Shown here in pieces: positions 1-64,000 of a stretch of 64,000 nt of DNA. This DNA comes from Pachysolen tannophilus NRRL Y-2460 (Eukaryota). The notes beneath the pieces were generated by a model. That model saw only the letters and a program-made list of their open reading frames with translations, ran no database searches and was not told the origin of the DNA. Within the stretch, counting starts at the first letter, position 1; each line of letters begins with the position of its first letter. The translations under genes and the position numbers were made by a program. Where the stretch lies: positions 734,348-798,347 of the forward strand of contig KV454011.1 in the NCBI GenBank assembly GCA_001661245.1. Reading direction: 5' to 3'.

Positions 1-29
1 TTTGAGAGCACGTTTTTAATGTGGTTGTG

Positions 30-68
<39 letters not shown>

Positions 69-578
69 GCTTTAAATTTCACTTCCTTTTTTTTTAAGGG
101 CAAAACAATGTCAAAGTCAAATTGTTCTCCCAGGAACTGGAATATATTAAGTAAGTAAGTGGTGGTGATACAATTATCACATAACTTTTCCATTAAACCT
201 ATATTAGTCTTTATACTTTTTTTCGTACTTTATGTAGAACCTGAATTAAAAAGAAAAACCATTGCTTTGAATGGATTGCTGCTGCTGCCTTTGCACACTT
301 TATTTCTTTTATTTTATATATTTTTGCCACAATATTTTTTGAAAACGCTCAATTTGGAAGGGTAAGAGGGTCTCTGCGGCGCAGCCCATTAGGAGCCCAT
401 TAGATGCCCGCCAGTAGTTATAAAGAGCAGCAATCTATATAATCTGAAAGAAGACTATTATCATCATTATTATATATATATATTCTATATTTATATAATT
501 GAATCCTCATTCTAATAAATTGTTTAATAAAAGATTAATTGATTTATTGAAAAGAAATAAAGAAATAAAGAAAGAAAA

Positions 579-1391
579 ATGTCATCTACTATTATTGCTT
601 CTAACATTCCGTTAGAGATTACTGAAGCTAAATTACAAGAATTTTTTTCATTTTGTGGTAAAATTAAGTCAATTTCTGTTATAGATAAACAAGATAATTC
701 AAAATCAGCTAAAGTTGAGTTTGAAAATGCAGCAGCAGTTTCTACTGCTCTTTTATTAAATGGTGCTGAATTGGGTAGTAATGCTATTGTTGTTGTTGAG
801 GACGGTGCTTCAAAAGCTGTGACTGGATCATCTGCAATTCCTACTGGTGCTGTTAAGGATGCTCCTCCAGCTTATGGCTCCTCTGTTGGACAACAAGATT
901 TTACAAGTGGATCAGTTGATGATATGGCTGATGTTTCTCAGGAGGATAAACCAAAATCTGCTATAATTGCTCAGTATTTATCCCAAGGTTATGTGTTATC
1001 CGATCAATTAGTAGAAAAAGCAGTTGCATTTGATAAAGAACATGGTTATTCAACAAAATTTAAAGATTTTCTTGGAAATTTAGATGAAAAATTTCATATT
1101 CAAGATAAAAATAATCAAATTGTTTCTGATGCTAATGAAAGATTTCATTTGGAAGAAAATTTAAATAAGGGGAAATCTTCATTAGAATCTTATTTTGATA
1201 GATTTAAACAGGATAAGTATGGTTCTAGAATTCATAAGTTTTATACAGATATTGTTAAAGATACAAAAGATGTCCATGAAGAAGCAAGAAGATTAGCTGA
1301 ATTGAAAAAACAAGACTTGCAACAGAGACAACAAGGTGGCGCTCTTGTCGACCAAACTGTTTCAAGCACTGAACAGAATGTTAACCAATAA
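579..1391 (+). CDS. RRM-domain protein, fungal Vip1-like
   Basis: N-terminal RRM (IIASNIP..EAKLQEFFSFCGKI, VEFENAAAVSTALLLNGAEL) and C-terminal QEDKPKSAIIAQYL..GYVLSD and DVHEEARRLA motifs typical of Vip1-family proteins. Confidence 0.75.
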   Translation: MSSTIIASNIPLEITEAKLQEFFSFCGKIKSISVIDKQDNSKSAKVEFENAAAVSTALLLNGAELGSNAIVVVEDGASKAVTGSSAIPTGAVKDAPPAYGSSVGQQDFTSGSVDDMADVSQEDKPKSAIIAQYLSQGYVLSDQLVEKAVAFDKEHGYSTKFKDFLGNLDEKFHIQDKNNQIVSDANERFHLEENLNKGKSSLESYFDRFKQDKYGSRIHKFYTDIVKDTKDVHEEARRLAELKKQDLQQRQQGGALVDQTVSSTEQNVNQ

Positions 1392-1664
1392 TTTACAAAA
1401 AAATGAGTTATTGAGTTACACTTTTTTTTGTATTTTTAGTTCATATGGTCTTGTTTGGTTATTTTTATGTGTGTGTGTTGGTTTTTTTACTTTTTTATTT
1501 TTTATTTTTTGACTTGTGATATTTAGATGCTGCTATTATAAATTTTATTTTATTTTATCTTACTTTTTTTTTTTTAATTCATAATGAGCATTATCTACTG
1601 GTTTTCATACTTGCGCTATATAATTTTTTATTTTTTATTTTTTTCTATTTGATATATTCAATAT

Positions 1665-2897
1665 TTAATATTCAAATTCAAATTCGTATATTCTATCTGT
1701 AATACCGTTTGTTTCATGCTTTAAATAAGATTTTACACATTCACCCCATCTATCAACTCCTTTATAATCTCTAATTTCACCTTTAATTCCATCAATGGCA
1801 TCACATAAATCTTGTCCTAAATTTTCTTGATTTCTTATAGTTGTTAATGGAGTCACATATGTCTTAACAAGCAACATGTTAGTTCTAGTCTTTGGTAACC
1901 TTATAAACATTTGCTTTTCAGTCCTGAAAAAAACCTTGTTAAAATCAACAGTTGCTGGGTTTAATATTTTTTGTCTTGGTTGAATTGTCTTCGAACTCAT
2001 TTCATGTTCTGGATCAGTATAAGAGATAAAATAAAAAAATCTTGGAATTTTTGCAATTTGTATAAACCAATTATTTCTAACAATATATGAAGATGGTTTT
2101 AAACGATCAAAAAATTTGTTCATTGATATTTGTAATCTCAGAAAATATCCAGGAACAGGTTCATGAATTGTTGATATAGGCTTATTAAATATATCAGTAC
2201 TATCTAAACCACCAGGTGCACATATAGCACCACCTCTATGAACGTATTCATTGGGATAAACACTAGAATCATTGTTATTCTTTATTAAAAATACAAAATC
2301 TTCAGTAATTGTACAATTTAAAAGTTTAAGTAATTCATAAACTGATAATTTTAAATCTGAAATCGGTAAAAACTCTTTTCTTATCGAATTATATATATAT
2401 TCCTCCTTACCTTTAATTTGATAAAAATATTTTGGATACCGTTTTTGTAGATATACCAATACATAATGATAAAACTCTCTTATTGACTCACTAGAACTTT
2501 CATGGTAAAATATAGCAAATTCAGGACATTTTTCTGCTATTTTAGCTCTGATATTTGTCATTTTTAAATAATTTTTATCAATTATGAAAAGATCATTTGA
2601 AGGAAGATTACGTATCCCCATAGATAACCTATAATCTTTATTTTTTTGTAAAAAAGGTCTAAACACACTAGGCTCGGCTTTCTTATAATCAAAGGAATCT
2701 GGAACTGGTGTAACCTCAGGTATAGCATCATCATCAACAACATTATCATCATTTGTATATTTTGTACCTAACTTTTTTTTCTGATAAGCTTTTTTATATT
2801 GGGGTAACTTGGTTCTACAATACGGTATAAATTTATAGACCAAATACGACAAAGAGCTCACAAAGCTCAAGTATATCAATATCAAATTCATCTCCAT
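1665..2897 (-). CDS. DUF3445 (haem-dependent oxidative N-demethylase alpha-subunit-like / HRQ family) protein with N-terminal membrane anchor, paralogue 1
   Basis: Motifs RPF..YRLSMGI, YLQKRYP, IHEPVPGY, RNNWFIQ, FRTEKQ..RLPKT; colinear similarity to 6998..8209. Confidence 0.75.
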   Translation of the reverse strand: MEMNLILIYLSFVSSLSYLVYKFIPYCRTKLPQYKKAYQKKKLGTKYTNDDNVVDDDAIPEVTPVPDSFDYKKAEPSVFRPFLQKNKDYRLSMGIRNLPSNDLFIIDKNYLKMTNIRAKIAEKCPEFAIFYHESSSESIREFYHYVLVYLQKRYPKYFYQIKGKEEYIYNSIRKEFLPISDLKLSVYELLKLLNCTITEDFVFLIKNNNDSSVYPNEYVHRGGAICAPGGLDSTDIFNKPISTIHEPVPGYFLRLQISMNKFFDRLKPSSYIVRNNWFIQIAKIPRFFYFISYTDPEHEMSSKTIQPRQKILNPATVDFNKVFFRTEKQMFIRLPKTRTNMLLVKTYVTPLTTIRNQENLGQDLCDAIDGIKGEIRDYKGVDRWGECVKSYLKHETNGITDRIYEFEFEY

Positions 2898-3126
2898 TTT
2901 CTTTTATTTATTCCATACTACAACATCACTATTACTATAATTCTAAAATTGATAAAACTCAGATAAGAAAAGAACCCATTATATATAACTAATTATTTTT
3001 TCACTATCTTCCCCGAAGAAAAAGAAAAACAAAAAAAAAAAAAAACATAATTACCAAAGGCAGAAAATGTAACATAAGAACAATAACAACAACAGCATGA
3101 TAATGTTAAGAATATTATTATTATTT

Positions 3127-4169
3127 TTATAAAAGAGTTTCGCCTAATGCACATCTTGCGATAGCACACCCTACTCTAACTGTATCGAGAACATGGGTTT
3201 CATTTAAAGCTAAAGATGGGTTAGTTTCTACAACATCTAATGCGGCTAAGTTACCAGTGGCAGCAACTTCTTCCACTATGAATAAACCTTCTCTTAAAGT
3301 TAACCCATCTTTGACAGGGGTACCTGTTGCTTGGACAAATAAAGGATCGATAGCATCGACGTCGTATGAAACATGGACTGGTCTATTATTTTCAGGATTA
3401 ATTGCTTTCAATGCCATTTCAACAACTTTACCAATTCCGTACTTGTCTACATGATACATTGAAAATGCAGTAATACCTAAATCTTTTAAAATTTTTTTTT
3501 CTCCCTTGTCAACATCTCTTAATCCAATATATGCAATTCTATCAGCACGTAAATTTGGTCTCAACCATTTGAAATGAGGCGGCCATGATTCTTTATCTAA
3601 TCCCATAACAAATGAAACCGGACAACCATGCAAGTTCCCACTTTCTGTTGTTGAAATTGTGTTTATATCCAGATGGGCATCAATCCATAAGAGACAGGCA
3701 TCTGGTTGAGCTTCGAAAAACCCACTAACTGTTCCTATTGCAATGGAATGATCACCACCAATTGTTAAAGGTAAAGTATTTTTTAAAGCAGCAGTCTTTA
3801 CAGCATCATGAATTCTTTGTGAAGCCAAACTAACCATGTTTGGTCTCTTGACAATACCATGAACATCCGACAGATCTTTCTTCAAACCTAACAAATCAAG
3901 ATCTTTTAAAGGCTCATCTATTGAAGTGGTCCAACCTAATTCTTCCAACTGTGATTGTAAACCTGCATCTAATAAATGTTGTGGACCTTCTTCAACACCA
4001 GATTTTGGTTGCCCCCCATCAAAAGGAGCCAAGATAAGTGTGATTTTTCTACTTGGATGAAACTTGTAAGAATCAACAACTATCAATTAGTTAGCATACA
4101 ACAAACTATAAGTATATATAGGTATTACCATTATTATCATTATAATTATTACTTACTTGATGTTTGCAT
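3127..4169 (-). CDS. CAR1: Arginase; exon 1 4169-4157, intron 4156-4080, exon 2 4079-3127
   Basis: GGDHS, DAHx[21 protein letters not shown] motifs. ATGCAAACATCAA|GTAAGT..TGCTAAC..TAG gives in-frame MQTSIVDSYKF. Confidence 0.95.
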
Positions 4170-4843
4170 TTTTTCTTTTCTTTTCTTTTCCTTTCTTTTT
4201 GTTTTCGTTTTTGGTTAATTTTATTATCAGACAAAATTCAACCTTCCAAGACTTAATTTAAAAAGAAATCAGATATTATTTATACTTTACAAATACTATC
4301 CATCAACTATTGGTGAAATCGGTACCTATCAACTTTAATGGAAACTATTTTAATTCCTCTACTGGGGAAATCACTTCTTTTAATTTATAGAAAAACAACG
4401 GCAACTAATAGAGAGCTCTCTTGGAGAGGAAAACAAGTACAAAATTTAAAGGGAAAAATTAAAGAGAAATCGTAAGCGACTGCAAGCGATCTTAAGCTGC
4501 CGCTGCTCACCGCCCATAAAAAAAAGCAGGTGACCGGGTACACTACCCGCCTGTCTACAAGCCAATAATATCACATAATATTAACAAGTAACACGTTTAA
4601 ATAAAATATACCCTACACTAAGCTTTTTATTAATACAACACAAACACTAAATACGTAGATAGTAATAATATATATATTTATTTATTTTTATAGATTTGAC
4701 TTATATAGATACAAGCATTGCACTTTGGCCCCAAAAAAAAACACAAAAACAAAAACAAGATTTGTGAGATTTAAATGCATAACCATAACCAAGACAAACT
4801 AAAAACAAATTTTGCTTTCACCTCTTTTTACCTCAAAATCTTT

Positions 4844-5038
4844 TCATTTCTTTGAACAAGTACATGTTCCTGAACACTTGCATTCACCCTTTGTAGAACC
4901 ACATCCACATGTTGATGATTCACCTTCTGGACCATGCATGTTAGTTAAACTTCTCTTGTTGGTGGAACTGCATCCTGAACAGTTACACTTTCCTGCTTCG
5001 CAGGTACAGTTATGAGTTGAGCTACACGAGCACGACAT
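4844..5038 (-). CDS. Metallothionein (64 aa, 13 Cys)
   Basis: CxC clusters at both ends, no aromatic residues, ATG start, typical MT composition. Confidence 0.85.
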   Translation of the reverse strand: MSCSCSSTHNCTCEAGKCNCSGCSSTNKRSLTNMHGPEGESSTCGCGSTKGECKCSGTCTCSKK

Positions 5039-5412
5039 ATTTGATTGATTGTATGATTGAAATTAATTTGATATAATTGATGTTAATCACAAACAAATAA
5101 AAATTATTAATTATAATTAAAAACACAGAAGTAAATTAGAAATAAGGAGATTACCTGTTTAATTTATACTTGTCATTTCTATTTACGTATGAGTGACTTT
5201 TGCTGCCGGATTTTTTCGAGAAACTTCTGCCAAATTTACGTGCCCGATAAAAGTTCGCTTTGATCGAGCTATGAGCAAAATTGTGCACAATGCGCACTAC
5301 TTGTGTTACTCATAGCCCGTACGAGAGTACCAGTACCAGCAGCACCAGCAGCACCAGCAGCACCAACAACAGTTACGGCAGTTACAGTAGCAATAGCAAT
5401 AACAGAGCTATA

Positions 5413-6693
5413 TCACATTACAAACTGCAAGTTCATGTCAATAGGATGAGATGAAGAAAGCTGAGGTTTTTGAGTATACTTTCCAACCATTAAATTTCTC
5501 ATATTGTTCAACAATGTTAGATAACTTTGTTGGGGTTGTTGTGACAATGTAGTGATAAAACTCCATGACATTGCTCCCGTGGCCATTCCATTGACAGCAG
5601 AGTCTGCACTTGTTTGAGAATCTTTACATCCACTTATTGATATGACATCAGCTGGGGAAAATTTTCTTTGGCGAGTTACTTCAGTAGCATTAGAATTACT
5701 ATTTGTAAATTTGTTGAAAACATCTGATACAGAACTGAAAACTCCAGTAATGTTTCCATTTGCATAATTCATAGCAGCAGACATTGCACCAGAACCAGCA
5801 TCTTTCCACAAGTTTGGTTCTTTAACAATACCTTTTGTAGAGTAAACGTAAGGAAGATCTAACGCTGTTCCTGAATGACATGAATCGTACAAGGCAGTTA
5901 ATCTAATTCCAGGAGCTAGAGGTCTAACCATAATGTCATGCATCTCGTCATCAATAATCATTCCTGCAGTTTTAAAATCAACAGGGTAAATTGTATCGTC
6001 ATATCCACTTTCTTCATCTCCATCCAAATCTTTAGTGGTCCCCCCATGACCAGAATAATGGAAAAACAATGAATCATTTGGTTGGGCTCCATTAACTAAC
6101 CAGTGCATCGCCCTTATAATATTTGCCCTGGTTGGTATAGAAATCGGATTTCTTTGATCATCTGTTAAAATAACCATATCTTCGATTTTGTAACCATAAT
6201 TATTTATCAAAAAACTCGACATATTTCTTACATCGTTAATACAACCTTTTAATTCATTACTAGTACCAAAATAATTTATACCAATAAGTAACGCTTTTTT
6301 CTTACCAGTACAATTAGAGTATTGGAATGTCATATTTGAATTTTGTCCAAAACTTTGAGGTGCACTAGAAGGTTTTGGTGGTGCCCCAGGTGGTCTCTGA
6401 AATTGAGTCCTTGAAGCATCTATCCCATTACTGGCAAAATGATTAGGTTCCCCATAATGCTGTTGCTGCAGTTGTGCAGAAATCGGCCTTCCAGGCGGAG
6501 GCCTATACTGCTGCTCTTGAACATATTGAGGAGGTGGTGGAGCTGGAGGTCTGGAATAACTTTGATATTGGTACTGTTGCTGAGGTGGAGGACCTGCTGG
6601 CCTTGCATACTGCTGTTGTTGCAGTTGTTGCTGATCGTAAGCCTGACCACCAGGATATTTTCTATAATTATGGTTTATCTGTCCTGGATACAT
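5413..6693 (-). CDS. MCA1: Metacaspase with Q/P/Y-rich prion-like N-terminus
   Basis: [23 protein letters not shown] and DSCHSG catalytic His/Cys motifs. Confidence 0.97.
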
Positions 6694-6997
6694 TAAGGTA
6701 ATCTCTTTCTATCAAAAATAATATTGAATTAAGAATCAATTGATTTAATAATAAAAGAATAACTTATATGATTCAAGTTATAATTTAATCTGCTAGCCGC
6801 TTAAACTTGATTTTATTTTGATTCAATTGCTTCTAAAAACAAAACAAAAAAAAAAAAAAAATCAAATTCCGATAACAATTCCGAGGTAGGATTCGGTCGG
6901 TTGTTTGGTCGGTCAATAAGTCCGTGTGACTTGAAAAAGACTTTATTCACTCTGGATTATCTGTCTATATATTGTTCTATTTGTATTTTATATTTAG

Positions 6998-8209
6998 TTA
7001 TCTGGTAAAGACGAAATCTTTAACTTCAGTTGTAGCTCCATTAGATTGTCTTTTCATATATGCCTTTACAGCCTCCCCCCATTTAATTTTGTTTTTGTAT
7101 ATTGCTAAATCATCCGGTAATCCATCGATTGCATTACATAACACTTCACTCATATTTTCTTCTTCTCTTAATTTTATCAATGGAGTGAAATAAGTCTTTA
7201 TTGACATGACAACCAGCTTTGTTTTAGGTAATCTTGTTAAAACTTGTCGTTCAGATCTTAAAAAGACTTTATTAAAATCCAAAAATTCCGGTTTTAATTT
7301 TTCGATTTTGGAAATATCTTGACCCGGTTTACCATGATTCAAACCAAGATCATGAATTTTATCATGGGTTTGTATGGACCAATTATTTCTAACCACGTAC
7401 TGACTTGAGTTAATTCTATTGAAAAATTTATTCATTGCTAATTGTAATTTTTCAGTATATTGTGGTACCGGTAAATGTATTGAAGTAAGTGGGCTTCCTA
7501 ATAATTTTTTAGGATTGAAACCTGCTGGGAATAAGAAATTCCCACCTCTCAAGATATATTCTTCATCTTTTTCATTTTTTAAAAGAATAACAAAATCATC
7601 TTCAATGTTTCTACCTAAAATGGATAATAAATCTATAACATCATCAACAGAATTTGATTTCTTGGGGAAACTTTCTTCTCTAATTTGGTTATAAACAACC
7701 CCTTCACTCTTTTCATGAAAAATCATTGGATATCTTTTAACCAAGAAATCAACCACATAATCGTACCACTCTCTTATAGCAGGATGACAAACTGCTTCAC
7801 AAAATACAACTTGATCTCTGTTTTCTTCAAGCAAAGTAGCTCTTACATTGGTCTTTATCAAGTATTTTTTATCAATTATAAAATGATCCTCAGCTTCTAA
7901 TCTTCTAATTGCCATTGTCATCTTATAAGTACCATTTTTCATTGGTCGATATTTTACTTCTTCCTCTTGTTCCCAATCAAAGTCGGGATCTACCGCTGTA
8001 ATATTAGGAGCCTCGTATAGTTTTGATTGGTATAGCAATCCAGACAGTTCGTGTGAGTTCTTTCTGCTACTGCTACTAATACTACCACATAAACGATTCC
8101 ATATTTTGAAGCATACAATAATCAAAGTCGGTATAAGCAAAACTTGAATCGCAATTGCAAAAATATTTGATAAAATAAAGTTTTTATTACTCTCCCTAAA
8201 ATTGGGCAT
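6998..8209 (-). CDS. DUF3445 (haem-dependent oxidative N-demethylase alpha-subunit-like / HRQ family) protein with N-terminal membrane anchor, paralogue 2
   Basis: YRP..YKMTMAI, FPAGFNP, IHLPVPQY, RNNWSIQ, LRSERQVLTRLPKT. Confidence 0.8.
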   Translation of the reverse strand: MPNFRESNKNFILSNIFAIAIQVLLIPTLIIVCFKIWNRLCGSISSSSRKNSHELSGLLYQSKLYEAPNITAVDPDFDWEQEEEVKYRPMKNGTYKMTMAIRRLEAEDHFIIDKKYLIKTNVRATLLEENRDQVVFCEAVCHPAIREWYDYVVDFLVKRYPMIFHEKSEGVVYNQIREESFPKKSNSVDDVIDLLSILGRNIEDDFVILLKNEKDEEYILRGGNFLFPAGFNPKKLLGSPLTSIHLPVPQYTEKLQLAMNKFFNRINSSQYVVRNNWSIQTHDKIHDLGLNHGKPGQDISKIEKLKPEFLDFNKVFLRSERQVLTRLPKTKLVVMSIKTYFTPLIKLREEENMSEVLCNAIDGLPDDLAIYKNKIKWGEAVKAYMKRQSNGATTEVKDFVFTR

Positions 8210-8488
8210 ATCTAATCTAAATTATATAACTTAAAACCAAAAAATGGACAATAATTACAGATATTATAGTATTTATATTTTTTCACAAGACCGTTGCAAT
8301 TCTTAACTAATCAAAAGATAAGTAAAAGATAAAGGGAGATGCGCGGCTGTTTGAGCCGCTCAAGTTTTGGCGCAAGCGGCTAACATTTTGGGACATTATT
8401 ATTATTAGTACTTATTATTACATAGTTTTTTAGCATCTATAAATTCTATAAAAGGGATTTATTGTCATAACTGGTAGAACATTTTAGT

Positions 8489-10978
8489 TTAATAGTTTGG
8501 ACATAAACCGTCAGATTTGACCAAATTGTGAATCTGAAGAAGAAAAAAAAATAAAAAAAGGGAAGAAAATTCATAAAAATTGTTAGTAACTTCCAATTAA
8601 ATATAACAACGATATAATAATACCTGTGAAAAAAAAAGTACTTACATCATGGATTGAAGCATGAAAAAATTGTCTAATTTCTAAAGCCAACCAAACTTTG
8701 ACCATGGAAATGGTATTTCCATTTCTTAGAAGAAGCTTACCATCTTGTAAGCCCAATTGTCTTAATACAGGTAATGCACTAGAAAGAGGTAAAAGAAAAA
8801 AAAAGTTTTTTTCAAAATACGTTAGTATTTTTTTCTTTCTTTTTTACAAACATCAAGTTTTGAAAAGCAGGTCAAAGTCAAAAAAAAAACACTCATTTGC
8901 TTTTCGATCTTTTGGACCCCTTTTCAAACAGTTGGAAATCCAAAAAAATTAGCATATACGAACCTTGCAAAAAGATCCAAGTTTGGATCCAACTGTCTTC
9001 CAATTCCTTCCAACAATAAAATTGCAACAATGACTGTTATAAAATCACCTTCCATTCTTACATGGTGCTGACGAACAATACCTAATACTTGATCCAATAA
9101 GTCTCCGATTGATACACCACCCAAGGTAAATGTTCTTTGCTTTATTCTATCAACTAATCTCTCAACTTTCAAAGCAAAAATCTCTTTATCAATAGCAGTT
9201 TCTGGAGTTCTAGATCTTTCAAACATCAATTCTCCAGCTCTATAACCATCAAATTCAGATAGAGCATTAAATAATTCAATGAAATTGACACGATCAACGT
9301 GGTTCAATTCTGTTACTAATCCAGTATCTATAAAGCAAACTTCTGCATGGTAACCTTCATGAAACATTTTAGTTAATTCTTCACCCATCAGTTTTGGATC
9401 GTCTTTAAAAGATCTAAGCTTAGAAACTATTTGATTCATTTCCTCCTCTGTCGATACTTTTGATAATGTTCTGTCATTTGTATTATGAAGATACTTTTGA
9501 TCGGTTTTATAAAATCTGACTAAAATATTACCGGGATGTAAGTCTGCATGAATGAAATCATCTAAAATCAACATTTGCAAAAAAGAGTCTAAAATTTTAT
9601 CGCTAACTTCTTTAAGCAATCCTGTGCCAAAATTATCTTTCAACTCCAATATTTTAGAAATTGAAATTCCTTGAATATATTCTTCAATTAATACTTCTCT
9701 ACCACTAAACTTCATATAAGGTTTTGGGAATTTAACATCATTTCTTCCTTTAAAATTTTCTTCAAATTTTGCTAAATTTACACCTTCAATTCTTAAATCC
9801 AATTGAATTTTCATTAACATGCTAAATTGTTCAACTTCTGCAGGTAATGATAACCACTCCATTGTAGGTATATAATCAATTACAGAAGCAAAAAATTTCA
9901 TTATTTTCAAATCTCTTTCAATTTTTATTTCAACATTTGGATGTAAAACTTTGACAGCGACCCATTGATTGGCTGCAGGTTCATTTTTGATAATATTTTT
10001 ATCATCCAATTCGTAATCTCGTAATAAGTTTTTATGCAATTTTCCAACATAAACTTGGGCAATTGCACCAACACCTAAAGGTTTTTCAATAAATTCTTCA
10101 AATATGTCATCAAAATTATCAATACCAAAAGTTCTACATATTATTTTTTTGGTTTTATAAAGAGAATGAGGTTTTGCATCCGAATGTAAATTACTCAATT
10201 CTTTGCACATTTGTTTAGGAAAAATATCTGTTCTTGATGCTGCCCATTGGCCTAACTTTATAAAAGAAGCACCTGCCAACTCTATTGAAAATCTTAGAGC
10301 TCTATACCATAAGATACCACCATATCTTTCATTATTATTATTTGGATCACGTTTCCCAAACCAGGAAATTGGCCATAAAATTAAAATTGGAAACATTATA
10401 AACGTCAATTCCACAAATCGCCCACAAGTAAACAAATTATCCCAAATATATGTTACAAAATAATATTTCAGTTTATACAAATACCCTCTAACTAAATGTT
10501 TTGATTCTTCTTCTTTGATCTGTTCTTCTTTATCCATGAGCTCATTTTGAGATGCCATAAAGAGACCCATTTCAAAAGTCTCAGCCTCGGGATCTGGCTT
10601 GAGTATATTCTTCGCTGATATCAGTCCTTTATTCCTTAATACCCTAGGATCAGCATCATTATGAACTGTAGCATTAGATATAGAATACAACGATACACCA
10701 CCAATAACTAAACCTATAGCCATTGATGAGAAAGAAAAATTCTTTGACGAGTAAAAACATGACCTCAAAAAGAAACATTGCTGCGTCAACGGCTTTGAAT
10801 TGGAAAAATGGTTAACATGGTAATATTTTCGAAGCTCACAATTAAATACTTTAACATTTTGAAACCTATAGTTTTCATTATAATTAGTGAATATAGATGG
10901 TGCATTAAATTTTTGATTATGCACTTGTCTAACTATTCTAAAACTACTCGATTTAAGTACACCACCAATTTTATTCAT
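8489..10978 (-). CDS. CQD1: Mitochondrial ABC1/UbiB (ADCK2-like) atypical kinase; exons 10978-8964, 8778-8646, 8533-8489
   Basis: FIKLGQW, VAVKVLHP, HADLHPGN, FIDTG motifs. Two 3' introns (GTTCGT..TACTAAC..TAG and GTAAGT..TACTAAC..CAG) restore LDLFA-SALPVLR...SDGLCPNY*, matching the YPL109C-type C-terminus. Confidence 0.85.
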
Positions 10979-11569
10979 AATTACCAATTTTTTATACTCT
11001 CAATTGTTTTCAACAAATTATTGCTGATTATTGAGATTTCAATTCCTTCATATAACTATTTCAATGACTTATTTTCCAAAAATATTTACACTTAGTTATT
11101 GTGTAAAAAGTGTTTTGTACCGCTGATAGAAATAGCAAACATCAATGTCCGAAATCTACGAGAAATTTGATATCGGTAAAACGACTTTTGGTTTTACCTT
11201 TGGTAGGAAACATTAACAGAGACAATAGATAAATGATAAAAGATGGTGCCAATGAATGGCGATGAAAGATGACAAAGAACTTTATACGAGAAAAATATAT
11301 AGAGAAATTGCTGGAGTTAAAAATGTACATAACCAAAATAAAAATTTTTTGAAGTAAGAAGAAAGATAACAAACAAAAAAAAAAAGAAAAAGAAATAAAG
11401 AAAAAGAAAAAAATATATAATTATTATAATATAATAAAATTTTTAAAAAAATCTTGATAAATAGCCAAGAGAACTATTCACGTCTATTATATTTTTCCTT
11501 TTCCTCTTTTTGAATCTAACAATAGCAATAGGAGATAGAAAGAATTCAACTTGATTATAACAAATTTAA

Positions 11570-12121
11570 TTACATTTGTTCTTCTTTAATAACGTCGATA
11601 AGCCAATCTAAACCTTCAGATAAACCTTCCCCTTTCAACGCACTACTTGCGACAATACTCCAACTTCTATCTTTTAATTCCACAAGATTCAATGCTTTAC
11701 TAACTTCGGCCGCACTCATCGCTGCTGGCTGATCTTGTTTATTTGCAAACACCAACAACGCACTATCTGACAATTCTTCTTCTTTCAACATTAAATGCAA
11801 TTCTTTCTTGGCAACATCAATTCTTTCTTTATCTGTGGAATCCACAACAAATATAACAGCAGCGGTATTGGCATAATAGCACCTCCAATATGGACGAATG
11901 GATGTCTGACCGCCCAAGTCCCACATATTTATAGAAATGTTTTTATATTGCATTGTCTCAACATTAAATCCTATGGTTGGCTTTGTCTTAACTACTTCAC
12001 CCATTTGTAATTTGTATAAGATTGTTGTCTTACCAGCACCATCCAAGCCTAAAATCAATATTCTTATTTCTTTCTGAAGGCCCCATAATCTTCCAAATAT
12101 ACTGCTAAAGACGTTACCCAT
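11570..12121 (-). CDS. ARL1: ARF-like GTPase 1
   Basis: MG myristoylation start, [29 protein letters not shown]. Confidence 0.97.
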
Positions 12122-12735
12122 TTTTTGATATTATTATTATAGTGTATATGTATAATGTTTTATTTTTTAGTTAAGAACAAATAGTTGGACAAAAAAAAAA
12201 AAAAAAAAAGAAAAACCACTAAGAGGACTGACTATGAAGTGATGCAATAAAGCTTTTTATCCTAACCAATATTCTTCTATTTCCTATTTATTATATATAT
12301 ATATATATATATATCAATTGATTCAATTTCAAATGATTTCTGAAACCTTTCTATTTTTTTCCGTAAAAATATAAATATGGTAAAAGTACAAGAAGCAAAA
12401 CACTTCAGAACACTTCAATACCGTTATACCTATCCCCCAAATAAATATAGATCAAGAATCAATTCGATTCAATTCTTATTAAATTCTTCTATTAGTTTTA
12501 AAATCAATAATACAGTTTATAGATCTAAGTTGAACGTTAAAAAAAAACATAGGAGCTATCCAATTATTAAACATAGTTGAATTTCCCAGAAAATGAGAAT
12601 GAATTTTGAATGATCTTACACGACTATGATAATTGACAATGTCTTTGACAACGTCATTGACGATGTATTTTGACTACATTTGAGATTGGTTGCAATCAGT
12701 TCATTTTCAGCTAGATAAGTCTATATATATATATC

Positions 12736-14268
12736 TTAGCGCCTTTTAGCTTCTTCTCTTTCTTTGACTCTTTGGAATATAATCTTGACCATTTCGTTTC
12801 CCAACTTGTTGGCCTCCAGCAACATGGGTGCAAAAAATCTTTGAGTTTCTTCAAACTGCTGTCTATAGAGATTATAATCTCCGTAAGATACAACATTTGA
12901 CCAGTTTCTTGCAGCTAAGGTAAACTCCAAATCATCTTGTCTGAAGCTTGTATCACTTATGGCGACATTTAAGCACTCTTCTAACAAATTTGGAGAACAA
13001 AACAAATATTCAGTGACTCCTAAAAATATTCTAAAAAGCTATATTTGAACAAAATGAAAAATTTTTTTTTTTTTTGAAGTAAATAAGTTAGTAACTATAA
13101 GTTATTATTAATTTGAAAATTGGGTTCAATAAATACTTACTGGTGTTGAACAAATGATATGATCGTAAGGCACAATGTCCAACTTACTCCAACTATCAAC
13201 TATTCCCAACAATGAAAGATGTGAATTAGGCTGCCTTCCTTCCGGAGGCTCTTTATTTAAAGAAAACTGTTGTAACAAATCATCATCTAATAATAACTCA
13301 TAGTTATTATCCAAATGTCCAAAAACTTTTTCTCTAGCACCTAAAACTCTTTTCCGTAACTCTTCTCCTTTACCTTGGATCATTAAAGTAAATAATTCGG
13401 TAACAGAATTAGCATACTGTAATATTTGTTCATGAGCTGAAGGATTTGTAATAGCTAAACCAGCATATACATGCCATTTATTTGAATAAATTCTCAATGA
13501 AATGTTAATCTTGGCATTTTCTAATCCCCCAATCCATCTTTTAGCTTCCCATGGATATTCTTTTGTAGCATGCCACGCCACACCCATACTCAAGAATGCT
13601 GCATGTGTTAATGCCTGGGTATCAGCAGTTATCTTATCATGTTCTTTAGCTGTAAGATAAACCTTCTTGGAATTCAAACACGACATGAGTGCATCTACAA
13701 ATTGTCTAGATTCTTCAGAGTATGATCTATGATCAATTATTACTAAAGGTTGACCGGCAGTATTTACCTTTGGACCATGAAGGGAATGAACAGAAATTAT
13801 TTCAACATCTTTTGGTAAATATTTCTCAAAAGCTGCAACTTCCGGGGCTTTACAAGAGGTCTGACCACCAACTATAGCACCAAGTTTAGTAGACTCTCCA
13901 TAAAGAGAAACAACTTTACCAATTGATTCAGCTTCAACGCTATAAATAATGTAATCAGAACATCTTGATACTTGATGTCCATTTTTAAGAATTGTGAAAT
14001 TTTCATCACAGTATTTTTGTTTTGATTCTTCAAATGTTTCTTCTCTATCACATCCAACAACACTTTATTTTATAAAAATTCATAGATGTTAGGTCATGCC
14101 AGTTTTATACAAATTTTGAACATACATATATACTTACTTCCATCCTGATTCAGTAAACCTCCTAGCATACAAAAGACCCATATCCCCTAGGCCAATGATA
14201 CCTATAGTCTTTGTCGACTTCCATAAGGTCACTTGCTCTTTGGATGCTTGTTTCCCAATAAAGCCCAT
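12736..14268 (-). CDS. TYR1: Prephenate dehydrogenase; exons 14268-14138, 14062-13141, 13038-12736
   Basis: IGIIGLGDMG Rossmann motif, GGQTSCK, HSLHGP, HDKITADTQ, NKWHVYAGLAI, ICSTP|LFRIFLG. Both introns restore the frame. Confidence 0.93.
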
Positions 14269-14715
14269 ATTCTTCGTCTAAAAGACAATAATGACAACTA
14301 AAAAAAAAAACAAAAAAAAACAGTTTACAAAAACAATCCTGTTTATAACTCCTAAAAAGCAAACAAATATAATAAGGAAACCCTGTTCTTGACTGAAGAC
14401 TAGCAATACAATTGCCTAGAGCTGATAGTTATTAGTTCTATATATCTATCTAGTCTACAAAAATCTAAATGTTATTTTTTAAATCACAAAAAAAAAAAAG
14501 CTTTTTTTTCTTCATTAGACAAAAATTCAGGGCTTTAATTTAATGCTTGAAGACTGACGACGATACATAATATCGATCTACTTTGCTAAGACTCTAGTCA
14601 TCATATATATATATATAATCATCTATTGATAGATCTTATATAATAATATCAAATAGGAATATTTAAAATTTCTAATCTTGAACTGCAATTACATTTTTTT
14701 CTTGCTTTTGTTATG

Positions 14716-16203
14716 TTACAATAAACCAATATAATCATCAATTTTTTCTTCTATGATACCATCTTTTTGCTCGCGAAGATCTAACCATGTCACATTTTTG
14801 AATTCATTTTCACTTTCTTCTTGTTCGGACTTAGCAGACTCCGTGGACTCCTTCTTGTAAACTTTCAGGACAATTTCCGGTATACATTCATCAACACATA
14901 ATAAGCATATAGCATCATATCCACCAGCACCAGGTACTACACCACCCAAGCACCCTATTAAGTTATTACAATTATTAAGCAAGACAGTTTGCTGTGTAGG
15001 CTCTATTTCAGCACCTGTTTCATTTGTTAGCAATCTCAAATTATGACGAATTTTCGAGATAGAATTTATTATCATTAACAATGGGCTAATATCCACTTTA
15101 TTATCGACACTGTTCAAAATCTTGTTTGCAGATTTTTTACTCAAATATGTTATCAAATCATTATAATAAGCAGGTTCATTAATGGATATTTTTTGTAAAG
15201 TTGCTAATGCTTCCACGAGTTCCATATTTCCATGATTTAAATCTGTGAAAACTTGTAATGCATAATCTGGATTTGATTTTTTCCAATCCAAAACTTTTGA
15301 AACTAATTTAGGAGTATTGGAACCCCCACAAATATCACCCATTAATAATCTAATCTTTGGCGGTAAACAACATTGATCTGTTACAATATTCCAATCAGTT
15401 TCCAAAACTACTTTCCGTAATCTTTGAGAATATTCAAGAATAGAAGTTTTGGATTCATCACTGGATATTAAATCTGTTATCAAGTCTGGTTTGAATCTAC
15501 GATAAACAATCGAGCCAAACGTTGCACTTGCAACATCAAAACCAGAACCAATTTTCTTTTGGGCAATACAATGTGAGACTTGTGAAAGGTTATGGATTAA
15601 TTTTTTATCATTATGATCATTCAATTTCAAATTTTTTTGGAAAACACTTAGCAAAGAAGCTGTTAAAACTGTCACTAAGCCTGCACTTGAACCTAATCCT
15701 GTCTTTGCAACTTTAGTAATTGGTTTTGAATGATATAAAAATTTCTTGCTTCCATTATCTGATATTTTTAAAACAGTATTTTCCTGTGAATGGTAACCCA
15801 GATCAGAAAAAATTAAAACTTTGATTTCAAAATTTGATTCAAAATTCTTACCGATAGCCACATCGAAAAAACATAAAATTGTATAAATTGTACTTTCAAC
15901 AAATGGGTTACACCTATTATTTTTCTCGATTAATTCAAGTTTTCCCCTGTTTTCCAACAAATTCCCAATCTCGTAAACCCATTCACCTTCCTGAAATTGA
16001 GGGGACTCAACAGTAATAATAGAATTCTCAAATAAAGGCGATGCTGTTGCTTTTACCACTGAATGCATTCTAGCAGAAAGAGCAACGACAAAGGAATTGT
16101 AAGTAGGGTCTAATACCAAATAGCCTCCAGCTAACAAAGCCTTACCCGGTGCACTGAAAGATCTCGATATAGAATGTTGACTAGACTGTTCCTGAGTCAT
16201 CAT
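14716..16203 (-). CDS. ERG8: Phosphomevalonate kinase
   Basis: SAPGKALLAGGYLVL, KTGLGSSA, GSGFDVA, VPGAGGYDA GHMP-kinase motifs. Confidence 0.97.
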   Translation of the reverse strand: MMTQEQSSQHSISRSFSAPGKALLAGGYLVLDPTYNSFVVALSARMHSVVKATASPLFENSIITVESPQFQEGEWVYEIGNLLENRGKLELIEKNNRCNPFVESTIYTILCFFDVAIGKNFESNFEIKVLIFSDLGYHSQENTVLKISDNGSKKFLYHSKPITKVAKTGLGSSAGLVTVLTASLLSVFQKNLKLNDHNDKKLIHNLSQVSHCIAQKKIGSGFDVASATFGSIVYRRFKPDLITDLISSDESKTSILEYSQRLRKVVLETDWNIVTDQCCLPPKIRLLMGDICGGSNTPKLVSKVLDWKKSNPDYALQVFTDLNHGNMELVEALATLQKISINEPAYYNDLITYLSKKSANKILNSVDNKVDISPLLMIINSISKIRHNLRLLTNETGAEIEPTQQTVLLNNCNNLIGCLGGVVPGAGGYDAICLLCVDECIPEIVLKVYKKESTESAKSEQEESENEFKNVTWLDLREQKDGIIEEKIDDYIGLL

Positions 16204-16684
16204 TAAGGAATTGTTATCTTTTTTTTATTCTGTAGAGTAGGGATGAAAGTAATATATGACAAAATAGACAAAATAACGAAGAAAAGACAAAAGTAAAACA
16301 CCGAACAAGAAAATTTAACAAAAAAAAACAAAAAAAGAAAAAAACGAATGAACGAAAATAAACCTTTCAAGAGAAGACACTCTATTTTAAGGAAGATCTT
16401 CTCTAATATTTCTTTATTGCAATATTTCTAAAATAATATCATTCATTATATAACAATTATTAAAGATCAACCTTTGTTCTTGTTGTCTTTGAGGTAGTTA
16501 AGCGAGACATTTTTACTAAGGGCTTGATGCACTACTTTCTTTAAGCTCATCACCATCTCTTCGCTTTGTACAAAGTGATGATGGTGTCTTAACTGACTAC
16601 ATAGATCAGTGAAACGAGACTAAATATTGTTTATCTCTATTGATGTGCTATTAATGGCAAAGAAAAAAGCAATAAGCAAAATGT

Positions 16685-17698
16685 CTATTTATCCTTTAAA
16701 ACGTCAATTTTGGTTAACCCTATCAATACTCCATCTTCCACTCTACAACCTTCTACAATTTTCAATTCACCATCAATCATTTCTTTAGCACTCTCTATTC
16801 CTCGAGATATCAACTCTTTGTCATTTTGGAAACTAGAATCGAGATCTGTCCATTTTCCAAAAATTAATAATATATTCCCACTTTGAGTATCGAATGTTAA
16901 TTCCTTAAATTCAACTTTATTATTATAAAAATAATCACCACAGTTTATGTATACCGATTGGGAATATCCATCAGAATAAGAGGATTCAGTGAAAACCGAG
17001 CTGAAGCTTTTCGCAATTCTCACATGATAACCAAATGAAGATTTTGCACCTATAATTCCATATGCGTCTATTGGAGATATAATTTTTTTTTCTTTCAAAT
17101 CAACTGTTACTCTGACGTTAACCGGTACTTCAGGACCATTCAATTCTAAAGCTTCTTTCTCACCAATATTAACATATTTGGTAAATTCTAATTTTGAGTT
17201 ATTTTTTTTTTTCGAAAATGCTTTCTTATGAATAGTTAAACCTTCTTTATAGTTATTATATACTTTATTATTTGACATAAAGGGTAAATTAGATAATTTA
17301 GGTAATTTCTTTGCATATTCAAAATTTTTTAAAGAATCATGTTTAAAAGATGCTTTTCTTAAATATGGAGGAGTTATGAAAAACTGTAATAATGTTGCAA
17401 GTAACATTGCACTATCAGAAATTGCATGTTTCTGGGAATTACCATTTGTTATAGTCAGATTATCATCAAAATTAAATTTTATTTTTTTCGATGATTGACT
17501 GACAACTTCTGGTTGTTCTTGCTCTTTCTCATGATTTCTTTCTTCTGGAATATCCAAAACAACTATTTCACCAACATTATAGGCAGTACAAGTTCTTGCC
17601 AATTGATATGCAACATGTGTAACTTGCTGCAAGTTTTTCGTATTTGATCTAGATATACATGTTGAAGGGACACACACGGTATAAGTAACTGGAGACAT
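16685..17698 (-). CDS. SPOUT-family RNA methyltransferase (C9orf114 / YGR283C-YMR310C-like)
   Basis: YTVCVP start, YQLARTCTAYNVGEIVV, LLQFFITPPYLRK, FGYHVR motifs. Confidence 0.8.
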   Translation of the reverse strand: MSPVTYTVCVPSTCISRSNTKNLQQVTHVAYQLARTCTAYNVGEIVVLDIPEERNHEKEQEQPEVVSQSSKKIKFNFDDNLTITNGNSQKHAISDSAMLLATLLQFFITPPYLRKASFKHDSLKNFEYAKKLPKLSNLPFMSNNKVYNNYKEGLTIHKKAFSKKKNNSKLEFTKYVNIGEKEALELNGPEVPVNVRVTVDLKEKKIISPIDAYGIIGAKSSFGYHVRIAKSFSSVFTESSYSDGYSQSVYINCGDYFYNNKVEFKELTFDTQSGNILLIFGKWTDLDSSFQNDKELISRGIESAKEMIDGELKIVEGCRVEDGVLIGLTKIDVLKDK

Positions 17699-17795
17699 TT
17701 TTTTAATTGGTTTTATAGATTCATTTTTCTTTTCGGAAGCAGACTGCAGAGCAGATGTAGTTACCTTTCTTTTCTAAAAAAATATAAAAAACCCT

Positions 17796-17818
17796 CGATG
17801 AGATGAGATGAATTTTTG
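17796..17818 (+). promoter_or_regulatory. Tandem PAC elements (GATGAG) with adjacent RRPE-like tract
   Basis: CGATGAGATGAGATGAATTTTT about 100 bp upstream of the SPOUT methyltransferase, as in ribosome-biogenesis promoters. Confidence 0.6.
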
Positions 17819-18400
17819 TTAATATATCGTTCTTATCATTAAACGCATAAAAATTTCCAAGTAAACACCTAGAACAAAAAAAAAAAACCCCCACATACCT
17901 TCAAAGCAGGACTACCATCATTTGCTCCTTTATTATCTTTTGTCATAGCAGGATTCAAGTTTTAATTCAACTTATATATATATTTATATACAATATATCA
18001 GAAATATTACAAACTGAAAAATTTTTTAACAGTGTTTATGTAAGAATAAAATTACATACACTACTTAAAATCAAAAAGATTCGCTTTAATTCTAAACGAC
18101 TTGTTGATAATATTAACAAGTTGTTGCAATAAACGTTAAGATTAATTAATATAAACGATTAGAAGCCAGTATTTTTTTCTCTCTCTTTCTATATAGATAT
18201 ATATATATATAACATGATGTGCTGAAACAAAAAAGTTAAAAGTAAGGGTAAAATGGTTTGGTCTTTATTTTTTGTTTTTTCTTTCTTTCTTTCTTTCTTT
18301 ATGTAACTAAGGTTTTTTTTTTTTTTTTTTTTGTTTCTGTTTTAAAACAACGAGGTAATCAAAACAATATTAAACTAATGACAACTACTTTTCCTTTCGC

Positions 18401-19879
18401 TTAATTTTTTTCTTCTTGTTCTTCCTTCTCTTCGCTAGCTTCAACTTCAGCTTCTTGTTTGGTTTCGTCTGATTCACCACCTAAAACTTTCTCAACCAAT
18501 TTTTTGATCTTTTCATCAATTTTCAGTAAATTTTCTTCAGCTTTCAAGATATTTTCTTTTGTAACTTCATCTTGTTTGGCTTCAAAATCAGTCAATTTTG
18601 CTTTTAATTCTTCCAAAGTTTTTGGAACTTCATCTGAAGAAGAAGGTAAAGCAATATTCAATTCACTTAATGCAAATATGATATCTGGTTCAACTGTAAA
18701 ATTCTTTTTTGAAGAAGAAGATTTTTTATTATGCTTATTTTTTTTACCTGCAGTTCCAGCAAAAAACAGAGCAGGTTCTTTTTTCAAAACAACGAGATCT
18801 GATGGCATTTCAACAGTTCTCTTAGTAGTAGTTCTATTAGTATTGTTGGTGACTGAAGAAGTTGGTAAGATCTTTGGTTGTGGTTTAACATGAGATGGAT
18901 CGAAATATGATAATAAGGTATGGATACTATTAATTTCTTGTGTAAAAGCTGGGATTTTAGCTTCTTGTAATTTCAATTCTGCTGATTGTCTTAATTCAAT
19001 TTTTTGTTCTTCAAGATTTTGTAATTTTTCTTCTTCTTTTCTTTTCTTTTTTTCTTCATCTAATTGAGATTTAAATTTTTTAAATTCATCATCAAATTCT
19101 TTTTTAATTGTTCTAATTTGATTATATAAATCATCTTTTTCTTTAATTAAATCACGACGTTTATTATAAATATCATTTCTTTTTTCATTAATTGATTGAT
19201 TACTTAAATTAAGACTATCCAATCTTTTTGAAACTTCTTCAAATTTTTGTTGAACTTCTTTATTTTGTAAAGAAGATAATTTTTTCTTTAATTCAGCAAT
19301 TTTTGCCTTATCATTATCAATTGATTTTTGTTGATTTTCAATTTGTGAAAAATCTTTACGTAATTTTCTTAATGAAGACATTTCTTTAACATATTTTCTT
19401 TCATCAACAATTTTTAAATCTCCAGTAGCAATTAAATCATCCAATTGTTGGACTCTTTTATCAATTTCTTCAACATTTTTAAAATTATTTTTAGAAGTTT
19501 GAGCTTGTAATTCTGAAATTTTTCTTCTTAATGAAGAATCAATATTCTTAATTTGATCATGAATTTGTTCACGCTCTTGTTTAGACAAAGATTGAATTTT
19601 AATCAATTCAGATAACTCCTTTTGTAAGGCTTTTCTTTCATCAAAAACTTTTGAATCTGTCTTTGTACTATTCAATTTATTAGATAATTCATTGATAGTA
19701 ATATCCTTTTGCTTAATCTCATCGTTTAATTTGGAAATTTTTTCACTTCTAGCCTTTTCATCTGGACGTTTGATAAAACGTCTCGCTGGACGATTTCCAG
19801 AAAAATTACTAGAAGCCGTGGAATTTGTAGTACTAGCAGTAGTAGTAGTAGTTGTAGCTGTTGCAGTAGTAGTTGACAT
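18401..19879 (-). CDS. BFR1: Bfr1 mRNP/polysome-associated coiled-coil protein
   Basis: RRFIKRPD start motif, FKNVEEID, IVDERKYVKEMSSLRKLRKDF, EINSIHTLLSYFDP. True ATG at 19879, after a 5'-UTR intron. Confidence 0.88.
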   Translation of the reverse strand: MSTTTATATTTTTTASTTNSTASSNFSGNRPARRFIKRPDEKARSEKISKLNDEIKQKDITINELSNKLNSTKTDSKVFDERKALQKELSELIKIQSLSKQEREQIHDQIKNIDSSLRRKISELQAQTSKNNFKNVEEIDKRVQQLDDLIATGDLKIVDERKYVKEMSSLRKLRKDFSQIENQQKSIDNDKAKIAELKKKLSSLQNKEVQQKFEEVSKRLDSLNLSNQSINEKRNDIYNKRRDLIKEKDDLYNQIRTIKKEFDDEFKKFKSQLDEEKKKRKEEEKLQNLEEQKIELRQSAELKLQEAKIPAFTQEINSIHTLLSYFDPSHVKPQPKILPTSSVTNNTNRTTTKRTVEMPSDLVVLKKEPALFFAGTAGKKNKHNKKSSSSKKNFTVEPDIIFALSELNIALPSSSDEVPKTLEELKAKLTDFEAKQDEVTKENILKAEENLLKIDEKIKKLVEKVLGGESDETKQEAEVEASEEKEEQEEKN

Positions 19880-19889
19880 ATTAAGTAGT

Positions 19890-20008
19890 CTATTTATTAT
19901 AAACAAGAAATTAGTTAGTATGAAAAAGATAAATCAAATTTAAACTAAATGCCAAAAAGCAGAAATAAAAAAAAAAAGTAATCACACATCACCACAGTTC
20001 TTACTTAC
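19890..20008 (-). other. 5'-UTR intron of BFR1
   Basis: GTAAGT at 20008, TACTAAC branch, TAG acceptor 10 nt before the ATG; no ATG in the nearby upstream exon. Confidence 0.75.
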
Positions 20009-20313
20009 AACACTTCTTGGCTATCTATAGAGTACGCAATCTGGTATCAAAATGATTAGAGAGATCTATATATCTATATATATAAAATATATATATATAT
20101 AAATATTTTTAAAAAAAATTGGAAAACCTGGTCTTAATCAATTTCGATCTTGAAAATGGAAAAATTCAAAGAAAAAATGCTGAAAAATCACCGAGCTCCA
20201 AAATAGGAAACCAAAAGCCGTTAAAAAAAGAAGAGAGAAAGAAATAGAGATAGAGAGATAGAGCTACTTTATCAAATGAGTTTAATTAATCACTATAGCG
20301 TTTCATCATCTCT

Positions 20314-20347
<34 letters not shown>

Positions 20348-20639
20348 ATGTCAATATTTATCAATTCTTGAGAAAGAATACAAACTGTTTATAGTTTTTT
20401 TTTTACAGTTATCTAAGTAAATTTTAGTTTCATCTTTTCAATCTTTTTCATTGTTTTCCATCAAGTGTTGAAAATGGCAGAACGCCTTTTGCCGCGCAAA
20501 AGAGAAAATTTTTTTTCTTTTCTTTTAATGAACGGTGCAAAACAAATAAAAAAAACATAATAAAATAAGATAAATTTAAGATAAATAAAATAAATAAGAA
20601 TAAATTTATTGTATTAATTAGTATTGTATAATTTCATTG

Positions 20640-20671
<32 letters not shown>

Positions 20672-20779
20672 TAACGTAAAAGTTACTTTTTGTCCAGAAA
20701 AGAAAAATAAACATAAAAAAGAAAGAAAAAAATAAAAGAAGAAGTATTAAAAGTAGAAATATAAAAGTAGAAAAAAATA

Positions 20780-21448
20780 NNNNNNNNNNNNNNNNNNNNN
20801 NNNNNNNNNNNNNNNNNNNNNNNNNNNNNNNNNNNNNNNNNNNNNNNNNNNNNNNNNNNNNNNNNNNNNNNNNNNNNNNNNNNNNNNNNNNNNNNNNNNN
20901 NNNNNNNNNNNNNNNNNNNNNNNNNNNNNNNNNNNNNNNNNNNNNNNNNNNNNNNNNNNNNNNNNNNNNNNNNNNNNNNNNNNNNNNNNNNNNNNNNNNN
21001 NNNNNNNNNNNNNNNNNNNNNNNNNNNNNNNNNNNNNNNNNNNNNNNNNNNNNNNNNNNNNNNNNNNNNNNNNNNNNNNNNNNNNNNNNNNNNNNNNNNN
21101 NNNNNNNNNNNNNNNNNNNNNNNNNNNNNNNNNNNNNNNNNNNNNNNNNNNNNNNNNNNNNNNNNNNNNNNNNNNNNNNNNNNNNNNNNNNNNNNNNNNN
21201 NNNNNNNNNNNNNNNNNNNNNNNNNNNNNNNNNNNNNNNNNNNNNNNNNNNNNNNNNNNNNNNNNNNNNNNNNNNNNNNNNNNNNNNNNNNNNNNNNNNN
21301 NNNNNNNNNNNNNNNNNNNNNNNNNNNNNNNNNNNNNNNNNNNNNNNNNNNNNNNNNNNNNNNNNNNNNNNNNNNNNNNNNNNNNNNNNNNNNNNNNNNN
21401 NNNNNNNNNNNNNNNNNNNNNNNNNNNNNNNNNNNNNNNNNNNNNNNN
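20780..21448. other. Assembly gap (N run)
   Basis: Run of N flanked by poly-A and (AT)n low-complexity sequence. Confidence 1.
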
Positions 21449-21450
21449 AC

Positions 21451-21487
<37 letters not shown>

Positions 21488-22266
21488 AATTGTTATAATT
21501 GAAGACGGAACCTTCAATTATACTATTTTGTACTCTGCAAACAAACAGGGATCAAGGGACAATTAAAACCTATCAAAATTACTTGTAAGGGAACCCCTGG
21601 TTACATGCATACTTCCATCTGTGCCCTTTCTTGTTTCCATGCAATCTAGAATTTCTCGTAAATCTATGTAAATCTATATCTTTAAATTATACCGAGACCG
21701 AGAGATGTTATCTCTGGTAAAAAAACACTTGTCTTTCTTTTTTATAAATGTCAGCTTCCATTTATTATCATATATATAACCATGACTTATTTTATTATAT
21801 TATATTATTTTAACCAAATAGAAAGGAAAATTACACACACAAACACATAAATATAGTATAGTACAGAGTATGTAAATTTAAGTTAAATACTCCATTAGTA
21901 ACCATCGTGCCACTAAAATAGTAAAAAAAAAATGATTTTCTAATAATAGCACATATTTTGCCCTTTCGGCTACTAATTAAGGAATTTTACTTGGCTTAAA
22001 AGAGTAAAATCAATTGCCCATTTTCCTAATCGGGAAACTGGCTTCAAAATTTTTTCTTTCTCTTTGGTCTTGTTTGTCTAATAAAATTGACTATATTTAT
22101 ATTATTATAATAATATAAATATATATATAAAGAAAGACCCTTGTTTTCCTCTAATCTTTTCTTTGTTCTTATATATAAATATATTAAATACCCTTGACTT
22201 ATTATATTACAAAAAATAAATAAGTTATATTCTTTCGTTTTTAAAGGATTATAATATAATATAGTG

Positions 22267-23331
22267 ATGTTAGTTGACAAGAAACTTATAGCTGCTGTTG
22301 TTGCTCTCGCTTCAGCTACAGTTAGCGCCAAAGGTTCAGTATGTATTATTACTACTTATTTGTGGTAGTTAAAAAATTTTTTTTTATATATATATTTTTG
22401 AGTTTTATACTAACAGGTTGGTTTTTTTTTATTTTTTTTCTTTTTTTCTTTTTTTTAGTTTGGTTTCGATTTGGGTGTTGTAGACAATGATGATAACTGT
22501 AAAGATGCTGATGATTATATAGCAGATTTAGATGCTATTTCCGGTTATACAAGTCATGTTAAGACTTATGCAGTATCCGATTGTAATACTTTACAAATTT
22601 TAGGTCCAGTCTTGGAAGATAAAGGTTTCACTATTACATTAGGTGTTTGGCCTACAGATGATAATCATTTTGATGAAGAAATAAGTGCATTACAATCTTA
22701 TTTACCAACTATTTCAAAATCAGTTATTTCTGAAATTACTGTTGGTTCTGAAGTTTTATATAGAGGTGATTTAACTGCAGATCAATTAGCTTCAAAAATT
22801 ACTCAAGTTAAAAGTACAATTTCAAGTATTACTGATAAAAATGGTGATAGTTATAGTGATATACCAGTTGGTACAGTTGATTCTTGGAATTGTCTTGTTG
22901 ATAGTAGTGCTGTTGATGCAATTACTGCTTCTGATTTTGTCTTTGCTAATGCTTTTTCTTATTGGCAAGGTCAAACTTTGGCAAATGCTTCTTTTTCATT
23001 TTTTGATGATATTATGCAAGCTTTACAAGTCATTCAAACTGCAAAAGGTTCAACAGATATCTTATTTGCTGTAGGTGAAACTGGTTGGCCAACACAAGGT
23101 ACTTCTTATGGTGATGCTGTTCCATCTACTGCAAATGCACAAACTTTCTTTGAACAAGGTGTTTGTGCAATGCTTGGTTGGGGTGTTGATGTTATCTATT
23201 TCGAAGCATTTGATGAACCATGGAAGGCTGGTGGTTCGGGTACTGCAGATGTTGAACCATACTACGGTGCCTTTGATGATACAAGAACCTTAAAATTCCC
23301 ATTAACTTGTAATTATACTGGAAGCTCATAA
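22267..23331 (+). CDS. BGL2: GH17 endo-beta-1,3-glucanase/glucanosyltransferase; exon 1 22267-22338, intron 22339-22458
   Basis: Signal peptide in exon 1; GTATGT..TACTAAC..TAG intron; YAVSDCNTLQ, VGSEVLYR, NAFSYWQGQ, VGETGWPT, FEAFDEPWK. Confidence 0.95.
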
Positions 23332-23796
23332 AAATAGTATAAATATTAATAATTAAACATAACCAATATACCTCTTTTTTTTTTTTTTATTCTTTTTTAT
23401 TTTTTTAATTTACTTGTTCTTTTCTTTACCATATCCATATAAAAAATATTTTCATCTTCTTCTACAAGATAGTTGAATTTTTACTGCTTTTTCTTTTTCA
23501 TTTTCATTATTTTTTTTTTTTTGTATAAGTAAATTTAACTTGAAATAAATTTTTGTTTTAATTTTAATCTCTCCTGAAAAATTTCCTTTTTGTTTTTGAT
23601 TTTTGTGTGGTTGCGAACTTTAATTTTTCACAAAACAAAAAATGGCAAAAATTTAAAATCACTCTATATATTTATTGACTGATAAGAAAGAATTTAATAC
23701 TGATAAAAGAATATTTATTTAGTTACTTTGTTATTTTATTTTTCTTTTGTTTTTCTTTTTTTTTGAAAGAAGAAGAAATTATTTTGATCAGTTATC

Positions 23797-24528
23797 ATGA
23801 ATAATTCTAGGTTATCAAAGGAGATTTCAAAATTATTTAGATCAAAACCTGCATGTCTTCAAGATATTATATTACCATTAGAAGGTCAATCTTCAAATTT
23901 ATATTATTTAACAATTTATATAAAAGGTCCTGAACAAACACCTTATTATAATGGATTTTATAAAATATTAATTAAATTTCCAGAAAATTATCCATCAAGT
24001 CCACCAACACTGAGATTTCAAACAAAAATTTTTCATCCAAATATAAATTTTACTACTGGAGATGTTTGTGTTGATTTATTGAAAAAAAATTGGTCTCCAA
24101 ATAGAACAATAGATGATGTATTAGTAACAATAAGATGTTTATTAATAGAACCGAACCCTGAAAGTTCGTTGAATGATGAAGCAGGAAAATTGTTATTAGA
24201 AGATTATAATGAATTTGTTAAGACTGCTAAATTGATGACAAAAGTACATTCTTTAAAAAAAATTGAAGGTTATCAAGAATTAGAATTAGAAGAAAATAAA
24301 AATAATCAAGTTACAGAAGATAATATATCAGAAAATTTCCATTTGGACCATATTCAAGAGGAAAATACTGGTTTACAATCTAATAGTCTAGCTAATAATA
24401 ATGTCTTACAACCTTTGGGAAATGATAATTTGAATGTTATTAATAGTGGTGGAAGTACTGCTACAACTTCAAGTGTCACTGGTGATTTTCAAAAAACTAT
24501 TAGGCAAAAAAAGAAAAAACCGGTTTAA
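23797..24528 (+). CDS. Ubiquitin-conjugating E2 enzyme, UBE2S-like (C-terminal GLKRL in the -1 frame, ending 24539)
   Basis: GPEQTPY, TKIFHPNI..G.VC(active site)VDLLKK.W, TIRCLLIEPNPESSLNDEAGKLLLEDY..F.K.AKLMT.VH, which is the UBE2S signature. Confidence 0.85.
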   Translation: MNNSRLSKEISKLFRSKPACLQDIILPLEGQSSNLYYLTIYIKGPEQTPYYNGFYKILIKFPENYPSSPPTLRFQTKIFHPNINFTTGDVCVDLLKKNWSPNRTIDDVLVTIRCLLIEPNPESSLNDEAGKLLLEDYNEFVKTAKLMTKVHSLKKIEGYQELELEENKNNQVTEDNISENFHLDHIQEENTGLQSNSLANNNVLQPLGNDNLNVINSGGSTATTSSVTGDFQKTIRQKKKKPV

Positions 24529-24535
24529 AAAGATT

Positions 24536-24536
<1 letters not shown>

Positions 24537-24567
<31 letters not shown>
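24537..24567 (+). repeat. (TAA)n microsatellite
   Basis: About ten tandem TAA units beginning at the -1-frame stop codon of the E2 gene. Confidence 0.9.
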
Positions 24568-24568
<1 letters not shown>

Positions 24569-25178
24569 TCGTTTATAGCTTTTAATGCTTGTTTATATTA
24601 ATACTTTTTTCTTTTTTTCTTTCTTTTTTAGTTCTATTTCAAGTATTTTATAATTCTTAACTTCTAGTTTCAAGTTTCTACTTCTTGGTATTAATATCAA
24701 TCAATTCACTTTTCCAAATCAAACACTCGTAATCTTATCAGTAATCTTTCTACGGTAATTGTGTCCAATAATGGTTGTAAACCCCAAATAATAAAAGAAA
24801 AAAAAAAAAAACACAAAAATTTACAAAATTAAAGCTAAATAGATATGAAAACTATCTTATCACCAGACCCTTACCTTTATCTCTACTCAAGGAACAACAT
24901 AGACCAATAATATCAATCAATTTAAATATTAATGTATTTTTATAAGATTTCACGTTTGGGGAGAAGACAAAGGCAAAAAAACCACTACTCACATCTCACC
25001 TCACTAATTTAACTAACTAAAAAATAACAGCTAAATTCACATCCATTTTAAAAAGATAGATAAATATATATATATATATAATAAAATAAAAAATAAAAAG
25101 TTGACGAGCACAACGTGTTCAGTTGAATAAATAATTTATTTGTATATCTTATCAAGAAGATAAGTATCGTATATCATA

Positions 25179-25910
25179 ATGTCATATTCATGGGAACAAC
25201 TTTATGAAAATCCCGATCTTAAGGTAAAGTGAGTATAGGAATTGAATGAATTATGATTTATACAAATCACATAGTTGTGATTTAATTGTGTGAATTGAAT
25301 TTTTCACCTTTTTTAAAACTGATTAACTAACTAACTAACTATATACATTTATCTTTTGTTAGTCAACCATCCAAAGAGAAGATAATACCATCACCTCCAG
25401 GATTTTCTGAGATAAAAAGAAATAAGAATGAACCTACTCTCAATACTATTAAAAATTTTGATTTGGAAAAATTAAAACAAAAAGTAAGTAATTAATTGTT
25501 TATAAGTAAAGGATATTTAGTTTGAAGAGTTTATGTACTAACTAAGTCAATAATAATTTTAGAAAGCATGGGAGATGGCGTTTTCGCCAGCTAAGAACAT
25601 TCCTATGAATCTTATCATGTCTTATTTTTCTCCAAATTCATTGCAATTGATACCAATAATGATGACATTGATGTTATTTATAAACCCTGGAAAGGAAATT
25701 TTCTTTGGTTTGAAAAACTTGAACCTTATGGAAACAAAATCAAGTTATGATCTTATATTGATGAAACTGTGCTTCATTTTAATGTGTCTTGGAAATATGT
25801 TGATAGGTGTTTGGAAATTGAATAGTATGGGACTCATTCCAAATACTAAGAGTGATTGGTTAAGTTGGGAAAGTCTGGTCAAAGTTGAAGAGAAAAGTTG
25901 GTTGGCGTAG
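25179..25910 (+). CDS. EMC4: ER membrane complex subunit 4; exons 25179-25228, 25363-25483, 25563-25910
   Basis: PSPPGF, LKQK|KAWEMAFSPAKNIPMN, KLNSMGLIP..DWL.WE. Introns GTGAGT..CTAAC..TAG and GTAAGT..TACTAAC..TAG keep the frame. Confidence 0.9.
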
Positions 25911-26026
25911 ATAAGTTTATATAATAAGTATATAAAATTAGTGATGATAGATTACATAATAAAACAAAACAAAACAAAACAAGAAAATGAATATAAAATT
26001 AAAAGTAAAAATAAAAATAAAAGTAA

Positions 26027-28537
26027 TCATGAGTTATCTCTTCTAAATTTAAACCGTCCAAACTTCGATGTCGTACTCATACTATAAATGCTGTTATTAT
26101 CGCCGTTATGATCATCATTCAGCGAATTTGGAGGCTGGTGAACATTGAAACCCATCTCTTGATCACTGTGATTATTTAAATCCATTGACCTTTCCTTTTG
26201 TTCAGAATCATGATTTTCCATTTTTGATATCAAGGATAAAGCCACATCAGGTTTAATTCTCGTGAATAATGTATTTTTATATTGATTATAATAGTCCAGT
26301 GATGAATTTTTTAATAATAATACAGTTTGATTCAATTCAATAAAGGTACTATTCAATGATATGGCACTTGTTGGTGTATCAAGTTGTCTTGTTCCTCCGT
26401 TAAGTGTATTGACAATTGACTCCAAATATGATGTATCCAAGTCAAAATTTGAGATGGCTTCTTTTGTGATGGTATTATTTTCTTTTAACAATTTCAAGAA
26501 TTGGTCAGCTAACAAATCAAAAGATCTAAATAATAATAATCTCTTGATAGATGTTGGTAAATTATTGAAATTTGTATTAAACATCATTTCTAAGAACTCA
26601 CCAATATCTTTTATGAAAATATTAGGTTCTGTATTTAACTCTTTTGTCTGCCAATCCCAGTTGGCAAAATCAATTAAACCTTCAATCTTGGAATCAACCA
26701 TTTCAAATAACTTTGATTCTGCTTTTTTACGTAATTCTATGAATTTTTCATAAGATTTTAAAGTAATAGTCGTTAATGAATTTGATGGCAGTGATTGTAA
26801 AGAAATTAATTTCTCAAATTGACTTATTGAATTAGAAAAAAATTCTAAATTTATTAAATTTTGTGATATTTCTTCTTTTATAGTCGAATCTGTCTTCATT
26901 TTCAAATATTTAATGACAATCTGAATGAGAATGTTATCCAATGAATCTGCTAATATGTTATTTAAATCGTTCAAGTTATACATATAGTAATTATGAATAA
27001 ATTTAAAATGGTCATTGATAAATTGTCTGATTTGTATACAGGTCATTGGGTACAACGATGAAAATGGTAAAGTTTTTGGAAAACTTTCATCTGTATCTTT
27101 TGAAGGTTTATACCAGCTGACTGTAAGTATTCTTTTATATAAAGCAGCCTGGTTGATAATCATTGGCATTGAGTCATCTTCAGCTATAATTTCTTGGAAA
27201 TCTTTATTGAATTGTTCAAATCTTAATTTTGTAAACTTCTTATAGCACGCTATTAAAATCTTGTTTATATTATCCAAATTATAATTATAATTATCTAAAA
27301 CTTGAATGAATAACGCCATCAAATCTTTAAACTGATCTAAATCATTTAAAGTTTCCACTTTATGAGAAAGAAAATTGTTTAATGAAAGATTTAATTTGGA
27401 CATCAATGATTGATAAAGATCATTCAAATTCACTGTTGTTCTCAATTTGTAATTTGTCTTTCTACTTATTATTTGATCACTAATTAAAAATCCCAAAATA
27501 CTACTTATAAAACTTGATAATTCATCAAAGTTTTCAAAAGTTGATGTTGGCAAAGAATTTTTACGATGATATCCATTTTTTTGTTGAAGTTTCGGTTCAT
27601 TTTTAAATAAATCTGATATTAAACGATCACGTTTATTTAACCATTCTTTACTAAAATTTTCTCTTAAAATTTCTTCTTCGTTTAAAGTTTCAAATACTAA
27701 TAAACCATCATAAATTGGTTTCAAATCAATATTCACCAATCCAAATGGTTCAAAAGTAGCATGATCTCTAAGACTCAACTCTATAGCAGAATTTACTTTA
27801 AAATCTTTTAAATCAGGGTTTTCTTTCACGATATTTATCCAATTATTATTGATTTCAAGCATATTGCTAAACAAAGATTCTCCAATTGTCTTTAAATTTT
27901 TCTCTAAATTGGTTAACCATCTCTTGATATAATTTATAGATTCATCTTTAATCATTGATTGTAAAAAAGGAATAGAATTAAAAATTTTTTTCGTAAATTC
28001 GAAATTTTCAAAATATTCTTCATTAAAGTTAATATTTGATAAATCATCTAATAACTTCAACGCATTATAAAAATTTTTCTTTGAAATCAGATCAATGACT
28101 TTATTTGTTAATTCTAAAATTTGCAAACAAGATTGCAAAATATACATTGTTTCATTAATCTTATTATTTATTTTTTTATAATTGATTAAAATTGATTTCT
28201 TTGTCTTCAAATCAAATCCTGTTTTCTCCATTTCTTTATATATTAACAATATTTGTTCCGACAACTTGGAAGAATTCACTTTAATCTTATTAAAGCTCTC
28301 AATCGATTTAAGAATATCATTACCACTATGAAACGATAAATCTTCTACCGCGCCTTCTTTAGTTAAAGCAGTTTCTTCCAATTCGTTTAATAATTCATCT
28401 AGTTTATTTTCCTTGAGTGATTTTTTAATTATTGGAATTAATTGATCTATATAAGCATCTGTATTCAATATATCATGTGCAGTCCCACTACCACCACCAT
28501 CAGATAGCTTCTCCAATGCATTCCGTATTGTCGACAT
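26027..28537 (-). CDS. SEC15: Exocyst subunit Sec15
   Basis: 836 aa helical protein with YIDQLIPIIK, FYNALKLLDDL, DDSMPM, LPFSSLYPM, KIEGLIDFANWDW motifs. Confidence 0.9.
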   Translation of the reverse strand: MSTIRNALEKLSDGGGSGTAHDILNTDAYIDQLIPIIKKSLKENKLDELLNELEETALTKEGAVEDLSFHSGNDILKSIESFNKIKVNSSKLSEQILLIYKEMEKTGFDLKTKKSILINYKKINNKINETMYILQSCLQILELTNKVIDLISKKNFYNALKLLDDLSNINFNEEYFENFEFTKKIFNSIPFLQSMIKDESINYIKRWLTNLEKNLKTIGESLFSNMLEINNNWINIVKENPDLKDFKVNSAIELSLRDHATFEPFGLVNIDLKPIYDGLLVFETLNEEEILRENFSKEWLNKRDRLISDLFKNEPKLQQKNGYHRKNSLPTSTFENFDELSSFISSILGFLISDQIISRKTNYKLRTTVNLNDLYQSLMSKLNLSLNNFLSHKVETLNDLDQFKDLMALFIQVLDNYNYNLDNINKILIACYKKFTKLRFEQFNKDFQEIIAEDDSMPMIINQAALYKRILTVSWYKPSKDTDESFPKTLPFSSLYPMTCIQIRQFINDHFKFIHNYYMYNLNDLNNILADSLDNILIQIVIKYLKMKTDSTIKEEISQNLINLEFFSNSISQFEKLISLQSLPSNSLTTITLKSYEKFIELRKKAESKLFEMVDSKIEGLIDFANWDWQTKELNTEPNIFIKDIGEFLEMMFNTNFNNLPTSIKRLLLFRSFDLLADQFLKLLKENNTITKEAISNFDLDTSYLESIVNTLNGGTRQLDTPTSAISLNSTFIELNQTVLLLKNSSLDYYNQYKNTLFTRIKPDVALSLISKMENHDSEQKERSMDLNNHSDQEMGFNVHQPPNSLNDDHNGDNNSIYSMSTTSKFGRFKFRRDNS

Positions 28538-28599
28538 CTTTTGGTATCAAAGTCAATCTGTTTTTATAAGTTATAATAATAAAATATATATGTATGTGT

Positions 28600-28630
<31 letters not shown>

Positions 28631-28735
28631 AATATATGTTTTTATTTACAAAAAAAAATTTAATACGAACAAAGATAAATTAAAATATATATATATATAT
28701 CAAAACAGCGATAACGAGCAAGATACAACGATATA

Positions 28736-29665
28736 ATGAACAATCAAGTCTTGATAGTTGGTGCTCCACATACGGGGAAACTAACGCTTTTGAAAGAGTT
28801 ATTTGGTGTTGATTTTAAAGATTATAATATTGAAAATGATTCACATAGTGGGGTTGTTATAAATGATATAGAAATCAAGACAAAATACTATACTACTAAG
28901 ATTGGATTTTGGATTGATGAGTTTCAAGAGAGAGGTTCTAGTGCTGGTAATGATATTGAAGATTTTGCCGAATGGTGTAGAGAATTGAGCTCACCAAGTA
29001 TGAGGGAAATACGAGAAGTGTTAAAAGGATTAATATTCACTTTTAATATGAATGCTGATTTAGCCCAAATTTCTAAAAAATCTGAGCATCTATACGAGTT
29101 GATTGAAATATTTAATCAAGAAAGTGTTGATAATAATAATAATAATAATGATAGTAATGACTCTGATGTATATGGTTGGGAAGGTTTAAAAATTGCAATT
29201 GGTTTCAATAAGGATAAAGTACCCATCTCAGAGAAAAAATTAATAGAACTTGATGATATTTTCCTAAATAATGGATTTGAATTTGTTTGGTTTGAAGAAC
29301 CACAATCATTAAATAATGATTCATCTCTAATTGGGAAAGAACGTGTGCGAAATATACTTGAAACAAATGATTGGTCAAATATAACTACTTCCAACAAGAA
29401 CAAAGCAACAACCCAAACAACTGACGAAGATATCCAGCAAATGTTGACAAGATTATTATCGTCGGATACAGATACCAATACCGATAATGATAACAATATA
29501 GAGAAAACAGAAATTAAAACTGAAAAAGATGAGTCTAAAGTAGACTATATCGAATTACTTGAAAAACTTAAAAATGCAAAACTAACCATATCTACACTAG
29601 ACAATGAACAGAATAAAATGGACTACGCAAAAAAAATTCTTTCTGATGTTGTCAAATACATATAA
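28736..29665 (+). CDS. IRC6: Alpha/gamma-adaptin-binding protein p34 family
   Basis: GAPHTGK G-like loop, DSHSG..I.TKYY..IGFWIDE, EIREVL.GLIFT, GKERVRNILETNDW. Confidence 0.85.
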   Translation: MNNQVLIVGAPHTGKLTLLKELFGVDFKDYNIENDSHSGVVINDIEIKTKYYTTKIGFWIDEFQERGSSAGNDIEDFAEWCRELSSPSMREIREVLKGLIFTFNMNADLAQISKKSEHLYELIEIFNQESVDNNNNNNDSNDSDVYGWEGLKIAIGFNKDKVPISEKKLIELDDIFLNNGFEFVWFEEPQSLNNDSSLIGKERVRNILETNDWSNITTSNKNKATTQTTDEDIQQMLTRLLSSDTDTNTDNDNNIEKTEIKTEKDESKVDYIELLEKLKNAKLTISTLDNEQNKMDYAKKILSDVVKYI

Positions 29666-30060
29666 AGACCCAGATCATCATTATCCTTTTATTTCTTAAG
29701 ATCCACTGCTTATCCATACTTTTCATCAAAAAACAATCAAGATAGAGTCCCAAAGGACGGAGTCAAAAAGACAGAGTCATCAAAGGAAAGAATAAAAGGT
29801 AGTGCAGAAACAATCACATACCCTTTTGGGATTTCGGGCCATTTTTTTCACAAAAGAAAAAAAAATTGTGAGTGAGGTTTGTAAGTTGATAATACTGTTT
29901 TATAATTGGTATATATATATGTATATGTATATATATGACTTGTGAAGTAGATTGAACTTTCCTTTGTCTTGTATTTGGGTTAGGACTATTATATTTACTT
30001 TATCATTATTTATTTTTAAGTTTTTTATTTTGCATTTCGACTTTGTTCGTGTTCATCAAT

Positions 30061-30062
<2 letters not shown>

Positions 30063-30097
<35 letters not shown>
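30063..30097 (+). repeat. (AT)n microsatellite
   Basis: Perfect AT dinucleotide run upstream of LIP5; similar runs near 12292, 20317, 21454 and 28606. Confidence 0.9.
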
Positions 30098-30100
<3 letters not shown>

Positions 30101-30129
30101 TAAGAGTTGGAGAAGAAACTAAAGCATAA

Positions 30130-31353
30130 ATGATGTTTGCGGTAACCAGATCGACTTCGACTTCGGTATCATCATTATCTTTAAAATGTTTTTGGTCAAG
30201 AGAAATTGGGGGTTCAGCCCGTGCAATTTCTTCAATTTCATCAAAAAATGCACCTGAAGCAGTGTCAGCATCATCAATAACTACACAAGTTGGAGTTCCT
30301 TCATCTATGAAGGTAAAAGTTAAAAAAAGACGTACTACAAGGTTTTCGGATAAACTCAATAAAGGACCTTCGTTTGAAGATTTTGTAATGGGGAAAGCTG
30401 CTGATATGTTGGTGGATCCATTAGAGCAAGCTAGAACTGATCCAAATGCAAGACTTCCTGAATGGTTAAAAACTCCAATTCCTAAAGGTAAATCTTTCCA
30501 TAGTTTGAAAAAAGATTTAAAAGATTTAAAATTATCAACTGTTTGTGAAGAAGCAAAATGTCCCAATATTGGTGAATGTTGGGGAGGTAAGAAATCAGAA
30601 GCTACTGCTACAATTATGTTAATGGGTGATACATGTACAAGAGGTTGTAGATTTTGTTCAGTTAAGACGAGTAGAACTCCGGGACCTTTGGATCCAAATG
30701 AACCGGAAAATACAGCAGAAGCCATATCAAGGTGGGGATTGGGTTATGTGGTCTTAACCACTGTTGATAGAGATGATTTGGCCGATGGTGGTTCCCATCA
30801 TTTGTCGAAAACAGTGATGAAGATTAAAGAAAAGGCACCACAAATCTTGGTTGAAGTTCTCAGTGGTGATTTTAGAGGTGATTTGAAAATGGCAGCAGTC
30901 CTTGCCTCTTCTCCATTGGATGTATTTGCTCATAATATGGAAACAGTAGAAGATTTGACTCCATATGTAAGAGATCGTAGAGCAACATATAGACAATCTT
31001 TATCAGTATTGGATACAGCTAAAAAGACAAACCCAAATTTGGTAACAAAAACTTCGTTAATGTTAGGTTTTGGAGAATCAGATCAACAGATCATGCAAAC
31101 TTTAAAAGATTTAAGAGATATAAATTGTGACGTTGTTACATTTGGTCAATATATGAGACCAACAAAGAGACATATGAAAGTAGTTGAATATGTTAGACCT
31201 GAAAAATTTGAATATTGGAAACAAACAGCTTTAGATATGGGATTCTTGTATTGTGCTAGTGGCCCATTGGTTAGAAGTTCTTATAAAGCTGGTGAGGCAT
31301 TCATAGAAAATGTGCTAAAAAACAGAAGAAGACAAACACCTCTAACTACTTGA
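30130..31353 (+). CDS. LIP5: Mitochondrial lipoyl synthase (radical SAM)
   Basis: [12 protein letters not shown] and CTRGCRFC clusters, RSSYKAGE; Ser/Arg-rich presequence. Confidence 0.97.
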
Positions 31354-31450
31354 ATTGAATCATACTTATATATTTATATTTATACATATATATATACTTA
31401 CTTACTTTTACCTGCTTTGATGTTTTAGTTATGCCCCGTATATAAAAATT

Positions 31451-31472
31451 AAAAATTTTTTGAAAAATTTTT
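31451..31472 (+). promoter_or_regulatory. RRPE elements upstream of POP7
   Basis: AAAAATTTTTTGAAAAATTTTT containing TGAAAAATTTT. Confidence 0.5.
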
Positions 31473-31618
31473 GTAGTTAACTGAAGGGCGTTTAAATTAT
31501 ATATAATAAATAATATTAACTAATTTATTTTTGGTTTGAGTAAAGATAAATAGATTAATGAATATTCAAGAGTTGTAATTTTCTGTGTTTAAGTTTTATT
31601 GGGGCGAAGGAAATTAGA

Positions 31619-32065
31619 ATGTCAATTAAAGAAGGAAATATTAATCCAAAATCATTGAAGTTGTCTTTGAAGAAACCTAGAATTACAGATAGTAAAATAA
31701 TAAAACATGCACCAGTAAGACAATTTAAATATTCGAATTTACAGAAAAAATATTATATAAAGTCATCAACACCTTTTATATCATCTTTGAAACATATAGA
31801 TAAGAAATTAGTCAAGTTGGAATCCATAACTAATAAGCAGAAAAGTAAGCAGACGTATATATCGATTTTTGGCATGGGTAAAACCATTGAGAAAGTTTTA
31901 AATATAGGATTACATTATCAAGATGAGAAACATTATAGAATTGAAACTTTAACAGGAAGTACGGTGGTATTAGACGAGTTTGAGAATTTAAAAGATTTTG
32001 AGAACGAGAATATCTTGAGGAAAAGAGAACTCAGTGGAATAGAAATAAGAATATATTTTAAATAA
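31619..32065 (+). CDS. POP7: RNase P/MRP subunit Pop7 (Rpp20, Alba fold)
   Basis: KHAP..YIKSSTPFISSLKHIDKKL, GMGKTIEKVL.IGL.YQ, TG.TVVLDEF, RKRELSGIEIRI. Confidence 0.85.
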   Translation: MSIKEGNINPKSLKLSLKKPRITDSKIIKHAPVRQFKYSNLQKKYYIKSSTPFISSLKHIDKKLVKLESITNKQKSKQTYISIFGMGKTIEKVLNIGLHYQDEKHYRIETLTGSTVVLDEFENLKDFENENILRKRELSGIEIRIYFK

Positions 32066-32102
32066 AGCTTAATTGTACATACATTTATTTAACTATTTTA
32101 TT

Positions 32103-32738
32103 TTATTTATTTTCATCATTGATTATTGTCTTCTTATTCAAGCATCGCTGCTTTATTTCACCAACCTCATTAGCACACATTGACATTTTGTAATTTTTTT
32201 TATTTTTATTTTCCTTTTCCAAGTCCAGGTTCTTCGATATCTTATCCAATACTAAATTACAATTCAAAAGACATTCATCATACATTTTCCTAAAATACAA
32301 GTTTTCTAAAAAATGTATTAGTTTAACATGGTTGACTTTCAAATCAAAATCTAGTTCTCCAATATCTAATTGGAAAAGCCAATCTTCAGTATTAAGAAAA
32401 GGTCCTGTAGAATAAAACATATCTTTTTGAGCTTGATAATGTTCTTCAGATTGACCCTTCCGTATCTTGAGCTTTCCCGATTGTTTTTTAACAACTATTT
32501 CTCCGCCCTCGCTTGTACTTATTCTCTCATCTTTAACCAACTGTTTACCCTGGTCATTTATATTTAATCCAGTCTTTATAGATTCATTTAATTCCTTCAC
32601 TTCTTTCGATTCCGTTGGTTCATGCTGTTCTGTTGCTTCCTTTGTAGTAACTTCTTGGTCTTGGAAAAATGACATACTTGAGAACGATCTCTTTGAATAC
32701 TCCACTAATGATAACCTTCTCAAATACAATTTAATCAT
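32103..32738 (-). CDS. Conserved yeast protein of unknown function (resembles YJR012C)
   Basis: 211 aa ORF; KIRKGQSEEHY..GP..TEDW and LYF.KMY..C motifs recalled from the YJR012C family. Confidence 0.55.
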   Translation of the reverse strand: MIKLYLRRLSLVEYSKRSFSSMSFFQDQEVTTKEATEQHEPTESKEVKELNESIKTGLNINDQGKQLVKDERISTSEGGEIVVKKQSGKLKIRKGQSEEHYQAQKDMFYSTGPFLNTEDWLFQLDIGELDFDLKVNHVKLIHFLENLYFRKMYDECLLNCNLVLDKISKNLDLEKENKNKKNYKMSMCANEVGEIKQRCLNKKTIINDENK

Positions 32739-32994
32739 ATAGTTGACAAATATTTCAAGTGTTTAAAATATTCAATAATATAAAATATGTTCAGTTTGTA
32801 CTGTAGTTCTTCTATACATCATATAGAAAAAAAAAAATTTTTTTTTATGTGGATTCTACGTGATGAGATCAAAAAATTTCAGTTTTTACAAGTTAATATT
32901 AATGATACATACTATACACATTAAGACTATTGCCTCACCCAATGTCTTTGAGATTCTCGTTTAATCGTTTGTATTTCTTTTTCTCTTTCAAGTT

Positions 32995-34869
32995 TTAAAG
33001 ATCAGGGTATAATTCCAATAACATGTCATTACAGAGGAACCTTTTCTGGTTCCAATCAAATTTTTTGAAAAATAAACCAAGTAAATCTTTCTCTGCAAAT
33101 TTGGTAACCTGATAAGAAAAGATTTCATCTTGATAGTCAGCCTTGTGTATAGAAGATTGTTCATAGACTTCAATTGTTCCATTTGCAGTATAGCATACAT
33201 AGTACAATATGACAGTCTTATAAGATGTCTTGTAATGCCATCCAACAACAATACAATCCTGTTCAGATCTTGAATGATACAACACATCTCCAACATAATA
33301 AGGAGGATTTATTTTATCTTCTGGTTTTGAAATGTCAGAGTTTATTCTTCTGTTAGCAACCATGTTATATGTTTCATGAAAATTAGGAATTAGTTTATAT
33401 GATTTCTTGAAATTGATTAAAATTTCTTCAATTCCGGAAACTTTCATGTTCATTCTCAGAATATGGAAAGCTTGAATTGGACAATATCTAGCAATTTTAT
33501 TTATTACGGTATCACAAAATAATTGCACAAAAAAAGAATTTTTTGTAGAACTTATTTCATTTTGTTCATTTATAGAATCATTTCCCCATTCATTTTGTGG
33601 AGACATTAACAATAAAGCTTTATAAATTGCTCTGAAATAAAATATATCATTTTTATCTAAACTGCAGAGACGTAAAGATAACATTTTTGCTATCTCATCA
33701 TTTCTATCGGTAAATGCTGCATTCAGTGAATCTTGGAGTTCTAAAGTATCAACTGAAGCATGTTTATCAATTGAGTCAAAGAAATTGGATATTAAATTCA
33801 AAACTGTCAACCTCTTGAAATACTGTCGCACTTCTTTTTCTTGTACAACACCATTACTTCTTAGAATATTTAAAACTTGACAATGATCATAAACTTTAGC
33901 ACTTGATCTCTTGATAAAAAAATAACTTCTCTTTTCATCAAAATTTTCATCTTCTACAACGAAAAAAGATCTAGTTAAATAGGTTTTAAAACCTAATTTA
34001 TCACATATATGACTAATGATTGAACAAAGTGATATATGATTACCTCTGATATCGCCAGAGTATACCCTCAAAATCATCAAGTCTTCAATACAGGTTAAAG
34101 TTCTATTTTCAATATGCAGTGGTAATTTCACCACTGTGAAAAAAATCTTGACAATTAATAATACCAATTGAGTAGCTTTTTTCTTGTACAACAAATAAGA
34201 ATATTCTGGAGTATTCACCACTCTTAAATATTCTGAAATAACCCTATCTATAACTTTTTTCCTATATGGGAGTAACTCATAATAATAGGTATCAACATTA
34301 TTTAAAATTAATAGAATCTCTTCCATAGATTTTTCAGAAAATTTGATTTTGTTATTGTTATTGCTATTTCCTGGAACTATCGAATATAACAAATCATAAA
34401 TTTTTTTATATTTAAAAAAATTTAACAAGTAGTTTGCTCTGAAAATAGTTGATAAATGGTTTAATCTTCTTTTCATCAAAAATTCTTTTGGTTCTTTTTT
34501 ATTATAATGATCACATAGTTCTACCAATTTAGGTATACAATTTTCTTTATAATTTTCTAAACTTAACAATATAAAATCATTATTTGCATTTTCATTTAAA
34601 ACCAATTGTTCAATTTCCTGATCAATAATTGATCTAGATTTGTAATATCTCATATAATCCCCTACTCGGTCCAAATCTTCCTTATTCGAATAATCATTAT
34701 CAAACCATTTTCTTAAAGTCAAATGTCTCCATATATCATTCGAAGTTAACGTACGATTAAAATCTTTGTTCACTTGAATCAAGTTAACCAAATCTTTTTC
34801 ATCTAAAAATTCTTTGACCAACAATAACCAAATATCCTGAGGTAAATCATTTATTGTCCTAATAACCAT
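32995..34869 (-). CDS. F-box protein with transglutaminase-like core and C-terminal YccV/HspQ-like domain (FBXO21-type)
   Basis: F-box INDLPQDIWLLL..L...DL..L..V.K; C-terminal YYVGDVLYH...CIVVGW..LLGLFFKKFD...RF....L...YPD. First ATG at 34869. Confidence 0.7.
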   Translation of the reverse strand: MVIRTINDLPQDIWLLLVKEFLDEKDLVNLIQVNKDFNRTLTSNDIWRHLTLRKWFDNDYSNKEDLDRVGDYMRYYKSRSIIDQEIEQLVLNENANNDFILLSLENYKENCIPKLVELCDHYNKKEPKEFLMKRRLNHLSTIFRANYLLNFFKYKKIYDLLYSIVPGNSNNNNKIKFSEKSMEEILLILNNVDTYYYELLPYRKKVIDRVISEYLRVVNTPEYSYLLYKKKATQLVLLIVKIFFTVVKLPLHIENRTLTCIEDLMILRVYSGDIRGNHISLCSIISHICDKLGFKTYLTRSFFVVEDENFDEKRSYFFIKRSSAKVYDHCQVLNILRSNGVVQEKEVRQYFKRLTVLNLISNFFDSIDKHASVDTLELQDSLNAAFTDRNDEIAKMLSLRLCSLDKNDIFYFRAIYKALLLMSPQNEWGNDSINEQNEISSTKNSFFVQLFCDTVINKIARYCPIQAFHILRMNMKVSGIEEILINFKKSYKLIPNFHETYNMVANRRINSDISKPEDKINPPYYVGDVLYHSRSEQDCIVVGWHYKTSYKTVILYYVCYTANGTIEVYEQSSIHKADYQDEIFSYQVTKFAEKDLLGLFFKKFDWNQKRFLCNDMLLELYPDL

Positions 34870-35114
34870 CCCAGTCCTAAAAACAAACAACTTCCTCCAA
34901 TCCCAGAAATCATATACTCTGTAATATCTACAGTTAATTTAAAAAAATAAAAAAAAAATTCAATTAACTTATTTTCATTTTGTTGTTAAATAAATAATAA
35001 TAATAATAATAATAATAAAGCAAAAAATGAAAAATAAAAAAAAAAATAAAAAATTAAGAAAAATACCAAAAATACCGAAAAACCACACAAATTATATAAC
35101 GAATTTCCTTAACT

Positions 35115-35546
35115 TCATTCTTTCAAGCCATTAATCGTGGCTACTATGCTTCTATTATGGTTGAATCTTCTGAACTCCATGTACCAGATTCCTTGCCATG
35201 TACCGGTGTTTAACCTACCGTTTGTAATTGGAATTGTTAAACTAGCACCAACGAGGGACGATTTGATATGTCCAGTCATATCATCAGGACCTTCAGCACT
35301 ATGTCTATAATCCTCATGCTCAACAACAATTCTGTCCAAAGAATCGTTCATATCCAATCTGACATCACTATCCCAATTCTCATTCAACGAAAGTGCAGCA
35401 GAAGTATGTTGCATAAATAAGTTCAAAGTACCAACTTTATAATGCTTCAATTCTGGTAAATTGGCAACAATTTCATCAGTAACCAAATAACAACCTTTAG
35501 TTCTTGTTTTCAATTTAAACGTCTTTTGTTCCCATGAAGAAGTCAT
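35115..35546 (-). CDS. YjbQ/UPF0047 family protein
   Basis: GCYLVTDEI, HTSAALSLNEN.D.DVR.D, Y.H..EGPDDM.GHIKSSL, GTWQGI. Confidence 0.9.
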   Translation of the reverse strand: MTSSWEQKTFKLKTRTKGCYLVTDEIVANLPELKHYKVGTLNLFMQHTSAALSLNENWDSDVRLDMNDSLDRIVVEHEDYRHSAEGPDDMTGHIKSSLVGASLTIPITNGRLNTGTWQGIWYMEFRRFNHNRSIVATINGLKE

Positions 35547-35773
35547 TTTGTGCCAATGTCAAAAAGAAAAATAATTATAATAATATAATATGAGAAAGAA
35601 AAGTCTTTTTAATTTACTATACAAATTATAACGATTTTTCAAATTATTTTTAAATTTTTTTTGGCCTTTTTGCTATCTCTATCCAAAGTTTGGATGTCAT
35701 CAAGTTTTCTTTTTTGATATGGAATAAAATAATATCATAATATAGTTCTATCACTACATGGAAACGGAAAGAA

Positions 35774-36406
35774 ATGGTTCTTAAGACATATCAAATAGAT
35801 GAACTGAGCTTTGGGACGATAAAAGCTGAGCCATTAACACCTGAATCTTTTGCTGATTTTGGTGGAATTATTTCACCAGACCATCAGGTTTCGTGTAATA
35901 GCAATCAACAACTGGCCAACTATGGAACTGCTACTAAGATTTTAAAAGTTGCTCCAATTATCAATAATTATTCAAATGCTCCAAGTCATCTACCAGCAAC
36001 TGCAAATTGGAATATTTTTAGATGTTCTCCACCAAATCATCTTATTGAATATGGTAAAGAGAAACGTGAAAACATTTATCGTTCAAAAGTATTAGAAAGA
36101 CATCCTTTTAGTACACAGGCTTTTGTTCCAATAGGTAAAGATAAATCTTGTATTGGTTACTTGGTTATAGTGGCAAAGAGTCTTGAAGAAGATGAGCAAA
36201 AATTACCTGATCTTAGTACGATGAAAGCTTTCTTATGTAAAGGTAATCAAGCAGTAACATATGGTGTTGGGACATGGCATGCACCAATGATTGCATTAGA
36301 AGATACACTAGATTTTGGAGTCTTGATTCACGAAAATGGAGTACAAGATGAAGATTGTCAAGAATGTTATTTAGAACCTTGTATCAAAATTGAATTTAGC
36401 TTATAA
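35774..36406 (+). CDS. DAL3: Ureidoglycolate lyase
   Basis: AEPLTPESFADFG, ANYGTA, LERHPFSTQAF.P, QAVTYG.GTWHAPM. Confidence 0.92.
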   Translation: MVLKTYQIDELSFGTIKAEPLTPESFADFGGIISPDHQVSCNSNQQLANYGTATKILKVAPIINNYSNAPSHLPATANWNIFRCSPPNHLIEYGKEKRENIYRSKVLERHPFSTQAFVPIGKDKSCIGYLVIVAKSLEEDEQKLPDLSTMKAFLCKGNQAVTYGVGTWHAPMIALEDTLDFGVLIHENGVQDEDCQECYLEPCIKIEFSL

Positions 36407-36581
36407 AATAAAGAAGAAAACGATTTATATTTTGTATATATTTATTTATTTATTTATATATTTATAATTATATTCAAAACCAAGATGAATTAAATAACAA
36501 TCAAAGAAAAAATGAATGAAATTAAGCCAATTCTAATGATTATTAATATTATTATTATTTTTTTTCTTTTTTTTATTTGGT

Positions 36582-37661
36582 TCAATCTGTATCCATTCTA
36601 TCTTCACTAACAGATTCATCCAGTTTTTCTTGTTCTTCCTCCTTTGGCTTTGCTTCTTCTTTTTCTTCTTCTTTTACTTCTGTTTTTTCCTTCTTATCGC
36701 CACCATCTTTATTGTTGTTATCGTCGTTGTCATCATCTTCATCATCATCACCACCATCATTGTTGTCATCTGTTGATCTCTTATTTGAAACACTATCTAA
36801 TTTGTCTAACCATTGTTGGACGTCTTCGTCATCGTATTGGGTGAATGGAACCCCTTTACCAACAACAGCAATTGAAGTATTCTTAAAAGTCAATTCTCTA
36901 TCCTGTGATAAAGTATCTCTTAATGCATATAATCCTGCTTTAATCAAATTTTCAAAATTCTCTTCATCTTTAAAACTATCCAAATTTCTTTCTAAATAAG
37001 TCTTACCACCTTGAGATCTAGCACCGAGGGCTGAACCATAAAGTTCTACAACAGAACCACTTGGCGAGAATTCAAAAAGATGAGGCCCTGTTACATCATA
37101 TCCTGCAATAATAAGACCAACACCATAAGGTCTATTACCATATGATTGAGTATTTGCCTGTGCCTTATCAGCAATTGAATAAACTGCCTTTTCAGTAGCT
37201 AATGGTCTATTAAAAATCATCTTACTGGTCATTGCCTGTTGTCTCAAGTAATTGGAAAGAACTCTAGCATCTGGAGCTAATCCTGCTAAAGAACAACCCA
37301 AATGTTCATCAATTTTAATTATCTTTCTTTGATAAGAACCTAATTCTTCTAAATTTCTTTTAAGACCAAGTAATACTACATGATCTTTCCCACGAAGACC
37401 TATTGTTGCACTTCCTTGCTTTGTTGCCTCATTGGCATACTCCACTTGGAATAATCGACCAGTTGGAGAATAAGTGACTGGATCATTATCGTAATTATTT
37501 CTAAACTAAATTGATAAAAATTATGAAATAATATGAATTAATATTAAAAATTGTTAGTAAATTAAGAAAACTCAATTCCAATTAATTTTAACAAGTTTGT
37601 TTTTTTTTTTGTAAAAAAATAATCTGATATTTAACTCCCAATTATTATCAATGCTTACCAT
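36582..37661 (-). CDS. PRE5: 20S proteasome subunit alpha-6; exon 1 is the ATG only (37661-37659), intron 37658-37506
   Basis: Spliced MFRNNYDNDPVTYSPTGRLFQVEYA; RPYGVGL, GARSQGGKTYLER; GTAAGC..TACTAAC..TAG. Confidence 0.95.
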
Positions 37662-37758
37662 TATATCTCAATATACATATATAGATAACTATATCTTCTT
37701 CTTTGATTTATAAAACTAATTAATAATGTTAATCCGTTTATAAATAATACTTTTATTT

Positions 37759-37770
37759 GGTGGCGGCAAT
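37759..37770 (+). promoter_or_regulatory. Rpn4/PACE-like element in the PRE5 promoter
   Basis: GGTGGCGGCAAT about 100 bp upstream of the PRE5 ATG; resembles GGTGGCAAA. Confidence 0.5.
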
Positions 37771-37965
37771 CTATTTTTTTGATTTTTGATTTTTGATTTT
37801 TTCATGAAACCAAAAAAACTAAAAAAAAAAATATCAAACCGCCAAAATTAATAAGGTAAATTGATAGATAATTAACATTAAACAAACAAGTTTAAAGATA
37901 TATATATAGATATAAAGATAGACATAGTTTTAATCTTTTTATTTTTTTTTTTTGAATAAGATTCG

Positions 37966-38485
37966 ATGCCAAGTATCAATCCATTAACCAAAATCATTGG
38001 GTTATCAGCTGTATTGGCGGCCGGCTTTTTAATGATATTCTTGGCTGGTGCCATTTATGGGAATTGGCTTCCAATACTAGTTGGTAAGTATTTATTATCC
38101 GATACTTTAGTTTCTTTATTGAATAAACCACCAACATAACTAACAATTCATTATTTATTTTTTTATTTGTTTTTTTTTTTAATAAGGCTTTTTATTTGGA
38201 ATCTCTCATCTTCCAATAATTATTTCAAACAATTGGCAGCAATATACAGATATAGATTTTATGAATGATACTACAAAGACAGCATCAGAATTGGGGAGGT
38301 TTGTGTCTGCTTTCTTAACAACAACGTCTTCTGTTATTCCATTTGTATTTTATCACTGTCATATATTGACCAAGGTTGCTACTATATTGACTTTTATGGG
38401 AGGATTGTTGATTTACAGCACAGTGGTTATATTTACCAGTTTTTTCAATGTTGATGATGGTGACGAATTGAATTTTGAGATTTAA
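37966..38485 (+). CDS. VPS55: Vacuolar protein sorting 55; exons 37966-38083, 38187-38485
   Basis: NPLTKIIGLS..LA.GFL..LA.A..NW.P; four hydrophobic segments; intron GTAAGT..AACTAAC..AAG keeps the frame. An extra upstream exon cannot be excluded. Confidence 0.85.
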
Positions 38486-39191
38486 AAAAAAAATAAAATA
38501 AAATTAAAAGAAACAAAGAAAGAATGCCAGCACAATTTTGCAATTGACGTAAAGAAATGTTAATTCAAGATATTTTCTAAAAAGTGTACTTCAAAGGACA
38601 CTACAGGGGGTTGTTTGTTTTTTTTTTATCATTTTCATTTTCTTTTCTCTTTGATAGTTGAAAACATTTTATGTTTTACGAAAAGCCGAATTAAACGTTT
38701 TTATTATTGATTGATAAACAACAAAAACGACATTAACAATAACATTTGTAAGTACAATTTTTAGTTAAATCTTTCCTTAAACCCATAAGAAATGATCTTA
38801 TCATAATAAACAATGATTCATTTTATACTCCCCTCCTTCATTCTCCCTTTATTCTCCCATTATTCTTCCCTTTTCTCCCCTCCTGTTCGCTTTGTCATTA
38901 AACCATCATCTATCATTAAATAATCCCCGTGTTAAAACGGTTGATAATGTAGAAATAAGCCGCAGCTCCTAAGCTAATTTTTCCCCAGCGAAAAGCCGGA
39001 TGAAATTTTTTTTTTTTCTCTTACCGCATCGAGGCCGATATAAATACCAAAAGAATTATCTTTTAAATAATAAATAATAAATAAATAAAAAATAAAGGTT
39101 ATTATTTCTAGTTTATTAAATGGAAAAGGACTAGAGATTTCGATATAGTATATCTAGTGATGGGTTAGAAAGAAAGGTTTAATAAACAAAT

Positions 39192-39941
39192 ATGTTTTTT
39201 GAATTCATAGGGAAAGACGATTTAGAAACTTTGAAAAATTCGGATCCGTTGTATAAAATACCTGAAAAAGATTTAGAAAAATTAGTTGATAAATTTTATC
39301 TTTTTAAGAAAAAATATGTTCATGAATTTTTTTCAAAAGATACAGAAACATTTGAACAAATATGGAGATTAAATGATGAAGTTCCTGAGAGACAAGAACA
39401 TTTCCATAATCTTTTCCCTAGAAAATCATCAAATTTAGATGCGGCTCATCATTATAGTAATTTTAGTATGTATGGGTATTGTTCAAGATGGTTACCTTCA
39501 CCAGTTTTACATATTTTATTCCCATTTCATTGGTTAGTATATGATAGTGATGGGAATAAGCGTCAAGGGATTATAAATAATAAAGAATCTTCAAGTCAAG
39601 ATAATTCCAAATTGGTTCCGAAGTTAACCGCAAGAGCTGTCCCAACACTGTTAGAACGTAATCTGTGTAAGTTAGTTGAAGGAAATGAAATATGGGATAG
39701 AATGGGTAATTGGGCTTGTCTTAAAAAGGGTAAAAAAAATTTAATAATTAATGAAAAAGATGAGATGGGTGAAAATTTTTTTCAAAGTTTTAATGAATAT
39801 TGTCGTTGGAAAAAAATTTTAAATGAAAAAGTTTTAAATTGTTTGCATGAAGAAAATTGTAATGATAATGAAATTAAAAGACTACAAGATTTTAGAAAAA
39901 AATCAATTATTCCTGTGGATCTTATAGTTGATCAAGATTAA
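39192..39941 (+). CDS. Divergent Mpm1-like (mitochondrial peculiar membrane protein) protein
   Basis: VPT....C....G..IWD..G.W.CL and FF..F..Y..WK motifs recalled from the Mpm1 family. Confidence 0.45.
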   Translation: MFFEFIGKDDLETLKNSDPLYKIPEKDLEKLVDKFYLFKKKYVHEFFSKDTETFEQIWRLNDEVPERQEHFHNLFPRKSSNLDAAHHYSNFSMYGYCSRWLPSPVLHILFPFHWLVYDSDGNKRQGIINNKESSSQDNSKLVPKLTARAVPTLLERNLCKLVEGNEIWDRMGNWACLKKGKKNLIINEKDEMGENFFQSFNEYCRWKKILNEKVLNCLHEENCNDNEIKRLQDFRKKSIIPVDLIVDQD

Positions 39942-40394
39942 TTTATAATGATTAGATTAGATATGTATAATATTAGATTTAGTTTTTTTTTTTTTTCTCT
40001 TCATTCTTCTTCTTTTTGAATTTTATAGCATAGTTTATTTAGATTAATATTCATATATATATATTTATTTATCACACTGAAATCGTATCGCTTTCATGGG
40101 AGCATTTTTTTTTTTTTTTTTTTCATTAAAAAAGAAAAAAAAATATTTAAAAAACCTCAATAAAAGAGACTAAAAGACTTGAAAATGAGAATTATAACTT
40201 TATTTTTGACACCGTCAAGTGATGGAGACAAAAAAGAAGAAAAAAAAATTTAAAAAAAATTAAAAAAAAAAAAAATTCTTGATTTTGAAATTAATTTAAT
40301 CAACCACACATTTTGATATTTTGTTTCTCCTTTTACTTATCCCCTTTCTGGAGTCAAGTAGTCAAATCAAGCAAAAGTAATCCAAAAGTAATCC

Positions 40395-40425
<31 letters not shown>

Positions 40426-40457
40426 CGTTTGATTTATCCATTCATTCATTCAATTAT

Positions 40458-41162
40458 TTATTCTTCTTCTTCATCACTGACTTGAATAGGTTGTTTCAAG
40501 ACGTTTCCTTTCAAATGATAATGCTCTTTTCTCATTTGCTCAAACTTTTTATGTCTTTCTTCAGCTGACAACTTAGGTTGTTCTTCATCTGCTTCTTCAT
40601 CCTCTTTATAATTTGGATCTTTAATGATTGTACCACCACTTAACGATTCTTCTTCTTCATCAACCGGCTCTACTTCAGGCTCACCTAACTTGAAATCATC
40701 CAAATCATCTTCTTCGTTATCATTTCTATAATAATCATTATTAGGATCAACACCACCTTCATAAGGAGTCTTTGGTTCATCTATCTTCATAGTGGCGCAT
40801 TTTTCTTGTTCGGTTAAATACAAATTAACTTCATCCCATTTCAAATGTTCACCTTCTTTCAAACCATTCTGATCCGAATCATTAGTATTATTTTCCTTTT
40901 GTTTCAGTTTTTGTTCTGCAATTTTTTGTCTTATCCTATCTCCAGCAGTTAGTATTTCACCCTCACCATCTTTATTCGTATCAGCACCTGCAGCAAGAGC
41001 ATGAAGTTTCGCATTCAACCTTGTATTTTCTAAAACTTTTTGCCTATCCAAATGCTTTGTTATATCTATTCTCTGCTGTTCATATGTACCTTCTGGTGGA
41101 GCATTTCTTAAAATACCCTTTGGAGTAGGTTGATGTTGTACTGAATTGCTTTCCGACATCAT
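40458..41162 (-). CDS. GLC8: Protein phosphatase 1 inhibitor-2 family regulator
   Basis: PKGILR (SILK-like), LKWDEVNL, MKIDEPKTPY, KFEQMRKEHY. Confidence 0.9.
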   Translation of the reverse strand: MMSESNSVQHQPTPKGILRNAPPEGTYEQQRIDITKHLDRQKVLENTRLNAKLHALAAGADTNKDGEGEILTAGDRIRQKIAEQKLKQKENNTNDSDQNGLKEGEHLKWDEVNLYLTEQEKCATMKIDEPKTPYEGGVDPNNDYYRNDNEEDDLDDFKLGEPEVEPVDEEEESLSGGTIIKDPNYKEDEEADEEQPKLSAEERHKKFEQMRKEHYHLKGNVLKQPIQVSDEEEE

Positions 41163-41741
41163 GAATAAATAAATTAAACTTGAATATTCTATTTCAAAGT
41201 AAAAGTAAAAAAAAAAAATAAAAATTAAAATGGGAAAATAGAAATTAAAAAAACTATTATATTGATTATAACTAATGATATAAACTTTTTGATCAATAAT
41301 TCAGAAACTAATAATTATATCAATAAATATATATTTATTATATAATTTATATATGCAGAACAAGATAGAAAAGAAGAACCACTATTAAGAACTCATTTAA
41401 AAATGAAGTTTAAATTGTATTTTGTTTTCCTAATTGGGAATCGTAATTTACACTTACTTAAAACGGAAATGTGCTATTTTAGGTAATAGTCTTTACTTTA
41501 ATAACGTAATGATTAAATAAATAAATAAATGAATGAATGAATGAATGAATGCATATATTGTAAAATAACCACATAAAGAGAATAAGGATAATCAATGGGT
41601 TTTGTTGGTTAATGGTATTCAAATATCTGATTTAAAAGCTTTTTGCTTTTCTATTAGACAGTACAAACAAGTAGTGATATTTTCGAAAATAAAAGTAAAA
41701 AAAAAAAAAATAAAGATAAAAAAAAAAAAAAAAAAAAGATA

Positions 41742-42488
41742 NNNNNNNNNNNNNNNNNNNNNNNNNNNNNNNNNNNNNNNNNNNNNNNNNNNNNNNNNNN
41801 NNNNNNNNNNNNNNNNNNNNNNNNNNNNNNNNNNNNNNNNNNNNNNNNNNNNNNNNNNNNNNNNNNNNNNNNNNNNNNNNNNNNNNNNNNNNNNNNNNNN
41901 NNNNNNNNNNNNNNNNNNNNNNNNNNNNNNNNNNNNNNNNNNNNNNNNNNNNNNNNNNNNNNNNNNNNNNNNNNNNNNNNNNNNNNNNNNNNNNNNNNNN
42001 NNNNNNNNNNNNNNNNNNNNNNNNNNNNNNNNNNNNNNNNNNNNNNNNNNNNNNNNNNNNNNNNNNNNNNNNNNNNNNNNNNNNNNNNNNNNNNNNNNNN
42101 NNNNNNNNNNNNNNNNNNNNNNNNNNNNNNNNNNNNNNNNNNNNNNNNNNNNNNNNNNNNNNNNNNNNNNNNNNNNNNNNNNNNNNNNNNNNNNNNNNNN
42201 NNNNNNNNNNNNNNNNNNNNNNNNNNNNNNNNNNNNNNNNNNNNNNNNNNNNNNNNNNNNNNNNNNNNNNNNNNNNNNNNNNNNNNNNNNNNNNNNNNNN
42301 NNNNNNNNNNNNNNNNNNNNNNNNNNNNNNNNNNNNNNNNNNNNNNNNNNNNNNNNNNNNNNNNNNNNNNNNNNNNNNNNNNNNNNNNNNNNNNNNNNNN
42401 NNNNNNNNNNNNNNNNNNNNNNNNNNNNNNNNNNNNNNNNNNNNNNNNNNNNNNNNNNNNNNNNNNNNNNNNNNNNNNNNNNNNNNNN
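41742..42488. other. Assembly gap (N run)
   Basis: Run of N between poly-A tracts. Confidence 1.
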
Positions 42489-42600
42489 AATAAAAAAAAA
42501 AAAAATAAAGATGAAAATGAAAATGAAAATAAAAATATAAGTAGAATAATGTCTCTTTTCTGTTTCTGCCAAATGGCTTTCCAAATTTTTTGGTTTCTTA

Positions 42601-43530
42601 TCAATAAATTTTTTTCTTTTCATCCAAAGATAATTCACCAGCACCTGTATTTGTAACAACTAATAAGCCACCTACAATACTCAAAGTCTGGAAGAATTCA
42701 TATTTCAAAAAATCTCTTCTTGGATCTCTATTGCTATAAGTCCAATAATGATTAACAGAAGTATTATAAACTGCCAATAAGAAGACTAATACAATAGCAG
42801 CAAATTTAGTTTTATAACCAACAACGATTGAGATACTAGATGTGAATCCTATGAAAACCACCAAGAATCTCATAAGTGACCAATTTGAATTAAATGCAAA
42901 GCCTGCAAATAATACAATAACCAATACTCTACCAGCCAATAATATATATTTTTTGTTATCCTTTCTTTCAATCATTGGTAAACCTGGCATTAAAAGAGCT
43001 CTCTTATCACGAACTAAACTATCTGCAAAAGCCAACAATAAGCCACCCAATACACTCAAATTTCTTAATAAAAACAGAGAATCAAACCATAATCCATAAA
43101 CAAGACCTTGGAAAAATACAATAAGACATAATGCAATACATGCAACATCAGTCTTCTTTCTCAATATTAACATTGTAGCAGCAGATGACATCACAATAAC
43201 ATTTGTAAATAAAAATACTACAACTAGCCAATACCACATATGCCTGTAGTTCCATAAATAAAAAACTTGATCTTTCCATTGTGTAACTATTCTAGTTGCA
43301 TCCTCATAAAAAGTTGCAACTATAAGAAATCTACCAATTGCAGGAACATAAGGTTTAACTGGTCCAGAATAATTATCAATCGTTGATTCAACCACTTCAG
43401 TAAAATTCTCAAATTTCTCAATGTATGATTTATCTATTACAACCGGACCCAAATGCATTTTATTACTATTGACATTATTGCTGTTATTTTGATTAAAATT
43501 GTAGTTGTTGATTTTTCCACGATATGACAT
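42601..43530 (-). CDS. ERV29: SURF4-family ER cargo receptor
   Basis: KPYVPAIGRFLIVATFYED, RNLSVLGGLL, RDFLKYEFFQTLSIVGGLL, C-terminal DEKKKIY dilysine motif. Confidence 0.96.
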   Translation of the reverse strand: MSYRGKINNYNFNQNNSNNVNSNKMHLGPVVIDKSYIEKFENFTEVVESTIDNYSGPVKPYVPAIGRFLIVATFYEDATRIVTQWKDQVFYLWNYRHMWYWLVVVFLFTNVIVMSSAATMLILRKKTDVACIALCLIVFFQGLVYGLWFDSLFLLRNLSVLGGLLLAFADSLVRDKRALLMPGLPMIERKDNKKYILLAGRVLVIVLFAGFAFNSNWSLMRFLVVFIGFTSSISIVVGYKTKFAAIVLVFLLAVYNTSVNHYWTYSNRDPRRDFLKYEFFQTLSIVGGLLVVTNTGAGELSLDEKKKIY

Positions 43531-44580
43531 CTTTTTAAATAAATAGAAAGAAAAAAAGAAAAAAAGAACAAAAAAAAAAAAAAATAAAAGAGGAATTCAA
43601 TTATTAAATATATTTGGATCAACAACCAAACCAATATTCCACCCAAAAATGAAAATATGAAAATATGAAAATATAAAGTTTAATATTTAATTAGAAGTTG
43701 ATGATGATATGTTATGTTGTGTTCACTTCAGAGATCAAGGTTCAAAAAAAATAAGCATAATTGGAGTTTGTGTGCACTACCTCTTCTATTTTAATTAAAA
43801 TTGGGGGTAAATGGAGATAAAATACAAAGTGTTGATTATTTCAGAAAAAAATGAGAAGTTTAATCTCTATAAGTTGTCTTTTTTGCTTCTTGTTAATTAA
43901 GCTAAAGACTTAGCTTTTGCTTTTCTTTTTTTTTTTCTTTCAATTTAGTTAGCTTTTGAGCTAAAGGTTACGAACACCTCTCGCTCTTGGTGGAAAGGGG
44001 GTGTTGGGTGTTGCCAACAGTAATCTTCAAAATCGCCCACTCATGAAAATTCAATTTTTTTATTAAATTAGCTAGAAGAATAAGTCAAGTATCTTATATT
44101 TCTCAAATGAAAAAGGGAAGAAAAAGTAATTCAATAAAGATATTATTGTTAAAAAAAAATATATGGTTCTCTGATAGTGGAAAGAAATTAAGTAATATAG
44201 TTTTTTTTCTTTCTTTACACGTTTTAGTAAACAAAAACTTTCCTTTCAATAAAGAACAACTTACAAAAACCAAATTAAAATATATTTAGCTCATAACTGA
44301 ATTGAAACTATTGAAACTCCATTTCCCCTCATTCAAAAAAAGCCATAAATGAATATACAATTAAATATATTAGATAGAAATTCATATAGCAAGCAATTAT
44401 AAGTAGTGTAAATAGTATCAAATTTATAAATTTTCGATGACGAAAAATGAAATAAAAAAAAAAATTCAATGAAGGAAAAAAAAGAAGAAGAAGAAGAAGG
44501 GTTTTATACTTTACTATAATTGATAATTGATTGAATTGTTAAATATTCAAGAAAACAGAGCTAATAATAATTAAAGGAAA

Positions 44581-45052
44581 ATGTCATTTTTAGGTTTTGG
44601 TGGGCAACCACAACTTACTTCGGAACAAAAAATTCAAGGTGCAGAAGCTGAGTTAGATTTAGTTACAAATATGTTTAACAAGTAAGTTTTTTTATATTTT
44701 ATATTTTATTGGCCTTTAATGATTTAATAAAGATTATACTAACTTTAGAATTCTTTTTTTACCTTAGATTGGTTGAAACTTGTCATTCGAAATGTATTGC
44801 CTCAAACAAATATACTGATGGTAATTTGGATAAGACAGAAAGCTTGTGCATTGATAGATGTGTTGCCAAATATTTTGAGACAAATGTCAAAGTTGGTGAA
44901 GTAAGTATAAAATTAAAATTTCTACAATTTATCTGTTTTATTGGTTGATTTATAGATATATATATACTAACTAATTTTCTATTCTTTTTTTTGCTTTATA
45001 GAATATGCAATCGATGGGTAAAAGTGGAGCATTGGGTGGAGTGCCAAAATAA
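44581..45052 (+). CDS. TIM10: Mitochondrial intermembrane-space chaperone Tim10; exons 44581-44681, 44768-44900, 45002-45052
   Basis: [37 protein letters not shown]...[21 protein letters not shown] twin CX3C; two canonical GTAAGT/TACTAAC/TAG introns. Confidence 0.95.
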
Positions 45053-45302
45053 TAACTACAACTATTATCAATAATAATATAATTAGGTATACAATTTTTA
45101 TTCTATTATATATATATATTTTTTAAACCTTCCGTCTTATTTGTATAGCTTCAGTATATAAAGTGAAAGAAAAAATCTTGTACATGCATGCTAATTATAA
45201 CTAACAATTTTTAATATATTAAAGTAAAAAATATTCAATCTATGTACAAAAAAAAAAATTTCAAATTTAAATTTAAATTACTACAACTACCAAGTCCAAG
45301 TC

Positions 45303-46067
45303 TTAGAATCCCAAAGCTTTTAATACTCTCAATTTTATCCCTTCAAAACTATTCAATTTTGGCCTTACATCCAAATAAAAACTTGCAGCCTGTGGATTAT
45401 TAGGATCTGTTTTACCTCCATAAAAATCAATAACGTAATCCACTTGCTTACCACACCTATCTATTGTCCAATCATGTCTATCAAAAGGTCTTTCATAACC
45501 GAGAAATAACTTCCATCTTGCTCTTGGAGTTAATTTTTTAGAGTCACCTTTAAAACTAGTTAATTTAATACCACCACAATTTTCTGCACCTTGACCTTTT
45601 TCCCATAATTGAATATAAAACCATGCTCTTTCATTTACAGCATTATGAATAGGAACCACTGTTTTCATATCTTTAACATCTGGATTCCATTCTTTACGTT
45701 TCATGGCTTCAAAAAATTGTTTTTGAGAAGGATATATCCAATTTGAATTAGCTCCAGTCCTTGGAATTGAAGAAACTTCTCTTTCCATTGGTAAATCAAC
45801 ATTCGAACTTAAAACTGGATTATCTGTTAATTTTTCCGAAGAACAAGAATCTTGTCCCAGAGTTTCTTTTGGAACTTCAATAGCTTCTGGTTGTCCAGTC
45901 ACAATATGAGGCTTATTACCCATCTGTTGAATCCATTTCTCTCTTGCAGTATGATCAACTGGACATTTATCAGCACTGGCAGCTTCTTCTTCTTCTTGCT
46001 TCTTGAGCCACACTTCTCTAGCAGAATGGTCAACAGGACACTTTGGCTGTTCCTCTTCTTTTGACAT
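45303..46067 (-). CDS. CYT2: Cytochrome c1 haem lyase
   Basis: Two CPVDH haem-regulatory motifs, REVSSIPR, WIYPS, HNAVNE, CGGIKLTSFKGDSKKLTPRA, PFDRHDW. Confidence 0.93.
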   Translation of the reverse strand: MSKEEEQPKCPVDHSAREVWLKKQEEEEAASADKCPVDHTAREKWIQQMGNKPHIVTGQPEAIEVPKETLGQDSCSSEKLTDNPVLSSNVDLPMEREVSSIPRTGANSNWIYPSQKQFFEAMKRKEWNPDVKDMKTVVPIHNAVNERAWFYIQLWEKGQGAENCGGIKLTSFKGDSKKLTPRARWKLFLGYERPFDRHDWTIDRCGKQVDYVIDFYGGKTDPNNPQAASFYLDVRPKLNSFEGIKLRVLKALGF

Positions 46068-46624
46068 GAGCGTTACTTTAAAAGAGAGGAAAGAACGAAA
46101 AAAAGAAAAAAAAAANAAAAAAAACTTAATCTATATCTATTACCAACTACTATTACTATTTACTACTACTATTCCTTTTGATAAAAATTTGTACTTCTTA
46201 AACCAATAATAAAAACTTTAAAAGTAATTCAAATGAAAAAAGTCGATTTTGTTCGTATGTACACTACCAAAAATATATGGAAGACATTTCTGGAATATGT
46301 CCCATTTTTTGGCTTATGTTTAGGTTTAGTACCCACAAATGATTTTGGACCAGATCAGAAATGAAACTAGATCCAAGATAATGAACAGTATATTGTCAAC
46401 TACAGATTATTTTAAAAATCACCAATAAGTAATTCTATTTTTTTATTTTTAAAAAAAGAGAAAAAAATAGAAGCATTAAAGTCGACAATCAATTTATATA
46501 AAAAAAGGGGGATATCCATAACAATTTGTTAAAAAGAAAGAAAAAAAAAAACTGAAAAGTGGGTATTATTCATTAAAGAAAGTTATTCTTTAAATTTCTC
46601 CATTTCCATTACTTTTGTCTTCTC

Positions 46625-48079
46625 TTAAAATAACCATGACAAACCACGTCTAGCAAGGACTAATGTAGGTGTGGTATTGGTGGTAGAAGACGAGGCCGTT
46701 GCTGACGATGAGTAGATACTACTTGAAGTGGCAGTAATTGAAGTTGATGTTGTAGCTGCTGCGGATGAAGAAGCAGATGTTACCGATGTTGCTGGTGTTG
46801 TTGATGTTGCTGGAGCGGAGACGACTGAGGAAGAGGCCGATGTTGATGAAGTTGGAACTGAGACAACTGATGACAGAGCTGAAGATGAAGCTGAAGATGA
46901 AGCTAATACTGGAGCTGCTGACGAAGCAGACGACAAAGCTGAAGATGAAGCGAATACTGGAGCTGCTAACGAAGCTGATGACAAAGCTGACGACAAAGCT
47001 GATACTGGAGCTGAGGCGTATGATGACAAAGCTGAAGACAAGACTGAGGCTGGAGCTGAGACATATGATGACAAAGCTGAAGATGAAGCTGAGGTAGTAC
47101 CGTTAGTGAAACTGAATGAGGTAGTAACAACCAGGGTATCAGAAGAAGTAGTTGTATCAGCAGCATCTGGGTCAACTGCTGATGAAGCATCAGTAGTAGA
47201 GGCATCAGTAGTAGCAGCGGCATCAGTAGCAGAAGCAGAAGTTGAAGTTGTAGCTGGATCATCACTAGAAGTAGCTGAATCGTCACTAGAAGTTGGATCA
47301 GCTGAAGTTGTACTTTCAGCTAAAGCAGCGGAACTAGAACCTGAAGCAGTGGAAGTAACAGTGACTGTTTCGTATTGGGTAGTAACAAAATCAGTAGATG
47401 CTGAAACAACTGTCACAACCGAACCTGCAGAATCTGTGACGGTAATATCAGTAGTGAAAGGAATTGTACTAGTAACTGCAGTGGTAATGTAAGATGTTAC
47501 ATCGGAATCATCTGAGGAAGCAGCACAGTTGCTTTCAGTAACAGTAACGGTAACAGTTGAAACAGAATCTGAAGTTGTGGTTCCTTCAGCGGCTGAAGTA
47601 GTGGCATCTGCTGAAGTAGTTTCGTCAGCAGCAGAAGTAGTAGCAGCTGCAGTAGCAGAAGAAGAGTCACTTGCTGCTGCATCTGTGGAAGCGGAGTCAT
47701 CAGTGCTAGTTCCCAGAGTACTATCGGTTGAAGTTGGTGTTGCAGAAGTGGAAGAAGCTTCTGCTGAAGTAACAGTAGCAACTTCAGCGGATGAAGTAGT
47801 TGAACCATCAGAAAGAGTAATGTAAACAATATCAGTCGAAGTATATGTTGTAGTTTGGTCTGAAGATGTAGATGAAGAATTGAGAAACTTCGTTGAACCA
47901 GCAGCTACTACTGAAGACGAGTTTGTAAATTCACGACGTTGGATTATGTGATCTTGCAAACCACGAATGTCCAAGTAATCATCTATACCACGGAAAGCAG
48001 CCAAGTTACCTAATGGTAAAGCGACAGTTAATTCGGTGGCTAAAGCCATTAATGATAAAATTGAAATTGATGAACGCAT
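46625..48079 (-). CDS. Secreted Ser/Thr/Ala-rich cell-wall mannoprotein-like protein
   Basis: Signal peptide, dibasic RR site, N-glycosylation sequons (NSS, NGT), S/T/A-rich body with internal repeats. Confidence 0.75.
   Translation of the reverse strand: MRSSISILSLMALATELTVALPLGNLAAFRGIDDYLDIRGLQDHIIQRREFTNSSSVVAAGSTKFLNSSSTSSDQTTTYTSTDIVYITLSDGSTTSSAEVATVTSAEASSTSATPTSTDSTLGTSTDDSASTDAAASDSSSATAAATTSAADETTSADATTSAAEGTTTSDSVSTVTVTVTESNCAASSDDSDVTSYITTAVTSTIPFTTDITVTDSAGSVVTVVSASTDFVTTQYETVTVTSTASGSSSAALAESTTSADPTSSDDSATSSDDPATTSTSASATDAAATTDASTTDASSAVDPDAADTTTSSDTLVVTTSFSFTNGTTSASSSALSSYVSAPASVLSSALSSYASAPVSALSSALSSASLAAPVFASSSALSSASSAAPVLASSSASSSALSSVVSVPTSSTSASSSVVSAPATSTTPATSVTSASSSAAATTSTSITATSSSIYSSSATASSSTTNTTPTLVLARRGLSWLF
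46860..47095 (-). repeat. Intragenic minisatellite encoding SSALSS(Y/A)xxAP-type units
   Basis: Recurrent GACAAAGCTGAAGA / CTGGAGCTG units on the + strand. Confidence 0.75.
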
Positions 48080-49605
48080 CTTTTATAATTGCCTCTTTAT
48101 TTCTTTCTTTATTTATTTATTGCTAATTTTTCGTATATATCGATTGAACTGAAATTTTCTTAACCTGTTGTCCCTAATAAAAAAAAAATTGTTGTTTTCG
48201 TAAGGAATGACTGTGGAAAATTAAATTAAATATCAATAAGTTACAAATGAGCTAAATTCCTAAGAAGCAAATTATTCAATATAACGAGTGTAATTTCTTT
48301 GGAAAAAAAACAAATTGAAGAAGAAAAAGAGCAAAAAGTTAAATAGATATAAGAAAAGCTTCGAGGAAATAACCTGGTTTTTATTCAATCTTGACTTGGT
48401 TACATGGGCAAGGAAGAACGATATTTAGTTTTTAGGTACAGATGTAAACATTATGCACAATAGTTGATGGTTAAAATAACGTGCGTCGAGATCTAAACTA
48501 AATACAAATATAAACAATACTCCTATTTTCATGCAAGAAATTCGTGTCCTTAGTAGGTGTTCGCGCCCAAAATTCGCGCCTCTCAACAACTATTAACCAC
48601 TAATAATAAAATCAAAATTTTTAGATCAAACGTTCACAAGGCTCAGCAATAAGATGAGGGACAATTCATCTAGGCACACAGTATTGTGGGAATATAAAAC
48701 GCTAACCTTTCTTTTAAATGGTGTTTTTTTTTTTAATTTGTGTTTTTTTATTATTTTTTTTTTCTTCTTGAAAAATTCTTGAAAAATTTCTCTTCTTCTT
48801 TGCAGGGCTTTAGCTACAAAAATAAACATCCTCCGAGATTTCAAATTCGGCTAGAATTTTTTTCTTTTCGTCCCAAACCTAGTCGAATTTCCCTTTTGGG
48901 AATGTTTGCCTAGGAAACAACAAGGTTTCGACAGTTTAATGCATTTTAAAAGTACCCTTTAGGAATAACTAAGCCTTAATCCATTATTTTAATTTTTCAG
49001 GTCATAAAAATATTGAGTTTCTCTTAATAGTGTTGGAACGAATAATTAATACTACTTAAGTTTACTATATGTTCTTTAGTTTTTAAATTCTTTTCAAAAA
49101 TTTTCTTTTTTTTTTATTTTTTATTTTTTTTATTTTTTTTTTGGGTAATATTTAGCTAAGCTTAAGGTTAAAAGAATATAAGCATAACACCATATTTGGA
49201 ACTGTGGATTAAAATGAAACGAACTAACTAACTAAGTACCTACTTATCTATTACCTACGTATTGAAAAATTAATTAAATTTTTTTAACTACCTAATTAGA
49301 ATTTTTAAACATGTTCTGCTTTACCGCAGGTAAATTAAAAAAAATGCATTTTTTTCAACTGGTTCCTCTGACGCAATCAATGACTACATTTTATCCTTCA
49401 GCCTCTGTTAGTTTGTACGTAGAAGCAATTAACGAAATTTCTCGAGAAAAATATCCGTCATAATAAATAAATAAATAATAATCTTCCTTGAACATGTTTT
49501 TAAGTGCTTATTGTTAATTATTAAATACCTTCCAGCATCTTATTAATAAAGTTTCAATATCCTTGTCAAGGAATTATTCGTCAAGGTCATAAATATAATA
49601 GAGAT

Positions 49606-51384
49606 TCACTTTTGTAAGTCTGGATCAGCAATATCTCCCAAGTGCTTACCGTCTAAAAAATTTGTACCCTTGATTTTTTCTGGAAGATACTCTTGTACAA
49701 CTTCACCGTTGAGATAATCAGGATTATATTTATAACCTTTACTATAATCCAAATCTTTCATCAATTTTGTAGGAGCATTTCTTAAATGTAGAGGAATTGG
49801 AGCACTTGCAAAACCTGGGTCTTTATCAATATATGAGCAAATTTTATTCCATGCTCTATAAATTAAAACACTTTTTGGTGCTTGGCATAATTTATAAGCG
49901 CATTGGACCAAAGCTAAATCTGCTTCAGGTAGTCCAACAAATTGAACTGCTTGATAAGCAGCTATAGCAAGAGGTAAGCAAGTGTTATCGAGGACACCTA
50001 TATCCTCGCTTGCAATTCTTATCATTCTTCTTGCTATGTATAAAGGGTTCTCTCCTCCCTTAATCATTTTCCCTAGATAATATAAAGCTGCATTGGCATC
50101 AGATCCCCTCACTGACTTGTGGAAAGCCGATATAGTGTCGTAATGTGCATCGCCAACCCTGTCATAAATTAAATGAGTTCTCTTAAAAATGTGTTTTAAT
50201 AACTCCGGTGTTATATCAATAAAGTTCAGATTCTCATTGGAAATATCATTATTATTATTATTATTATTATTACTTGGACTTTTCAAGAAATGTGAATCCG
50301 CAATCTCTAATAAATTTAATGCTCCTCTTGAATCTCCATCCGATAAGTCACTCAAATAATCCACTGACTGCTTGTTGAATTTTAATATAGGCTGATTATA
50401 TAACAATTTTCTTGTTTTGTTAACAATTAAAATAGCTTTACACAATACCTTATTTAAGTCGCTAACTTCAAGTTTATTCAAGACAAAAACCCGACATCTT
50501 GATAATAATGCACTATTTAATTGAAAACTAGGATTTTCTGTGGTAGCACCAATTAATATAATATCCCCCTTTTCAACGTAAGGTAAAAAAATATCTTGTT
50601 GTGCCTTGTTAAACCTGTGTATTTCATCACAGAATAAAACTGTTTGTCTCTTTGTTAATCTGTATTCATTTTTAGCTTCTTCAAAAACTTTACGACATTC
50701 ACTGATTCCACTAGAAGTTGCACTTAACTCGACAAATCTTGAGTGAGTTTCATGAGAAATAATCCTACATAAAGAAGTTTTACCAACCCCTGGTGGCCCC
50801 CATAAGATCATAGACGGTATTCTGTCCCTTTCAATAAACCCCCGAAGTATACCATTGGGCCCAACCAAGTGTTGTTGTCCAATATACTGATCTAAATTTT
50901 TAGGACGCAATTTTTCAGCAAGAGGTAACTTTGCCTGCGATTTCAACAACTTTAACTCCTCTTCTAAATGATACTGTGGTGTTAGCGTGTATGGTGGCGG
51001 TGGCGGTGATGAGTCTTTTTTCAATTTTTTGGAAGGAGGTATCAGTTCATCATCCACATCTTGATGCTGATCAATGGTTGATGGTGGAGGCGAATCGGGA
51101 ACAAACAACGATATATTACTTGTGTTTTGCTCAGAAACACTTGATGTTTCATCGTCATCTATAGTAACCACCTCATTTCTTGCTCTCTTCAAACTAGGAG
51201 TATAATTTCGCTCTTTCTTTAAACTTGATCTTGATTTACTCCTATTACCATTCAATATATTCGTTAAATTCGATTTCGTAGAAACATTGGATTCAACTCT
51301 TGAACAACTAGAAGTACACGTATCTAAATGGCGATTAATCAAACCAATCTCTATTTCTTTAGCACATACCGGACAAGACACCAT
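49606..51384 (-). CDS. MGS1: AAA+ ATPase Mgs1/WRNIP1 with N-terminal UBZ zinc finger
   Basis: CPVC..INRHLDTC, PLAEKLRP, GPPGVGKT, DEIHRFNKAQQD, ATTENPSF, HYDTISAFHKSVRGSD, PLHLRNAPT. First ATG at 51384. Confidence 0.96.
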   Translation of the reverse strand: MVSCPVCAKEIEIGLINRHLDTCTSSCSRVESNVSTKSNLTNILNGNRSKSRSSLKKERNYTPSLKRARNEVVTIDDDETSSVSEQNTSNISLFVPDSPPPSTIDQHQDVDDELIPPSKKLKKDSSPPPPPYTLTPQYHLEEELKLLKSQAKLPLAEKLRPKNLDQYIGQQHLVGPNGILRGFIERDRIPSMILWGPPGVGKTSLCRIISHETHSRFVELSATSSGISECRKVFEEAKNEYRLTKRQTVLFCDEIHRFNKAQQDIFLPYVEKGDIILIGATTENPSFQLNSALLSRCRVFVLNKLEVSDLNKVLCKAILIVNKTRKLLYNQPILKFNKQSVDYLSDLSDGDSRGALNLLEIADSHFLKSPSNNNNNNNNDISNENLNFIDITPELLKHIFKRTHLIYDRVGDAHYDTISAFHKSVRGSDANAALYYLGKMIKGGENPLYIARRMIRIASEDIGVLDNTCLPLAIAAYQAVQFVGLPEADLALVQCAYKLCQAPKSVLIYRAWNKICSYIDKDPGFASAPIPLHLRNAPTKLMKDLDYSKGYKYNPDYLNGEVVQEYLPEKIKGTNFLDGKHLGDIADPDLQK

Positions 51385-51712
51385 TCTTATCAAGGCTTAA
51401 TAATACAGAACTGAAATATAGAAAACTAAAGCTGGTAACATCTTGATAGTCGATCTTCTAGTAGATGCGCGTAATCTTTAATTAAAAGAAAAATATACGT
51501 TTCCTAAACGGAGAAATTTTGAATTTTATGTCATCTCCTACTTGGAGAAAATAATTTTTTTAAAAGTTCTCCGTTTCCGTCTCCGTTTTTTTTTTTGGCT
51601 GATAAAGAGCTCAAATTGCATACAGATAGATATCTATGACCTCAGTTATAAAGATGATGTATGGACATTAGTTCAAATGGTTTAATGTTACGAAATATGG
51701 ATTAATTGGAAT

Positions 51713-53431
51713 ATGTTTAAGATTCACAGTGCATTGTCGATAGTATGGTTTGTTTTGGTATGTATATATTTTAGATTATTGTTTTTGACAAAAAGAAGAA
51801 ATATTAACAGAAAATAGAACCATATTCCTCCATCTTTATGGAAATTAATGGACTTTGTACTAGACATCTTATTGTTTTGGTTTCAAAACTTGGTTGCCCT
51901 ATTACAAAAGAAAAACCCCAAATCAGAAGCTAAAAAGGCTTTATCCGTAGCAGAAAGTTTTGAAGAGTGGGAACAAATTGCCTATTATATTGATAATTTG
52001 AACGGAGTTGATTTATGGAGGCACAATCCGATTAGTAAAGACTACGACTATAGGTTGATTAATGAAAGATTGAATTCTTTGAGAGCGGCTAAAGAGTCTA
52101 ATGATGTTTGGAAAATTATTAGTTTATTCAAATCCGGATTGCTTAGAAATTTTGGAGGAATTTCTGATAAAGAATTATTTGTTAAATCTTATATTGGAAC
52201 AAAAATTTTAATTGAAGAATATATACAAGAAGTCTTGAATTGCTTATATTTTATAAATGATTTCAATGTTACTAATGCTTATTCCAGTTTAAAACCCAAT
52301 CAAATGAAATTGGATCTTTTCCATGATGCAAGACAGACTTTTGGATCTACTGCTTTAATCTTACAAGGCGGTTCATTATTTGGACTATGCCATTTAGGAG
52401 TAATTAAAGCTTTATATTTTAAAGGCTTACTACCAAGAATAATAAGTGGAAGCGCAGTTGGGGCTGTTATAGCTTCATTTGTATGTACTTTATCTGAAAA
52501 AGAATTGGAATGCAATTTATTAAATATAGTCAAGTTTATTTCAAAAGAAATTGATGTTAGTAACTACAAGCTGTCTGTGGATGAAATGGATACAAAATAT
52601 GGTAATATGATTGAAAATGTATTTCAAAAAGGATATACACAGGATATTTTGATATTTATTAAATACGTGAGGTTCAAACTCGGTGACTTAACATTTGAAG
52701 AAGCATATTTGAAAACAGACAGGATTTTAAACATTTTAGTGCATCCAACTGATTCTTCCGTACCATCATTGTTAAATTATGTAACTGCTCCTAATATGAT
52801 TATTTGGTCTGCATTACAATGTTCTATTGGCACTGGGGTACTAAGTGATGATGTTCGGCCATATATAAAAGATTTGAATAACGAAATTAAACCATTGAAA
52901 TTACATAGTTGCAAATTTTTGTCACCTCATCAAATCTCCCAGCCAAACTTAAGTAATTACACAGTGAGTGCCGAAAGTCCTTATCAACGCTTAACTGAAT
53001 TATTCAATGTCAATCACTTCATAGTATCATTAGCAAGACCTTATTTTGCTCCATTAATTGGTAACGATCTAAAACATTCCAATAGCTGGTACCCAAAAAT
53101 CATGATAAAGAGAATATTAGCATTAGAATTGCAACATAGAGTTTACTTATTAGATAAGTTCGGTTTGCTATTCAAATTTATTAAGAGAATGGCAATTGAT
53201 GAAAAGACACCTAGAACCAAGAGCTCTGAAATCACAATAGTACCTGAATTTAAAACATTAGTCAAAGATTTTGGTAAAATTTTTGATGTTAACAAATATG
53301 ATGAAAACATTCCATATTGGATATTAGTGGGCGAAAGAAGTGCATGGCCGTTGATTCCAATATTATGGACTAGAACTTCCATTGAATTTGCTCTAGATGA
53401 TTTATATAATCTTAATAGAAAAAGAAAATAA
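51713..53431 (+). CDS. TGL3: Patatin-like triacylglycerol lipase, Tgl3 type; exon 1 51713-51757, intron 51758-51817
   Basis: VL|NHIPP..W, LLRNFGGI, TALILQGGSLFGL.HLGV, LTFEEAY, LLNYVTAPN, RLTELFNVNHFIVSLARPY; intron GTATGT..TATTAAC..TAG. Confidence 0.85.
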
Positions 53432-53458
53432 TATTTATTACTTTGTCACCTTACATTA

Positions 53459-54271
53459 TTATCTGAAAAACAACCTGACATTACCTTCTTTTGCAACGAA
53501 AAAGAGATACTCTTTTTCCACAATTTCTATTTCATCTGTTTGATATCCAACTAACCCTTTGTTAATGGATAAAAGTCCTGTTACATCATTTGCTCTACCT
53601 GTATCCAAAGGTTTTATATTCATAATTAAATTTGATCTGAATAAAAATTTGGTTAAAAATTCCGTATGCTTGAATTCTATTGAAGATTCTTCCTGAGCAT
53701 GGAAATCCAACAAATTTTTATCACTTGACGATATCACAATAAGATTATTTGCATAATTCAAATGCAATTTGTTTAAAAAAATTAATAACATGTTTGTGGT
53801 AAGGGGCGTGGTATGTAATAAATATTCTGGATTTTCTATTATCACATTCAAGTCTGAATAATCGTTTCTGAATTCTTTTTCAATTGTAGTCTCTATCTTT
53901 TTTAATATCTCATCACCTTCTCCATCATCGTACATAGTACTTGTCAATAAATCTAAAAATTTGAAATTATGATTACTATTGCTGACATTAATTTTTCTGA
54001 AAAATTTGTCGTAAAACTTGTAGTCCTGGCTGAACGATACAAGCAACACCTTTGATCTAGATTTTATATTCGAAAATTTTTGAGTCCCAGGTTTATGTGC
54101 CAAAATAAATGTATTGAATAAAAGGTTCTCTACTAACGCAGAAATCAACCATCCTGGTGAAGTGCCTTGTACATACGTGATGAGCGTCTTTGACTTAGAT
54201 GACAACAACCCATCTGGAATTATCGAATTATCCTTGAATATAGCCAATTCCTGTTGCTGAGCATCAGACAT
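53459..54271 (-). CDS. ELP6: Elongator subunit 6
   Basis: QQQELAIF.D, GTSPGWLISALVE, IIENPE.LL, PLDTGRANDVTG.L, EYLF motifs. First ATG at 54271. Confidence 0.88.
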   Translation of the reverse strand: MSDAQQQELAIFKDNSIIPDGLLSSKSKTLITYVQGTSPGWLISALVENLLFNTFILAHKPGTQKFSNIKSRSKVLLVSFSQDYKFYDKFFRKINVSNSNHNFKFLDLLTSTMYDDGEGDEILKKIETTIEKEFRNDYSDLNVIIENPEYLLHTTPLTTNMLLIFLNKLHLNYANNLIVISSSDKNLLDFHAQEESSIEFKHTEFLTKFLFRSNLIMNIKPLDTGRANDVTGLLSINKGLVGYQTDEIEIVEKEYLFFVAKEGNVRLFFR

Positions 54272-54331
54272 TTTCCTATCTTTTAAAACTCTCAATATTT
54301 ATAATGTATTGGACATTACTGTTTTACCTTT

Positions 54332-54366
54332 AAAAGTTGAAAAGTTGAAAAGTTGAAAAGTTGAAA
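54332..54366 (+). repeat. (AAAAGTTG)4 tandem repeat in the ELP6/ZUO1 divergent promoter
   Basis: Four direct 8-bp units followed by poly-A and RRPE-like AAAAATTTTT. Confidence 0.85.
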
Positions 54367-54485
54367 AAAAAAAAGTAAAAAAAAAATTTTTTTTTTATTG
54401 AAATAAATTTATTGAAAATTTTTTATTAATATATTGATAAAATATAAAAAGAAGTCTTTATAGATTAAATTAATAGAATTTAGCA

Positions 54486-55784
54486 ATGTCAGCCGTTTTA
54501 CCTTCATTGCCATCTGGCTTTTCAGGTGAATTTAAAGGTCACAAAAAGATTACTACACCATTACGTCGTCCAGTTGAACCTGTTGGTAGATACTTTTTAG
54601 CTCATGCTTCAAGAACTATCAGAGGTCATACTTGGTCTGAATATGAAAAGACAGCTGCTGAGAAGAATGTTACCAAAGTTCAAGAATCTGATCAGGATGA
54701 TGAATTTGAACAGAATCAAAGTGAGGAATTGCTTTCCCATGACCCAAGAGATTGGAAGACAGCCGACTTATACGCTGTGCTCGGTTTAACAAAATATCGT
54801 TATAGGGCTACTGAAGATCAAATTAGAAGAGCTCATCGTAAAGCAGTCTTGAAACATCATCCAGATAAAAAGGGTGAGTCCGGTGGACTAGACCAAGATG
54901 GTTTTTTCAAGATTATTCAAAAAGCTTATGAAACTTTATTGGATCCAGTCAAGAGAAGACAATTTGACTCTGTTGATGAAGAAGCAGATGTTGCAGCACC
55001 AGCAGCTAAAGGTAAATATGATTTCTTTGAAGCATGGAAACCATTCTTTGATTCAGAAGCTCGTTTTTCAAATAAGAAACCTGTCCCCGAATTAGGTGAT
55101 ATAAATAGCTCACAAAAGGAAGTTGATGCTTTTTACTCTTTCTGGTATAATTTTGATTCTTGGAGATCATTTGAATTTTTGGATGAAGACGTTCCAGATG
55201 ATACAGCAAACCGTGATCACAAACGTTACATTGAACGTAAGAATGTTGCTGCTAGAAAGAAGAAGAAGACCGAAGATAACAAGAGATTAATTGAATTGGT
55301 TAAGAGAGCTTCATCCGAAGATCCTAGAATTAAGTTATTCAAAGAAGCTGAAAAGAAAGAAAAAGAAAGAAAGAAATGGGAAAGAGAAGCTGGTTCAAGG
55401 AAAGCTGCTGAGGAAGCCGCTGCTAAAAAGGCTGCTGAAGAAAAGGCCAAAGCTGAGGCTGAAGAACAAGCAAAGAATCTTAAAGAATCTAGTAAAAAGG
55501 CTAAAGAAGCAGCTAAAAATGCCAAGAAGAAGAATAAGAGAGTTGTTAGAAACTCTGTTAAAGATGTTAACTACTTTGGACAGTCAGATAAGGCTGAAAT
55601 CATTGACGCAGATGTTGATTTGTTGATTGAATCATTCGATGATATGAAATTGTCATCAGTTGTTTCAAAGCTTAATGGTGTCACTGACCCAGAAGTTGTT
55701 AAAGCAACTTTTATCGACGTTGCAAAGGAAATAGTTGATGCCGGAAAATTACCAGCTTCTTCATTGAAGTTTTTCCAAAATTAA
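54486..55784 (+). CDS. ZUO1: Zuotin, J-domain subunit of the ribosome-associated complex
   Basis: RPVEPVG, DLYAVLGL..R..AT..QI, HHPDK, FDSWRSFE, NRDHKRYIERKN. Confidence 0.97.
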   Translation: MSAVLPSLPSGFSGEFKGHKKITTPLRRPVEPVGRYFLAHASRTIRGHTWSEYEKTAAEKNVTKVQESDQDDEFEQNQSEELLSHDPRDWKTADLYAVLGLTKYRYRATEDQIRRAHRKAVLKHHPDKKGESGGLDQDGFFKIIQKAYETLLDPVKRRQFDSVDEEADVAAPAAKGKYDFFEAWKPFFDSEARFSNKKPVPELGDINSSQKEVDAFYSFWYNFDSWRSFEFLDEDVPDDTANRDHKRYIERKNVAARKKKKTEDNKRLIELVKRASSEDPRIKLFKEAEKKEKERKKWEREAGSRKAAEEAAAKKAAEEKAKAEAEEQAKNLKESSKKAKEAAKNAKKKNKRVVRNSVKDVNYFGQSDKAEIIDADVDLLIESFDDMKLSSVVSKLNGVTDPEVVKATFIDVAKEIVDAGKLPASSLKFFQN

Positions 55785-55879
55785 ACATTTTTTTAGCTCA
55801 ATATATTTGAATAATAAATAAAATAAGAATTAATTTTTTTTTTTTTTTTTTTTTGTTAAAAAAAAAAATATTAGTAAAA

Positions 55880-57295
55880 CTATTTAGACCAATTCCAATA
55901 GACTTCAAGAGATTGCGGTAAATCTTCATCAATCTGACAAACTTCTGTATAAGTAGTTCCTTTCAATCCTCTAATAATACGCTCATGATAATCGTTAACT
56001 TCGCAACTAAACCCAGGCCCATCACTACAGTTTGCTAATGGGATAACCGAGTCATTTAAAATAATCCTAGCATAGGCTTTGCCATCAGTACTACACTTCA
56101 ATCTCTCTACGACTACCTTAGCACCCATTGGGACAATTTGAGAACATTTGAAAGGAGAGAAAAAATCAATTTGATCAACACTTAAATGACTCAGCGATTG
56201 CAACAACCCCATTGCAGCAACAACAGGTGTGATATCAGTATCGTGTGAAAATGAAAAGAAAAGTTTGCCAACTTCACTTGGACCTTCTTTCAATAATGTT
56301 GCAGTAGCGTTAGCATAGTTTGAACCTATAGCAACAGCTAATGAATGTCCGTAACTCGCCCTATAATAAAAATCCAAATCTCTCTGGTAACCAAATGCTA
56401 CCCATTCATCTTTAGTAAAAAGTTTACACCATACAGGGTCTCCTCTAACGTTTAATTCAAACCCACATAAAGACATCATTTGGAAAGCATCGTCTGCATC
56501 TATATTAAAACCAGGTGATAATCTGTTTAATCTATTTGCGGCTTTCTCTAGGTATTTAGTTGAATATTTAGAAAGAAGCTCATCATTTTCAGAATAATCA
56601 AAAGGTTTACAACTTGTTGCTGCTGTTAAAGTATTTGCACCTTGCAGTGAACTTTCAGGAAGCAGTTGTAAGGACAATAAACTATCGTTAGCACTCTTTG
56701 CTAAAAACCCCTTAGCAAAACTCTTAGCTGTATCAACAACTCTTTCTTGACCTGCAGAAAAAACTGGTAATACCTCATTTTGATCATCAAAAAGATGACC
56801 ATATTTCTCTCTAAATTTTAAACCAACTTTATAAGAATCTTCTAATCCATTATATGGCCCAGAATGCGTTTCAAGTTCGTAATCCTCATCCGTAGCAAAA
56901 TATTTATAATCTTTGATAAATGCCAACGGCCCAGTATACGTCTCTACATTTGACAATTTCTGCAACTTGTTGAGTAGTTTTTCAAAGCGTTTTCCACTAT
57001 CATAAGTTGGATATCTTTCACCATGTCTCATGAGCAAATGAACTTGATCAACTACACAGTCTTCAGGTGTTTCAGGGCCAACGCCATAACCATGATGCGA
57101 AACATATGGCAGTAACGCTCCACCAAATCTCAATACATTGAATTGTTCCGTAGACGTTTGAGGATATGGTTTGCCGCCAACACTTCCAAGTACGCTACTA
57201 CTCAAAGGTTTTGTAGTTAAAGTAGATATCGATAAGAGTACTATCAATAAAGCAGCTATTGATAGAACGGTAACATTCAATGAACCCACAATCAT
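55880..57295 (-). CDS. Histidine acid phosphatase/phytase (Pho5/Pho3 family) with N-terminal signal anchor
   Basis: RHGERYP and SFSHDTDI catalytic motifs, C..GPGFSC. First ATG at 57295. Confidence 0.92.
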   Translation of the reverse strand: MIVGSLNVTVLSIAALLIVLLSISTLTTKPLSSSVLGSVGGKPYPQTSTEQFNVLRFGGALLPYVSHHGYGVGPETPEDCVVDQVHLLMRHGERYPTYDSGKRFEKLLNKLQKLSNVETYTGPLAFIKDYKYFATDEDYELETHSGPYNGLEDSYKVGLKFREKYGHLFDDQNEVLPVFSAGQERVVDTAKSFAKGFLAKSANDSLLSLQLLPESSLQGANTLTAATSCKPFDYSENDELLSKYSTKYLEKAANRLNRLSPGFNIDADDAFQMMSLCGFELNVRGDPVWCKLFTKDEWVAFGYQRDLDFYYRASYGHSLAVAIGSNYANATATLLKEGPSEVGKLFFSFSHDTDITPVVAAMGLLQSLSHLSVDQIDFFSPFKCSQIVPMGAKVVVERLKCSTDGKAYARIILNDSVIPLANCSDGPGFSCEVNDYHERIIRGLKGTTYTEVCQIDEDLPQSLEVYWNWSK

Positions 57296-57520
57296 TCTTT
57301 TCTTCAGTATCAAGAATTGTCAATGTCTCTTATGTTCTTCTATTAACACTTTCCAGTCAACAGCAACTGAGCTTGGTCATTAAATAATGGTTTTGTGGGA
57401 ACTATCTCGTGCTCTCCAAAAACAGATAAAATTAATTAATAAAGCGTGCATTGATAAAAATTAAAAATATCAAGAATATTATTTATCTATCTTGCTTTCA
57501 TACTATATATGATCTATACG

Positions 57521-58140
57521 ATGACTTCATTTATAAGGAACTTGAATGGAATTCGAGTTCGAGTTCCAGCTCGGGATATTAAGAGATTTTATAGCATTCA
57601 ATCCTTAAAATATAAATATCAACCACAAGTTGTAAGTGTTAAGATGAAATGACTAATGGCAATTGACTAAACTAACTAAGCAATCTTTAATAGTACATTC
57701 ACGTTGTTGATAAATCTACAGCAAATGTTTCTTTTTCTGCAAAACCACATTCAGTACCAATTGGTCGGATTGATGGTATTGACGGTAGTAATTTAACAAA
57801 TGTGAAGATAGAATCGGACTTGTTCAAAGAAAATAAGAAATTCTTGGAGATTTTACATCGATTAATTGGCAATAGAGTTCAAGAGGATTTCGCTTATAAA
57901 GTTGAAGCAGGAACTCATGCCAATAGTTTTTTACCTATTTACGATTTCAGACTGCCACCAGCTTATGGTCGAACACCTGAAGTGTATAATGTATTTGGAT
58001 ACGTACATGTCAATGAGAGTGGGGAGATGGTTCCTGGAAGTTACGAAATTAATCAAATGTATAGGTTGTGCAACCAAACTGATGGTATTGTACATTTGAG
58101 TGACTTCTTATACGAAGAAATTCAATCTATGATAGCATAG
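57521..58140 (+). CDS. Conserved fungal hypothetical protein, probably mitochondrial; exons 57521-57631, 57694-58140
   Basis: Arg-rich presequence-like exon 1; GTAAGT..ACTAAC..TAG intron in frame; F.EN..FL..LH, D.R.PP.YGR.P...FG, GSY....MYRL motifs. Confidence 0.7.
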
Positions 58141-58272
58141 TTTGGTTATGTAAATTATTAATTCTTATTTATTTAATACACAGTGGTAACTTACTGTTAT
58201 TTTCCTACTAAGCAAAACTTGAAAAAAAAAAAAAAAAAAAAAAAAAAACAGAAACAGCTATAAAAACCAGAC

Positions 58273-60114
58273 TCATAATTCCAAATAATCCTTATCAACA
58301 TTAATTAACATAGCTTCCTCATCACCCTTGTCGACCAACTTATCTAATACTAAATTAGTTTGATTAATCAAATTTTCTAAAACAGAATTTTCTGACTTGC
58401 CCAATTGTTTTAAAATGCATTTATTCAATTCATCTAAAATTTTCAATTTTTCAATTGGATTTAATAAATATCCAAATTTTGAGTCCAATGGATTTTCAAA
58501 AGCCAATAAAGATGAAATGTCGTTTAAATAAGAAATGTTCTTTGGATTATATTTGTAAGTTTCTTGTAATTCTTTCCCAAATTTAATCGCCTCCATAATT
58601 AATGAGGAGTTATCCTTCTCAGAAAGTGTAGCCCTGCTAATCATATTTATCAATTTCAAACTTCTTAATTTAAATGATATTTCTGAGTTTTCGACTAACA
58701 ATTTAGGATATTTTAAATTCAAAAATTCAATAAGATCATCAATGCGGTCATCAAGAATATATTTTCTAACAGTTTGTCTATTTGTAGAATCAGATTCTTC
58801 TTCTATCTTATCTAAATCCATATCTTCTTTAACTTCCTTTGTGGAATCATGATCAAACATAAACATTCTACTTTCAGTATCAAGATCTTTTTTAAAAGTC
58901 TTTGCAGTATCAGCGTAACCTAAATGATTAAAATATGAAATAATAAAACTGTTCAAAACATCAGGTATATCATCATCTCTTAACTTATTCTTATTTTTGG
59001 AATGTATATTAGTAATCTTCTTTCTAGATTCATTCTGTAACTTTGAACAAGTTGAATTATCAATGTTTTTAAAAATATTTATCTTAAAAGCCTTAACGTA
59101 ATTATCAATATCAAACATGAAATTCTCACCTTCTGTAAAACCAAAATTTGTCTTTACTGAAATAAAATCACCCATTCCAATACATGGATAAAGCGGTTTA
59201 GGCTTAATGTCTGTAAATGCATCTCCAATGAATATCCCATTCCTCGTATAAAAAATAGTATTTGTGTATCTATTAATTCCGCACCCAATTACATCATTAC
59301 AACCAAATTTTGATCCAAAAGGTTCACTAATACCTTCTGATTTACAATATTTCTGAGCATCTTTTCCACTATATCCAAAACTACGACTATCTTCACCAGG
59401 AAAATGTATCAAGGATTTATCAAAATATTCATATAAAAAACCTAAAGTGACATCTGACACTGGTAAACCTTCCAAAATTTTAATCTCATAATAATATATG
59501 GCACAAGTAGTTGGTACTTCTCTATTGGACCAAGTTGTTGCAGGTTTATTGCTGCTCAGCGAAGAAGTTGACCTAGCAGAAAGATCATCTTTTGGAGTTA
59601 TTAATAAATTATCTTTTGAATATTTAAAATTTGAAGAGCCCGAGATATTCCATAAAGTTGGTAATTTTATTGTAAAACTCCTATCAGAATCATTTTGATT
59701 ATTTAAAATTTCAAAAATTGCTTTATCCCTAGGTCTATCAAGAATATTATTCAATCCATCTTCTCCACTGTTACTATTATTGGTAGCACTGCTATTTGAT
59801 CCAAATGAAGTACTCGTACTCAGAATGGCTCTATCTTGGAAAATATTGATGACATCATTTGTATATTCATTATCATTCAGAAACATCTTAGGAATCTTAC
59901 CAAGAATCCCCAAAGTAGCCAATTTATCAGCATAACTCTGTTTATAGTTCAAAGAGGATTTTAAAACAGATGATGATGTTAACAATTCCTTCTGTAATTT
60001 TGCCCCATACGAAGTCTCCAATAAATATGATGGTATTTTTAAATAACCAGTAGAATCAGTCTCCGATGGATCGGTGGAAGTATCGGCGGTTGACTCAAAT
60101 ATTGATGAGCTCAT
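58273..60114 (-). CDS. SPRY-LisH-CTLH-CRA protein (RanBP9/10; GID/CTLH complex Gid1/Vid30-like)
   Basis: LPTLWN, IYYYEIKI, FG..DVIGCG, IFYTRNG (SPRY); ISYFNHLGYADTAKTF (LisH); RQ.VRKYIL (CTLH); SLLAFENP (CRA). First ATG at 60114. Confidence 0.8.
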   Translation of the reverse strand: MSSSIFESTADTSTDPSETDSTGYLKIPSYLLETSYGAKLQKELLTSSSVLKSSLNYKQSYADKLATLGILGKIPKMFLNDNEYTNDVINIFQDRAILSTSTSFGSNSSATNNSNSGEDGLNNILDRPRDKAIFEILNNQNDSDRSFTIKLPTLWNISGSSNFKYSKDNLLITPKDDLSARSTSSLSSNKPATTWSNREVPTTCAIYYYEIKILEGLPVSDVTLGFLYEYFDKSLIHFPGEDSRSFGYSGKDAQKYCKSEGISEPFGSKFGCNDVIGCGINRYTNTIFYTRNGIFIGDAFTDIKPKPLYPCIGMGDFISVKTNFGFTEGENFMFDIDNYVKAFKINIFKNIDNSTCSKLQNESRKKITNIHSKNKNKLRDDDIPDVLNSFIISYFNHLGYADTAKTFKKDLDTESRMFMFDHDSTKEVKEDMDLDKIEEESDSTNRQTVRKYILDDRIDDLIEFLNLKYPKLLVENSEISFKLRSLKLINMISRATLSEKDNSSLIMEAIKFGKELQETYKYNPKNISYLNDISSLLAFENPLDSKFGYLLNPIEKLKILDELNKCILKQLGKSENSVLENLINQTNLVLDKLVDKGDEEAMLINVDKDYLEL

Positions 60115-60713
60115 TTTATGTCTCACAATTTCAGCAACGTCAATCCAATTCTATCCTCTGCCTATATTCACTTCAGCAGAAACAACGAAAATACAAACAC
60201 ACTCTCACACAATCACCACATTAATATCTATAATATATATCAAACTAAATCAGTTAATTAAAAAGGAAGTCCATACAGCATAAAAGCAGTATCAGATTTT
60301 AAAAAAATTATCAAATTATTTCCTAATTCGAAAAGTATTTATTTAGATTTCTAAATTGGGGAATATCTACAATTATTTCCTATTTTGGCTATTTCCTGAT
60401 GTTTTTTAATTATATAATCCGTTGAAGATTTTTTATTATTGAAAAAAGTATTAGTATAACCGTTATCGTTAAGAGCAAAGATGGAAAAGAAAAAATATTT
60501 GTAAAAAAACTAACCAAATAACCCAATAAGTAAATAAAGAGCAATAAAATAAAACCGTTATGCTATTTTTCGAAAAAATCACAAAATAAAACATATCAAT
60601 AAGACACAAGAATAAAAAAAATAAAAAAAATTGAAAACATTAAAATGAGAAAAAAAAAAAAATGCAGTTGAGGCATACATCTATAATTACTGTATTAAGA
60701 AACAGCACAGAAT

Positions 60714-62063
60714 CTAATATCTGTAGTGGTCAGCCTTGTATGGACCTTCGATTGGAATACCCAAGTATTCAGCTTGAACTGTGGTCAATTTGTTTAATTT
60801 GACACCAATATGGGACAAGTGTAATCTTGCAACAGTTTCATCCAAAATTTTTGGTAAAATATGGACACCAACGGTGAATGGACCAGTTTTTTCAAATTCA
60901 ACATATTTTTCTCTAAAAGCCTTGTTTCCAGCATTGAATAAAGCAATTTGAGCCAAGACTTGGTTTGAGAAAGAACATGACATGACAAATGAAGCATGAC
61001 CTGTAGCACAACCCAAGTTGACCAATCTACCTTCAGCTAATAAGATAATATGACGACCATTTTTCAATAAATAACGATCAACTTGTGGTTTGATGTTAAC
61101 AACACTTTCTGCGTTGGTCTTTAACCAAGCAACATCAATTTCAATATCAAAATGACCAATGTTACAAACGATGGCATCTTCTGGCATTTTCTGGAAATGT
61201 TCCCCAGTGATGATATCACGACAACCAGTGGTTGTGACAAAGACTTGACCAATTGAAGCAACTTCGTCTAATGGGGCAACTTGGTAACCTTCAACACCAG
61301 CTTGTAAAGCATTGATTGGATCAACTTCAGAGATAATAACTCTTGCTCCCATACCTCTAAGTGCCATGGCACAACCTTTACCGACATCACCGTAACCAGC
61401 AACAACAGCAACTTTACCTGCCAACATAACATCGGTGGCACGTTTAATACCATCGATCAAGGATTCACGACAACCGTACAAGTTGTCAAATTTGGATTTG
61501 GTGACAGAGTCATTGACGTTAATAGCTGGAACTTTCAATTTACCATCTTTAACCATCTTGTATAAATGATGGACACCAGTTGTAGTTTCTTCAGATAAAC
61601 CGAAACAATCTTCCAACATTTCTGGATATTTTTCATGAACTAATGAGGTCAAATCACCACCATCATCCAAGATTAAGTTTAATTTCTTACCATCTTTGAA
61701 AGAAAATAATTGTTGTTCAATACACCACAAGTATTCTTCTTCAGTCTCACCTTTCCAAGCAAAAACTGGAACACCAGCTGCTGCAATGGCAGCAGCTGCA
61801 TGGTCTTGAGTGGAAAAAATGTTACAAGAAGACCATGTAACTTCAGCACCTAAGGCAACTAAAGTCTCAATCAAAACAGCAGTTTGAATGGTCATGTGTA
61901 AACACCCAGCAATTCTTGCACCCTTCAATGGTTGTGATGGACCATACTTCTTTCTAATTTCCATCAAACCTGGCATTTCATTTTCGGATAATTCAATTTC
62001 CTTTCTACCAAATGCAGCTAAGGAAATATCGGCAACTTTGTAAGATTGAGCTGGAGCGGACAT
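60714..62063 (-). CDS. SAH1: S-adenosyl-L-homocysteine hydrolase
   Basis: [50 protein letters not shown] terminus. Confidence 0.99.
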
Positions 62064-62375
62064 CGTTTGAAAAATATATATAATTTTCTTGATTCTAAAA
62101 GAATTGAAAGAAATAAATATTAAACAAAAAATATAAACTTGGCTTACGCCGTGTTTTTATTCAGATTTTTTTTTTTTTCACCTATTTTTTTTCACCTCTT
62201 TCTGACGAAAATTTTTCTCTTTTTTTTTTTTTTTTTTTTTTGTTTAAACGACAGACATGTGGTTTAGAGTTCCGACCTATAACCGATCCCTCGTTGTAGC
62301 TATAGTTTTAAGAGTAAACCTCAAATTAAAGTGAATCCCGTATTTTACAAATCCGAATTTTTTCGAGGTGGATGG

Positions 62376-62383
62376 CACGTGAT
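62376..62383 (-). promoter_or_regulatory. Cbf1-type E-box (RTCACGTG) upstream of SAH1
   Basis: ATCACGTG on the - strand about 315 bp upstream of a sulfur/methyl-cycle gene. Confidence 0.5.
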
Positions 62384-62770
62384 TGTGTTTTTTTTCTCTT
62401 GAAAGATTTTTTATTTCCCAACTTTAATTTTAATTATGTTTACCCGGAATTAGCATTATGTTTCAAACGTGTTGTTTAACTTTATTATTACATACAAATT
62501 GATGAAATATATACGCTAAAAAGATAATAGTGAAAGGAAAAGAGACGGACAAGCAAAAAACATGAATAAAAAAAAATTCGAAATGAATTAATTGACCAAA
62601 AAAAAAAACCAAAACTTGAACGTAAACAAATTTAAAAAGTTACGAAAAAAAAAAGACAATCTGTTAAAAAAAAAAAAAATAATAATAATAATAATTGTCA
62701 CAAACAAAATTCAAATTAAAATTAAAATAAAAATAAAAGATAAAAGTTAAAGTTAGAAGCTATTTGTAGC

Positions 62771-64000
62771 TCATGCTTCTTCTTCCAGCGGGGTTTCTGT
62801 CTCTTCTTGTACTGGCACTTCATCGTTTTGATTCTGTTCGGCCGAATCTTCTTGTTTTTCTTCTGGTTCTAATTCTGATTCTGATTCTGATTCTTCTTCT
62901 TCTTTGTTTATTTGAATAGGAATTTGGTCACTGTCATGGTGTAGGTCTCCTACAAGTTCAACATCTGGTAACTCTGTTGGTTCACTTTCTCCAAGGAATC
63001 CTCCTTCCTCATCAACTGTGATGGTTTTAAGAATGGTTCTATGTTCAGTAACTTCTTCTTCCTCGTCATATCTATCTTCTTCATGGTCAATATCTTCGCG
63101 TTGTTCTTCTTGTTGGTGCTCTAAATTCACTTCATTGTTATTGAATTGTTCTTGTTCTTGTTCTTTTTCACCTTCAACTTCTTTCAAATGTCCTTCTTCT
63201 TGTTGTTTCTGTTCTTGTATTTTAGCTTCTCTTTCCTCTTTTTCTCTATATTGAAATTGCACGTTTGCCTTAGCTCTTAAAAGAGCTAAATATTGACCAG
63301 ACTCATTCAGTAAAAAGTATAGATTTTGAGTTATTCCATGAACAGCTTTTTTTAGTTCTTTTAATTCAGGGTCAAATGAGATGATCTTATCCTTGGTATC
63401 ATATATTTTATCTTTAATTTTATCAATCTTCTTCCAATTAGACCAATTTTCAAAATCTTCCGATTCTGTATCTAAATCTTGTTCTTCTATTTTTCCATTT
63501 GCATTTTTCACAGCCATTAAAGTCCTTGAAAATTCTTGAATCGAAAAATCACCAAATTCCTCTAAAATTTCTAAAGTTTTGGATTTTTTCTTTGAAATTT
63601 CTTGTAAAATTTTATTTGATTCTTCTTCTAAAAAAGTTTTAAGTTCATCTGAACCTTTAGCAAATTTTTCATTAGCTTCTGCAAGAATTTCCCTAAAATC
63701 TTTTCTTGAAATATGAACTTTTTCTTCAGGACTCCTCTTTTTTTGTGCAATCTCTTCATCCATTCTGGTTTCATTGATTTTAAGTACTATGCCACCAATT
63801 CTCTTGTAATCTTCATTAATGAACTTACTCAATTCTTGTAATTTTTTAGTTACTAAAGGTTGAAACTTCTCAATACCAGATTTTTCAATATCTCCTACAT
63901 CAGTGAAAAATTCATCAAGTGCAGCTTCACAAGTCTTAGAAACCAATAAATTCCAAGAATTTATCGATTTTGTAATGTCCACTTTTGTTGGAGTTGCATG
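62771..64000 (-). CDS. SHE10: She10/Osw7-family outer spore wall protein, 5'-partial
   Basis: Frame stays open to the window edge; LEILEEF.D..IQE.S, W.NWKK...IK, E.G.YL..LRAKAN..FQ.RE motifs; acidic tail. Confidence 0.65.
   Translation of the reverse strand, partial: HATPTKVDITKSINSWNLLVSKTCEAALDEFFTDVGDIEKSGIEKFQPLVTKKLQELSKFINEDYKRIGGIVLKINETRMDEEIAQKKRSPEEKVHISRKDFREILAEANEKFAKGSDELKTFLEEESNKILQEISKKKSKTLEILEEFGDFSIQEFSRTLMAVKNANGKIEEQDLDTESEDFENWSNWKKIDKIKDKIYDTKDKIISFDPELKELKKAVHGITQNLYFLLNESGQYLALLRAKANVQFQYREKEEREAKIQEQKQQEEGHLKEVEGEKEQEQEQFNNNEVNLEHQQEEQREDIDHEEDRYDEEEEVTEHRTILKTITVDEEGGFLGESEPTELPDVELVGDLHHDSDQIPIQINKEEEESESESELEPEEKQEDSAEQNQNDEVPVQEETETPLEEEA

Follow-up and report, generated by a model that had tools for sequence, protein, structure and literature searches.

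The CUG codons of the window, by which the whole 64,000-nucleotide stretch of DNA that was analysed is meant, are very probably read as alanine, as in NCBI translation table 26. This decoding had been proposed in the preliminary description and is supported by the present analysis: alanine ranks first among all 20 residues by profile log-odds at 12 CTG sites from four protein families, and it is the only one of six calibrated decodings that these sites do not reject. As a set, the CTG sites are incompatible with decoding as Leu, Ser or Thr, and at the best-conserved scorable sites CTG occupies columns of Ala or small residues.

The 37 open reading frames (ORFs) listed for the window are ordinary budding-yeast housekeeping genes. 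They include an arginase, two HODM_asu-like/DUF3445 paralogues, a metacaspase, an ABC1 kinase, Arf, TYR1, ERG8, an E2 enzyme, Sec15, lipoyl synthase, ureidoglycolate lyase, SURF4/Erv29, cytochrome c haem lyase, an Mgs1-type ATPase, a patatin lipase, zuotin, a histidine acid phosphatase, an SPRY-CTLH protein and S-adenosylhomocysteine hydrolase. CTG is a rare codon, accounting for 47 of the 13,200 codons in ORFs of at least 150 amino acids; the 37 listed ORFs hold 48 CTG codons, with at least one in 25 of them. The G+C content amounts to 29.2% of the 64,000 positions, or 29.9% of the 62,583 called bases, and that of Pachysolen tannophilus is near 30%. Any AT-rich yeast has few CTG codons, so that their rarity by itself is uninformative and compatible with the standard code. 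The CTG codons often lie inside Ser/Thr-rich stretches, e.g., SSASSSA[CTG]SSVV, TDST[CTG]GTST and STSS[CTG]SSNK, a feature that speaks for decoding as Ser.

One CTG codon is located in the metal-site motif of the arginase gene. This gene (3127..4169, minus strand) consists of a short exon 1 (4169-4157), comprising the ATG and 10 further bases, an intron (4156-4080) with the signals GTAAGT ... TGCTAAC ... TAG, and exon 2 (4079-3127). The corresponding stop-to-stop frame, 3127-4086, has its first ATG only at 3837. Canonical yeast introns are present in both arginase and TYR1, and as a consequence conserved N- or C-terminal parts of these two proteins fall outside the ATG-to-stop ORFs. The metal-site motif D-A-H-[CTG]-D-I-N spans 3661..3681 on the minus strand, where rereading gives tgg att gat gcc cat ctg gat ata aac, with the CTG at 3672-3670; the earlier reading GAT GCC CAT CTG GAT ATA AAC is thus borne out. 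Within the stretch 3057-4658, which contains the arginase gene, not a single letter differs in the Logan contigs of runs X1, X3 and X5. Runs X1 and X3 belong to one study and X5 to a second one, which is possibly the source of the present DNA. Because the letters are identical in contigs from the runs of two studies, the arginase CTG is not a sequencing or assembly slip. Contig coverage is lacking for 1884-2759 and for most of 6921-8209, where the CTG sites of the two HODM_asu-like/DUF3445 paralogues lie. A second CTG of the arginase, in the context KKD[CTG]SDV, lies in a variable loop.

Homologue columns were compiled for four protein families (five ORFs), using three database searches and one exhaustive search of representatives. 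Tabulating the orthologous residues at CTG was the check put forward in the preliminary description, and for these four families the outcome favours Ala. In the arginase motif column, 150 representatives have A 110, G 17, T 7, P 5, C 4, S 3, N 1 and L 1; the Leu is that of P0225, a close homologue. Among solved arginase structures, the two closest chains have Ala at the CTG position, and the chains of rat arginase have Thr. At residue 332 of one HODM_asu-like/DUF3445 paralogue (HODM2, ORF 6998-8209), in the context RLPKTK[CTG]VVMSIK (7214..7216, minus strand), the 35 homologues have A 27, S 4, L 2, C 1 and G 1, and both rows with Leu, those of the close homologues P0123 and P0144, are assembly-derived proteins. 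This strong Ala site was absent from the CTG codons listed in the preliminary description. In the histidine acid phosphatase (ORF 55880-57295), the CTG for residue 62, GGAL[CTG]PY (57110..57112, minus strand), faces a small-residue column, in which 119 homologues have G 78, A 33, S 6, T 1, one gap and no Leu. Some of the homologues may themselves be CUG-Ala yeasts whose proteins were translated with the standard table, in which case the column counts would be biased against Ala.

The preliminary description had further stated that CTG codons outside arginase fall where Ala or a small residue fits better than Leu. All codons cited for this were found in the peptide contexts claimed, and the statement itself holds for part of them. 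It stands for acid phosphatase-62, and in ERG8 phosphomevalonate kinase, where CTG encodes residue 135, FSD[CTG]GYHSQ (15799..15801, minus strand), it stands with respect to Leu, with no separation of Ala from Ser: the whole-protein model TIGR01219, with both CTG sites of ERG8 switched together, gives L 374.2, S 376.5 and A 376.6. The case of the E2 S-like ubiquitin-conjugating enzyme, residue 72, SPPT[CTG]RF (24010..24012, plus strand), is ambiguous. In 5 of the 5 alignments listed this CTG faces a Gly of human UBE2S (SPPKGYF), the closest solved homologue, and with the Pfam model UQ_con the highest scores are those of Val and Leu (V 139.3, L 137.8, T 137.0, A 136.9, S 136.3 and G 135.8 bits). 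The statement fails for residue 253 of the other HODM_asu-like/DUF3445 paralogue (HODM1, ORF 1665-2897), PGYF[CTG]RLQ (2139..2141, minus strand), which lies in a variable polar column without any Ala (E 11, S 7, T 7, Q 5, N 3, K 1 and D 1 among 35 homologues). For the two remaining examples, PML[CTG]EAN in exon 2 of TYR1 (12817..12819, minus strand) and DFR[CTG]PP (57952..57954, plus strand) in an ATG-less frame of 148 codons (57694-58140), the codon and, for the latter, also the frame were confirmed; no Pfam model matches the CTG region of TYR1 exon 2 or the frame 57694-58140.

A number of CTG sites face hydrophobic columns, as could be expected for Leu. Residue 150 of Sec15, VID[CTG]ISKK (28088..28090, minus strand), had been described as a weaker counter-example to CUG=Ala; it turns out to be a real one, as the column is a conserved Leu column, in which all 4 database homologues and Saccharomyces cerevisiae Sec15 (chain 5yfp_F) have Leu, and the Pfam model EXOC6_Sec15_N scores L 149.6, A 148.0 and S 147.8. 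Acid phosphatase residue 211 (56663..56665, minus strand) is a second counter-example, located in an aliphatic column with I 67, V 44, L 3, T 3, P 1 and A 1 among 119 homologues (Ile or Val in 111). The column of Sec15 residue 747, NSS[CTG]DYY (26297..26299, minus strand), is weakly hydrophobic, having L 3 and Y 1 among 4 homologues and Lys in S. cerevisiae. The Sec15 columns are thin, being composed of 4 database homologues besides the window's own copy, to which the PDB adds S. cerevisiae Sec15; the Drosophila Sec15 fragment in the PDB has no useful overlap with the CTG sites. The columns of Sec15-583 and Sec15-806 are variable, and those of acid phosphatase-217 and -368 are variable and polar.

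To weigh the sites jointly, profile HMMs were built from the homologues alone, and the match-state emissions were read for those CTG sites, 12 in number, that fall on a match state. The summed log-odds are A +2.3, T +0.1, S -1.5, Q -3.1, V -5.5, L -7.3 and G -11.2 bits. Ala also comes first by the mean-BLOSUM62 column score, which was calculated for 12 sites that overlap in part with those of the profiles (A -0.64, S -2.9, V -5.8, T -6.1 and L -6.6). When applied to 12-site subsamples of ordinary codons, the BLOSUM62 method names the true residue in 83-100% of the subsamples for 40 of 41 codons, and in 36% for GTC.

The profile values were calibrated by drawing 12 sites 5000 times for each ordinary codon class from the same alignments and genes. 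The values observed for CTG are +9.6 bits for Ala over Leu (A-L) and +3.8 bits for Ala over Ser (A-S). Leu codons (TTR/CTH) have a mean A-L of -21.0 (95% range -31.7 to -9.9), and none of their 5000 resamples attains +9.6. The observed A-S is reached in 0 of 5000 resamples by Ser codons and likewise in 0 of 5000 by Thr codons. Val codons reach the observed A-L at a fraction of 0.0008, and Gly codons never give an A-L as low as that observed. The GCN codons for Ala span both observed values, with A-L at their 1.3th percentile and A-S at their 15th. The CTG sites are less Ala-typical than the GCN sites because 3 of the 12 (25%) lie in strongly aliphatic columns, compared with 9.5% of the GCN sites and 52% of the other Leu codons.

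These observations can be set against what each code predicts. Under the standard code, CTG should show the pattern of the remaining Leu codons in these genes, which it does not, a single site, Sec15-150, fitting Leu. Decoding as Ser predicts CTG in conserved Ser columns; at the conserved sites Ser is found in 3 of 150 arginases, 4 of 35 HODM2 homologues and 6 of 119 acid phosphatases. Decoding as Ala predicts CTG at positions where standard-code orthologues have Ala, and this is what is found, notwithstanding the 3 of 12 sites in aliphatic columns.

Rescoring of the ORFs against curated models has low power and is not decisive. Under six decodings, 11 Pfam models give sums of A 2158.8, T 2157.4, V 2155.4, S 2151.7, L 2150.9 and G 2143.9, and for 15 domain models the sums are A 2703.4, S 2696.6 and L 2694.2. 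The differences point in the right direction, yet they are weak, Ala being just 1.4 bits above Thr. The arginase, translated with table 26, scores 232.1 bits with Pfam Arginase and 345.0 bits with TIGR01229, the latter compared with 344.1 for S and 341.0 for L; for the HODM2 ORF, PF11927 gives A 284.6, S 282.2 and L 280.6. Among L, S and A, Leu is best by at least 0.4 bit in 4 of the 15 models (E2, Sec15_N, CCHL and EMC4, in which it scores 0.4-2.3 bits above Ala) and by 0.1 bit in Methyltrn_RNA_3. Ser scores 0.3-0.8 bits higher than Ala with SURF4, Sec15_C, HODM1 and AAA_assoc_2. The NCBIfam models for UbiB, MgsA-type, ureidoglycolate lyase and proteasome proteins change by at most 1 bit between codes; the CTG sites of these proteins lie outside conserved model positions. 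No NCBIfam match was obtained for the metacaspase.

Decoding of CUG as Ser, with a Ser at the arginase site, is the code of NCBI table 12, used by the CUG-Ser1 (Candida/Debaryomyces) yeasts, with a second group in the CUG-Ser2 (Ascoidea/Saccharomycopsis) yeasts; for the window it is highly unlikely. CUG-Ser yeasts far outnumber CUG-Ala yeasts, which together with the Ser/Thr-rich surroundings of many CTG codons and the four Pfam models mentioned above counts in favour of Ser. Ser also scores slightly above Ala at acid phosphatase-217 and -368 and at HODM1-253, all of which are variable polar columns. In the conserved columns, however, Ala outnumbers Ser, by 110 to 3 in arginase, 27 to 4 at HODM2-332 and 33 to 6 at acid phosphatase-62. 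The A-S of 3.8 bits, which real Ser codons do not match, and the sum over the 15 Pfam models likewise place Ala above Ser. In addition, the acid phosphatase matches from CUG-Ser1 species have just 35-39% identity and rank below those from Pichiales and Phaffomycetales, and public copies of the window proteins have A, not S, at the CTG positions.

These public copies were compared for three proteins. The database copies have Ala at 10 of 10 CTG codons (P0001 4/4, P0157 4/4 and P0121 2/2), and over the compared residues they differ from the standard-code translation only at CTG. The public record thus already uses a CUG=Ala table. The Ala in these copies is the code choice of the depositor and no independent evidence of decoding. 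The closest matches overall are 47-50% identical, and the nearest named homologues, at 40-49% identity, are from Ogataea, Komagataella, Kuraishia, Candida boidinii, Brettanomyces, Ambrosiozyma and Wickerhamomyces, so that the best named matches belong to Pichiales and Phaffomycetales; CUG-Ser1 species rank lower. Such matches are consistent with an origin of the window in a sister lineage of Pichiales with few annotated genomes, and by themselves would not place it within Alaninales. In the work of Krassowski et al. 2018 (PMC5951914), Pachysolen, Nakazawaea and Peterozyma make up the Ala clade, the deep sister of the Leu2 clade, which holds those genera, and CUG=Ala is given as diagnostic of the order Alaninales by Groenewald et al. 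2023 (PMC11182611). The clade membership named in the preliminary description agrees with these two publications.

A dual or ambiguous decoding, in which CUG would be mostly Ala and partly Leu, could explain the mixture of Ala-type and Leu-type columns, and is very improbable. The observations that favour it are the 3 of 12 CTG sites in aliphatic columns and the position of A-L at the 1.3th percentile of Ala codons; moreover, stochastic decoding of CUG as Ser or Leu has been published for Ascoidea asiatica (PMC6041473). Against it, the sample comprises 12 sites from four families, and a simpler cause can be read from the codon table. A single base change turns the Leu codons TTG and CTH or the Val codon GTG into CTG; new CTG codons for Ala would therefore arise mostly at aliphatic positions where Ala is tolerated, and codon proximity is a plausible reason for the aliphatic excess. 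For P. tannophilus NRRL Y-2460, mass spectrometry is reported to show Ala at 97.2% of 907 CUG positions with full fragment-ion support, and ambiguous CUG translation at only 8 positions (PMC4937558). That the excess of aliphatic CTG sites over GCN sites is real, and due to an ongoing flow of Leu and Val codons to CTG or to residual insertion of Leu, appears unlikely. If it were so, codon flow would show as a Leu-to-Ala substitution bias that stems from the reassignment and could be measured, and a low residual insertion of Leu at CUG would keep the aliphatic CTG sites tolerable.

The standard code, by which the arginase would have an unusual Leu beside a metal-binding His and the other cases would be ordinary substitutions, is extremely unlikely, since the hydrophobic columns of Sec15-150 (L 5/5), Sec15-747 (L 3/4) and acid phosphatase-211 and the few Pfam models preferring Leu are opposed by Leu in 1 of 150 arginases and 0 of 119 acid phosphatases at the conserved sites, by a score for Leu that is 9.6 bits below that of Ala and out of reach of real Leu codons, and by the small share of aliphatic columns relative to other Leu codons.

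With CUG read as Ala, the window would originate from a budding yeast of the order Alaninales, the CUG-Ala clade with Pachysolen, Nakazawaea and Peterozyma. In view of the very low G+C content, Pachysolen itself would be the most likely genus. Following the literature, nuclear CUG would there be translated as Ala by a tRNA with anticodon CAG and the alanine identity elements G3:U70 and A73. This tRNA would be charged by alanyl-tRNA synthetase, which according to the literature ignores the anticodon, and the ancestral tRNA-Leu(CAG) would have been lost. The tRNA(CAG) of P. tannophilus is described as having G3:U70 and A73 and as grouping with Ala tRNAs, and in the same work the codon is proposed to have become free when tRNA-Leu(CAG) was lost, and to have been captured afterwards (Muhlhausen et al. 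2016, PMC4937558). Within the 64-kb window, ARAGORN gave 0 tRNA genes and Rfam 0 matches to any family. Under the CUG=Ala reading, all CTG codons in the window genes should be translated as A, by which the arginase motif would regain its canonical form, DAHADIN.

Scientifically, nothing in this decoding is new. CUG=Ala has been known since 2016 from tRNA analysis and mass spectrometry; according to the publications cited it is long established and diagnostic of Alaninales, and it has already been applied to the window DNA in public translations. In practical terms, table 26 is needed for all genes of the window, because otherwise Leu is wrongly placed in about two thirds of the proteins (25 of 37 ORFs), in one instance within the arginase metal-site motif. 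The analysis further indicates that one 64-kb window, with 12 scorable sites, is enough to reject decoding as Leu, Ser or Thr, and the 12-site result is a useful calibration for scanning the genetic code in fragmentary yeast assemblies.

When compared with known systems, the window resembles Ascoidea asiatica (PMC6041473) in mixing column types, with 3 of 12 CTG sites aliphatic and the rest small or polar. It differs in that the window provides no evidence for two competing tRNAs, and in the published Pachysolen proteome Ala is reported at 97.2% of the CUG positions. With the CUG-Ser1 and CUG-Ser2 codes the similarities go further: the same codon is reassigned, for the window presumably likewise through capture by a non-Leu tRNA(CAG), both systems are found in budding yeasts, and CTG is likewise rare and often located in variable polar stretches. 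In contrast to these codes, the conserved CTG columns of the window are Ala columns, not Ser columns, and Ser codons reproduce the pattern in 0 of 5000 resamples. The CUG-Ala code of P. tannophilus and the Alaninales shows no qualitative difference from what is found here. The density of CTG is lower in the window, at 1.3 per ORF and with CTG present in 25 of 37 ORFs, than the published values of about 3.2 per protein and 80% of proteins with at least one, which derive from 16,824 CUG codons in 5,288 predicted proteins of P. tannophilus (PMC4937558). In all other respects compared the two are alike: CTG codons lie at conserved Ala columns, the DNA is AT-rich with few CTG codons, the nearest named relatives belong to the sister Pichiales, and public translations of the window DNA use Ala.

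The arginase gene is split on the minus strand into a first exon of only 13 bases, with its ATG at 4169-4167, and a long downstream ORF, separated by an intron of 77 bases (4156-4080) that contains the donor sequence GTAAGT, the branch site TGCTAAC and the acceptor TAG. The first in-frame ATG of the long ORF lies at 3837, and the conserved N-terminus of the protein is encoded upstream of this codon. The prephenate dehydrogenase gene TYR1, likewise on the minus strand, is interrupted by an intron of 102 bases (13039-13140; GTAAGT, TACTAAC, TAG). Its second exon (13038-12736) is read in a different frame from the first, and includes one of the CTG codons listed in the preliminary description (12819-12817).

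The proteasome alpha-type ORF on the minus strand (36582-37232) matches its Pfam model from model position 71 onward only, and the N-terminal part of the gene is therefore probably located in an upstream exon. Between the acid phosphatase and SPRY-CTLH genes, an open frame of 148 codons on the plus strand (57694-58140), which gave no match in the Pfam search and shows its first ATG only at about codon 112, is possibly a downstream exon.

Arginase, together with a metacaspase, is flanked by two HODM_asu-like (DUF3445) paralogues on the minus strand (1665-2897 and 6998-8209), both of which have their closest named homologues in Ogataea, Candida boidinii and Kuraishia. At alignment column 332, which corresponds to the CTG of the paralogue at 6998-8209, the database homologues P0123 and P0144 contain leucine where nearly all others have alanine, and the same holds for the homologue P0225 at the CTG position of the arginase motif. 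These three proteins may come from additional yeasts of the CUG-Ala type whose genes were translated under the standard code.

Runs of N are present at 20780-21448 (669 bases), 41742-42488 (747 bases) and 46116 (1 base). The first two lie inside ORFs 20747-21454 and 41619-42623, respectively, so that unknown residues make up most of both 'proteins'. A Ser/Thr-rich ORF of 484 amino acids on the minus strand (46625-48079), without a match in the Pfam search, contains repeats that generate spurious CTG-rich ORFs at 46765-47097 (plus strand, 24 CTG) and 47497-47808 (minus strand, other frame, 16 CTG), the CTG codons of which are to be left out of coding counts. Over the whole window, 48 CTG codons were counted in 37 ORFs, 25 of which contain at least one. 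This density is clearly lower than the averages published for P. tannophilus, i.e., approximately 3.2 CTG codons per predicted protein, with at least one in 80% of proteins (PMC4937558).
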